DNA of 64,000 nucleotides from Patellaria atrata CBS 101060 (Eukaryota). The DNA lies in assembly GCA_010093705.1 (NCBI GenBank), contig MU006089.1, positions 942,157 to 1,006,156 on the forward strand, in the 5' to 3' direction. This document shows, piece after piece, positions 1 to 64,000 of this stretch; the stretch's first letter is position 1, and each line of letters opens with the position of its first letter. A program made the position numbers and the translations under genes. A model generated the notes under the pieces. The model saw only the letters and a program-made list of their open reading frames with translations, searched no databases and was not told the DNA's origin.

Positions 1-1396
1 TCCCCCCCGGAATGTCCTGCTCGCGAACTCGGCATGCCTCCAACTGAAGCGCATCTGCGGCGCAAGAACACTATAAAACTGTGCTCTCATTCGTCCCGCT
101 CGAGGTAGATCATGGCTTTACGCTCGAACCAGGATTTATTAATAGTCACGAGAGCAAGCGCGTCTTCACTCCCTTCCCTCATCACGTCTTTCCCCCCTTG
201 CTTTCTAACTACAGTACCAACTTTCCCATCCCCAGACTTCCTTGTTCTAAATCACGTACTCTGTGTGGTGAGGTGAATGTTGGAGGCCGACCGAACTATC
301 TTTTGCGTAAAGGTACTTGGGTTGTAAGGTAGGCCGCAGTACAGTACAGTGCTCACCCTCCCATGTCTCACAAACCGATCACGAAGACACTCCATCTGTT
401 CGGTACCATGACCGCGCGTGGAGGGTGTGGGAAACTTCACTTTCATCAGATCTCCCATCCTCTTCGGGCTAAGACTGGGTCTTCCATCCACTTCACTAGC
501 CCTTTTCCGCGAGATCAACCGGTACAGCATCCGGAGTCTGCATCTGTACAACCCCATCATGACGACCCCCGGTGTTGCACCTCTGCTTTTTTTTTTTTTT
601 TCTTTTTTTCTTTTTCTCTTTTTTCCTTTTTCTCTTTTTTTCTTTTGGCGCTTTTCGGGTGTCACGTCTGTGATGCAAGTGCCGGTGCTGCGAAATGCCT
701 CCGGACAGAGCTACCGCCTGCAGGGGTTGTTGTCTAGGAGAGAGATTCTGGGGGTTGAGGGGAGTACATGGGTACATGTGGCTTACTACCTCACCTTTAC
801 TACCAGGTACTTCAGCTCAAAACTAAGCTGAAGTTTCGCTGAGTAGTGGGATATGAGTGTGTATGTGACTTGTGTCTGTACAGCACGGTATATTGAATAT
901 TCTTCAACGCGCAAATGTACCCGACATAACTGAACCGTGGATTTTGAGAGACAAAAAAAAAAGGGAAAAGAAAAAAAAGGAAATAAAATATGCTCGGTTG
1001 AATGTACGTACAATATCCTACGGTACCGAAGCCAAACTATCCAACACCCATGTACCTTACTGTACACTCTCGCTCCGGGGTAACTGTACAAGTGCCTTCT
1101 AATTTCCAAAAGTAGCATGCGCCTGGATATGTCTCCACCTTGAACGTCCAAGAGTCTACCTTAGCAGAGGCAGTATCCAGTCCGTATTGATCCAATATTT
1201 CTTCCCCGTGTTTCTCCGTCCCATGTATCAGGTACGCTATACGCTTATGATCATCTGCTGAAGGGTCGATATCATATGCCGTCCCAGTTACGAGGTAAGT
1301 GGCACATGCCCCTGTCAGCCACCCGCTCTATCGATTCCCCAGCTCCCAGGTCTACGACAGTAGGTCAGGTTGAGCATCTGGACCAACTTTACAGCT

Positions 1397-2186
1397 TTAC
1401 CCGCTCTCCCCCAGCTTCTGCCCCGGATGCTTCCCCTCGAAGACATCCTCGTTGATCTTTCTCCCGCTCGAGCCGGTAAGCTGCTCCTTCCTCGAAGCCT
1501 CCATGTCCGGTTTCTCTCCCGTCTCTACCGTAGCTTTCTCCACCTTTTCGTTGGGATCCTCGGCGCAGCCGCAGTCGTAGAAATCGCCGATGTTGGAGCA
1601 GTCGAAGAGGGGCTTTTTCAGGCTCTTGTTCACCTCGTTGTGGACGTGGCAGCCCCACGCTGCCGCTGCCGAGCGGGAGGAGACTTGAGGGGGGAACTGG
1701 TCTAGTATCTGGCGGAAGTGGTTGGCGCATTCGCCGCTTGGGAGGGTTAGCTGTGGTACCGAGGGAGTTGGGTGGGGAGTGTGTGTGTACCATGGGTATA
1801 ACCTTTGGAAGAGGTATATGTACGATTGTAGAGCTGAGCTTTCTTCTGCTGTGGGTTTGTCTGGAAATCGTGCGAACGTGGTGTGGAATAATCTCCAAGC
1901 TGCTCGCCCGAGTTCTGCTCTGCACAATCGTATTCGTCAGTAATGGACTATCGATAAACAGATGATGACCGTCGTACTTGATAGTTTCATTCCCTAGCTT
2001 AGGAGCAATGGCTTGGCCCGTCGAAGTGAAGATCTCCAGCGGAACTTGATGCCCCGATGCTTCCTTCTGGGGAATAGGTATCGTCGACCCCTCAGTTCGG
2101 GGCTGAAAGAAAGTAAGAAAGGACAGAGAAAGCAATCCCGCTATGAGGATTATGACGATGGGGAATCGTCTCCCCGCGCCCGCCAT
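1397..2186 (-). CDS. ERV2: FAD-linked sulfhydryl oxidase, Erv2/ALR family (3 exons)
   Basis: N-terminal hydrophobic anchor. The spliced product reads LGNETIK-AELGRAAWRLFHT...YPC-GECANHF (CxxC split by an intron), then WGCHVHNEVN and the C-terminal YDCGC motif. Introns about 1977-1920 and 1790-1737. Confidence 0.93.
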
Positions 2187-2525
2187 CCTTTGTCGTGCTG
2201 TGAGGCAGTCTTACCGCGTAAGGATTATCGCGATGCGGAAGCATAGAACTGGACCAAGAGGTGAAGGTGAGACTCCTGAGTCTCAAAGAAGGTGAGATGG
2301 AGCTAGTCGTCCAACAACCGTTACTGTAGAGATAGTGTATGCATGTCGTATCTAGAGACCGATGGGTATGACTCTCACTTCGAATCCATCACTCCACATC
2401 GGCCGTTTACTTTGCAACAAAAGTACACCAAGGTAGGAGTTAAAGTCTTTCAAAGTGAACCGGTGCGTATTTGCGGTGGTAGCCGTCCAAAGCCAGTAAA
2501 GCCGCTTAGCTCCTTTGACCACCGC

Positions 2526-2569
2526 CCGATGTTCGGCTGCACTTGCGGATTTGCTGGGCCGATGTTCGG
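2526..2569. promoter_or_regulatory. Two copies of CCG-ATGTT-CGG (CCGN5CGG), candidate Zn2Cys6 (LeuB/Leu3-type) sites upstream of BCAT
   Basis: Identical 11-mers at 2526-2536 and 2559-2569; TATA-like TATATAAA near 2690; ATGACTCT near 2368. Confidence 0.45.
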
Positions 2570-2856
2570 CTTCTCATGCCCTCATACTCGTGAGATCCGT
2601 AGAATTTGAATGTTGTGTCACTCCGGATTTCAGTATAGGATTCTGACTATGCCGGTGACTATGTGACGCCCTACACAAGGTAATTACCCTATATAAACAT
2701 CAATTGAGTATCGTTCGAACGTCTGTCACTGTTCAGTTTCGTCCTGTCTCCGAAACCACCACCCCCACCAGGTATAGGTACGTTTGACACGAACGTCATG
2801 GTTCGAAACCATACCTCTGACAGAATGGAGTAGTTTCTATTCCGAGTATCTTCAAT

Positions 2857-4156
2857 ATGCCTGGATCATTTCCACCTCCCCCGGTCAATACCATCGGTAT
2901 GCCTCGAGTTGCTGTGAACATCGATTATAATCGCTAAGAGCAGACAGACTGGGACAATGTGGGCTTTCGGGTTCGTGAAGGTGAATGCAGCAATTGACGT
3001 CTCACTACCTCGGAAAAGAACCCAACTGATATCCCCCAGTGAACGGCCACATCGAGTCCCACTACAGCGTCAAGACAGGAAAATGGACCGAACCAGTCTT
3101 CGTCGAGGATCCATTTCTCCGTATCCACGGCATGGCCCCCGGCCTAAATTACGGTACACACATCCATCCTCTCAATCCACTTCATCTTACACATCATCGA
3201 TTCCCATAGGCCAACAATGCTACGAAGGCATGAAAGCCTTCCGCTCCCCCAACGACGAAATCAACATCTTCCGCCCCTCCCAAAACGCCCTACGGATGCA
3301 ACACAGCGCCTCCTACATCTCCATCCCGGCGGTCCCGACCGCCCACTTCAAGCGCTGCTGCCACCTCGCCGTCGCCCTAAATGCAGAATACGTTCCCCCC
3401 CACCACACCGGCGCCGCGATGTACATCCGGCCCTTACTCTTCGGCTCCTCCGCCCAGCTCGGCCTCAACCCCCCCGAGGAATACACATTCGTAGTCTACG
3501 TCCTCCCAACCGGCGTCTACCACGGCGTCAACCCCGTCGCGGCACTCATACTCGAAGACTTCGACCGCGCCGCCCCCGAGGGCACCGGTTCCGCGAAGGT
3601 AGGCGGCAACTACGCCCCCGTCCTCCGCTGGAGCGAGAAAGCGCATAAAGACGGCTATGGCATAACCCTCCACCTGGACTCCAAGACTCGCACCGAGATC
3701 GACGAGTTCTCGACGTCCGGCTTCATCGGCGTCAAATACGGGTTCGACGAACCCGACACCGTGCTCGTCGTCCCCGATTCCAAAAACGCGATTAAGTCCG
3801 TGACCTCGGACTCCGTCTGCGCCATCGCGGAATCCCTCGGTTGGCGCGTCGAGCGCCGCTCCGTTAAATACGATGAGTTGGCCAGCTTTCAGGAAGTCAT
3901 GGCTGCCGGCACCGCGGCGGCTTTGGTCCCGGTTAAGAGTATCGATATGGTGAGTAAGGGGGATAGGTTTGAGTTCCGCGGTGGGGATGGTGAGCCGGGA
4001 GCTGTTTGCGCGAAGTTGTTGAGCACGTTGAAGGGGATTCAGCAGGGGAAGATTGAGGATCGGTTTGGGTGGTTGGAGAGGGTTGAGGAGGCGGAGGAGG
4101 GGTTGAGGAAGAGAGACGCACAGGGGTGGAATGGGGATGTGGGACAGTTGCCTTGA
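2857..4156 (+). CDS. Branched-chain amino acid aminotransferase (class IV PLP); exons 2857-2896, 2948-2980, 3040-3153, 3210-4156
   Basis: Spliced N-terminus MPGSFPPPPVNTIDWDNVGFRVREVNGH; LNYGQQCYEGMKA; YIRP; AKVGGNY (PLP lysine); EVMAAGTAA. Confidence 0.93.
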
Positions 4157-4324
4157 TTTGATGTTTGGGATGGAGGTGTGAGGTATCTGCCATTTACGTG
4201 GGTCGTGGCGCTCATGGTTTATTGTATAGTTAACACTGGAAAAGATAGAGTAGAAAGGAAAATGGAGATCAGTTGTTTGTGGAAGGAAAGATGGTTTGGG
4301 TTTATCACGTGTTGAGTGCGCAAA

Positions 4325-4840
4325 TTGCTTCAGTACGGTACAGTACTGTACAGTACAAAGCATCAGAACTGCATGAGGGCCACCCAAACTACCACATCAC
4401 GGACCGTACAGATGGCCTCACCGTATCAAACGACCCACCAACTAGCTTATACCATATTACCATCCCACACCCCGATAACCGCTCATACCCTACACTCTTT
4501 CACAATCTAAACTTAACCTGATCTTGCCCGGACCCGTCGAACAGTACAGTACGCCCGTATGGTAGAGCGCGACTATAGCATACTACAAAACCACCGTCCA
4601 GGGAGTTGACCCCCGTTTTTGAGCTGCACCTTGATGATCCATGGACTGTAGCAGTACTGAGGTAGTGAGGTGGTGTACAACCGCACAGCGCCGTAGATAC
4701 TGTGTCGTGTAGTGCCGTGCGGTATAGTACGATCCTGGATTGTACAGTACGATACGATACTGGACTGGACGGACCGCACTGTGCTAGACTGGAGTATAAC
4801 TGTACTGGAATGAATAGACTGTACTGTCCGGGTACAGATT
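4325..4840. repeat. Low-complexity tract of degenerate TACAG/TACTG/GTACA pentamers
   Basis: Recurrent strings such as cagtacggtacagtactgtacagtac and gatacgatactggactggac between two convergent genes. Confidence 0.5.
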
Positions 4841-5241
4841 AGATGGTGACAGCCGGGGTGGTATACTATACTACGTACCTTCGCGACGCCGGGGTTTGGT
4901 GCAGAGGACGCGGCTGTGGTTGTACTGTATGGTGGGGAGTGAGGAGCGGGCTAATAAGGTGGAGGATGGTGAATAGGCGTACGGTATATGCCACGGGCTG
5001 AGCTACCTTATTATATAGGACACAAATAGCGCCCACGTACAAGAACCAGCTACCCCGAGAAATGATCCGAAGGTTTCGTGGGTTAGGTAGAGCACATACT
5101 CCAATAAAACCCCAAGTAGAGCGCGATATAGTGATTGTAGAGAGAGAAGTCAGATACAAAGAACCCTGGGATCCAAATGCCACGCTAACCGCTCAGATAA
5201 CAAGAAAAAAAAAATTCATCCATCACATTTATGCAACCCCC

Positions 5242-5341
5242 NNNNNNNNNNNNNNNNNNNNNNNNNNNNNNNNNNNNNNNNNNNNNNNNNNNNNNNNNNN
5301 NNNNNNNNNNNNNNNNNNNNNNNNNNNNNNNNNNNNNNNNN
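5242..5341. other. Assembly gap (100 N)
   Basis: Run of n characters; it probably hides the stop codon of the WW/PhoD gene. Confidence 1.
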
Positions 5342-8300
5342 CACATCTACCGCCCATACTCCAAACTCGGAATAATAACCGGTCCATACTTCATCGGCTG
5401 GGCAAAAGCACCCTCATTCTGTACCATAAAGTCCACCGCCAACGACAGTCGTCCCCCTCCCTTCGCCATCCCCCCGGCGGGGCCAAACGTCCCATTCACG
5501 ATCTCCGGATCGTACGCCACGCAAGCGACGTAGTTCCGTCTGCCCATCAACCTCTTCATCTCCCTGGGCTGGCCGTTGACGTCGGCGGTGAAGATTTCCA
5601 TCATGTCTTCCTTGGTGTCGGAGGGCGTGTGCGAGGAGCGGTGCCCGTTCGCCGGTACGTATAGCGGTTTGTTGTTGTGCAGGAGGCGCAGGACGTAGTT
5701 GGATGGCGGGGTGTTGACGATGGAGGAGGAGATGATTTGGTACATTGTTTTGTGGTCGGAGGGTTTGGAGGGGTCGTGGACTAGACCGGCACCGCAGCAG
5801 TTGACGTCTGTGGATGGAGTGTTAGTAAGGGAGATTTTAGGTTGGGGTTGGGGTTGAGGCTGGATTCGATTTACCTCCGGAGAAAAATGTCATTCGCAAA
5901 CTCTTGTTGTGCGCGATACCTTGTAGTGTTCTGATGAGGTATGTCCGCTCGAGATCTTTTGATTCGTGCGTCCATTGATCTCGTAACTCGTCTAGCACGT
6001 CGATATCCCCAAATGGACTTAAAATACCACTCATCAAGCCGGACTTACCCACCGCCTTCTTAACCGAGCTGAAACCCTCACCAACAACACCCTTTGCGCC
6101 GACGATCCCGGCGACGGACCCGGTAACTTTTCCGAGCATGTTAAACGCGCCGGTTGCCGCTTTCTTACCCGTCGCCATTGTTGACGCGAGATGTTCGACA
6201 CTTTCCATACGCGGGTAGATGAGCGGAACAGGGACCATCCATATGCAATGCTGCACGCTAGGTGGCAACATCGCAACCTTGGGAAAGAGGCCCTGGTACG
6301 TCGGACCCGCCATGACTTGATGCGGATTGCGCTCGGAGCGAGTATCCGGACCCACCACGACAACGGCGGGGCCCAGGTACTTGATGAAGTGCCAACCGGT
6401 GCCAGTGACGGTGAAGAGGTCCTGGTCGCCGCTAACATTGCGTAGAATCTCGAGCGTGGTGTGGTGCTGGAACAAGAGGTACATTTCAATGCCGATACGG
6501 CCGATGTTTTTGAACATGTTGGAGAATTGCATATATTCGGGATAGGAGCCGAAACCGTCAAATCTGTGTCCATTAGGATGTGTCACCTCCCTCGGGGTTG
6601 GATAAAAACTTACATGTCATGATCGTCAAGAGAGAGGACATGTGGTATCTGCGCGAACGCTTCTCTCAAATGCGGTTGATCGAAATGACTGGTATAATAA
6701 TGGAAGTAAGCGTGGGAGACCTCCTCCTCATGCTTCGCTGTCCAGGCGGCATTCTTTCTATTCTCCTTTCCGCTCATGGAAGTCCATTGTTTGAGAAGTG
6801 GAATTTCTTTCCACATCCTGTCTGCATATATCTGGTCCCCAAGACCCAATTGGGCGTGGAAACCGCCGCATTCCATATGCTTCTGGAGGATATCTTTCCA
6901 CATGAAGCCTACACCGCCAACACGTGATCGTTCATTGGCAGTCACATTCAGTGCAAAGTCATTACCTGAATGTGCGATAAAACGCCAGCTAGTCTCATGC
7001 CTGCCTGCTATGAGAAATTCGTAACGAGTGCAACCAAGATGTGAAGTGATGGCATAAGTCCATTTCGCCTCATGGTCTTCTTCCATCTGTAAGTCAACGT
7101 CATATCTATAGAATATCCATCTCTGATGGCTAAAAATTGGATTTGCTTTCAATTGGCGTGCTTTACTACTGTTAGCATATGAGAACATAAAACTATAAAT
7201 TGGGATGACTTACGATTAGGGGATAAATCGGTACTTTGATGAATGTGAATGGTGGGTGGCTGTGGCGCATCCGTAACTAACAAAATAGATCCGAGCCAAA
7301 TACCACGCTCAATATCCATATTCGTATATCTAAGAAACGGTCCAAAATATACTCCGTTTGTTGGAGCCACTTTATACAGATCAACACCAGCTGACGGAGG
7401 TGGCCCTGAAAAGCCGGCCGCAGTCGGACTCGCAATTCCCGACATAGACATCATGTTTTCGTGATACATTGCTTGTTGTGGAGGAAATCCCGGAGATGCT
7501 AATGGTTGCTTTCCATTGAAAGACCCCAATCCCGGCGATGCTAGTGGATTGACAAATGTGCCCACTGGAGACATGGGCACATCGTTCAGATTTAGAGGTG
7601 TCGGGCCCTTCGGAAATTCCCATTGGGTTGATTGAGTGGGGAGATGAATATAGTAGTATTGACCAGAAGATGGATCGAGATGTGCAATCCAACCCTCTGG
7701 AAGAGGTGGGGGAGAGGCCGGTCCCGGTCCAGGCGGCGGAGATGCATTCTGATGAATTTGGATAGGAGTCAACCCAGTTGGATGTGATGAAGGACCAGCT
7801 TGTTGTCGCGGGTCGTTCGCAAATGCTGGATGTTGCTGTAGATTTGGATCACCCATTACTGCAGGGCCTGGGACGGCGCTTGGTGTAGGTTGGTTGATGA
7901 TTGTGTTCCGTTTCTCGTTAGGATAACCTTGAGCCGACATCGCAGCACCTGCGGGCGTTTGATGTGAGACGCTATCATACGCCGGTGGAGGTTCGTCGTT
8001 CACGTTCATCCGCTGGAAGTCTTGCTCTAGGGTAGCAGCATGTTCAGATGAAGTAGGTTTAGCGCTTGAGGCAGCAGTAGGTTGTGGGGGGAGCGGTCCG
8101 GTTGGAGGAGGTGAAAAAGCGGGTGGAATGCTTCCAGCAGGAGGATTTGAGACCTCAGTTTGACCTTGGTATACAGCTGGAGCTCCAAACGGATGGCTAC
8201 CAGGCTGCTCCGTCGGTGTCCAGGGTCTACGGGGTGGTTGCTGCTGCTGTTGTGCAGGAGGTGATGCTGCCCCGATTCTGGGCTGGGGAGAAGCATAATG

Positions 8301-9254
8301 CGCCGTACGTTGTGAAGCAGCTGCGTTCTGTGCCTGCAAATTGCTAAGCGTCGAGGTACCTGAAATGCCAGCAGCTGCATATCGAGCTTCAATACCTCCT
8401 CCTGCTGGTGCCTCAAATGCGGGTGTCTCAGGAGGTGGAGGGGATCCTCTCGAGGCTCGAGTTGTCGAGGTGGATGCGGTAGAGCTCAAGCGGTTGATGC
8501 CGGCCGGATTGGGTATCCGCAATCCTCCACCATACGAGGAGGCGTTTGCGCTATCTGGAGAGGTTGTGCTCGGGGGAGGCCAGTATTGCTGATGGAACTC
8601 TGGATATGGATTCCCGGCAGGCTCTTCAGTCTTGTTGCCATTTGCGGCAGTAGTGGCAACGGGACCTCGTTGAGGCGGCTTTGCGAATAGTCCATCTTTA
8701 TCTGGAGTATCTGGTCCTGGAGACTCTGGAAGAGGTTTTGGTTGTGTGCCTCTTCGCTCAGCTAGTCTCGATGGTTGTGGTCCATTAGTCTGGCTATCGT
8801 GCTGCCATGGCGCAGTCGCATATCCCGATACTGTTGGTCGATTGGGATCAGAAGCGTCGAATCTGGGACGTGGCGAACCCGATGGAGCAGTTGCGCTCGA
8901 TCTCCTTCTCCTTCCCTCTTCTGGTGTAGCGTTCTTCGCGGCTCTTTCGCGCTCAGACAGAGGTGTATATGCTCTTCCACCACCAGCTTGTTGACGCTGA
9001 CGGTCGTCGGGATATGGAAGTGGTGCGGTTGGAGGACTCGAGGCGGGCATGGGATAGCCTCCCATCCCCGGTGGACGTGGAAACGCATCGGTTTGGTTAC
9101 TGGCGGATGGAACTCTCGGTGGAGGAGTGCCAGAACCGCCAGTACTGTGTTTCTGTATTCTCAGGGGCCCTACGGTGGGAGTATCTGGTTCTGTTGTATC
9201 TCGTCGCAAGAAGAGCTCTTCTTCAGGTCTACCATGCTTCCGCGTGGGATCCAT
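5342..9254 (-). CDS. WW-domain, PhoD-like phosphatase-domain protein (multi-exon; 3' end runs into the gap)
   Basis: Long Pro/Ser-rich N-terminus; WW domain PLPEGWIAHLDPSSGQYYYIHLPTQSTQWEFP; metallophosphatase motifs GLGDQIYAD, LDDHD, PDTRSER, SG-DVNCC. Start taken as MDPTRKHG (9254). Confidence 0.85.
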
Positions 9255-11103
9255 TTTGTCTATATGCAAGGTCAGATCTCCCGTTTCTATCAATAACTTC
9301 TCGGTTGTGTATTTTTGGAAGTAGAATGCGGCACGAGGCTTCTTGTACAGCTGTTGGAGGTGGGGCAATTTGGGTATCGAACGGGAGGGTGGCACACGTC
9401 AACAGAGAAACGAGACGAAAGTCCGACAGATGAGAGTGAGTTGGAAAGGAGAATTATAGACAAATGCAATGCAGCATCATAGTTTTGTAGTTTTCCGATG
9501 TACACGTACGCCTTTGGGCTCTGCAGCCTCCGTCTATTCGCAAAGATTGGGATAAATCTGGATTTCAAGGCCTGAAGAGTACCGCGACCCAAGAAGAGTA
9601 CCTTGAAGTGGCATGCATGGCCAATCAACGTTGATGATAACCAGAGGAGGCCGCAGAAAGGAGACCGCGCGCTTAGAATGCTTGAGGGGGCGGAGGGGGG
9701 GAAGCTTGGAATCACATCACTCATCATTTACCACTTCTTCGTGCTAATATTTGTTAAAAAATAAAAAAGAAAAAGAAAAAGAAAAAGTTGCTATTAGATG
9801 CTATCTATCTATCATCTTCTAGGACTTTCGTTCGCCAGTCAGGTTGACAGACAGCCAGTCTCCGTTTTGATAGGAGAACCGGTAGAACTAATGAACTATC
9901 ATTGTGTTCTCCGGAGCGTGGCCTCATACTCTCACCCGCGCCATGTGAGAATCTTTTCTTGCAGAATCAACATCCAATCTGTTTTGGTAGGGCAGTTGAG
10001 AAAAGTAATCAAATGCATTCGAAGGATGAGAGAATGACGGGATAGTATTCCGTATAGTGGTGCGCTTTAACATATCATACCCCTGATATGTTACAGAGAG
10101 CTCATCCGCCATAACGGAAAGGTATCAGAAACATCCTCTATATCTTTCACGAGGCTCAACCACTGGACATCGATGTCCACGCCGCGCAAGGTGTGGAGTC
10201 TGAGGATTCGTAGAAGTATGAATTCATCCAAATACATCGGTTCGAACGGTACGGCGCGGTACTTTACGATACAGCAACTGGGTCTTCTCTTTTATACTGC
10301 ATGTCCGCATGTGTTTCAAGCAAACTCACTTCACCATCATGGGAGTGAGAGGAGTGGCTTCACAGCTTTCACCCTGCGCATGCGAAACATTGACCCGAGC
10401 GAGCTCGTATCTCGGCCCCAAATCTCTTCACCTCAATACGATGGTTTTATCCCACCTCTCCTACCGTCTGATTCGATGAGGAGCAGGAATTCACAAGAAT
10501 CAGATATCGAGTTCATTCTGTACTAATTGTATCTGATGGTACTCTACCTTTTATATAAACTGATTTTGATACGGTTATGCTGCTAAATCAGGTTACGGAG
10601 TAAGTCAAGAAACGGGAGGCTGTAAGACTGTGTAGCAGATGGCTTGCAAAACTGACATTTCCCACTGAAATAACCTACAAATGAGGTTACAAAACGCCAT
10701 GACCTTCCTTTTTAGAGCAACTATAAGTGAAAGCTAACTGTAAAAACGAAAAGCGGCATGAAATTTGAACGACATCGCAGGTTTTGTGCGGCTGAGAACA
10801 CGACCGAGAGGCTGATAGTTCTAGTTCCAGAGCGACACCATGTGGGACCGCTCGAGTCGTCGCTTTTAACAATAAGTTGCTTTCCATTTCTTTCTGTATG
10901 TTGTTGACCGGAATTCCTACCTTGTCGTTCTCTCAATCTCTATATTCCATTCCTGTCTCTTGTTTCTCTAATTCAGTCTCTGCTTCTATCTATTTCAAAG
11001 GAGAAACTTTCTTTTTCAACAGCCTTGTCGTCTTGACATAAGGCTATCAAAAGTTCAAACCTTAGAATTTTAAGCAAAAATAATATAGGAAACTACTTCC
11101 GCC

Positions 11104-11554
11104 ATGTATCAGAATCCAGTTCAATACCAGGCCGCTACGCCAGCACCTCCTCCCTACAGTCCAGCGCCCCAGGTGGTCCAAAGCCCACACCAGATGGTCC
11201 AAAGCCCACAACAAATGGCCCAAGGACCCTCTCAACAGACATATTCTCAGCCTGGTGTGCAACAGAACGGGTATCCTCAAGAGAAACAACAGTTCCAATC
11301 AATGGTTGCGCCACAACAGCAACAAGTTATGTCTCCTCCTCCTGGCTATCAGCAGCAACCACAGCAGCAGCAAATAATGAACCCCCAGCAACCTCAACAG
11401 CAGCAAGTCCAGCAAATGATGCAACATATGAACCCAGACCAACTCCAGCAGCTGCAAAAAGTCGTCAACAGCATGCCCCCTGAAAAGCTCCAAGCAATGA
11501 TGCCCCCATTACAGCAGCAAATCGAAATGCTCCCCCCTCAACAACAACAACAGC

Positions 11555-11595
<41 letters not shown>

Positions 11596-12906
11596 CCGCA
11601 CTCCCTACCTCCCCAACCTCAACCGCAATCCTGGTCCGCCCCTCCCCTCACCGCCGCATACGTCCCCCCAACCATCCCCACGACAGGAACCGGCTTCAAA
11701 CCCGACGACAAAGACGCCCAAAAATCAGGCGGCTTCAAACGCTTCATGGGCGACACGCTCGTAGGCCGCTTCGCCCGCGCCTCCGTTCAAACCGCGACCT
11801 CAACCCTCAAAATGCCAGCGGCCCTGAGCCCCTGGGGCGACAACAACCCGGTAACCCTCCCCAACGTCCGCTACCGCGACGCGGTCCTCTTCACGACCTT
11901 CGCCTTCGTCGGGGCGCCGCTGATCGAAGGCGCCGACGCCGCCGTAACCGACATGTTCGGCGCCGACAGCTTCGTCTCCACCCTCGTCAGCAGCGGCGCC
12001 AGCACAATCGTCGGCTCGACCGTGCTCAAATACGGCCTCTTCCAAATAATCGAACAAGCCATCGACAAAGGGCTTCTCGAACACATGCTCCCGGAAGAAG
12101 AGAAAATGACAACCACAACAACCGTGAAAAGCCTCCAGGTAACCATCAAACACAAACTGATGGGCGTAGACGCCGACATCCGCCTCGCCTCCACCTACCC
12201 AGCCTCCTCCCCCATCTCCTGCGCAAAGGGCTGGTTCGCCCCTTACCTCTTCGCCTCGGCCCGCACGCCCCTGATCCCACGCGCCCGCGACTTCGCCATC
12301 GCGCAGTTCTTCGGCCCCTTCGTTGCGGCCGACTACGCAATGGCGCACAAGCTCGTCGCCGAGGCTTCGCACGTCCTCAGCCTCTGCGACCCCGATCCCG
12401 CGGTCAATATCGGGGTGAATAGGCTCGTGGTGCTGTTTGTCGGCATCGCCCCGTTTCGAGCGGATATGTGGTCGACGTCCCGCAGACCCGGGTGTGGGAC
12501 TCTCATATTTCACCTCCTGGACGGCTGTCCCGCGCTCGTGGTGCCTGTGACTGGGAATGCGCCGATCGTGGCGTGGTCGCCGTGGACGCTGGCGCAGATG
12601 AGGGCGTCGGGAGGGTTGGGGGCGTCGGCGTCGGCGTCGGCGTCGGTGTCGGTGTCGGTGGGGACTTCTGACGTTGGAAATGGGACGTATCGCGCGGAAT
12701 GGCAGCACGAGCAGCTGTGCGAGTGGCTCGACGGAATCGTCAGCGTGGCGCATCTGTCTCCGGGCATCAGGGAGAAGTATATCGATGTGTTGGGACGGGC
12801 TGTGAGTCTTGTTATTAATGGTGCGTTGGCTTCGGAGAGGGCGGGGAAGACGGTGCTTGGAAAGGTCGATCCGGAAAGGGCGGGTATTTGTATGTTTAGG
12901 TATTAG
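11104..12906 (+). CDS. Hypothetical protein with Q/P-rich N-terminus and globular C-terminal domain
   Basis: Uninterrupted 600-aa ORF with coding-like codon use; C-terminus ...DPERAGICMFRY. Confidence 0.8.
11539..11595 (+). repeat. (CAA)n microsatellite encoding polyQ (19 Q)
   Basis: caa repeats with one cag interruption, read directly. Confidence 0.95.
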
Positions 12907-13717
12907 GGATGGAGAAGGGAGGTGGAGAAGGGAGGGAGTTGCTGTGCAGCGCGTTTAGGTTTGAAACTGTGACTGTGGTTGGCTGGTGTTCCGGATTTGG
13001 GTCACGATATGATGTTGATAGGATGTATGATGTATATTACATGGGAGTCTGATACCCTGTCTTCGAAATGAGAATCTTAGTTTATGTTACAATAATTCAA
13101 CTAGTGAAATCATCTGCGGGCGAAAGGCCGTGAGTCTATAGATCACAGTGATAATCATATGCACACCATTGCTCAAAGTTGTAATGGAGGGATTGTGGCT
13201 ATTGCAATATCTACCTAGCAGCTACTTAACTTAGAAATGGAGTCTCGACGACAGTGGACCCCATCATCCCAGCGCAACCAGTTCGAAAGAATCTTGCAAA
13301 AGTTTGGATCGATACCGCCATATCCCGTACCTGGGGTTTTTGCTTGTAAATATAAGAGGTAATGAAAACAGAACCGCAGAACCGAACACGAACACAAAGC
13401 GGATTTGACCAATGTTTAAAGGAGATTGAGGTGGTGTAAACAAGGGGGGAAGGTATGGGAGAGTAAGAGGAAAGGTGGGGCAGAGGTGAAGCAATCATAC
13501 GTGACAAAACGTTGAGTGAAGGGACCCAAATCGCTGGTGTATCATATTTTCGCACAAACAAGCCAACTCCATCCCGAAGCTCTTCAGACCAGTATTTTCT
13601 CCGTTAGGCTCGTTAGTGAGCTGGTTCTTATCACAGGAATTGGCCGTAAGATGCTCAAATAGAAATCCCGACGCCAAAGAGAAGATAACATGATCTCCAC
13701 GAGATTACTTATGCACT

Positions 13718-15060
13718 CTAAGCAGCAGGTTGAGCAGGCGGTTGCTCCTCCTCAGCAGGCTTCTCTGCCGTCTCTGGTGCCTTTTCTTCCTTGGGAGCCT
13801 CGGTAGGCGCTTCAGCCTCTGCACCATCCGAAGATGTCCAAAGAGTAAGGTTGTCGCGGAGGAGCTGCATGATCAACGTGCTGTCACGGTACGACTCCTC
13901 TGATAGAGAATCAAGTTCAGCAATGGCGTCATCGAACGCTTGCTTGGCGAGATGGCAGGCACGATCGGGAGAGTTGAGGATTTCGTAGTAGAACACGGAA
14001 AAGTTGAGGGCCAAACCAAGGCGGATTGGGTGTGTTGGGGTTAGCTCAGTCTGGGCGACTTCAGTGGCGGCCTAAAATTCGATTAGCATGATGAATAGGA
14101 CACTTGACGCGTATGGTTTCTCAATAGAATCTTACCTTATAAGCCTCGTGGGCAGCGGTCGCAGCAGTCTTACGCTTCTCTCCCGACGCGAATTCAGCAA
14201 GATAACGGTGGTAATCACCCTTCCTGTTGTCAAAATATATCAGCATCTCTACTTCAATTTCGAGTCTTAGCTAATAAATGTAAACCTACATCTTATGGTA
14301 AAAGACCTTGGACTCTCCAGATTCGGCCTTGGGAATCAAGGAATCATCCAAAACATCGAGAACATCTTGGCAAACTTTCTCGAGCTCGGTCTCAATCTTT
14401 TGACGATATTCGCGAATGGTTGAAACGTGCTTGTCTGAGCCCTTGGATTCTTCCTTTTGCTCAATCGATGAGATTATGCGCCATGACGCACGTCGGGTTC
14501 CGACAACGTTCTTGTAGGCAACAGAAAGCAAGTTGCGCTCGTCAACGGTAAGTTCACCGCCGATCTACCAAATGAGTATGAGAATACATTATCCGATTAA
14601 AAATAGAGGAAGAGGGATAGGATATGTAGATAGCGGATATGCCGGTTGTTGTGTTTACCTTTGCGACTTCCTGTTCTTTGTTAGATAATGTCAACAAACA
14701 AGTGGGGACGCGTGTTTACTGACCTTCATGTACGTCACCATCTCTGTAGAAAGAAAAACAGGTCAGTTAATGCACATCTGACTAACAGAGGATGTTGTGG
14801 TCCCTTACCATCATAGCGCTCAGCCTGCTCGCAGAGCCGGGCGAGGAAGGTCTTGCTGTTGGAGAGTCAATTTTCATGAGTTTCATATGAGGTATTAAAA
14901 GAGTTCAACAACCTTTCGCGCTACAGTAAGAATGGGTTGTTAGCATCAAATACGAAATTTTGGTGTTGTTGTCAATGTCTAAGAGGGGCAGTGTGGGACT
15001 GATTGGCAAAAATGCAGCATGTGATGGAAGATTGGGGGACAAGCTTACATCGTTACTCAT
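13718..15060 (-). CDS. 14-3-3 protein; 8 coding exons (15060-15049, 14920-14913, 14855-14809, 14743-14724, 14670-14659, 14564-14290, 14223-14136, 14071-13718)
   Basis: Spliced [55 protein letters not shown]...[15 protein letters not shown]...[20 protein letters not shown]. Confidence 0.97.
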
Positions 15061-16073
15061 TGTAAGGAATCAGATATGATTCAGTGATATGGTATAGGCG
15101 TTGTGGAAAAGAGGAAGTGGTAGAGTGAGTCGTGGGGGAGAAAGTATTGTCGCGATAAGTGAGTTTAGTAGAGGTAGAAAGCGAGGCGTGTGAGGGAAAA
15201 GACGTTGAAGTGGGAGAAGGGTTCAGGTTGGCTTGGACCTCCCACCCCAAAAGTCCAAGCCCAAGGTCGCGAAACAGCTGAAGCAAATCGAGCGACAGCA
15301 CACGGCAGCAGCAAGAAAACTTCACGGCTGTGCATGTGCATACAACAACACAACCAAACATATACTCTTTTCACCTTAGCCTGATTTATGTGGCACGTTA
15401 TTATTTACCTGCAAGACTGTACTTACAGTACATACTTAAGGTATACCTTGGAGTACTATACCTGTTATCTATATATGACGAAAGTATCGTGACTTCGATA
15501 TCTACATTTTCTGTATATCAATTTCCTCTTTCTGTTTCCACTGTCAACATCAGCTTGAGCATGTAGCTGACCTGATCTATTGGCTCATCAAATTTGCCTT
15601 GGCTTAACTGGGCTTATTCATTCTTTAATTAAACGTACAAACTTCAGTACGACTTGTCTCTGGAGTTGTTATTTATATATTGATACTTTCGATCAAGTCA
15701 ACTTAGGCAGACGCAGTACCGGTTGCTGTAACACCGATACGGACACTGCCTAATAAGTTCTGTAAAATGAACTTTTGAGGCTGTGTCAGCGACCCAACAA
15801 TCAGATGCCATAACCCTTGGAGGCCAAACGGAGCTTTGCTGGTCCAATCATTGTCACTGGACCGACTTCGCAACTTTTGAGCTCATCGAATTCCCCCGAT
15901 TTGACGCGTATTTTATGTGATACATCAAACTGTAGCTTACCGTACTCAAATCAACAGATACCATATCCGTATCAACAGAACACCTGGAGAGTTTGTTAAA
16001 AGTCTCCGGCTATGTGCTCCTTATAATTCAATCAGTACTGAATTGTATCAACTTCTAGAGCTATGTCGTTGTA

Positions 16074-17016
16074 CTACATCAACAACCGCCAAGCACCCAG
16101 AATGAGGGCGGCCGCTCCCGTGCAAACACCCCTTGATAGAGGTTAGTGGTTTTAAATGACGCAAGGTAATTAACATGCGACAGGATATAACTTACATCAG
16201 CCATTGTAATGTGGAGAATTTGATGGCTTCAAGCCTCTCCCTAAGAACAGCTGTTTCTTGTTCTATCCTAGTCTCGGTTTCCTTTATTTTCATGTCTTGA
16301 ACATTCGCCTCGTCTCGGATTCTCCCCTTCTCCAAACTCAGATCAAGACGTAAGGAAGCTTGTGTCCGCTGTATCTCGTCCCGCAATCTAGAATTCAATT
16401 TGGCAAGTTCGTTCGTAAGACGATCGTGTGACGCCCGAGTAAGGGAGGATTCAGAAGAATCTGCAGTAAGTAGCTCAGATCTAAGCTTCGAAAAGTCCAC
16501 TTTCTGGGTATAGCTGGCCTTTTCCTGGTCCTCCCGTAATACCATTGTCCGTGTCAGATTCTGTATGCTATCGTAGTTCAGCATTTTGTAGAGCCACGAT
16601 GGGCAGTGGTATTACCTCTCCTCGATGACATCGCTCAAGACCTTCATCATAGCAACTGCTTGATCTTCTGTAAAGCCTTCCTCCTTCAAGCGTTGAACGA
16701 ACTTTAGTGTATCGAAATGGTGATCCCGATGTCGTCTCGTAGTTGTGGAGAATGCTCGTCGGGCTGCTTTAAAGGCCAGATGTGAAACTTGAGGCCTGGG
16801 CGTTGCATTTTGCTTCAATTGAACTCTACGGTCAGGAATAACAGTTTGGGATGGTGTTGCGGTTCTAGCAGAATTGTATCGAGCTTGATGAGGGGTCCGA
16901 CTGTGCGTTTGGAAGCTATTATAGGCGATAGCAGGGCGAACAAAGGCCGTTACCCAGGATAGTCGCGGAAGTAGGAACCTAGGGACAGATTCTGAGAAGA
17001 TTAGAGTTGTAGACAT
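16074..17016 (-). CDS. Mitochondrial DUF1640 / CCDC90 / Fmp32-like coiled-coil protein (3 exons)
   Basis: Arg/Ser-rich presequence; HHFDTLKFVQRLKEEGFTEDQA; coiled coil; C-terminal TM segment LQWLMGVCTGAAALILGAWRLLM. Confidence 0.9.
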
Positions 17017-17638
17017 AATGAGTTCGATATCCTAATGAGATAGTTGATGTGCTCTCAACAACCTCGAAGCGATATCTGAGCAATGTTGACGTGGAAAGTT
17101 GCGGGTCCGTGCACTCCCAAAACGTCCAATTTACTTAACTGTACTTTTTGTTACTTTAAATATCCCATAATTACAACAACATAAATCATAAATCGAAAGC
17201 AAAAATCTAAAATAAAATGGAGAGTTAAAGAATAACGAAAGATCGAGGGGAAAAAAGAAAAACAAGAAAGCTGGGGAAAGGGCACCGATCCAAGAATCAA
17301 CTCGGTGAACTGGGGATGGTGTAGCACTGAAGAATGTACTACTCCTTTAATTCGATAAGAGTGTACAGTAGAATGACCTATAACCTTTAGTGTGCTCAGA
17401 CAGGAGATCTAGGATGAACCCCTTACTTGACAAATGATGTCTGTCTACGGAACTTTCAACTTTGAGAAATAGTGAAGGTACTTGCTAAATTTCAGGATGC
17501 AATGGAATCGAAGATTTAAAAGAACCTAATCTCCTAACTTTATAATTAGGCGTAAAGTGAATAACAGATAGTACTGATATTTCAGCAAACAGCTGTATAA
17601 ACCCTATGTACAACTGTATACACATCAATAGATTGTCT

Positions 17639-18815
17639 TCAATCTACCTTCCCCAACCCCCCCAACGCACATAACACTGCTCTGTACCGAATCTTTCCGC
17701 TCACTAGCTTCTCTAGTACTTCATTTAGACCCTTCTCGCTCATCTCAAATTTTTCTATGATCGGTTTGATGCTATGTGTTGCAGCGAACTTCAACATGTC
17801 ATCATGGTATTTACGGGAGGCTACTAGATTGCTAGCAAGATTATAGCTGTTGAAGAAGGTGTCAAAACCGCTATTATGCTGTTAACATGACGCTCTAGCT
17901 TAATGAATTTACACGTATGGTACTTACGGCAAGTCATATGTGGATGCTGGTTCACTAAGTGGAATGAGAGTCCCGCTTCGAGCTAGAACCTCCTTTTTGA
18001 AAAACCTTGGGGATATAAGTTAGCTCTAATCATAGTTTGGCAAAGAGGTCACACTTACTTCTTCAAGTCTGGCACACCTTTACCAGCGAACAGAATAAGA
18101 TGAACAGGCTCAGGTAACCTATCAATCTCGTCGATAAGATAGAACTCTTGAGCTCCCAAGCTTTTCGCTTCCTTCTCTTTAGATCCAGTATAAGAGAATA
18201 CTACGACCTCCGCACCGAGCCTGCTAGCAAACTGGATGGCAAGATGTCCCAGCCCACCTACACCTACAATACCAACACGCATCCCAGGCTTCAGGTTCCG
18301 GATCAGTGCTGTATATACGGTAGCTCCTGCGCACTGTAAAGGAGCAGCCTCTTCTGAAGACAGTTCATCTGGGATTTTATGCAGATATGTCTCGGTTCCT
18401 ACATAATAGTCCGCGAATGTTCCTATAATACGTCAATCTCGAACTGATAAGATATGAGCGAGATCGTACCTTGGTTATAGTTACTCTCGCCGAAGATATC
18501 ACGTTGGTAACACATGATTTCATCTCCGCTAAGGCAGTAGCTACAATGGCCACAAGAACCACGAAGATAACCTCCACCGGCACGATCCCCAACTTTGAAC
18601 TGAGTAACCTCGCTACCAACCTTCTCTACGATGCCAACGCCTTCATGTCCAAGTGCCAATCCATATGGGAGGAAAGCTCTATCTGTCCCGCAGAATCCAG
18701 AATGAGTGATGCGTAGGAGGATCTCTCTGGGTTTGAGATCAACGTTGAGCTCTACCGGGGTTTGCTTGATTGTTCCATCAACTCCACGGTAAACGTTCAC
18801 TGACTTTACAGACAT
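17639..18815 (-). CDS. Zn-dependent NADP alcohol dehydrogenase (cinnamyl-ADH/Adh6-like), multi-exon
   Basis: CGTD, GHEGVG, CGHCSYC..C, APLQCAGATVY, GVGGLGHLAIQFA, C-terminal GKIRYRAVL. Confidence 0.9.
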
Positions 18816-20420
18816 ATCCAATGATTCCAAAGCAGCTTCCTCTAAGACAAAACTTTGACTTTGAAGATAGAAATGAAATCATGACAAGAGGAAGCCACGA
18901 CGGATTCTCCGCCTTTTTATATTAGAAAACTGACACTATCATAACCTAACTGATCCGGAGATAGGACCATACATTTGACGTCCGGCTTTTTCCAACATAG
19001 ATCATTGTAACAGGCTTCCATTCCAATGAGTCTGTTCCAGGCAACGATGGGCGCGTTTGAATAATCATACAGTAGTGACGCCGCAAGAAAAGAGCCAATG
19101 TATGTTCTTGAACGGACGGAATTAGACAGACTGGGACTTCTAACGAGTAGATAGTGCTGAATAAGAAGTTGCACGTTGAGTAATCTGCGTACTATCGTCG
19201 ATTCAGACCTACTCAGCTGCTGTTCGCTAGCTCCCCAGACATAGACATGGTGTACTTCGGACGTAGGAGTACTGATCACTTATTGATCTGCTTCGTCTAG
19301 CTACTTTCTGATAATCTATTTTTTTAGAGGTTCAGTTCTTGGAACTATGTGTAACCGTACAGTACAGTAAGCCAATGGCAGGGTATGGGATTGGGAGACT
19401 GGAACGCGGCTCTTTGCACACAGAGGAACTTAATCTGACGACTACTCATTCTCTTTCCTGAAATTCTAGTGTTTCTAGGTAAAATCAAGTGTTATATCGA
19501 CAACAGGACTTATAAGAATTTGGAAATTTCGCCTCCGCGGAGCACGTAGGGTCATATTTGATAGCTAAATTAGATTCTGATACTGTATGTTATCTAATAA
19601 CAAAATGATGATACTTGGTTTCCCTTATTTATGATGAGTTACCATGGTATTCTAATCCAGTGCTCTATGATGAGCTATATAGAAAAGAAATTGAGAGTCA
19701 TTCAGGCTGATGTTTCCTCATTTCGGATCTTCCACGCCGTCCACGGGCGCTAGTTCTAGGGAAGTGGGCGTGATAGGCGTACGCAATCCTCTCCATCACA
19801 TCCCGTCTCCACAATGCGCGTTCATTTAAAGTTTTGAACGAACTTCAGGGGCAGCAAATTCGGTTGGGCAAGTTTAGGAATACGCTCTCGCGTCCTTGCA
19901 TGATCTTAAACAGAACTGGGCCAGTGGATGAATCGAAGTACCGACGCGCCGTTTAGATCGCGCAGTGGGATGCTGTTGCGGCTCAGTTCTTGCAGGTAAA
20001 GAACAATCTCCTTATCAAACAGTTCAAATTCGTGCAATTACGCCTAATATTCAAAGTTCATAGAGTTCCCCTTCCTAAAATGCCCAGAGCTGGGCATCCC
20101 GCCTTGAGGTGCCGTTAACCAGGAGATGGTTGAATTGTCGAATGAACTGTCAGAGTTCCGGCATGTGTTCCGAACCTCATGAGGTTGGTAACCTTACATA
20201 TGCGCTGCGTGTCCAGATAACGGGATCCATGGTCTTCTTTTTCTTTTTTCGGGTCCCTCAATTAGTTCTAATTCAGGGACTTTTATTTCACTGTGTATTT
20301 TCATGTAGTGAGGTCTGACCTTTCGATACCTCACGCGACCTCTCCTTGCATCATTTTTCAACCACTTAACCCTGGACATTTCATTTTCACTTATTTTGGC
20401 GTGAACAGAGCTGGAGGAAT

Positions 20421-21842
20421 ATGGGAAGTGAGGGCGCGAGAAATGTCAAATGGATTGATGTGAGTTTCATACTAAAGTTTTTGAAATCTGTGTAACCTAA
20501 CAAATTGTACAGGGCGTTCGCGGTATCGCATCATTCTCAGTGATATGCACCCACCTTGCACGCGCATTTAATTACAATCTCTTCTGGCCATCCTCAACTG
20601 AAGAGGCAACACCCCTCATCCTGCAATGGCCTATCCTTCGGCTTCCCTGGCAAGGAAGAATAGGTGTTGCTCTATTTGCTTTCCTAACCGGTTACGTATG
20701 CGCTCTGAAGCCACTCAGACAAGCGCGATCCGGTAACCCAGCCGGGGCATTATCCTCGATCGCAAAAAGTGCGTTTCGTCGACCACCTAGGCTCATACTC
20801 CCCGCATTGATTGCGACGGCTATAAGCTGGACAATAGCTCAATTTGGCGGATTCGTGGTTGCAACTAGATGTGACTCGGACTACCTTAGGGACTCCAGCC
20901 CAAAGGTCGCTGGAAGGTCATTGAAAGATGAGATCTATCGGTTCTTCCGCGTTTCCCATAACACATGGACGACTGGGCATATGGATTATGACGATCACCA
21001 GTGGGCTCTACTACCACTCCTGAAAGGATCTATGATGGTCTACGTCACACTTGCGGCGACCGTATATATGAAGTTCAAATACAGGCTTGTCGTTTACACC
21101 TTAATGTTCTTACATTGGCATGAGAACAATTTACCGGAGACTGGTAAGTGAAAGAATTGGTGACTGTCCATATCGGCTAACACTGGCTCAAGAAACTTTC
21201 GGAATGCAGTTGTTCTTTGGGATGTTCCTATGCGATCTATCTGATCATCCACCCGTCCAACACTTCATAACTTCACGCCGTTGGGTCAGAGTCATTTTAT
21301 CACCGGCTTTACTTTTCATCGGGCTCTATCTCGCTTCTTTCCCAGATGGTCGTTTCCACTGGGTTCGTTGGTCAGCGGACCTTGAAAGGTTAGGCCACGC
21401 GATTTTCCCACGGGATGTTTCTCTGCAAAAACGATTCACAGGCCTTGGTTGCCATTTCATCATGTCCGGAATATTTCTTTCACCTACTCTGAGAGATATC
21501 CTCTCAAACCGGCTCTTTCTCTGGCTGGGCCGAAATAGCTTCGCAGTATATTTGACTCATGGAACTCTCCTACGAGTCGTGCTTGCCTGGATGATCTATG
21601 GCATATCAGGCCAACCGTGGGTCGAAACCAAGAACGAAAAGGGGGAAGTTGTACCCCCGACACCCCTCCCACGGGTTGGTCATCTTGGATTTGTAATCGC
21701 TTTATCCATCTGGTTCCCACTTGTATATACGGTAGGTCATATGTGGACTACATATGTGGATTCTTGGTGCGCGAAAATCACGCACAAACTGGAAAGGTTG
21801 ACGTTTGAGGAGGATGAGAAAGCGCCGCTGTTGGTAACATAA
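20421..21842 (+). CDS. Acyltransferase-3 family integral membrane protein (3 exons)
   Basis: WID-GVRGIASFSVICTH; GVALFAFLTGYV; FRRPPRL; WLGRNSFAVYLTHG; multiple TM segments. Confidence 0.88.
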
Positions 21843-22434
21843 ATTTTTGGTTTGGGCGATGATATCCATAACATAGTATTTTACAGGGAACATTTTGGGT
21901 ACCTGAGCCTATAATTTGGACATTACTTTATTGCATCGCGGGCGAGGAAATGGTTCACGTTTGTACGTAGTGATGACTTATATACGTAGTCTGTCATGGA
22001 CATGTATGAACTCCTAAATAACCTCTCTTGTTATACTCGTGTTTACAAACATGGTATTCATATGATTAATCTATGATGTGCAGGATGGGGGATCCCGAGT
22101 TGAAAAATCAAATTAATACCGTCCCAACTGGAGTATCTTTGAATAGTAAGGGTTTATAAATATGACGTTGTCCCGACCAGTCAGGAGGTTGGGATCCTCC
22201 CTATTGTAGATATTCGGCTAAAAGTTCCTCTGCAGGAATTCTTTAGTAGACAACGACCTTACTCCTAACACATGAACAAGTCATCAGGAGTCTTTCGGAA
22301 TATATCTAAAAGACTTCGGAATCGTGATGTCGGACAGCCACCATTATCTTGGCATAAGCAGTCGGATATCGAGGTTGTGTAGCCTCAGGCAGCTATCATG
22401 CATCACCTCCCGGAGCGACATCTAAATTATCAAT

Positions 22435-23316
22435 ATGAAGTTATATGCCATTGCCGATATTCATCTCAGCTACCAGTCTAATCGGGAGGCATGGGCCGAA
22501 CTGAAAGAATTTCCCGACGACGGGCTCATCATCGCAGGCGATATCGGGGAGTCAGCGGCGCAACTGGAAACAGCTTTTGAGAAAGCAACATCCTGCTTCA
22601 GGCACGTCTTCTGGTGTCCAGGAAACCACGAGCTCTACACCCTCGGTTCAGTCACCGACTTAAAAGGAGAAGAAAAATATAACGAATGCGTCGAAATCGC
22701 GCGCAAATACGGCGTACACAACCCCGAAGATGATTTCTTCCGCTGGGAAGGCGAGGGCGGTCCAGTGCTGATCGCACCCATATTCACACTCTACGATTAC
22801 AGTTTCCGCCCGGATCATGTGAGTAGGGAAAATGCTTTGAGTTGGGCAGAAGAAGAAGATATCGTGGCCACTGACGAGGCGGTCCTACACCCTGATCCTC
22901 ATCCCTCACGTGATGCTTGGTGTTCGCATCTCGTCTCTAAGTTCTCTTCGAAACTCGCCGCAGCACAAGAAGAGCATGGTATACCACTCGTCATCATCAA
23001 CCACTGGCCGCTCCGCGAGGATTTGGTATACATCCCCCGCATACCACGCTTCAGCCTCTGGTGCGGTACTAAGGAGACCCATGAGTGGCATAGGAGGTTC
23101 AATGTCAAAGTTGTTGTTAGTGGACACCTTCATGTCCGCAGGACGGACTGGAAAGATGGTGTGAGATTCGAAGAGGTTAGTTTGGGGTATCCAAGACAGT
23201 GGAAAGATGTGAGAGATAGTGGACTCGATGTGAACTCGTTGTTACGGGAGATATTGCCTGGACCGAAGCCGCCTCCTGAGGGAGAGTCTCCCACGCAGTG
23301 GCGGCGTTGGGGATGA
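22435..23316 (+). CDS. Calcineurin-like metallophosphoesterase, PptH (Rv2795c)-like; intronless
   Basis: DIH, GDI, GNHE, NHWP, GHLH metal motifs; also YDYSF, VATDE, RDAWC, FSLWCGT, DGVRFEEVSLGYPRQW. Confidence 0.9.
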   Translation: MKLYAIADIHLSYQSNREAWAELKEFPDDGLIIAGDIGESAAQLETAFEKATSCFRHVFWCPGNHELYTLGSVTDLKGEEKYNECVEIARKYGVHNPEDDFFRWEGEGGPVLIAPIFTLYDYSFRPDHVSRENALSWAEEEDIVATDEAVLHPDPHPSRDAWCSHLVSKFSSKLAAAQEEHGIPLVIINHWPLREDLVYIPRIPRFSLWCGTKETHEWHRRFNVKVVVSGHLHVRRTDWKDGVRFEEVSLGYPRQWKDVRDSGLDVNSLLREILPGPKPPPEGESPTQWRRWG

Positions 23317-25928
23317 TGAGATGGTAGGCTCACCTTAGCATGTTTGTGGGGTGATGGTTGATTAGTATTGTATGCGAGTTTACATCGTCTGCAGTGTATA
23401 TCTTTAGATCCGTTCTAAGCATACATTTACAGGTTCCAGTAGACAGTGGCGAAGTTCTAGTTTGAGTATGGGAGGTACGTACCAGATTTTTCAAGCTCTT
23501 ATGGACTCATGGGAAGAGACTCGGCGGTAATCAATAGGGGAAGAAGTTTTGAAATTCCACTAGTCGTATTTCGTACTTTGCAAATTTCGAATGCGAGAAA
23601 TGGTGCATGTTTCTCTAAACGCATCGTCAGCTTCTCAGAGAACAGCTTAAGCACTCAGCGGTTCTACTAAATAAGAGATGCAGACCCTCAGACAATTCAA
23701 TTGCTCCATCTCCCACTATCCGAACAAGTCTCATTTTCCCTCGCGCTTCTTACCTAATGCGTCCGTAGAGAGTCGTCCGCTTGAAGACAAGTCTGACACT
23801 CTTTCAAACGGCGTATCCCGTACTCAATGAGGTCATATAACCGCTATAAAGTGGCAATAGTGTCCTTTTATACTAGACTTTCTGCTGTGTAACTGTTTCA
23901 ATCCTCATAGTGTGATACTCTGGGTAGAAGAAAACATGCGTGGTCATCATACGGACAAGGCTAGTTCTAAACACCGCAACCCGCACAAAAGCTGCTGCAA
24001 GTATGACTTACATTCGGTATGATCCGAAATCGATTGCACGAACAGTCGAATACGTGAGCGAAGTTCCGTGGAGACGTTGAACTAAATTGCAAATCCATAC
24101 CACTCGCGTCAAAATGCTCCCATTGGTCCCCGTCTCAACCCCCTGCTCTCCTCTCCAACCACAACCACACATCCCCAAACAATAACACCGCTATGTGAGA
24201 AGCAAAGATTTTGTCAGATCACCATTTCTATCCATCTCTATGAATCTTCCCAGCCGCAAGAGAGCAGCGAGATCCTCGTCTCCGCCCTCCCCACCGTCGA
24301 CGTCGCGCATCCGTGAAAATCAGGGCGATAGCGATATCGATGCTCTCACTCTGATACCGGCGGCCGACGCATGGCCGTTTGAGATCTCGGAATTGCTGAG
24401 TTTGCCTTCGGATGCGGTTGGAGGCAGCCCCGAGATGGGGGATAACAGGGGGAATTATGTAGAAGGGGAGAGTGTGTTTGTGCTGTGTGTTATGGGGGGT
24501 ATGGGGATGAGGGTGCATTATGATTTATTATGGTGAGAAGCTTTTTTCCTGTATAAAATTTAAAGGCAATTACATTACTTCGATCTCTCCAATACTTTTA
24601 TGTAACATATAATTTCCAAAGAGAATAAAAGAAAAAGAATATATATATATATAATCAGTCTCATCTTCAACTCCAACACAAACCCCATCACCCAACCCCC
24701 TTACCATTTCCCCCCTTTCATATAACATATCACATCATATCAAATACCATACCCTTCTAACACCTCACCCCATAGCATAGCATACCCTACCCTCCTAACC
24801 CTCTCCCCACGCATCCAAATCCTCGCGTTGACACCCACATCCTCCCTCCCCACCCCTTTACATCCCACCTTCACATCCACGCAGTTCCCTCGTATTCCTT
24901 CTCATGACCCCACTCAAAATACACCCCTTACCCCTTATCAAAACAACCCGGACCCTCCTATCCCCATCGACCCCTCTTCCCCTACCCTCCTCGCCCTCCC
25001 CCTCCTCCCAACACCACCCAACCTCCTCCTCACCCTCGGCCTCCTGCACCCCCTCGGCGGAGGAACGGGGGCACTAGATGCGATCGTTCTTCTGGATGCG
25101 GGGGGGAGGAGGAGATTAGTTGTTCCTTTTGGCTGGGGCGCGGGTCGGCATATTTTTGACGCTGCGGGCGGGGGGATGCTCAGGCGGCTATTGATGGGGA
25201 AGGTGGTTGAGGGGGTGGGCGGGTTGGTTGGGGGGAATTAGGGGGGATAGGAAGGGGAAGGGGGGAAGAGAATTTATAGAGGTATAAGGGGAAAGGAAAG
25301 GAGGGCGGGATTTTTAGAGAAGACGGAAATGTATCGCTTGGCTATCTTACCTTAGGTACTGTACCTAGAGGAAATCGGAAACGTTACTGTGAAAACTAAG
25401 GTTGAATGTAGCTGGATGAGGTGACTGAATTCGTATTAGCGGTGTCAGAGTGCGGCTGGGCTGCGATACGATTATTACTGTAACACTGTCCTAGAGCCTC
25501 AGCTGGAATTTTCTTTTGGCTTTTGCTTGAGATTTGGAATTATTTCGACTGTTTTTCTCTTCGCCGATTACTTCTCTATTTTCTAAAGAGATGTAGAACA
25601 AGAGGTGTGTTGATGACGGATTAGCTCTGATTTGGTATAGATACTTTGCCACGAAAGGGAAAAAAAGATCTTCAAAGCTAAAGATAGTAGTAGAGTAACT
25701 TCGTATCACATGTGAACAAGAGAAGCAAAATATTGTGGGCCCATTTACTTTTTTATTTTGTAACTATCGTCAAAAAACGCCTCCCCTCTTTTTTTGAGTC
25801 GTGATCTATAGTCTATGGATATGAACATTGTGTGAAACAGAGCTACCTCCCTAAAAATTTTCGCTAAAAATGACAAGAAGCAATCAATATACAGAGATCA
25901 TCAAAAAATCATCCCGAGACTGAAATAT

Positions 25929-27333
25929 CTACAGGTCCATGAGAGCGGCGGCCGCACGCTCGCTAGATACATAGATTACATCGTGCTTATCAGAGAAACC
26001 GTTGAAGGCTGTAGCTGAGGCGCGGGTGTACGCACCCATGTTCTCGAAGTAAAGCCAGTCACCGATGTCAATGGTGGTCTGGAAGCTGCTCTCCTTGGAG
26101 ATGCAGTCAATGGAGTCGCACGTTGGGCCCCAGAGAGAGTAGTCGGTTTGGAACTCAGGTCCGTAGTTCTCTTCTTCCTGGTTGTACATGTTACGGTTGC
26201 CAATCCTCAGAAGCTTGGGCTGAGGTGCTTGGTGATCGAAGATGATGTTGGAGAAGTTTCCATACACACCGTCGTTGAGGTAGAGCATGTAAGAGGTCTT
26301 GTTGGTCTCCTCATCGTGGACGGGACGACGAGCAATGACCGCTGCGGCGACAGTGAAGGCGCGCGAAACATAGTACCTTCCGGGCTCACCAATGATGCGA
26401 ACGTGAGCAGGCATGTAGGTCTCAAGAGCCTCAGACAGGGTAGCTGCGCTTCCCTCGAAGGTCTCTGGGACGAACCCACCACCAATATCGAGAGTCTTCA
26501 AGGTGTACCCTACCTCCTCAGCTTGGTCGAAGACCCAGCGTGCGTCCCGCACGGCCTTAAGGTAAGCCAAGGGATCCGTAGAGCCGGAGCCCACGTGGAA
26601 GGCGACACCAACGATATTGAGGCCAAGCTCACGTGCAAGGTCGAGCAAGCCCCTGACAGTATCCATAGGTGCACCAAACTTCAAGCTAAGGCGGCTGGTG
26701 GCGCCTGAGTCATCGGTGGCAATCCTCAAGAAGAGTTCTGCGTCTGGGAAGTGCTGTTGGACCTTGTAAAGCTCGTCCGCGTTGTCGAATGTCATCTGCT
26801 TGACACCGTTTTGCTGGGAATACTTGATGTAAGACTTGGTCTTGCAAGGGTTGGCATAGATGATGCGGGATGGGTCAACACCCATGCTCAAGACCTGTTC
26901 GATCTCGCCACGGGAGGCGCAGTCGAAACCGGTACCAAGAGCTGCGAGGAGGCGAAGAACGCCTGGAGCGGGGTTGCACTTGACGGCTGTTCGGACGTTA
27001 GAATTGACCACGTGTAATTAAGACAAAGTTATGCTTACCATAGTGAGGCTTGACGCGGGGCAAGTTGAGCTTCCAACGAAGGTGTTGGCGGTAGACCTCG
27101 CCCAAGTCAACGACGAAGAATGGATCTTCCTCTCCTGCTTCGCAAGTATCCTGGTTGATGGATTGGACGCGCCTCTTGAGGGCTTCGCCAATAACTAGCT
27201 TAGACCTCTCTGCAACATTGTAGTTGGGAGCCTTGTAGGTAACCGGGGAGGTGGTGTCGAACGGTACGATAGACTTAACGACCGGTGCCGGTGCGTATTC
27301 CTCGAAAGTGGTGGTGATAGCAGAAGGTGCCAT
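25929..27333 (-). CDS. SPE1: Ornithine decarboxylase (exons 27333-27039, 26986-25929)
   Basis: PHY-AVKCN (PLP lysine), GFDCAS, IIYANPCK, FHVGSG, LDIGGGF, EPGRYY, WGPTCDSID, MGAYT. Confidence 0.97.
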
Positions 27334-27405
27334 TGGGAAGAAGTGGGATGTGGGGAAGTTTTCTGGTGGGAAAACTGCAGAAAGACCGCTGGTCCTTGAC
27401 TCCTG

Positions 27406-27648
27406 TTATGGAGGTTTGAAGGGCGTAAAGCCTGAAACTAGTTGCTGGCGAGGTCTCCTCGACTCTTCCTCCGCGAGGGGAAGGAGTCCCGGGAGCGTCC
27501 TATGCGGCAGGTAAGAAGGTTGGTCTAAAGCAGCAGCGGTTGTTCGTGAAGGGTTGATAAAGCGCTCAGATCTAAGAGACTGTAGTAGCGGTCGCAGTGG
27601 GAGGAGGGACGCTGTTGAGAATGTCTGGATGTGGTCGAATGGATACAA
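27406..27648 (-). promoter_or_regulatory. Non-AUG (UUG) uORF in the ODC leader, putative uCC, 80 aa ending SGFTPFKPP-stop
   Basis: No ATG on the minus strand between 27857 and 27334; TTG with A at -3 (TCCAAG TTG); stop 72 nt before the ODC AUG; TATAAA at 27806-27801. Confidence 0.7.
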
Positions 27649-29545
27649 CTTGGAGGGGAACCTGATTGAACTGTGGCGCCGTGATGTTACGAGGCCGCCT
27701 TTGCGAGTGAAAGGCAGCTAGATGTTTGAAGCAAGGGAAGTAAAGATGGTGTGTGACGGATGTCTGATGGAAACTGTATTCGGTCGCGGGTTGGGTCGAA
27801 TTTATATTCAGATTGAATGGGTTGAATGGATTGCGGTGTGAGTTGATTAGAAAGGAACATTTGAGGGGTTTGTGTATATGATTTTTCGCCAAGGACGAGG
27901 GCGAGTGTGTGCGGCCAGGGCAGATTGGACTTGGACTTGCCCTGAGCTGCCTCAACCTGCCTCCAAAGCCCAATACACGCCTCTTCCTCTTCACTACTGT
28001 ACACTAATTGATCCTACCGAAGCACGACAAACTAGAAGATCTCGTCAGCCGCTATGAGCATCATCAGCCTTGTTTGTCTTTGTCCGATTGTGGGGTTGAG
28101 GCTGGTCGGACGTAGTTACGCTCGAGCTTCAACTCCATTGAGCATCCTACGGCTTCTTTCAGGGCTTCGAAAAGATCTTCGTAACCCAAAGGTTACTATG
28201 GCGTGTGCCGAAAGACCCTTGATCTACCCTTCATGGTCATTTTTACTGTTTCACGCAATTCTTAACGCATCCTTTCATGCATCCCCTTATGTGGCCAGTA
28301 CTCGGGGGAAGGTATGGGTAGGTGTGGTGGGTATGGTAGGGGGTTAGGGGATATTGAGGGAGGGGGGTGAGTACTGTACATACAGTACAGCTCTTTTCCG
28401 CAAACCCTAATAAGGTACCTTATAAGCTTGTTCAGCATTTTGTGTATGGGCTCTACCTCAGGGAGCAGCATGGTGATGTGCAGATTGGCACTGCTACTGC
28501 TGCTACCCTACCTTACATTTCCCACAACATGCAGGGCATTCTAAAGCAGCTGTTGCCAACATGGAGCTGGCATGAAGCTGGCTTGAAGCTGGCATGGAGA
28601 ACACGATACGCTACGCAATATGGAATATTGGGCACTAGGACACCACCCACTTTTCCCTTTTCTACAGTACACATGGCGACACGTGCGTTTGATTTTGCAA
28701 ATACTCCGGAATTTATTTATGGATTTTCGCTTGGTACTGCAAGACAGTGGAGGTAAGGTAGAACTAACTGAACATGCTGAAGTGGCTGCGGTGCGTAGGT
28801 ATGAAAGCCGTTCCTTACGGTACCTGAAGCCGTAGACGCAAAGCCCCCCAACCAGTCCGAACGATCAACGATCATCAATCATCCAAGCGCAATTCCAAAC
28901 ACCCCAATTTATTATTGTACTTTACCATCTTGTTCTCTGCTTCTTGGTCCTCACGAGCTTACAGAGATACCTTAGCGTCTTGTACGGTTCCAACCTAAAG
29001 TCTGAAACTATCTCCACTTGTCGCGGGTCCGACAAGAAAGCTGAAAACGTTATACGAAGGATTACTCAGGCAAGAAGTTGAGTATGAACGGAAAGCCTCC
29101 CCATCTGATCGTTCCACGGCATTTCGAGCACATGGGTTTGGATCTGCAGGGCAGAGGAGAGTTTGCTTCCCATTACTACTTTCGCGACTCCATCTTTGCC
29201 CCGATTTGCTCAATAGACATGCGTGCAGGACTTTCTCACTCCTATCGACTATCGAGAAATACCTGAATCCGACTGTTCGCGTACGCAAATAAGCTTGGAT
29301 CCTCACAGACTAAGATTCGGGCAGTTAAGCTGCTCGTCTCAGATTCCCGTCCGTACAATCCGATCGAGCTTCTTGCACATCATGAGCCATGGCGTATTCA
29401 CTAATTCGGATTCGTCCGTACCAAGCGGGCCTTAACAGACTCTATATCGGCATCCTTCCAGGTAAGACGGACTGCACAATATCCTCCTTTGATTTCGCCT
29501 CAATAGTCCCCAGAATTGCACTAGGAGAGAATCAATCGTTTGTCT

Positions 29546-30686
29546 TCAGACAAACTCTGACATAATAAGTTCATCTCTTCCGTGAAATATGTACATGTCC
29601 ACTTGCTCCGCCGCGAAAGAATCTTCCCTAGGCAAAGGAAGGCTCGTCTTTGCACTGATGACAAGATCTTCCTCGGCCATGAGATCGAGAAAGATCGCCT
29701 CAGTCGGATGCCGTACTTTCGTTGCTAGCGCTACAGTCGCCTTGGGAGATCGCTTTACCAGAGTCGATATAGTACGGACAAGTGCAGGGATGGTGTCCGT
29801 GTTGTAAGTGCATTCCGATACCAGAATCAGGTCGATGAGCCTGCTCATGATATTCTCTGGTAATGGCATTTCCCAGTCTACAGCTTGGAACGCCACCTTC
29901 GACTTCATGGCAGGCTTCATCACGGATAAATTTTGGAGCGTTATTTCTTCAGCCTCAGGAAGGTCTGTAAGCAAAACGTCACAGTCAGAAATGGTTTGAG
30001 CCAGACTGATCCCCACCATTCCAACACCACTACCAAGCTCCAGAACGTTGACCCTCTTGTACGACGATGAACTCAGAACGCGCGCGAAAATCGGGAGATC
30101 ATCAGCTCGTGAAGCGGCTATTCGATCGATATAGGCCACCAGGGCGACACCTCCGTCCCTGGTTCAAGTCAGATTGATAATCTGCCCTAACTCGCTAGGA
30201 TAGGAGTCAATGGACAAACCAGATGTGGCGAGCAATACTTTCGCCAGTTTCTTCCCATATGCTCAATGTTCGGTGGTTCATCGGCCTAAATCGCCTTTCG
30301 ACCTTTCTTTCGGCTTGCTTTATTCCTTGGAGGGGGTCAAGAATGCTGCTCCAAACGGAAACTATGCTAGGAAGATAATTGTCGTCTTGTTGGTTCTCAA
30401 AAAGATCTGCATCGACGAAATTCTTCAGGCCAACGTGTACCCGCGCCGGCCAATTCATTTTTGACTTTGAGATGTCGAAAGAAACCGGACAAGCTCTCAT
30501 CCCTGCAGACCATTTTACGGTCTGTCGTAACATTACTTTGCCATGAGTATCGTTGGAGCGTACACTCGCCGACAAAAGCAAGTCTTCGGCTAGGAAACTG
30601 TCTCCCAAATCGGACGTGACAGTTATGACTGACTTGATAGACTGGCCTTCTAGCTTCGGCTGCTTGAGAAAACGGACATATCTCAT
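29546..30686 (-). CDS. METTL21/Methyltransf_16 family protein methyltransferase (2 exons)
   Basis: MRYVRFLK start; IWEETGESIARHIW-DGG; VLELGSGVGMVG; LLTDLPE; DLILVSECTYN. Confidence 0.88.
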
Positions 30687-31004
30687 CGCACATATAAAGA
30701 GTCGGTCTTTGTAAAGCAAGAAGAAAAATCACGTCGAGGAGTAGGAAAAGTGACAGTACTCTTGTGGGAACCAGATGGTGAGTTCTGTTGTGCTTGAGAT
30801 TTTCCGACTTTGAAATTGATTGTGAAAAGAACGATTGAGCAGTCCTCCCTTCCTGTAAAATAGTATAGGCTTTATCTGCTAGTTTTCGTAGGTATCTAAA
30901 ATAGGATTACTACCTATGTTCCTGATTCTACCCTGTTGAAATCACTGCAGTGAGATAAGTGTGCAAGGTTAAAGATGAAGGAATATCAAGGTATATTGAG
31001 CGGG

Positions 31005-32303
31005 GTTATCGGAATACGGGTTAAACTATAGATTAGTTATCGTATTAGTAGTCACGTGACCCTAGTATTTATCTTATAAGATAAGGTCCCTACTTAATAA
31101 TATAATATACTTCTCTTATTTTCTATATTTTAATAGTTAAAAAAAGTTTTAATAAATTTTTAATTATATAATGAAAAAGCTTTTTCAAAATTTATTTATT
31201 TAAAAAAATTTACTTTTTTTATTATATAATATATATTTAATAAATAGTTAAAAACTTTATAATTTTATATTAAAATATAAATTATTATATAAATCTTTTT
31301 ATATTAACTTATAAAAATTTAAAAAAAAAATATTCTTTTTAAATTTGAAAAATAATAGAAATATATTAACATAGGTTATAAGCGAGTCGCCAGCCCAGCA
31401 ACTTTCTACATCATCCTAACTATTAACATCAATGGCTCAACCATGTATTACTCAATCAAGCTATCAAGAGGCAGATATTATTCTTGCTATCTTCTCTATT
31501 CAGAATAAGCAGATCAAGAGCACTAACTACGCTGCTTCAATGTACAATGTCCCTCGATTAACACTCCGTGACCGACTGTTACAACGGGAGTCTATACTTA
31601 TCGTGACAGAACAGGATAAGTCTAGAAACGCGCCTTGCTTCTCACTTAACGTGGTCAACCACCAGGGTAGGTTTGGCAAAGTGATAGGATACGTATAACA
31701 AAGGCACTTCAAGTTGTCGACACAACTTGCTGACTCCTTGACTTCGGGTGATGCTCACAACGAGACAAGACGTACTGTATGGAAACAGCGTAACAAATGA
31801 AGTCAAGTTCAAAACCGTAACGTCCCAATCTATGGGTAAGATTGATAGTAAGAATAACTACGAAGAATCTAAATACATGAGGGAAAGACCGTCCTTAAAT
31901 ATTCCTATCCTCCATAGTTCAATTTGGTGGTGCTCGCTCTGCTCGCTCCTGAGAACGTCGAGCACATCGATCACTTCGATCACTGTCACGTGACTTCCTC
32001 CCGTGATGGTTATTCCGTTCCGACACGTCTTGCGTTACCGCCCCACTGGTAATGCTGTTCTTTCGTCCTGTGGGCGTAACAATAATTTTATTTTTAAAAA
32101 TATTCAATATTTTTTAAAAAGTAAAAGAAAATAAATAGAAATATAAAAATATAAGTTAAATTATAGATTAATTATTATTTTAATAGTGATATAATTCTAG
32201 TTTTTATTTAAATAAGATAAGATCCCTACCTAATAATATAATATGCTTCTCTTATTTTCTAGAGGGTTATCTATCCATTATTACGAGTTTGGGTTCCGTA
32301 ACA
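31005..32303. mobile_element. RIP-degraded composite transposon relic bounded by ~115-bp direct repeats (LTR-like)
   Basis: About 31011-31125 aligns with 32146-32261, differing mostly by C>T/G>A; extremely AT-rich inner flanks; right copy runs on to ...TTCCGTAACA. Confidence 0.7.
31369..31576 (+). pseudogene. 5' fragment of a Fot1/pogo-type DNA transposon: TIR-like end plus HTH (psq-like) transposase N-terminus
   Basis: TA-ACATAGGTTATAAGCGAGTCG end, then ATG at 31432: QEADIILAIFSIQNKQIKSTNYAASMYNVPRLTLRDR; breaks off at TGTTAC (31577). Confidence 0.7.
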
Positions 32304-32585
32304 TTAGCCTCCTTCAACCGTAGCCTTACTGACGCTTTGTATCCGGTTACAACGGCCTTGAACGTCACTACGGGCTGCAGGCTCATTCTAGTGATATCTG
32401 ACCTTTACCAACTTCCACACACCGCGGATGCTATCGACTACTAAAGCAATGCATTCAGGATTGGAATATTCGTGAGCATAATGCATTTCAAGCATCCACC
32501 ATTGCTCTTGGCCATTGACCGGTAATCACCAGTAACAAACCACCAAGGTCACCTCCGCGGCTCAGCGTACAGTTCTGGCGGCGTC

Positions 32586-33977
32586 ATGTACTCAAGAAAT
32601 GACCCACGATTGCGGCGCACACTCAATCAACTGTCACAGAACATTGAGTCCGCAAACGAGTCGGCACAAGCAAATCTCTTTACATTTTCGCAACACTACA
32701 TCAGCCCCTGCCTTTCGTCTATAGGCAATTGCTTCCATAGCTGTACAGCCTTGTGTTTCCCTTCGCGCGAAGAGCGACTACGGCGCAATCGGAACAGAGC
32801 TCGGTCTCGCGGCAGGGCAGAGCTCAGCTTTGATTTCTACGATGACTGGGAAGAGGAGGAGAATGATGCGCTGCTGGGATGGGGGAGTAATGAATTTGAT
32901 AGGTTGCTGTCGGGACCTGGGGGTTATGGAACAACTTCTCAACCTAGCCGTCAAGCAGGAATGACTTACGTCCCACATAGAGGTGGACGTAGATTGAGCG
33001 GCGTGCAATCACGCGACGGTGGTCCTGACCCAACTATCATTCCGAGCTCGTCATACTTTGGATTTCTCGGAAAACTACCATGGAAGATTGGTGGTAAAGG
33101 GTTAAAGTACAAGCCGTCTGCCGCAGACTTACAAGAACACCCTGGTGCTGGACGGAGATCTCTAGATGAGCAGCATCCTCTGATCGAAGAAAGTGAAGAG
33201 GAGGAACCTAGCAGACTGACGGTAAAACATAAGAGAAATAGGAGCGAAACGGCAACCTCAGGGCATACAACTGATTCTCTCAGTTCCCGCGGAGACATAT
33301 TTCCTAGTGAGGATGAAATTGACGATGCTATTCCGCTAGATGACGAGTTCGCAATGGCACTTGAACGCCGCGGAACAGTGTCATATCCTCCAGACGAAGT
33401 TAGCAGTGGCAAAAGTCGCTCAGGCAAAGCGTCGTCGAAATCCCGTCATTCTACGCGGACAACATCCTCAAAAAGCATTCAAATGGGCAAACAAGCTAGA
33501 GGGGAGAATTCGTCAGCAGCGCAAGATAAGGTCTCAGATTTTGGAATTGAAAGCATCCCCTCTCTTGCGGACATCAAACAGGAAAATGAAAGGGTGCAAA
33601 AGGAGGAGGAGGAACAAGTGGAAAAGAAGCGCGAGGCAGCTAGGAAGCTCGCTATCACGTGTGGCTTGTCAACTGAACGTCCTATAACTCCATCATCAGG
33701 AAGCAAAACAGAAGCGCTAAAAGCGGAAACCCCAGCTCCGCTTACTCCACGTTCAGATCCGGGGCTTGTCTCGTCCCCACTGAGCGCTAGATCTCCGGAA
33801 CCCTCGGAAATGATACCATTTCCCACTTTCGACCCTCGAGGACCCCCAGACAGTCCTTCAATTCGGTCTGGCCAACGGTCGCCTTTTGAATTCCAGACTC
33901 GATCGTATGCAGCAAATGGACCTTCAACGGATTTCATCCCAGCTAAACTACCTCAATTCTACCATGCGTCTGATTAG
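32586..33977 (+). CDS. Hypothetical fungal protein, largely disordered
   Basis: 463-aa ORF with ELSFDFYDDW, LKYKPSAADLQEHP and DSLSSRGDIFPSEDE-DDAIPLDDEF blocks; the true start could be upstream. Confidence 0.8.
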   Translation: MYSRNDPRLRRTLNQLSQNIESANESAQANLFTFSQHYISPCLSSIGNCFHSCTALCFPSREERLRRNRNRARSRGRAELSFDFYDDWEEEENDALLGWGSNEFDRLLSGPGGYGTTSQPSRQAGMTYVPHRGGRRLSGVQSRDGGPDPTIIPSSSYFGFLGKLPWKIGGKGLKYKPSAADLQEHPGAGRRSLDEQHPLIEESEEEEPSRLTVKHKRNRSETATSGHTTDSLSSRGDIFPSEDEIDDAIPLDDEFAMALERRGTVSYPPDEVSSGKSRSGKASSKSRHSTRTTSSKSIQMGKQARGENSSAAQDKVSDFGIESIPSLADIKQENERVQKEEEEQVEKKREAARKLAITCGLSTERPITPSSGSKTEALKAETPAPLTPRSDPGLVSSPLSARSPEPSEMIPFPTFDPRGPPDSPSIRSGQRSPFEFQTRSYAANGPSTDFIPAKLPQFYHASD

Positions 33978-34654
33978 AAAACTCATTCCCGGAGATTGAA
34001 CAAACTCTTTCATAGCAACCGCCATGAACTACATCTTTCTATTACTTCGAAGTGTAGCTGGTGAAAATAAGCGCCCTATCCAGAGCCGAGTATGAAGGAT
34101 CAAATCCACGTACTGTATGAGACATAGCCTAGGGTTCAGCTTCAAAGAACTACGGCCAATAGACCGCATGCAAGCAAAAGATGCGTCCTGTGCATCTATA
34201 TACAAAGCGCTAATCACTGGCGCGTGATTAGGATGTCTTACAATGGCGAAGAAGACGCAGGGTCAGACCCTGGCTAACTCTCTTCACAATGTTTTACATT
34301 TTAGTCCTTACCAACATAGGCTACTTTAAAGGCATATGTTCCTAGAGATCGTTTCAAGGACCTTACGGCCAGTTCATGTTGTAACATATTTGGCAAATAT
34401 CAGAATATACCAGACACTTTTACTAGCGCTGTTGCTGTAAGATTATAGAGAAATCATACGAGTCTGATTTTAGGCCCCCAGAATCATTGATAGTCAGCGA
34501 CACGGCAAGGGGTTAGGACAACACTCTTAATTTACAACAGGGTATAGTAATATTGGTGACAGTCTGCTATCAAGCGCGGATACAGTGCTTCCACTCATAG
34601 CTGGCGACTGAAATCTACGGTATCCCACCTACCATACACGGGGTTTGGTAGGGT

Positions 34655-35213
34655 CTAACTCCGGGGCGGAGGTCGCATGTTGGTCTTGACCCGCTCGATG
34701 AGTTCTTCTCTCGTAGTTTCACCATTTGGTATGAGATTTCGCTGTAAAAATAAGTTAGAAGATCCAAGGAGTTACGGTAATGATCGTCACAAATCGAACG
34801 ACGAGGACAATCATTCCCCAATTTCTGTCTTAGTCGTACGGAGTATGCACTCACGTTCTCGAGCCAGCGGCGCAGTTCTGTCAAGGTCCATGTTCCGGGG
34901 TCTAGTGCATGGGTTAGAGCATGTCCGTTGATTGATACGAATTCCAAGAATGCCTCCGGTGGGACTTACCACCGGTGGGATCCCTCTCGGCGGGAAATAT
35001 ATCACTTGGACCCCATATTGTCCAAGCTGCGGCCGCTGCAATCACGCCGCTGAAGGCTTTTGGGATTAGATATATTGACTGAATGCGAATGATTCGGCCC
35101 TACCTAGAAATGCATTCTGGAAGAAACCGATTAGATATTCCCATTAGTCTCAAAAATGTGGGGAGTCGCGTGCTCGCCTTTGAGTTTAACGCACGGTCTA
35201 ATGGAGTAGGCAT
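34655..35213 (-). CDS. Small 89-aa single-TM protein with Ish1/LEM-like 'W..ELRRWL...R.EL' motif; exons 35213-35178, 35116-35104, 35056-34970, 34901-34855, 34741-34655
   Basis: Manual splicing gives 270 nt in frame: MPTPLDRALNSKNAFLAFSGVIAAAAAWTIWGPSDIFPAERDPTGDPGTWTLTELRRWLENRNLIPNGETTREELIERVKTNMRPPPRS*. Intron 1 is GC-AG. Confidence 0.82.
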
Positions 35214-35499
35214 TGTTTTTCTCACAAAATTGTAGTAGATGTTAAATCTAATGCACATCAAATAGAAGGTAAGGAGGAATACGAATGCTTATATTATACT
35301 GGTAGGCAGGAGCAAGACCATGATGCAACCTGTCTGCTCTCGGGCGTCGTCATTTCTAGATGTGGCGTACCCCAATCCAGCTACCGCACCGCCACGGGAC
35401 CGTTAGCGAATTTCCGCGAACCTCTCCGCACAACAACTAAATTTTGATCGACTACGGCCCTGTCCAACTTCGATATACCAGTCCACCACATCGCCCACA

Positions 35500-35972
35500 A
35501 TGCCTTCCGAAGTCTCAGATATTAAACAGTTCATCGAGATCTGCCGTCGCAAGGACGCTTCCTGTGAGTTAATACCTAATCTATAGAGGAAGAGACGTTG
35601 GGATTCGAGAAATTCGAGTCTCTGCATCTTTGTGCGAGCAGGAGTAGAGACCTTTGAAAGGAATACAACGGAAGGATGACAATCTATGATGAGATCGATT
35701 GATGCTAATACATTTGAATTCAATAGCTGCGCGGATAAAGAAGAACAAGAAGTCGAACCAGATCAAGTTCAAGGTCCGATGCCACCGTCTCCTCTACACC
35801 CTCGTCCTCAAGGACTCAGATAAGGCCGAGAAGCTAAAGCAGAGCTTACCACCTGGTGAGAATAACATATTAAAACCTTGGGATAGTAATGCGATTAGGA
35901 CTAACACAATGGATAGGGCTCACGATCAGTGAAGTCCCCAAGAAGAACCAGAAGGGCAAGCGTGTTGCATAA
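35500..35972 (+). CDS. RPL38: 60S ribosomal protein eL38 (3 exons)
   Basis: [27 protein letters not shown]...[36 protein letters not shown]. Confidence 0.96.
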
Positions 35973-36195
35973 AGGGGCCAATGGAGCGAAGAAGGATTCC
36001 TAGTGGAGTTGAGGTTCTGTCAAATTACGATTACATGGCATTATGGGGTCAAATTCCTCCCAAAGTATTTCAAGATTAACGGAATTACGACGGTTCTGCT
36101 TGAACTTTTCCTAGCATCCCTTCGATTTTTGATTGTGAACCCTCGAACTGTGTATTTCAATTGCCTTACCCACTTTGAATATTTGAAGGTCTAAC

Positions 36196-37365
36196 TTAAA
36201 GCACACCATTGATTCCAAATCGGTACCGGTCTTTTCGTTCTAAGTATACTACCTTATTACTGAGACCAGCCTCTTTGACAGCTTTTTTGAAATCTTCAAG
36301 AGGAGATAGCATGACGCTATAGTCACTGTAAAGCATCAATGATCTGAAATGTTCTAGGAAATATGAAGTGCATCTGCTTACTCAAAATGAATAGGGATTG
36401 TGATATCGGGCTGTATCAATTGCAGTAGTTGAACGCCCTGCTTCGCATCCATTGTCACCACCAATAGGGGCGTTGAAGGAGAGGGAATTGTAGTTCCCCC
36501 AAGATGGATCAACATTAGGTCTATTTTCTGATCTCTATACCGTTCTGGGATCTCCTTTAACTCGTCAACCATGACAGTGTCGCCGGAGATATAGATGCGG
36601 TATCCACAATTAAAATTGTTTTCGACTAGGGGCCCGCTATAGTATCCCAACTCTATCATCCATCCATTGGTCGGCGGTACCTAAAGCGTTCAGTTACATC
36701 AAGCATTCGGATCTTACATAACTCACAGCGTTAATGAAATAATTCAAAACACCAGCTGCGCCAGCAACGTGCTTTCCAGGCATACCTGTGATCTTGATTG
36801 CTGGTCTCTTCTCGCTGACATCGGTTGAAAAATCTAGCATCAGGCTCTGAAAGAAATCGAGATCGTGGACGTCCGTGAAGGAGTCATCTCCCATGGACGT
36901 TAGACATCCTTTCGCGTGTGGTGTGGTGATTATGGGAAGGTCACGCCGAAGTGATGCTTCTACCTCTCGATCGAAGCGGTCCTCATGGTAATGGGAAAGG
37001 AACACTACGTCGATTGGAGGACTCTCATGCATGTCTATCACTGGGTTGGTGAGGCGTTCAGCAGTGACTCCCGGCCCTAGATGCACATGATCGCCTTTAT
37101 GCAGGAAGTTAGGCTATCATCATGATCAGAAATAGTGCAAGGTATTGGTTTAAGCTGGACGTTTAGTTACGTCGGTCATGATTCTAATGCCCTCCCACTC
37201 AAGTATGGTTGTAGCCGTTCCAACAAAGAACAGACTAGCATCTTCACCTCCATCGTCATTGGGATGTACTTTGGTCTCCTTCGCCTTGGGAAGAGACTCT
37301 GGAGGATGTGAATGGTCCCGTGTTGGCGGTTGCTTGTTTTCGGGATCAATTGTTAGATGCTTCAT
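36196..37365 (-). CDS. Metallo-beta-lactamase-fold Zn-dependent hydrolase (4 exons)
   Basis: FVGTATTILEW, MTD-PNFLH, LSHYHEDRFD, PGKH, YISGDT, IPIHF-DDY. Confidence 0.85.
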
Positions 37366-37850
37366 GATGGGGGATTAGACGATGAATCAATGAGCATCTT
37401 AGTAGAGCGTCATCCGACCATTTTAGTCTGGTGATGTGGTGCCTTCTGGAGTACATTTTCCTATGGCAGTCGCTTATTATTTACTGACAGCACAGGCACG
37501 TCACCACCGCCGAGCTTTAGATACGGGTCATCAAGAGCTGCTGTGGTTGAGTTGTCATCCAATTAGTCGTTTTAAGTGATTAGACATTTCCATAGTTCAC
37601 TTTAGATCCGTCTGTCATAGTTTGACGTCCAGATACATTATTGGATCAATTTTGTCTTGACAGACTGACAGTTGATGTTCAGTACCAAGATGTCGTCTGT
37701 CTCTTGGGCCCCCTGGCCCTTGGACGAATGCGGCAAGCTTCTACTTCGTAACAGCTGTTAACATCCTAATATAATCAATATATACACCTTTTAATTGACT
37801 TCTTTCTCAACAACCTCTCCTTTTTTTTTTGTGCATGCCCTCCATGTGGC

Positions 37851-40205
<2,355 letters not shown>

Positions 40206-40919
40206 TGGACTCATAAAATAAAGATGTTTGTATCCTTTACTCCTTATTATTTCATGCATAGTATTGCAAAGTCGCATCGGGTCGGTGTTGATGTACAGTT
40301 CTATTACTCAAAATCGAGCATCATCCCTTACGATACTTTGTATTCTATCAATGTATCGCAGGGCATAAGTAAAACTCGTAGATAGTGTTCAAGTGTTACA
40401 ATACTCTTATTACAAATTGACAGATTCTTTACTCGTCGTACTCTTTGTTAGCCACTTCAAGTTGGTTGACAGAGATGTACTTGACGTTTGCGTTGTTAAA
40501 TTCTGCTTCGACATCTTACTGCTCCTTATTGATGTTGGTCGTTTTGAAATACGTGATACTGATATGTTAAGGTCATGCTTCATTGTACGGCTTCAAGTCT
40601 GCAGCGTCCCTCTTGATCATTGTAAAGCTTTTTAACCACGTGGATGTTTAATGTAGGTCGAGGGACCCCCTATCAGCCGCAAAATCCCGATCCCGATTTT
40701 CGGCAATCCGATATTGTGGATTAACAGCTCGGGTCCGGTCCTCGTTACCTATCCGTCCCATTAACTTTATCACCTGTGGGCTTTACCTAGTCACATTGCC
40801 GGAACGTCCATTATCTCTACGCTGTTCACGAACAAACTGGTCATTTCCGAGTAATCACCCCACTAGTCCCTCGGTTGACCTTTAAATATCTTTCTTGGAT
40901 ACTTCCGCAGATCCCTCTC

Positions 40920-41060
40920 TCCCACATCCAACCTCAACTCCTTCTCCCCTATCCAACCTTTACTCTCATACATCTAACCTCTACTCTCATACATCCAACT
41001 TCTACATCCAACATCTACTCTCACACGTTCAACCTCCACTCTCTACGTCCGACCTCTACG
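40920..41060. repeat. Degenerate ~21-bp minisatellite (ctactctcatacatccaacct-like)
   Basis: About 6 imperfect tandem copies just upstream of the 41140 ORF. Confidence 0.65.
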
Positions 41061-41139
41061 CACTTCTCCTCGCGTACCCACCAAGTTTGATAACTGAGAA
41101 CCTTACTTTCGTCCTCAGCGAGACTTTACCCCAGCGATC

Positions 41140-42993
41140 ATGATGGATCTCCCGGCACATCATTTCATTGCCGGCAGGGTGTTCATGAGGGAGGAACTTA
41201 TGGACAAAGATTGGGATGCCATGACACGCGCACAGCAAAAGGCGCATTACAGAATGTTCGAAAATCCAAGATATCGAGGGATTCCTTTCGACTTTGAACG
41301 GTTCCAATACTCACTCAGACCCGAGAATTATCAGCTCGAGGGCGGAGATGTTGTTGTAGCTCTATCTGAACACCCTTCCGATCACCTGATCATTCATAGT
41401 GCGATTCTGAAGTCTCTGACATCTTTCGCCCCGACGTTCAACGAGACATGGAGCAAGCCCAATATCAACATTGATCATCCAAGGACAGGAAAGAGTGTAA
41501 AGATCTGGCGATTTGGCCTGGTACTAACGTCAGAGAAAGACGCCTTTCTCCTTGAGAATGGAAAGAATCCTTCGAAGGACCGCCAGCAATGCGACCAAGC
41601 CTGGTACACAGCTTACTTTCGCGCACAGCATCCAAAGGGCCGTCACTTTTTCCGGACCCAATATTCTCCATGGCGAGATACGCACAGAGGTGACCTTGAT
41701 GACGATGGAATATGGGGTGAATGGCTACAAGCATACGCAATCCGAGACCATAAGTTGTTGATACGCTTTTTGTACGACGCACCGGTTAGACCGTACTTCA
41801 ACAGGGGCACTATGGATGAGATAGCCTACTCCACTGCCAACGTAATCGCGTACGCAGACTTTTATGGTGGATTGGAGCTACTCGCACCGAGAATTACGAA
41901 GGCAATACTCGAAGTCGACGGTCTATGGCGGGACATTGCGAAATGTCCTAAATTTTGGCTGAGCCTGTCAACAAAGATTCGATGCGGACCTATATACGAA
42001 GACGCCCTCCGGCACTTTGTGCCCACTATCAACCGTACGTTTCTGAGAATTGAACTATCCCACCAAGGCGCCAGCCTGGATGACTGCAGTCCAGAGCTTT
42101 TTCTAGACTTGGAAGATGCAGACAAGTTCAAGCTTATCGTACTTAGCAAGTATGAACAGATGATGGAGGGCGTAAACATCCTCCGCCGAAAGCTGCTCCA
42201 AATCGGCTTCACTCCCGAGCCTCTGTACGGGAGGTTGAGATCAGGCCAGAAGACACCTGATATCAAGAAATACATCCCGTCAATTTTCCTCCATAAGGGA
42301 GCGTATAAATCGGAAAATGATAAGATGGAATTCGTGGCCAGGTCCCTCTACCTGGAATGGCTTACACACAGCCTCGACGGGCCGGATCGGCACGATGGCT
42401 CCCGGCAAGAGACCGACAACTCAGGAATGCTGAGGGCATTCTCAAAGACCTGCGGTACCCTCGAGAACGCCGGCATCGGGATCTTCGGGTACAGGGACCC
42501 AGCGGTGAAGATCAGCGCCATCTTTAACTTTGGTTACGCTAATAAAGAACCAAAGGTGAAGCCGGTGCTGGCCGGAAACCTGGCTCAGGCCCAGGAGGAA
42601 ATTGGGAGGTGGTTGGGACAGGACACGCGGCGTACGGCCACCGTCAGGAAGCTCCCTCGTTACACCGGCCCGGAGCTCCCGTACCGCTTCGTCGCGGCGT
42701 GTACCATCGCCGAACAGGACTACCTGTGGCATGGTCAGGACCAATGGATAGAGACTTCCATCGACGAGCAGCTCGGGGTTTCGGACCCCCCGGTTAACAA
42801 GGGGGATTTGGTACAGGCGAGCCCCGAGTGGATGATGGCCACCGGGTGCGGGGAGGTCGCGGACTGGTTGGAGAAGGGGGAGTGGGACGACGACTATGGT
42901 GGTGAACAATTTACACCATCAGCGGAGGAAGCCAGGAGGTTTCACCACAGCGAGGCGAGGCAACGCCTAATTGCGTTTCGAGCTCGCCCCTAG
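41140..42993 (+). CDS. Hypothetical protein with degenerate BTB/POZ-like N-terminal region; intronless
   Basis: 617-aa ORF; GDVVVAL...LIIHSAILK...F...W, then LLIRFLY...VIAYADFYG and IYEDALRH, a pattern typical of fungal BTB-like proteins. Confidence 0.7.
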   Translation: MMDLPAHHFIAGRVFMREELMDKDWDAMTRAQQKAHYRMFENPRYRGIPFDFERFQYSLRPENYQLEGGDVVVALSEHPSDHLIIHSAILKSLTSFAPTFNETWSKPNINIDHPRTGKSVKIWRFGLVLTSEKDAFLLENGKNPSKDRQQCDQAWYTAYFRAQHPKGRHFFRTQYSPWRDTHRGDLDDDGIWGEWLQAYAIRDHKLLIRFLYDAPVRPYFNRGTMDEIAYSTANVIAYADFYGGLELLAPRITKAILEVDGLWRDIAKCPKFWLSLSTKIRCGPIYEDALRHFVPTINRTFLRIELSHQGASLDDCSPELFLDLEDADKFKLIVLSKYEQMMEGVNILRRKLLQIGFTPEPLYGRLRSGQKTPDIKKYIPSIFLHKGAYKSENDKMEFVARSLYLEWLTHSLDGPDRHDGSRQETDNSGMLRAFSKTCGTLENAGIGIFGYRDPAVKISAIFNFGYANKEPKVKPVLAGNLAQAQEEIGRWLGQDTRRTATVRKLPRYTGPELPYRFVAACTIAEQDYLWHGQDQWIETSIDEQLGVSDPPVNKGDLVQASPEWMMATGCGEVADWLEKGEWDDDYGGEQFTPSAEEARRFHHSEARQRLIAFRARP

Positions 42994-44989
42994 TTCCGTC
43001 TCCTCGCGGCTCATGGTGAGCATCCGGTGGTCTCCCTTAGTTAAAGTACTGTACAGTAGACTTTCTTTTGGTTCGGTACGGGGACGAGGGGACAGAGTAC
43101 CAGCGAGAAAAGTGCAATTCATTTTAATGTAATCATAATATATGTACAGTAACTTCTACTCCAGTAGCTAGAAATCACACTCCTTCCACAGAAATCGATG
43201 TTATCCCACCCTGACAACATGACAACTACTTATTCCAGCCTAGCGAATCCCGACAACATCCACCGAAGCTTAGTCATCGGAATCGTCGATCAAATCCCCA
43301 ACTTCCCTCCCCTTCCACAGCAGCATGAGCAGATAAGTGTATTCCCGCTCCCCCAAAATCCCGCCGTGAACTTCGGTCTCCGCAACATACAGTTCTTCCT
43401 ACCCTCTTCTTATCCACGCTAGTGTGCAGGCGCGGAAGTACTTTAGAATCCCATTGAGAGAATTGCATGATGCAGAGATATCGATCCTTCCTTGATGTCG
43501 GAAGTGTGGCATGGCGGTACGGGGACGGAGATTTGGGGTTAGAGCTTCGCACTCCGCTCGGGGAAGGATGCCTGCTCGGGGTTCGACCGTATCTCGTTTT
43601 TCCTCGGGAATATATCGCGGGGGGGGGAGGGAGGGCCGGGTTAGATATGGCGATATTTCTAGCTATTGTATATGTTGGATACCCGCACCTTCAGTGAGAA
43701 GGGTCGTTGAAATTGTATGCTCGGATTGATGGGAGACGCTGTATGGACTTAAAGAGCAAAACGGTAATTCCTGCGAGAATTATCTAAGCTAGAATAATTC
43801 CCAGTATAGCAACTGGCAAATACTGGTAGAGATGGTGGGAGGATTCGTCGTATACACACCTCAAAATAACTGAAAGTGTTCGACGCTGAAGCACGATAGA
43901 GAGATGTCAAGAAATCAAAAATAAAACCTCAATCCCACCTCAGCTAATTTTCTCTCACCTCATATTCAATTCCAGTGAAAAATCTTTTGACAAATCCGTG
44001 ATATTCAAATTGGTAAGAGGTTAGGCTCTTATCTACAACAGAACTTGTGCGCGCGGTCTCTCGAAACGCCCTGTGTTCAATCCTCGGCGATTCCGTTTCA
44101 AAAATGGCGGGAGGGGACTCAGAGGATGGACAGCCGCTGAGAACGATGCGGAGGGGAGGGCCGTATCGAAGGAAATTTCCTTTTTTATTGTTATTTTTTT
44201 CACTCTTATTGTTCTCTTCTTTTCATTTCTTTTACTTAGGCCATAGTCTTTTTCTGTGTAAAGGAATTATAGGCGGGATAAGTGGAAGCGAAGGATATAG
44301 AGGGTCTTTCTTTTTTCAAAGGTCTAAGCAATGAAGTAACTGTGGACTCGATTAAGGTATAATAAATACTTCTCTTTCTTCATTATCCTATTGATCTACT
44401 CGTTATATTAAGATATCGCCGTCTTGGAGCAGTAATTAAAGTATACATATAACTTAAAGAGCTCTAGAAGGTAGGTGGTACGTGAAGATAAAGTGAAATT
44501 AACACGACGCCATGACGCAATAAGGCTGCTCGTAAGAATTGCTGACATCGGCGATGAAAAGTTCTAGAACAAACGTTTTGGCATTGGCGGGGTCCGCGGA
44601 TGAAGTCAAGCGGGTAAATAGAGATGAAGTAACTTCACGATGAGATAGAGATATATGAACGCTGGGAACGAGTATGAGTCAATAGTGGTTTGACTCCCAC
44701 GACAGTTGAGAGCAAACAAGCGTGTCTTGAGTATGTTTAAGGTAGAAAAGACTATTAAACTATTTACAGGCTGTGTACTAAGAGGTCGTAGTTGATAAAC
44801 ATAAATCCTAAAAGGGATGGTGTTGCACAGAAAGAAAGAATATATCCCAAAACCCCAGGTAAATGCTTAAAATGTGCCACTCTAGCACTGCTATGCAATA
44901 GATTTAACCACCATAAGGCTGAACGGATGATAGGAAAAGCACGAAAAGAGTGATTTGTACAACCAAAAATGTTGCACCCTTGAAGGGTC

Positions 44990-47007
44990 TCACCAATTAA
45001 CATGAAACCTGGGAGACGTTCGAATCCTCTCCCCGTAAAACTTGAAAATAACCGGAACCGGTAGTAGAGCGAGCATGATGAAACCTAGGAGACTGTTACC
45101 CCAACCCAAGCCCATAGCATCGTACATCTGCAGCGCGAAGAGGGGGAACACGGCGCCGAATAGGGACCGTAATACAGCATTCGCAGCCATTGCGGATGCA
45201 GCATGAATTGTGAATGCATCGATCAAGTACGCTTGAATCGTCAACTGGCCATCAGTTAGTACAGCATTCAAGAGGGATAGACCATGAAACCTAGGGGACT
45301 CACGAAAGCACAAAGCATGCCGAATCCGACCAACGCTGTTCCGATTATAGGAGCGATCCAGTGCACTTTGTACTCACACGTCCATCCGTACATGTAAAGC
45401 CCACCGGCGACAGAAAGAGTCCCAGGTATAGTTATGTAGAGGGGTAAACGGAGTTCAGGGAAAACACGCTCGCCCCGTGCTTTAGCTGTGCGGACGATTA
45501 GGTCGGTGCCTTTGCCTACAAGGGCGAGACCGATGAACATCCCTACGCCAATACCGATGAAAGTACTGGAATCCTTTAGTCCATTGTAATTAGATAGGAA
45601 GGTCGAATGCAGTAACTTACAGTCCAACTTGGCCGGATGAGAATCCGTATTGGCCTTCGAAGACGAACGTAAAGGTTGTGAAGAGGAGGTAGAGTACACC
45701 GTAGACTACTGCCATGTAGAGCGACGTCAAAGCGACAATAGGTGATCGAAAGAGCATCTTTGTCGGCCGGAAGATACTCCGTTTCCATAGCTCTTTACGA
45801 GTGATACCGCTATCTAGTTTCGATCGTAAAGCGTGGTTTCCGGTTTCTTTACGTAACTTTATAGCTTTCCGTTCCAGAATGATGGGAGCATATGTCTCGC
45901 GCATGACAAAGATGGAAAGGCAATTGATACCACCTGACTATAGAAAGGTTAGTTCAGATTGCTATAAAAACTTGAATATCGGGGTCTAGAGGAAACTTAC
46001 AACAATGACAATCACCCAAAACACCCATCGCCAGCCCTTCGCTTCTGTAAGGTACCCACCCGCAATAGGCGCGACAACAGGCCCCATCAATGGCCCCATA
46101 GCCCATATAGCCGTAGCACCACCACGTCGCTCCACAGGCATGAGATCATTAATCGTGCCGGCGCCAATCGTCAATGGTGCGGATCCTACAAGGCCCATGA
46201 AGAAGCGGAACACAACAAGCATGTCCATACTACTGCTTACAGCGCATGCAATAGAAAAGACAACGAATAGCGCGTTGGTAGCCTGATATAGTGGTAGACG
46301 ACCGTACATCTCGCTCAGAGGAGCAATAACGAGAGGACCAAAAGCGAAACCAAGAACGTAAACAGAAACGACGAATGTTGCTAGTTGTTGATCTGTGGTA
46401 TTGAAGTCTTCCATCACTTCTGGGACACCTGGTGCAAAGAATGACGAGCCCAAAGGGCTAAAGGGTTGTGTTAGTGATGTGTAAACTCTATTTCTAGTAC
46501 AAGTCTAATGAGATGATAGTATAAGAGGGAGCTGGATAAAAGAGACTACTGCTCAGGACGTAGATGTCAAACTCTATGAAATACTTGGGTTGGATATAGA
46601 CTTTACGGATGTACTTACGTCATGAAAGTAATCACGCTAAGTATCGCAATATTTGTCCATTTTCTCTTCTCGGTCCAATTCATCGGGTTGTGCGGATCTT
46701 GGTCACCATCCCACCAGACAATATTTGGCTCTGATGATGTGCTTTCAACTTTTTCTCTTTCTCTTGCAGCAGTTGGACCTGGCTGGACGAGCCCTTTCTC
46801 GGCATCCAGTGTAGCACCCTCGAGCTTGCTGGGATTGTCATCGTGGGAATCGGGCCGATTAGAATGCTCAACTTCATTTTTCAAAGAGTTCGAAGTGGAT
46901 TTATCTCCTTTTGTACCGCAGGAAGTGTTATGTTCCACACTGGAGACCCCATTTAGCTTAGAGTCGTCGAATGGTGTTCCACTCTGCCGCTCTTCTGGAA
47001 TGACCAT
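44990..47007 (-). CDS. MFS transporter, DHA1 (drug:H+ antiporter) family, 5 exons
   Basis: VWWDGDQDPHNPMNW..KKW, GPLVIAPLSEMYGR, GPLMGPVVAPIAGG, WRWVFW, RETYAPIIL, PELRL, YLIDAF..AASA. Confidence 0.93.
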
Positions 47008-48515
47008 GGAGGGCTTCTAAGCTCCTAAGAGAGTAATGTTAGTTTGAAATTTCGCTTAAGCATTATGCTGGTTCCGAAAGTTCTGGAGTAAGGATGTACG
47101 GGACTGAGAAGGAGTATATGTGTTGAAGTAGAGGACTAATATTGAAGGTGTATTAAATGCGTAGTTACAAGACAACTCACAGAAAAGAAACGATTAAATC
47201 TTCCGATAATTATATATAAATTTACTATAGTCTTTCTATAGAACAATCCACCAACTCAAACCAAGGCGCAAGGGCGAATAAGCAATGGCTAAGATTCGAG
47301 CTAAGACTCTGATGTCTTGCGTCTGACAACAGGAGGGAACCGAAAAATATGGGCTCGTGAGAGGTGGAGACAAAAGCCACAAAGCTTTCACATTGGACGT
47401 CTTCCTAAAAGGGAAAAGTAGTGGAAAGAATTAGAAGATACTTGAGAAAGTGAGGAAGAAGCTTATGTTGAGTACCGATGAACATTCTAAAGTCACGGCT
47501 ACTCCCAGATAGATATATTAACTCGTCTACTAGCTGTCTCAAAGACTCCATGTGCTGGTAAAGAAATGAACAATGATCTACGGGTCCTAGGTGCTAAATC
47601 CGGTGTAGCAGCAATGAAATATTTATGTCGTTGTGCGGGGTTATTTTAAAGTTATGTACGGTTATACACAAGTTATGCAGACTTCTAAGCACAAATACCT
47701 GCTGCTGGAACTTTTCCCATCCGAAAGCACCATACCCACGAATCAGCGAGAATCGTAGAACGGGGAATCGGATAGTATATAATCCCGACTCCCGCTTGCC
47801 GCTCTCAGATATCAGGTTCAGAATTATTTCTTCCCCTTTTCAAGCAGGCAGAGGAGCGATTTGCGCTTACGACTCCCGTTGGATCTAATGTTGACGTCCG
47901 GCTCATAGCATCCGAATCTGCTGAACGAGGTTAAACGGAGTTAGCGATTATTCAAAAGGAGCATGAACCCGAACGTGTGTATGATCCTCACCCTAAGCTA
48001 GTGTGGAGATATAAACTGTTAGATTTTCGCATATATACTCGTATCGTGCCTAGGGAATTGATGAGCATCCAGACAACTCAATTTAATACCTTTAAAGTTC
48101 GATCAAACGTCGTATGATACCTTTGTATTCAATGATAATAAAATAATCGCTCGTAACGTGATGGTACTGGTTGGGTCTTGCTTCACACCAACTGGTCAGT
48201 TGACAACATTGTCGGATTGTTTGCAGACTGAATCTGCTAAATAAAATGAGAAAAGCTTCCTACAGCATCACGGAATCACCTTTGGTTCTCTATTTACACA
48301 CCACACATCAGTTAATTTGCAGAACAGAACTATAGGATCTCAGAGGATAGAGTACGCTACATCACACTACTTCACGAACCGAAGCTCATATGGTACTGTT
48401 TGGCGTACGAAACTAATCCCATTGAGAATTTCGAACCTGTAGAATACTATTCTGGCAACACCTGCTAATACCGAGGAGTGTGTCCAAACGTCAAAATTGA
48501 ATTCATAACTTTTCT

Positions 48516-49789
48516 TTAAGCATAGCCCTTTAGGACTGCAGCCTCTGCATTTAATATAGATGAACCAGCAGCACCGATTATAGCTATCATCTTGATTAGC
48601 ACATCGCTCTTGCTTGTTTGAAAAATACGTACTGTTATGACTCAGCGCAACAAATTTGATGTCGAATATGCCACTCTCATCTTCCCTTACTCTTCCAACA
48701 CTGACGGCATAACCCCGATCGGTTTCCCGATCTAGCCGTGGTTGAGGCCTATCCGGTTCTTCCATGACTACAATAGCGCTTCGTGGAGCAGATGGACAGC
48801 ATAAATCCTGGGCTTCTGATACGTACTCCCTCATTGCTTGTTTCACCTGCTCCGCAGTTGGAGGTGGTCGGTCAACGAACCGTAAAGATACACATGCTGT
48901 ATGTCCGTCTAGAACTGGAACTCTATTGCATGCGGCAGAGACTTTGAGGTGTTGATCCTCAAAGCCTGTTACACTCTCATTAAGTGATCCTAGGATCTTT
49001 GAAGCCTCCGACTCCAGTTTGTCTTCCTCCCCAGAAATGAATGGAACAACATTGTCTATAATATCCATGCTGCTTACCCCTGGATAGCCCGCTCCAGAAA
49101 CTGCTTGCATAGTGACGACACTGACATATTCCACAGGACCAAATTTTGCTTGTAGTGCTGCGAATGGTATGACAATTCCAATGACGGCGCAGTTGGAGTT
49201 GCAAACCAGAAAACCTTTGTCCAATCCGTAATGCTTTCGCTGATGTTCAATTACATTTAAGTGATTGAGGTTTACCGTGGGGACAACCAGGGGAACAATA
49301 GGATCGCGGCGATAGTTTTTCGCATTGGAAAAGACACAGAGGTTTGCTTTCAGGAACGCCATTTCTGCATACAGTAATTAAAATTGAACCTTATCTCTGA
49401 GACGTAGATTATTATACTAACCTACGTCTCCAGCAACATCGCTGTCGAGCCCTGAGAATATGATATCACACCCGAGGAACTCTTCAGGGACACAACGCTT
49501 CACCACTAGATCTCCTAGCGTCTGCGACATATTCTGAGACTGTTTCCAGTTTGCAGCATCTTTATATTTCTTGCCAGCGGATCGTTCCGAAGCTCCAACG
49601 GCATGAAGCATGAAGTGAGGATGGTTTGCTAGTAGAAGAATAAAACGTTGGCCTACAGAGCCTGTTGCACCTAATACGCCTAGAAACCTAGGAGTCAGAG
49701 GCAAATATTGGTAAATTTGCAGGATCAAACATACCGCATTTCTTTTTCGGAAAGTCCCGACTTACTGCCGTAAACCCTAGAACGTCCAT
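48516..49789 (-). CDS. HOM2: Aspartate-semialdehyde dehydrogenase (4 exons)
   Basis: [72 protein letters not shown]. Confidence 0.96.
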
Positions 49790-50126
49790 TATGAAATTCT
49801 GAATCAATTGAGAGGCTTCGTGTTGTTTTGGTGTTTTAGAGTCATAGAGCACTCAAGAAACGTCACAATGCTGTTGTTACTAGAATTTGACGTGGGGACA
49901 GATCCGACGAATCAGATCACTGAACCCTTCGTCCCCGATGCTCGGGGCAGGGACAGATCTACGCCTTACGCCCCCGCCGGGGTCCCCACCCCACCATTAG
50001 TAGCGGGATAGGGGCCGGTTTGCGTGGACCGGGTTACAGTTGAGAATGATTGAAAAACTTCATCCATAGATCCTGCTAATGTTAAGTCTGTTCTCTTCCG
50101 ACGTTTCTCTAGACCATTCACAAATT

Positions 50127-51188
50127 ATGCCTGCACGTATTACTCCTCTGATCACTTGTTTGATGTTAGACACCAGGAACCTATGGCCTGGTCAGAAGAT
50201 CGATGATGCCGTAGGATTTATAAAGCAAACATTTGATTTGGGATCTACTAATCATACCTAGGCCTCTGATGTACTCCAGCTACTAGACCCTGAGGAGCAA
50301 AGGAAGGCTCGGGGCATGCTACAGATTAAAGATGCGAGAATGGTTGTTGCTTCAGCGCTTATCAAACGTTATTACATCTCTAAAACCCTCGGTATCCCGT
50401 GGAAAAGCATCCTATTTGGCCGCAGACCAGATCCGGTACACGGCAAACCTTGCTACTTACCGGAAGACGGAAGTGAATCCCCAATAGAATTCAATGTCTC
50501 CCATCAGGCCGGAATCGTGGTTCTAGTGGGCTGTGAGAGATCGGAGGCCGAACTCGGGGTAGATATCGTGTGTGTAAACGAGCGGGATGACTATCGTATC
50601 ATCGATTCTGAAGGCCTCAACGGCTGGGTGAATATGTTTGAACAATTCTTTTCCCCCGAAGAAGTATGGGATATGTCGTATAACGTCGACACTTTCCAAC
50701 TCCTGGATGGAGTGGACATTACCCCTGACGAGCTTGGAAGACACGACCGATGCTGTACTAGAGGCAGGGAATTGACTGTTGACTTGAAAAATGGACAGCA
50801 AAGAACTTTCAACTCCGATCTGCTCATCGATGCAAAACTCAGGCGATTTTATACCTTCTACTGCCACAAAGAAGCATATATCAAGCTGACCGGCGAAGCA
50901 ATGCTCGCGGATTGGCTTCAGGAACTGGAATTTCGAAATGTTAGGTCTCCAAAGCCTGGGACGGTCGCGAGATGCTCTACTCACGGTCGCTGGGGAGAAA
51001 AGGCCAATGATGTAGAGGTGTGGCTCCATGGCAGAAGGGTGGAAGATGTGAAGATGGAGATCCAAGCATTCGAGGAGGACTTCATGATATCCATAGCAGC
51101 GAGACCCGCTTCCAAGTTCGAGGGAGAGGACATGCCGACGTTTCAAAACATATCAGTTGAGGATATAATTTCAGTAGGTACAAGTTAA
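50127..51188 (+). CDS. npgA: Sfp-type 4'-phosphopantetheinyl transferase (Lys5/NpgA/Ppt1), 2 exons
   Basis: HGKP, FNVSHQAG, LGVDIV, FY...KEAYIKLTGEA; intron about 50211-50261. Confidence 0.92.
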
Positions 51189-52060
51189 GCAGGATCACAC
51201 TGATACCTGTTCTTCCAAGATACTAAACTATTCCGGTTAAGAAATAAACGCATCAAACTACATCATATTCAGAAGATTATTGAACGGTACTCGTTTAGTA
51301 TGATAGATTGGTTCAGCGCTCGAACACTATACTTCGGCCAAAATGAAGTTGTGTATTACGAGCATCTACTTTAAGGCACAAGCAACCATTGTGTATTACT
51401 ACCTTGGGACAAGGGATAGCATCCCTCCGCATGTTAGAAAAGTTTTCGCCTACCGTACGGTTCCCCTCAAGACAGTCTCTGAACTTTCCTGTACCGGAGA
51501 GGAAGAATCTAAGAGGCGTTCTAGCAGTACCGGCAAACGAAAAGTGCAGATATGCTTGCCGTATCCCTACTTTCTATGGGGTCTCTCACTCGATTATGGA
51601 GTAAATGAGAGAATGTAGGGAGGGTCCTTACTTGTATGTACGGCTTAACAGTACAGATAGTTGAGGTTGCTTTATAATGTGAAGCTATGATCTTCCAGTA
51701 GCTGTCCAGCGATTGTATAAAAGCCGAGGGGTAGTCCATCCAAGAAATACTGCTCACTAAATTGAACATATCTCACCTCGATCCGAGAAAATATTACATA
51801 AGAGCTACAATTATCTCTGTACCGACTTGATCTGTATATTATTTGACACTGCAGACACAAGGTGGCTATTAGGAACATATAAAGCACAAGGGACAAATGG
51901 ATATGGGTTGCTCTCGTGGTTCTTTCTTACTGCCAGTAATATCGTACCTTGAACGTAACAACACCTGTAGGAAAAATGTTGATATTTTTCAACAATGTAT
52001 CTTGGCATAACTGTTGCGCTTTGTACTTAATTCTTCTGCTGTGATGGTGGCTGAGCCAGG

Positions 52061-53041
52061 TTATCGTAACAGCGCGATTTGATCTTCTTTCGACAATCCT
52101 AAGAGATACAGGACATCGGTAAGACTTGTTGTGTTCAATCTCGCAGGTGCCTCCACCTGGACTTTCGGCTTTGCATGAAAAGCTACACCAAGACCAGCAA
52201 CGCTCATCATAGGAAGGTCATTGGCACCATCTCCTACCACTAAACTTTGCTCAAGTAGTATTTCCTCCTTTTTGGCTATCTCAATGACATGCTGTCGTTT
52301 CTGCTCCGCATGTACTATGTCACCTTCTACCTCACCAGTCAACGTCTGCCCATCGGCACTGACGGTAAGGTGATTCGCAAAGAAATAGTCCAGACCAAGG
52401 TCAGTCGCGAGCCAAGATGCTAAAGGTGTAAATCCACCGCTGAGAACAGCTGTCTTATAGCCCAACCTCTTCAAGGATTTGATTAAGTTCCTCGCACCTG
52501 GGGTTAGAGTAATTCGAGGCTTCAGGTCTTCCCAGACTGTGCTTGGGATGCCCTTGAGAAGCCCGCACCGTTCGCGGAGCGAGGCGGTGAAATCAAGCTC
52601 CCCGTTCATGGCTCTCGCGGTGATAGCAGATACCTTGTCCTCGACCCCTATTACCTTTGCGATTTCGTCGATGACCTCTTGCTGGATCAACGTGCTGTCC
52701 ATATCGAAAATTGCGAGGCGCTTATGTCTTCGATATACGGTCTCACTTTGATAGACTACCTCAACACCCCATTCCTTTTCAAAAACTAAGCTCTTTTCAT
52801 GGGTTCGGAGTTTTCGTGAAGTTAGGGTCGAGTTTGGGGGGACGGTGAATTGTACCTCGATGACAAAAGGATCGTCATGCTGGCTGAGTACGCGAAAAGA
52901 ACCGGGCGCGCAAATAGCTTCGATATCAATCGCAACTAGAGTATTGATAAAATCTTCAGCGCTTGGGAGGAGAGGAATCTTGTCATGGCTAGGTCCTTGT
53001 GCCGGGGATGATGAAAAAATGGTCGCTACAAAACCGGACAT
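52061..53041 (-). CDS. SER2: Phosphoserine phosphatase (HAD family)
   Basis: FDMDSTLIQQEVIDE, ITARAMNGELDF, LSGGF, VGDGANDLPM. Confidence 0.94.
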   Translation of the reverse strand: MSGFVATIFSSSPAQGPSHDKIPLLPSAEDFINTLVAIDIEAICAPGSFRVLSQHDDPFVIEVQFTVPPNSTLTSRKLRTHEKSLVFEKEWGVEVVYQSETVYRRHKRLAIFDMDSTLIQQEVIDEIAKVIGVEDKVSAITARAMNGELDFTASLRERCGLLKGIPSTVWEDLKPRITLTPGARNLIKSLKRLGYKTAVLSGGFTPLASWLATDLGLDYFFANHLTVSADGQTLTGEVEGDIVHAEQKRQHVIEIAKKEEILLEQSLVVGDGANDLPMMSVAGLGVAFHAKPKVQVEAPARLNTTSLTDVLYLLGLSKEDQIALLR

Positions 53042-53426
53042 CTTCGGCGGAGAGTACTAATGATATTGCACGACTAGTATCGATTCTATAGCAATGCCTA
53101 CAATTCAGTCAATGGAAAAGAAGAATACTTCAGTTTACAACGTGTATAATAACAAATTAATCCTTTCTCACCGCTTTCGGAGCACAAATGTATTTCTTGA
53201 GCGCCGGTGCATTTTCTGCCGACTTGTCCCGCTCAAAACTACCTCACTATGGAATCCTCATCACGTGCATGCTACGGAAACCGACTACTGTGATGTAACA
53301 TCATCTCAGGCAGTCGAAAAACATTGAACTTGCAGGTGAACTACCGTACCTCTTGAATACACAACTCTAGGCTGCGCTTTAGCTCCTCCTTGGACTTCTG
53401 ACGCCCATTGTCCTTTATCGTTGTCT

Positions 53427-54716
53427 ATGATGGCCCCCCCAAAGATCCAGTTATCGTTCGGAGGTGCGAAAAAACTCTCAAAGCCTGTAAAGACTAGACC
53501 TCCAGTTTCAAAGCTACAAGACTCGGATGATGATGACGCTGTACCGACAACCCAGGAGGTCTCACACTTTGATCAGGCGGCTGGTGGTGCTATTACTTCA
53601 AATGCCGAGAAGAAGAAACACGCACCCTTAGTGATTCCGAAGCAAGCAAATAGGGACTGGCAAGAAGAACACAGGCGCAAGCGACAGCGCACCCCTCCAA
53701 CAACAGGACCAAATCCCAACGACTCAGTTGGACTCGACGCCGATAATGGAATCGATATTCTAGTCGCTTCCAAGCAATATGGTTTAACTTACGTTACCCA
53801 CAAGGCCCCCGAGGACGATAGTGAGGCTGTCATACCTACTTCGAATATACCTACAGAAGTGCAAGAAGCTATCAAGGTGAAGACCGACGATGAAAGAGCT
53901 CTGGAGGCTCTTATCGGCGATAATTCTGAATCTAACTTGGTTGTAACCGTGGTCGACGAGGAGCAGGATGCTCTGTTAAGGGATCTAGATGGTGCACCGG
54001 AAAACCCAACATTAGACAATTATGCAGCAGTTCCTGTGGAAGAATTCGGCGCCGCACTCCTCCGTGGAATGGGCTGGAAAGAGGGTGAAGCTGTTGGAAG
54101 ACGGCGTGGCCAGCCATCAGCCAAGCTTCGAGTGCCAGAGCGGCGCCCGGCGCTTCTAGGGCTTGGAGCGAAAGAAGACACTACCATTGCGGTTCAAACA
54201 AGACCAGGAGCGAAACCTGGTAAAAACACGAAGAAGGTCGATCAAGCTTACAATCCTATCGTGCTAAGAAATGTTAAGACGGGCGAACAATTGACCGAAG
54301 AGGAGCTCAATGCTAAGGTTGCAGGTATCAAATCAAAGGATGATAAGGACGGCAGAGACTCTCAGTCGGGACGTAAAGACTCACAAAAAGATTACAGGTC
54401 CTCTGATAGGCCGAAAGATCGTTATCGAGATGATAGAGATCGCGAACAGCGACGCACCGATCATCGCGCCTGCGAAAGGCGAGAAGACCGTGGTGGTGAT
54501 AGGTCCCGCCGCGATCGCAGTCGTTCTCGAGAAGATCGTGATGTTGACAGGTCTCGACGACACCGTAGCCGTTCTCGCGAAGACTATCGTCGGCGGTATA
54601 AAGATGACAAAGATTCCGATAGGGATCGAAGGGACAGTGGCCATCATGACAGATACGCAGGCAACGAGCGAAACGGAAAACGACGCCATGACGCAAGTCG
54701 GGATCGCTATCGATGA
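53427..54716 (+). CDS. SPP2: Pre-mRNA splicing factor Spp2 (G-patch) with RD/RS-rich tail
   Basis: Y..VPVEEFGAALLRGMGWKEG...RRPALLGLGAK; YNPIVL. Confidence 0.9.
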   Translation: MMAPPKIQLSFGGAKKLSKPVKTRPPVSKLQDSDDDDAVPTTQEVSHFDQAAGGAITSNAEKKKHAPLVIPKQANRDWQEEHRRKRQRTPPTTGPNPNDSVGLDADNGIDILVASKQYGLTYVTHKAPEDDSEAVIPTSNIPTEVQEAIKVKTDDERALEALIGDNSESNLVVTVVDEEQDALLRDLDGAPENPTLDNYAAVPVEEFGAALLRGMGWKEGEAVGRRRGQPSAKLRVPERRPALLGLGAKEDTTIAVQTRPGAKPGKNTKKVDQAYNPIVLRNVKTGEQLTEEELNAKVAGIKSKDDKDGRDSQSGRKDSQKDYRSSDRPKDRYRDDRDREQRRTDHRACERREDRGGDRSRRDRSRSREDRDVDRSRRHRSRSREDYRRRYKDDKDSDRDRRDSGHHDRYAGNERNGKRRHDASRDRYR

Positions 54717-56229
54717 ATATAATGGATTGTACGGTCACCAACGACCCATGTGCAAATATTCTTAGATGGCTCGTCAGATTTCCATCGAAACCGCCTGTGC
54801 AGCAGGAATCTCCCTATGCAATTACACTTTTCAACATTCAGAAACCCTTTTTGAATAAAGTTCACTTAAAGCCATTTTCAGTATCCTGACCTTCATGTAA
54901 ATACGTACACTAGGTCTAGTGATGGATGGCTGACTACACTTCTAGCATAGGAGAATTCCAATTCACACCCCCTTTCGAGTCGAAACTTTACTAGTACGCT
55001 ACACCCCTCCGACCTCCCACTGTTTCTTCCGTACGCTGACTGCGATTTGTACGACCTCACGATATCCTTCTCAATACGCAAAACTCCCTCTGTTTTTGAA
55101 ACCATTCCCACTTTAGGATCCTTTCCGTATGGATCCATGGCTACGCTATAACAAGTGCGTTTTCCGGGAACTGCTAGTTCTGTAGAATCGTGTTGGGATG
55201 CATGTTCTTTCATAGTCTTAGTCTACCTTTTAGGACTGATAAGTTCGTTAAAGTAGTCCTTAGCTTCTAAAACGTTTTGTATAAGTTAATCAATTTAGCG
55301 TAGCTAATAACGTGTCCTGAATTTTATCAAGTTTAAAATTATTACAGCGTCCAACAATCACCATTTCTGATACCGTACGTATTGCACAATCTCGCAAATG
55401 ATTGAGTATACTTCGTATTACGATTAGAACATTTTCTGAGCGTTCCTCTGCCTTGTACAAATTCCTCCGTACAGATTCCTCCGAGCGAGCAGTAAGTTGT
55501 TCCCCTGGGTATTCCCTGTTAATGATAACCAAAATCACAAAACATATTAAGTCTTCCCCTATTGTCGCACTCTACGCCCACTGTACAGTCACATACATAC
55601 TAGTCTCGCCCTCGCCTGTACAGGAGGATTCAAACCGTCCAAAGGAGTTCCAATATTATATAGGACTTCATCACATAAACGTACTTACGTACACTCGCTC
55701 TTGATATTCGTTTGCATCCCTTTATAAGAAAGTTTAAAAGGTACGAATGATGCCCAACCAAACGTTGGACTTTGATCATACAGTCAATGGATGTGTGTTA
55801 ATACTGCTGAATGAACAGTTTCCCAGACCTTGTTTAGCAAGCGTAGAGTGGCCAAGGACTCCAAACCATGACGGAAGTTCTTTATAATTTTATGCATGAT
55901 GGAATTATTCTGTAAAATGGACTAGTCAAAAAATCATTCAATGTCTGCTGCTGAGATGAAATTCAACTTTGGCTTGCGAGAGAGTATAATTTACAAATGT
56001 AATTCACTGCATCTCTTCCGTTCTTTCCACACCTCGGTCGCTCTTCCCTCTTATCATAATCCAGAGAAAATGTTTTTAGGCATTCTCAACTTCGTAGTTC
56101 CCGATGTGCCTACAATTGGGTGTACCATGTTAACCAAGAGTATTATCATTATTGGCTCACACTCTTTTCCAAAACATTGTATTATCAGGTTCTGAAACCG
56201 GCGCATTATAACTCTTATTACCACCTGTC

Positions 56230-57531
56230 ATGAGGTATATCGTCATAGTATTCATTGCCGCATGTTCCTTCTTCACAACATCATCCACAGACCCAATGTA
56301 CCTCGAACGTCGCAGACAACTGGTTAACAACGTTACAATCTTCAACACTACTCAAGACCCGGTCTACTTTGGCGATGTAGTCAGAGCTTTCAAAAATCAG
56401 GGCAAGGCTAGCTGGTCCGCGTATGCGTCTCTCTGGAACGGCACATTTCATGACAACGAAACGCTCCGGGGCGGTATTATCAGGGCGGTATACATGTTTG
56501 CGACTGGGATGACAACGGCCGCAGTCAACGATGCTCAGCTATTTATTATCAATCGAGCCCCTTACGCGAACTGGTCTGAAGACGGTTGGAACGTGATGAT
56601 CAACGGACACGCATATAAAAGACCATACTGGTCCGAGAAGAAAAGGAGGCTGGACTTCCTTGCCTCTATATTCCTGATACCAGGCCGCTTCAGCAAGTTC
56701 ACCGCAAAACAGAAAGCCAACGCGCGAAACTCAACGATTGATATAATGGGCGTGCCACATCAATACCACGATCTAAGCGTTAACATAAACGGCACCGACT
56801 TCGGCGCATTCAACACGAAAGAACAAGGCAGTTTTCATGGTCTCGCGCGCATCCCAAATGACAAATCCCCTCCACCCAAAGATGAAGTACAAAACATGAC
56901 ACTCCAGCTCGAAGACGTACCTTTCACAGCCTACCTCGTGCCACCCCATGGCGTGACCATCCTCTCCGACATCGACGACATCCTCCGCGATGTCAGAATC
57001 TGGTCCTGGAAATCGCTCATCCTGAACTCTTTTGCTAACTCGTACATCCCGTGGATGGACATGCCGCGGATCTACGCAAAATGGGCGCGCGACGACGCAA
57101 ACACGCATTTCCACTACCTCAGCACGTGTCCGGAGATCATGGCAGAGAAGTATCAAGACTTCTTGAGGAAATGGTACCCGCCGGGCAGCTTTGACGCGCG
57201 GAGTATGGCGGTGGCTGATCCGGTGCAACTACTTCGGCCGCGCGAGGTGCTTATGTTGCGGGCGCTGAGTTCGTTCCGGAAGAGAAGATTTGTGCTTGTG
57301 GGAGATAATTCGAATTATGATATCATGAAGGCGTATCCGGCGTATGGGAGACGGTATCCGGGACAGGTGATTTGCGTGATTATTCGAGAGGTCGCGGATA
57401 TGGGGAGTCGGAAGCCACCTGATATTGACCAGCTCCTGGGCTTGGGGAGTAGAAGACTTGTCGTGTTCAGGGAGCCACGGGAATTGGAGGGTCTCAGATT
57501 TAATGGTACCGATTGCTGGGGAGGCGATTGA
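56230..57531 (+). CDS. App1-like phosphatidate phosphatase (DUF2183) with predicted signal peptide
   Basis: GVTILSDIDDILR, FHYLS, FVLVGD, YPGQVICVIIR; hydrophobic N-terminus. Confidence 0.82.
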   Translation: MRYIVIVFIAACSFFTTSSTDPMYLERRRQLVNNVTIFNTTQDPVYFGDVVRAFKNQGKASWSAYASLWNGTFHDNETLRGGIIRAVYMFATGMTTAAVNDAQLFIINRAPYANWSEDGWNVMINGHAYKRPYWSEKKRRLDFLASIFLIPGRFSKFTAKQKANARNSTIDIMGVPHQYHDLSVNINGTDFGAFNTKEQGSFHGLARIPNDKSPPPKDEVQNMTLQLEDVPFTAYLVPPHGVTILSDIDDILRDVRIWSWKSLILNSFANSYIPWMDMPRIYAKWARDDANTHFHYLSTCPEIMAEKYQDFLRKWYPPGSFDARSMAVADPVQLLRPREVLMLRALSSFRKRRFVLVGDNSNYDIMKAYPAYGRRYPGQVICVIIREVADMGSRKPPDIDQLLGLGSRRLVVFREPRELEGLRFNGTDCWGGD

Positions 57532-58206
57532 GGTTGAATTAGGGCAATGGTGATGTGGCTTTTACGTTCCTAGAAACCTAATCTTGGATAGGGCTATTAT
57601 TAGAAATTTACTCCTTTTTGACATAAGTGTTTACGCTTGCTACTATCTTTGGAATTCATTCTTCCTTAAAATGGCACGTAGTGCTTCAAACAGTGACCCT
57701 GGAAATCTGTTATACTTAAAATTGTCCGCTAGAGCGTGAGTCTCTATTGTATTAATTATACAGAGTTCATCACGTGCGACTGTCCCTGCTAACCTGCTTG
57801 TCGGTTTATAGACCGCTTAGTTAGTTTGTAAGGGTGTCTTCGAAGTACCCATGGCCCCAGTCTTATGCCGTGAGTATTTCCGGTTGCTGTGCCTTGACTT
57901 GATTTCCAGTTGTACAATACACTGTACGGTAAAATCATTGAATATGTGTTCAACCTATTTGAACTAGAGTTGAACTAGGAGTCAATGGAAAAAAAGAGAA
58001 AGGGGTCATAGAGAGTCGCTAGGGAGCACTGAGAGGCTGGAAAATGATAGGGATTCAAATAAGATGAGAATTTAGGTGCATAGGTAAGGCTTGCAGCCAG
58101 AGCTAAATCCTCTAGCAACAAGATTATTGACCGTATATTCGACTTTTAGGGTGGTAATCGTACAGTATGTAATGAATCATACAGGATAGATGCTATGATA
58201 TATTTC

Positions 58207-59428
58207 TCAGGATATGCGCGTGACACTTAACTTATAGTCCTTTCCACATTCAATAATTATCAGACCCTTCTGTTCGACGGATCTCTTCACCTTGTTCGAT
58301 TCATATCGCGCGGTGACAATGGTCATACGCAACTGTGGTTCACCCGGCTCCTCGCCAAGAGTCTCGGATCTAGGTATGGGCGTAAACTTCCATCTTCCAA
58401 AGGCCCAGTTCAAGATATATCGCGATGGACTGGATGGTGAACCAAGCATCGAAGTCTGCTCATCTGATGACGATGGAACCTGATATGTGTGTACTACTGC
58501 CTTGATGCGGTAGACTTCTTCTTTGTTTACTTCCGAGAGGAATGAGATTAGCTTTTGGCTGTCGATGACAGAACTGTCATCAGAAGACGTTACTGCTACG
58601 GAAAGCACCTCTACTTCATTCTGATGATTATGGCCATGGTCATCCGTGTGGGATTCAGATCGACCCTGCTTATTAGCAGTCGCTTTCGCTAGTTTTGTGT
58701 CCAATCCAAACACGATCTCTTTATTGACCCATCCACGGTCACTCTTTTCCCTGGGAGAATCAATCTCGAGATCACCAAGCTTGTCTAGAAGCGTATCATA
58801 AGCCCGATCTGATAAACTCTCCCACTTGTTGATTATGATGAGATCTGTATAACGGGCCTGTAATCGCGCTGTATAGCTGGTGTCTTCGTAACCCTTCCAG
58901 TTCTCTGCATCAATGACATTTAGCACGCCGTCGAGTACAAAGTGGCCGGCTGGGGATGCCAGACGGTTGACTTCCATCGCTAAAGTGGCGGGGAACTGAA
59001 GTCGCCGAGGTTAATTTGTTTCGGCCAAAGACGTCATTCGTAGAAGGACGGTAAATCGATAACTTACAGCGCTTCCACTGGTTTCGATAACGATTCGGTC
59101 TGGGACGACATCTCTGCGCAATGTTTCAAGCGCATCACCTAGCTGCCCTACTAAGTTACAACATATGCAACCGTTGAGTAGTTCTTGCACGCCTGCTATG
59201 GTGTTGGAAGAGGCGAGCTGAGAATCGATGGCAACATCTCCAAACTCATTCTTTAGAAGCGCAAGTTTATAGGTACTAGGAAGCTGAGGGATCAGGTTGA
59301 GGATCAATGCTGACCAGGATGGTAAGCTTCCAAATGGTGGAGATGGGAGGTGTGAACACCTTACTGGTCTTCCCCGAGCCCAGAAATCCAGTAATGATCG
59401 TGATAGGAATGGGCGTAGGGTGTTCCAT
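58207..59428 (-). CDS. CobW/COG0523 GTPase zinc metallochaperone (ZNG1-like), 3 exons
   Basis: ITIITGFLGSGKT (Walker A), KNEFGD, LNGCICC (CxCC), IETSGSA, INKWE, His-rich HTDDHGHNH, VYRIKA. Confidence 0.92.
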
Positions 59429-60025
59429 TTTGCGGTCTTTGTAGGGAGTATGCGAGAGTGGTTACGATTCCGAACTTGTGATTCCAAAGAACTGTTTTTA
59501 GTCTATCCGATAATAACAGACTATACCTAAGGTATGTACTTCTAATACAGAGTATGGACGGGGAAGTACCTTACCTTTAAGCGCTACCTTATGTAGAATA
59601 TTATTTCTCCGGCCGTCGTAATAATTTTAGCGCTTTCACGTGCGAAGACCCTTGAAATTTGACTATCCCTTGTCCCCTCACTCAACATTTCTGACAGTCC
59701 AGATCCAGATCGTCATCCTTTTGTACCTCAATGTATCTCCTCCCAACTCGAAAAACTTTTGGCATTGTATATCACTCATGTCTATTACCTCCTTTATAAC
59801 ATAGGCCGTGATATCGCCTACGTGTACGACCAATTAGACTGTACCTCATCTGCGAAGCCGATCTCGCCCCTCAAAACATACGTCTGCGAAACCCCTAATT
59901 CAACGTACATAGTACCCCTGCAGATCAGCCAATCTTCGTGGAAATTTATTGCAGCACACCCGGGCCGCGTGCTCTCATTGAGGCTCGTGAACGCGACTAT
60001 TTAACTATCGGGCAGCTTTTCCCCT

Positions 60026-61540
60026 ATGATGGCTTGTACTGTTACCTCAACTCTAATGCAACCGCACGAAGAGCCCGCCTTGGGTTCAACCTCTTCCCGC
60101 GATAACAGGTTAAACCCAAGGGAAATCCGCAGGCGGAGGCATTCCTCATTCCATCCTATTCACGTTGGATCGTGGGCTACGGATGGTGAAAATGTACAAC
60201 AATTGGTTGATAGGTTTCTTGCCCAGCTCGGCCGCCGGCTGGATTTCCTTGAGACCTATGGCCACCTCAGAATCGACGCCGGTATTGAACGCGCATACAA
60301 TACCCTTCATGCCGTTAGGAAATCATGTTCCTCGGTGTCTGATACCATGCTAGACGCCGGAAAGAGGCGAGCAAACATTCTAGTGGAGACGATCGAAGGT
60401 ACCTATCAAGATGCGCTGATCCGCAAAGATACCCTAGAACAGAAGGTGCGAGAAGGTGTGCGTCTCATGGACAGCATGTTAAGCCATTTTGAAACACGAG
60501 CATACGCAGTTACGGAGTCAGGTTTGGGAACGGCCGCACATGACTTTTTGGACGAGAGCTGGAGACGCATGGATGAAGGTCTAGAAAGAGCTAAGGAAGT
60601 TGTCGACGAGGGCATTGAAAAAGCACGCAGGGCAAAAGACTCCATGAAAGAGACCCTGCAGCATGCCGTCGACAGAGCACTGGAACGAGCCCGAGAACAC
60701 GGCCTCATCAAGTATGAAGATCTTCCAGATCCATGGCGTGTGAATCCGCATATCCTCCGTGGTTACCGCTTCCACGAGGCCAAATTAGATTGCGTGCGTT
60801 CCGTCCTTACCTTATCGAACGAGCTCTTCAACATTTGGTCACATGCAATAGGACTCCTCATCGTCCTATCAGTTGCTTTCTACTTCTACCCTACTAGCGC
60901 CAATTTCTCGCTGTCCACCAAATCGGACATTTGTATAGCAGCCGTTTTCTTTGCCGCCGCCGCAAAATGCTTAGTCTGTAGCACTTTGTGGCACACCATG
61001 TCTTCGATCTCAGAGGTGCGTCTCATGGAGCGCTTTGCATGCGTCGACTACACTGGCATATCCCTACTGGTTGCAACCTCAATCATGACAACTGAGTACA
61101 CCGCCTTCTACTGCGAGCCTATTAGCCGTTGGTTGTACATGCTTACGACCGCCGCCTTAGGGATCGGCGGTGTTGTGTTGCCGTGGCATCCAACCTTCAA
61201 CCGCGCCGACATGGCCTGGGCTCGAGTCTCGTTCTATGTCTCACTAAGCCTTACCGGATTCCTCCCCGTGTTCCAGCTTGTGCTCACGAGGGGCCTTTTC
61301 TGGGCTGTTTACTTCTATGCTCCCATCACCAAGAGCTTGCTTGTATATATCACCGGTGCGTGCCTCTACGCGGCTAAGATTCCAGAACGATGGTGTCCGG
61401 GGATGTTCGACTATTTTGGTGGGAGTCACAATCTTTGGCATCTCGCCGTTCTCGGAGGCATACTATTCCATTACCATGCCATGCAGGATTTCTTCGCCAA
61501 GGCATTCCTCAGGGCACAAACGCAATGTTCGGTATATTAG
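60026..61540 (+). CDS. IZH3: PAQR/hemolysin-III family membrane protein (Izh3-like)
   Basis: LPDPWRVNPHILRGYRF, NELFNIWSH, STLWH, VDYTGI, KIPERWCPGMFDYFGGSHNLWH. Confidence 0.9.
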   Translation: MMACTVTSTLMQPHEEPALGSTSSRDNRLNPREIRRRRHSSFHPIHVGSWATDGENVQQLVDRFLAQLGRRLDFLETYGHLRIDAGIERAYNTLHAVRKSCSSVSDTMLDAGKRRANILVETIEGTYQDALIRKDTLEQKVREGVRLMDSMLSHFETRAYAVTESGLGTAAHDFLDESWRRMDEGLERAKEVVDEGIEKARRAKDSMKETLQHAVDRALERAREHGLIKYEDLPDPWRVNPHILRGYRFHEAKLDCVRSVLTLSNELFNIWSHAIGLLIVLSVAFYFYPTSANFSLSTKSDICIAAVFFAAAAKCLVCSTLWHTMSSISEVRLMERFACVDYTGISLLVATSIMTTEYTAFYCEPISRWLYMLTTAALGIGGVVLPWHPTFNRADMAWARVSFYVSLSLTGFLPVFQLVLTRGLFWAVYFYAPITKSLLVYITGACLYAAKIPERWCPGMFDYFGGSHNLWHLAVLGGILFHYHAMQDFFAKAFLRAQTQCSVY

Positions 61541-61814
61541 CTTTATCTAATGAATAGACACATCTTTAATAGTGATCGGCCGGCCTATCAACTAGCCTAC
61601 TAGAATTGCCCTAACTCGTCTATTATGTTGTAGGTGACGTGAACGCTTATCACACCTTCATATATGGTGCATACTAGGAGGAGTTTTAAATGTCTACCTG
61701 GGTGCTGCCCCGCCTATTTCATCTGGATATAACTAACCTGAGACGCTTTTCCGCATCGAAGAATCATTCATACGAAATCTATTTACAAACTACATAAAGT
61801 TATGGTATCCAAAA

Positions 61815-64000
61815 CTACATTGAAGCCTTTTCGTCAAGGTTATCCTCAGACTCCACGTGATCATACTCGTCCTTTTTCAAATTCCTATATAATGATCGAA
61901 AAGCAGAAGGTCGCTCGAGCAGCGAATGTGGGCTTTCAAACTCTATCATAGAACCTGCTTCCATGACTGCTACCTTATCGAAATCCAAAATCGTGTCCAG
62001 CTTGTGCGCCACCGCAATCACGGTATGACTGGCGAACTTCTCTCGGATGACTTTCTGCATAATATCGTCTGTTTTACTGTCGATACTGTACAATCCGTTA
62101 GTATACGAAAAAGGAAAGAAATTATGCCAAGACCTCGGGTCGATCATTCAGCAAAAGGAATTATCTTACCTGCTCGTGGCTTCATCCAAAACTAACACCG
62201 TACTTGGTCGAAGCATCGCTCGTGCGAGACAGAACAACTGCCTTTGTCCGTGTGACAAGTGGAGGTTGTCAATATCAGCATCCAAACCTCCTTTCCGTTT
62301 GATGATTTCCCACAGTTGAACCGATTTTAGCGCTGACACTATCGCCTCGTCCGCTGCTGTGCCCGTTGGGGTTGCGTTCAGTCGTACGCTCCCTTTGAGG
62401 ATGTACGCATCTTGCGGTACTCCAATAAGTCTCGAGCGTACCTCATTGCGAGGAACAGTCGAGATGTCAACGCCATCCACTATGATGGATCCGCCGGCTA
62501 GTTCTAGCATGCGGAACAGCGACAGAATCATTGAACTCTTTCCACTGTTCGAACAAAGTTAACATCGGATCTCGACATTTAGATGATTCGACTTAATTGT
62601 CATACCTTCCGGTACGCCCACAAATTCCTATTTTCTCGCCTGCACGTATGGTAAACGAGATATTTTTCACCACGGGTTCCGACACCCTATTACCAGATTA
62701 GCATCACAAATACATACGATAAAGAACGAAACGCTTACTTGTACCCGGCCGATACAGATCTGAATTCGATTGCTCCCTTTGAAGGCCATGATGGTGGGGG
62801 TGTATCATTTTCACTTTCCAAATCCTCAGAGACGGCCTCAGCAGTAAAATTCTTGATCCTTGCGATAGCCCCGATGTGGGTTTCAAGCATAGTCCAGAAG
62901 GTGATAAGCATCTTGATACTCTGACTGAACATGATGACATTTAGCAATGCTACACCCACATAACCGGCACTAATTGTTCCACGTAGTTTTACTACTAGAA
63001 CAATCAACAGTACGGCGATGGCGGCAACCATCAAGTCAAGTACTACGGTCAACCAGCGCTGAACCGAGAACAAGAGGTAGAAAGGTCTTTGCGAACGATC
63101 TAACATTTCACGGTTCTTGTCTTCGAAGTCCTGCTGCCATCCGAACGCTCTCACGGTTGCGAGTCCGTTAAGGCATTCAATAAAGTGTGAGTATAGAGGA
63201 GACTTAGCTTCCAAGTCCAAGAACCGAAGTTGTCTTGAAGTTCGGAGGTAGAACTTCTGGATGAAATATATCGCCGTCAGACATATCGGGAAGGCGATTG
63301 CCGCATACACGGACGCGACACCGATGAGGACCATCTGTGCAATGACCAAGACGAATGTCGCAAACGTATTCAGAGCAGATATCGGTAACTCCATATCAAT
63401 GAGCTGGAGATCTTGACTGAATCTGTTGATGGTAATGCCAGTATCTGTTGTTGCGAAGAAAGAGAGAGGAGACCTTGTTGGTATTGTTAACTTGGACCAT
63501 CCAGTTGCACCACGTGGATTGTACCTACTTTAAGACTGTCGTCAAGAGTGTCCAATGGAATCGCTCCCCCGATCGAGGCACCATGGTGATAATCATCTGC
63601 CTGGACATTCGGTTAGACTTCACCCTCGTGGAGTTTGTGAACCTGTCGAGGAACTCACCAGCAACTAACAACAAGCGATAGGATTGCTAAACCCCCTAGA
63701 AGACCGTAGATTCCGAGATAGTATCCGAGCCTCTCGTTAGGGTCCTCCGCATTAGCAGTTGCCCACCATTTAAGCCAAATATCTGTGGTACCATATGTTA
63801 GTGTGCATCATCAGGCGAAATAGATGGAGTATACTGACTCGGGAATGAGAAACAAAATACGAAACTTGTGATTGCGAAGACGAATATGAATGTAGGGAAC
63901 CAGCCAATCGATCCAACGTAGTAAATATAGATGGAAACATCTCCAGTACGTCTGTTACTTTCGGCTTTTGTTGACTCATCGGTTTCAACAAGCTTAGCGA
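61815..64000 (-). CDS. ABCC/MRP-type ABC transporter, 3' part (TMD2 + NBD2); continues beyond the window
   Basis: YLRTSRQLRFLDLEAKSPLY, WPSKGAIEF, GRTG-SGKSS, VPQD, LSHGQRQLFCLARA, LVLDEATS, VAHKL. Confidence 0.94.

Follow-up and report, generated by a model that had tools for sequence, protein, structure and literature searches.

The ornithine decarboxylase (ODC) gene of Patellaria atrata CBS 101060 is preceded by a long leader without an ATG, and the question it raises is whether that leader carries a polyamine-sensing upstream coding region, as a first-pass annotation had proposed, and whether one such region is all that it encodes. We analyzed a 64,000-nt stretch of contig MU006089.1 (hereafter the window), in which the gene lies on the reverse strand. 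Its product is identical to P0002 (450 aa; labeled ornithine decarboxylase, Patellaria atrata, at the source), against which the intron ends were read off the window sequence; it matches PF02784 (E 1.5e-74) and PF00278 in Pfam, and ODC has a single match across the genome. The upstream neighbor is a lysine methyltransferase-family gene (PF10294; window 29546-30728, reverse strand) and the downstream one a calcineurin-like phosphoesterase gene (PF00149; window 22435-23316, forward strand). The Patellaria genome also contains matches for each of eIF5A, antizyme and AdoMetDC. The features at the center of the question are the following, in window positions:

25929..27333, reverse strand: ornithine decarboxylase CDS, with one intron at 27038-26987
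27406..27648, reverse strand: upstream coding region (uCC, also uORF-B), 80 codons ending FKPP*, with conserved LER, LPHRT, EEESRRPR and Pro-Pro-stop
27646..27648, reverse strand: UUG start of the uCC, inside a second frame (uORF-A, below), in its +1 frame
27406..27414, reverse strand: Pro-Pro-TAA of the uCC, a predicted eIF5A-dependent termination pause

The letters had been read correctly in the first-pass annotation: the 524 nt before the ODC AUG (27857-27334) are free of ATG, the nearest upstream one being at 27860; one frame is free of stops from 27717 to a TAA at 27408-27406; a UUG at 27648 (TTG, with T at +4) has A at -3; and the 80 codons counted from it end GFTPFKPP*. The uCC lies upstream of the main ORF without overlapping it, with 72 nt from its stop to the ODC AUG, and its frame measures 103 codons from stop to stop. 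Within a single window these features are weak against chance. The leader is C-rich, and when its 524 nt are shuffled 5000 times with dinucleotides preserved, 10.5% of the shuffles lack an ATG, 63% hold an open frame of at least 103 codons, and 28% have PP* or PS* somewhere. Pfam assigned no family to the uCC frame, a single-sequence protein search with it gave one candidate and none at E 10, and Rfam had no match at E up to 1 between positions 25500 and 29000. We accept the uCC as real because it is conserved in relatives, not because of window statistics.

The relatives are metagenome loci fetched with an alignment of 57 fungal ODCs (best 80 of 241). The ODC start was placed in 74 of the 80 (left out were L004, L015, L029, L036, L064, and L075), and removal of short and duplicate leaders reduced 72 to 46 distinct ones, the window included. 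Taking away six leaders that lack the ACG described below, the fused L018 and the intron-bearing L032 leaves the 38-locus set; the codon (omega) test used 37 loci, with L034 dropped. By their nearest named ODCs, which we take to belong to the Dothideomycete, Leotiomycete, Lecanoromycete and Sordariomycete classes, the 46 leaders are Pleosporales-, Myriangiales-, Dothideales-, Helotiales-, lichen- and Xylariales-like. The sampling is uneven (many Pleosporales-like and Helotiales-like loci, one Sordariomycete-like locus), and no DNA locus lies near a Eurotiomycete; the reference set contained no Eurotiomycete ODC. The next ODC relatives after P0002 have 70% identity or less. The Patellaria ODC thus sits on a long branch, at most 70% identical to all others, with the relatives at 75-95% to their nearest named protein, and its leader elements are intact despite this.

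The alignment of related leaders that had been suggested as a check was made, and the C-terminal peptide proved to be conserved with synonymous-biased changes. Pro-Pro-stop occurs within 300 nt upstream of the ODC AUG in 71 of the 74 loci; two of the remaining three (L014 and L050) have truncated leaders, and the third (L060) has lost the motif. The uCC stop codon is TAA in all 46 distinct leaders. Omega over the last 35 uCC codons is 0.43 (2dlnL 57.5 against an omega of 1; 37 loci), and over the last 7 codons it is 0.12, with 1.0 and 1.8 in the two shifted frames; L46, H48, P78, and P79 are invariant. These substitution patterns indicate that the uCC C-terminus is under purifying selection.

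The start codon tells the same story. In 37 of the 39 loci that have a separate uORF-A, the codon at the 27648 column is near-cognate with A at -3 (TTG 16, ATT 14, ATC 4, ACG 2, CTG 1); the other two, L072 and L078, have no near-cognate in good context there, and have a TTG in good context further downstream. Between the ACG and this column, just upstream of the UUG, the uCC frame is closed in 20 of the 38 loci; CTG at 27717, which has T at -3 and this closure downstream of it, is therefore not the conserved start and was rejected. No ATG is found from the ACG to the uCC stop in any of the 38 loci, and in 26 loci with long flanks the number of ATGs per 100-nt bin, 42-66 at a distance upstream, drops to 2 in the bin next to the ACG. 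UUG, frame and Pro-Pro-stop, which the annotation had read together as a uCC, are thus conserved and selected, and the uCC is almost certainly real and homologous to the published one discussed next. In L032, a 55-nt GT-AG insertion (L032:2310-2364) lies inside the uCC; its removal restores the frame, and the spliced frame matches P0168, over the 45 residues compared, at the C-terminus of a hypothetical protein of Parastagonospora nodorum.

That fungal ODC uCCs form an established class, as had been assumed, is borne out in print for Pezizomycotina by PMC2811004 (this article and PMC11550727 are cited here from excerpts). As reported by Ivanov, Loughran and Atkins (2008; via PMC2811004), the uCC of Pezizomycotina ODC (spe-1) leaders has no AUG and begins at a conserved codon of the AUU/UUG/ACG type in good context; the excerpted text describes a single uCC of up to 100 codons with adjacent prolines and conserved C-terminal residues. 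The Patellaria uCC has the same place in an ODC leader, the same lack of AUG, a near-cognate start and the C-terminal Pro-Pro. The published region is one frame of at most 100 codons, whereas Patellaria and its relatives have 71-84 codons from the selected start (38-locus set). By place, lack of AUG, start and C-terminal prolines the Patellaria uCC belongs to the published class; in length it has 80 codons from the UUG and 103 from stop to stop. The weak ODC AUG, which had also been pointed out, stands as an observation (C at -3 of the AUG at 27333) but not as a conserved context: the -3 base among the 38 loci is G in 33, C in 4 and T in 1, and a weak main start is therefore peculiar to the Patellaria genome and a few others. 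We rejected it as a conserved part of the mechanism. Four of the 38 loci (L024, L033, L035, and L055) have extra ATGs between the uCC stop and the ODC AUG, 45-86 nt before the annotated start.

The uCC interpretation is sound for frame, UUG and Pro-Pro-stop but incomplete: the peptide selected over its 5′ third lies in another frame, that of an overlapping ACG-started uORF.

27572..27682, reverse strand: uORF-A, ACG start, 36 codons, core QVVSIRPHPDILNSVPPP, stop TAG at 27574-27572
27599..27607, reverse strand: Pro-Pro-Pro of uORF-A, a predicted eIF5A-dependent elongation pause

The ACG is present in 40 of the 46 distinct leaders, and all 40 have a purine at -3 (A in 37), G at +4, and an in-frame NxxPPP after the ACG. 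In 39 loci uORF-A is separate, with 28-41 codons, and the uCC is always in its +1 frame; the overlap in the window is 77 nt. All 33 aligned uORF-A peptides share N22 and P25-P27, and the prolines use all four codons (CCT 47, CCA 25, CCC 23, CCG 19). An 18-codon gap-free block, cut without alignment, gives an omega of 0.16 (2dlnL 155), or 0.13 without its prolines, against 2.04 and 3.11 in the other frames. Across the overlap, pN/pS is 0.23 in frame A and 1.83 and 1.97 in the other frames (19 independent pairs); in the flanks it is near 0.9 in all frames. Judged by these substitutions, coding selection over the overlap acts on frame A, not on the uCC frame, and uORF-A is very probably translated and selected.

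The overlap nevertheless bears marks of the uCC. The uCC frame is open across it in all 39 loci (the 38-locus set plus L032), against 25 of 38 expected under synonymous recoding; the 38 of 38 is partly built in, since the set was picked with the uCC frame open and the relatives are non-independent. Beneath the uCC start, Asp in frame A is encoded by GAT in 16 of 17 cases (the sole GAC yields ACG), versus 15 GAC and 3 GAT elsewhere in uORF-A, and Val by GTT in 12 of 12, versus 10 of 31 elsewhere. Frame-A codon choice at this site tracks the start codon and not the amino acid, a pattern indicating that the uCC start is selected independently of peptide A. The distance from the uCC start (its position taken from the alignment column) to the first Pro of PPP is 41 nt in 37 of the 38 loci and 38 nt in one, and the distances from the ACG to the uCC start (31-40 nt) and from PPP to the uORF-A stop (12-48 nt) vary; the fixed 41 nt may reflect nothing more than a constraint on the length of peptide A.

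uORF-A is absent from six of the 46 leaders, which fall into two clades (L005, L007, L011, and L066; L013 and L025), and also from L060. Both clades keep the uCC C-terminus, L060 excepted; the uCC can therefore persist without uORF-A. The leaders of L005, L007, L011, L066, and L060 also lack the hairpin H1 described below and have a TTG some 61 codons upstream of the stop; in three loci of this clade a TATAAA about 360 nt before the AUG suggests a shorter leader. The Aureobasidium-like L013 and L025 have a two-codon AUG uORF (MN-stop) just 5′ of the uCC frame, 303 and 278 nt before the ODC AUG, a layout nearer to the tiny-uORF design of plants. In L018 (L018:1993-2250), the ACG uORF (with NNTPPP), LPHRT and PP-stop are fused in one 85-codon frame; this is one metagenome contig, and the fusion may be real or an assembly error.

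Outside the two reading frames, the leader contains elements that are constrained, or possibly constrained, as nucleotides.

27694..27718, reverse strand: hairpin H1, just 5′ of the ACG
27461..27488, reverse strand: hairpin H2, possible and weak, inside the uCC
27502..27509, reverse strand: invariant TGCCGCAT, in the LPH codons of the uCC, a nucleotide-level constraint
27800..27807, reverse strand: TATA-like ATATAAAT, 125 nt before the ACG

H1 folds at -13 kcal/mol with a z of -3.6, for a 33-nt piece chosen around the stem. Over 34 aligned leaders, 93% of the cells of its 8-bp stem pair, compared with 22-56% for slid partners, and one of the eight pairs (the outer one) changed on both sides. 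Between the end of H1 and the ACG there are 11-15 nt in 36 of the 38 loci; a coding role for the hairpin was rejected, since this varying distance leaves no fixed frame. From the pairing across leaders, H1 is conserved and probably real, and covariation supports it weakly. The spliced contigs L039 and L041 match the genomic, intron-bearing L042 over 385 and 479 nt of leader, and H1 and the ACG are therefore on the mRNA in that species. For the Patellaria leader, ATATAAAT is only a hint of a transcript start 5′ of H1; a TATA-like word occurs upstream of the ACG in only 11 of the 38 loci, at variable distance. Two read sets over the window showed no joints or differences; they are probably DNA and may be the assembly source, hence silent on expression. 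H2 has 91.5% of its cells paired and a z of -0.39 in the window; its covariation was not above shuffles (237/500), RNAalifold gave no pair, and the whole leader folds no better than shuffles (z -0.79). The 8-mer is more striking: TGC[CT]GCAT is found in all 52 distinct leaders of at least 230 nt, including those without uORF-A, and is fixed at synonymous positions. In these leaders TGCCGCAT has no recurring pairing partner, long-range ones included; it is not enriched in the Patellaria genome (14 matches versus 24 for a control pattern), and none of the fetched loci for AdoMetDC, antizyme and eIF5A contains it. In the uORF-A frame, a TAG or TAA comes after the 8-mer in 37 of the 38 loci (window 27509-27500).

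Comparison of the loci thus shows one order of putative elements: hairpin, ACG-started uORF-A with a selected peptide whose conserved part closes with NxxPPP, uCC start within it, PP-stop, and ODC AUG. Our preferred reading takes the ODC leader as a translational brake made of two uORFs, and we give this a probability of roughly 0.6. Both uORFs are probably repressive, with proline stalls making them respond to polyamines. To our knowledge, uCC translation with stronger main-ORF repression at high polyamines has been shown only for AZIN1. The factor that resolves proline pauses and is inhibited by polyamines is eIF5A. In the excerpted text of PMC11550727, where it is written eIF5, high polyamines stall ribosomes at the PPW of AZIN1 and the PS-stop of HOL1; scanning is then blocked by the stalled ribosomes, and small subunits in the queue initiate more at upstream weak codons.

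In the two-uORF brake, most subunits would scan past both ACG and UUG at low polyamines, and ODC would be made; at high polyamines an elongation pause at PPP and a termination pause at PP-stop would form, and ODC would fall. A pause at PPP, which lies about 44 nt 3′ of the UUG, would promote initiation on the uCC: a short queue would not reach back over the 240 nt that separate the uCC start from its own stop, which is why we cast uORF-A as a candidate primer that would load ribosomes onto the uCC. That uORF-A specifically feeds uCC initiation in this way we put at slightly worse than an even chance. More tentative is the full proposal, that an undescribed second non-AUG uORF (ACG, NxxPPP) and the uCC form a two-stage polyamine sensor in Pezizomycotina ODC mRNAs, in which the PPP pause would drive entry into the uCC and the PP-stop would lock repression. 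Termination stalls may additionally lower the mRNA level. The N. crassa leader represses ODC about 30-fold, of which about 3-fold is translational, and polyamine depletion partly relieves it (PMC2811004, excerpt); repression that is mostly non-translational counts against the two-uORF brake.

Parts of this design resemble known systems. The HOL1 uORF of S. cerevisiae is short and AUG-started. Like the uCC, it has a penultimate proline and a stop, and polyamine-sensitive termination is predicted for the uCC from this likeness (PMC11550727); HOL1 encodes a transporter, whereas the uCC precedes ODC, has 80 codons and a non-AUG start, and ends in PP-stop instead of PS-stop. The parallel with AZIN1 that had been drawn for the uCC is right in that a proline motif is present, but the closer analogue of the AZIN1 elongation stall is, by its features, the predicted NxxPPP pause of uORF-A, in the other frame. 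The AZIN1 uCC (AUU start, PPW stall, queuing) shares with uORF-A the near-cognate start, an internal polyproline-type motif and an ODC-family target (PMC11550727, PMC2811004). The motifs differ (PPW versus PPP), and in the Patellaria leader the pause and the PP-stop are split over two frames; according to a review statement in the same excerpts, the AZIN1 and fungal uCC groups arose independently. The plant AdoMetDC mRNA, also of the polyamine pathway, likewise has two uORFs that overlap, and there too the first extends over the start of the second. In the account excerpted from PMC2811004, the plant uORFs are AUG-started, with a 1-nt overlap in most land plants, and the first has 2-3 codons and is not inhibitory; uORF-A and the uCC are unlike them in that both are non-AUG, overlap by 77 nt and have selected peptides.

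Two other readings keep both frames and give uORF-A another task. It could be a bypass: ribosomes started at the ACG would translate through the uCC start, terminate at 27572 and initiate anew at the ODC AUG, 239 nt further on, and uORF-A would then raise ODC at low polyamines, with the PPP pause shutting the route at high ones. The frame relation to the uCC, fixed in 39 of 39 separate cases, agrees with this, but reinitiation after a long uORF with a pause is inefficient, and few subunits start at an ACG; uORF-A has 28-41 codons, a selected peptide and PPP. The plant pair, in which a 5′ uORF occludes the start of an inhibitory uORF, has the geometry that a bypass needs, yet its tiny uORF has only those 2-3 codons in most land plants and does not inhibit (PMC2811004, excerpt), and we consider a bypass unlikely. 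It is less likely still that uORF-A and the uCC make one product of about 92 codons, ending in PP-stop, by an antizyme-like +1 frameshift after PPP. Antizyme-type +1 frameshifting has a conserved shift site at the ORF1 stop and an ORF2 without its own start. The uCC is +1 to uORF-A in every separate case, selection switches frames, A to B, immediately beyond PPP, L018 carries ACG to PP-stop in its single frame, and the published uCC length reaches 100 codons (PMC2811004, excerpt), all of which would suit a frameshift. The codons before the uORF-A stop, however, are varied (GTC, TAC, ACT, CCT, GCT, TTT, GTA, CAA, ATC, CGC, AAC, CCC, CAC, CCA, CTC, TAT, TCT) and all three stops are used there; since the stop context varies, there is no conserved shift site, and that candidate was rejected. 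Moreover, a frameshift after PPP would require neither the selected start that the uCC has of its own nor its open overlap, and L018 is one metagenome contig.

A different kind of explanation places the control at the level of nucleic acids. Both uORFs could be translated while the leader acts mainly on mRNA amount, through decay after uORF termination or through a TGCCGCAT-type DNA or RNA element, with translational polyamine control minor. The mostly non-translational repression in N. crassa (PMC2811004, excerpt) and the nucleotide-level constraint on the invariant 8-mer and H1 speak for this, but peptide selection on NxxPPP and on the last uCC codons points to nascent-chain stalls; as the main effect we hold it to be about as improbable as the frameshift, and as a downstream effect it is compatible with the two-uORF brake. 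The conserved blocks might also be RNA or splice signals, with uORF-A spliced, for example, to a CAG before LPHRT. Such a CAG stands before the 8-mer in 33 of the 38 loci, but it is absent from the Patellaria window, a donor-like word occurs in 1 of 38 loci and a branch-like word in 8 of 38, scattered, the region is kept in spliced contigs, and changes fall on third codon positions. This explanation is largely refuted, with very little probability left to it, and an intron joining uORF-A to the uCC was rejected on the donor-like words and the spliced contigs.

The two-uORF arrangement probably extends beyond the DNA loci compared. Profile searches with the uCC found 19 and 76 predicted proteins; in the set of 80 database proteins used (two long ones dropped), 78 end in PP, and in 46 the start and PPP can be traced in frame B with the spacing unchanged, where 0.1 are expected in shuffles. 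This trace is protein only, in frame B, and the ACG is not readable from proteins. Among the 46 are records named Neurospora tetraspora, Colletotrichum and Thermomyces lanuginosus, and Thermothelomyces is another name in the family. In public fungal genomes the uCC is misannotated as hypothetical proteins. Because the arrangement, by its frame-B trace, reaches Neurospora, where cell-free translation and ribosome profiling are available, the 30-fold repression by the spe-1 leader is directly testable. In the Sodiomyces gene model P0139, uORF-A residues are directly visible.

The excerpted text of PMC2811004 mentions no second frame, whereas in the loci compared a conserved ACG starts a separate NxxPPP uORF, which reassigns that ACG to a frame of its own. 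The literature searched, which excluded the primary 2008 uCC paper and its supplement, contained no description of an ACG/NxxPPP second uORF; from the putative ACG starts and the 100 codons given in the PMC2811004 excerpt, the authors may have seen the same ACG and read it otherwise, or described it. That the ACG/PPP uORF is already in print we think somewhat less likely than that it is new. Coding selection is stronger on uORF-A than on the C-terminal region of the uCC, yet gene callers do not see this frame. It would also offer an answer to how queue feedback could serve an 80-codon uORF with its stall 240 nt from the start, and, if the proposal is true, a ribosome paused in one uORF would choose the start codon of another.

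A side observation concerns the AdoMetDC gene of the Patellaria genome: in the locus L082 (G000:C3:724879-729150, reverse strand), the published Pezizomycotina uORF of that gene (MLRDDLLRFLSKPAK...) lies about 871 nt from the high end and is apparently interrupted by an intron donor, GTAAGT, within its last codons.
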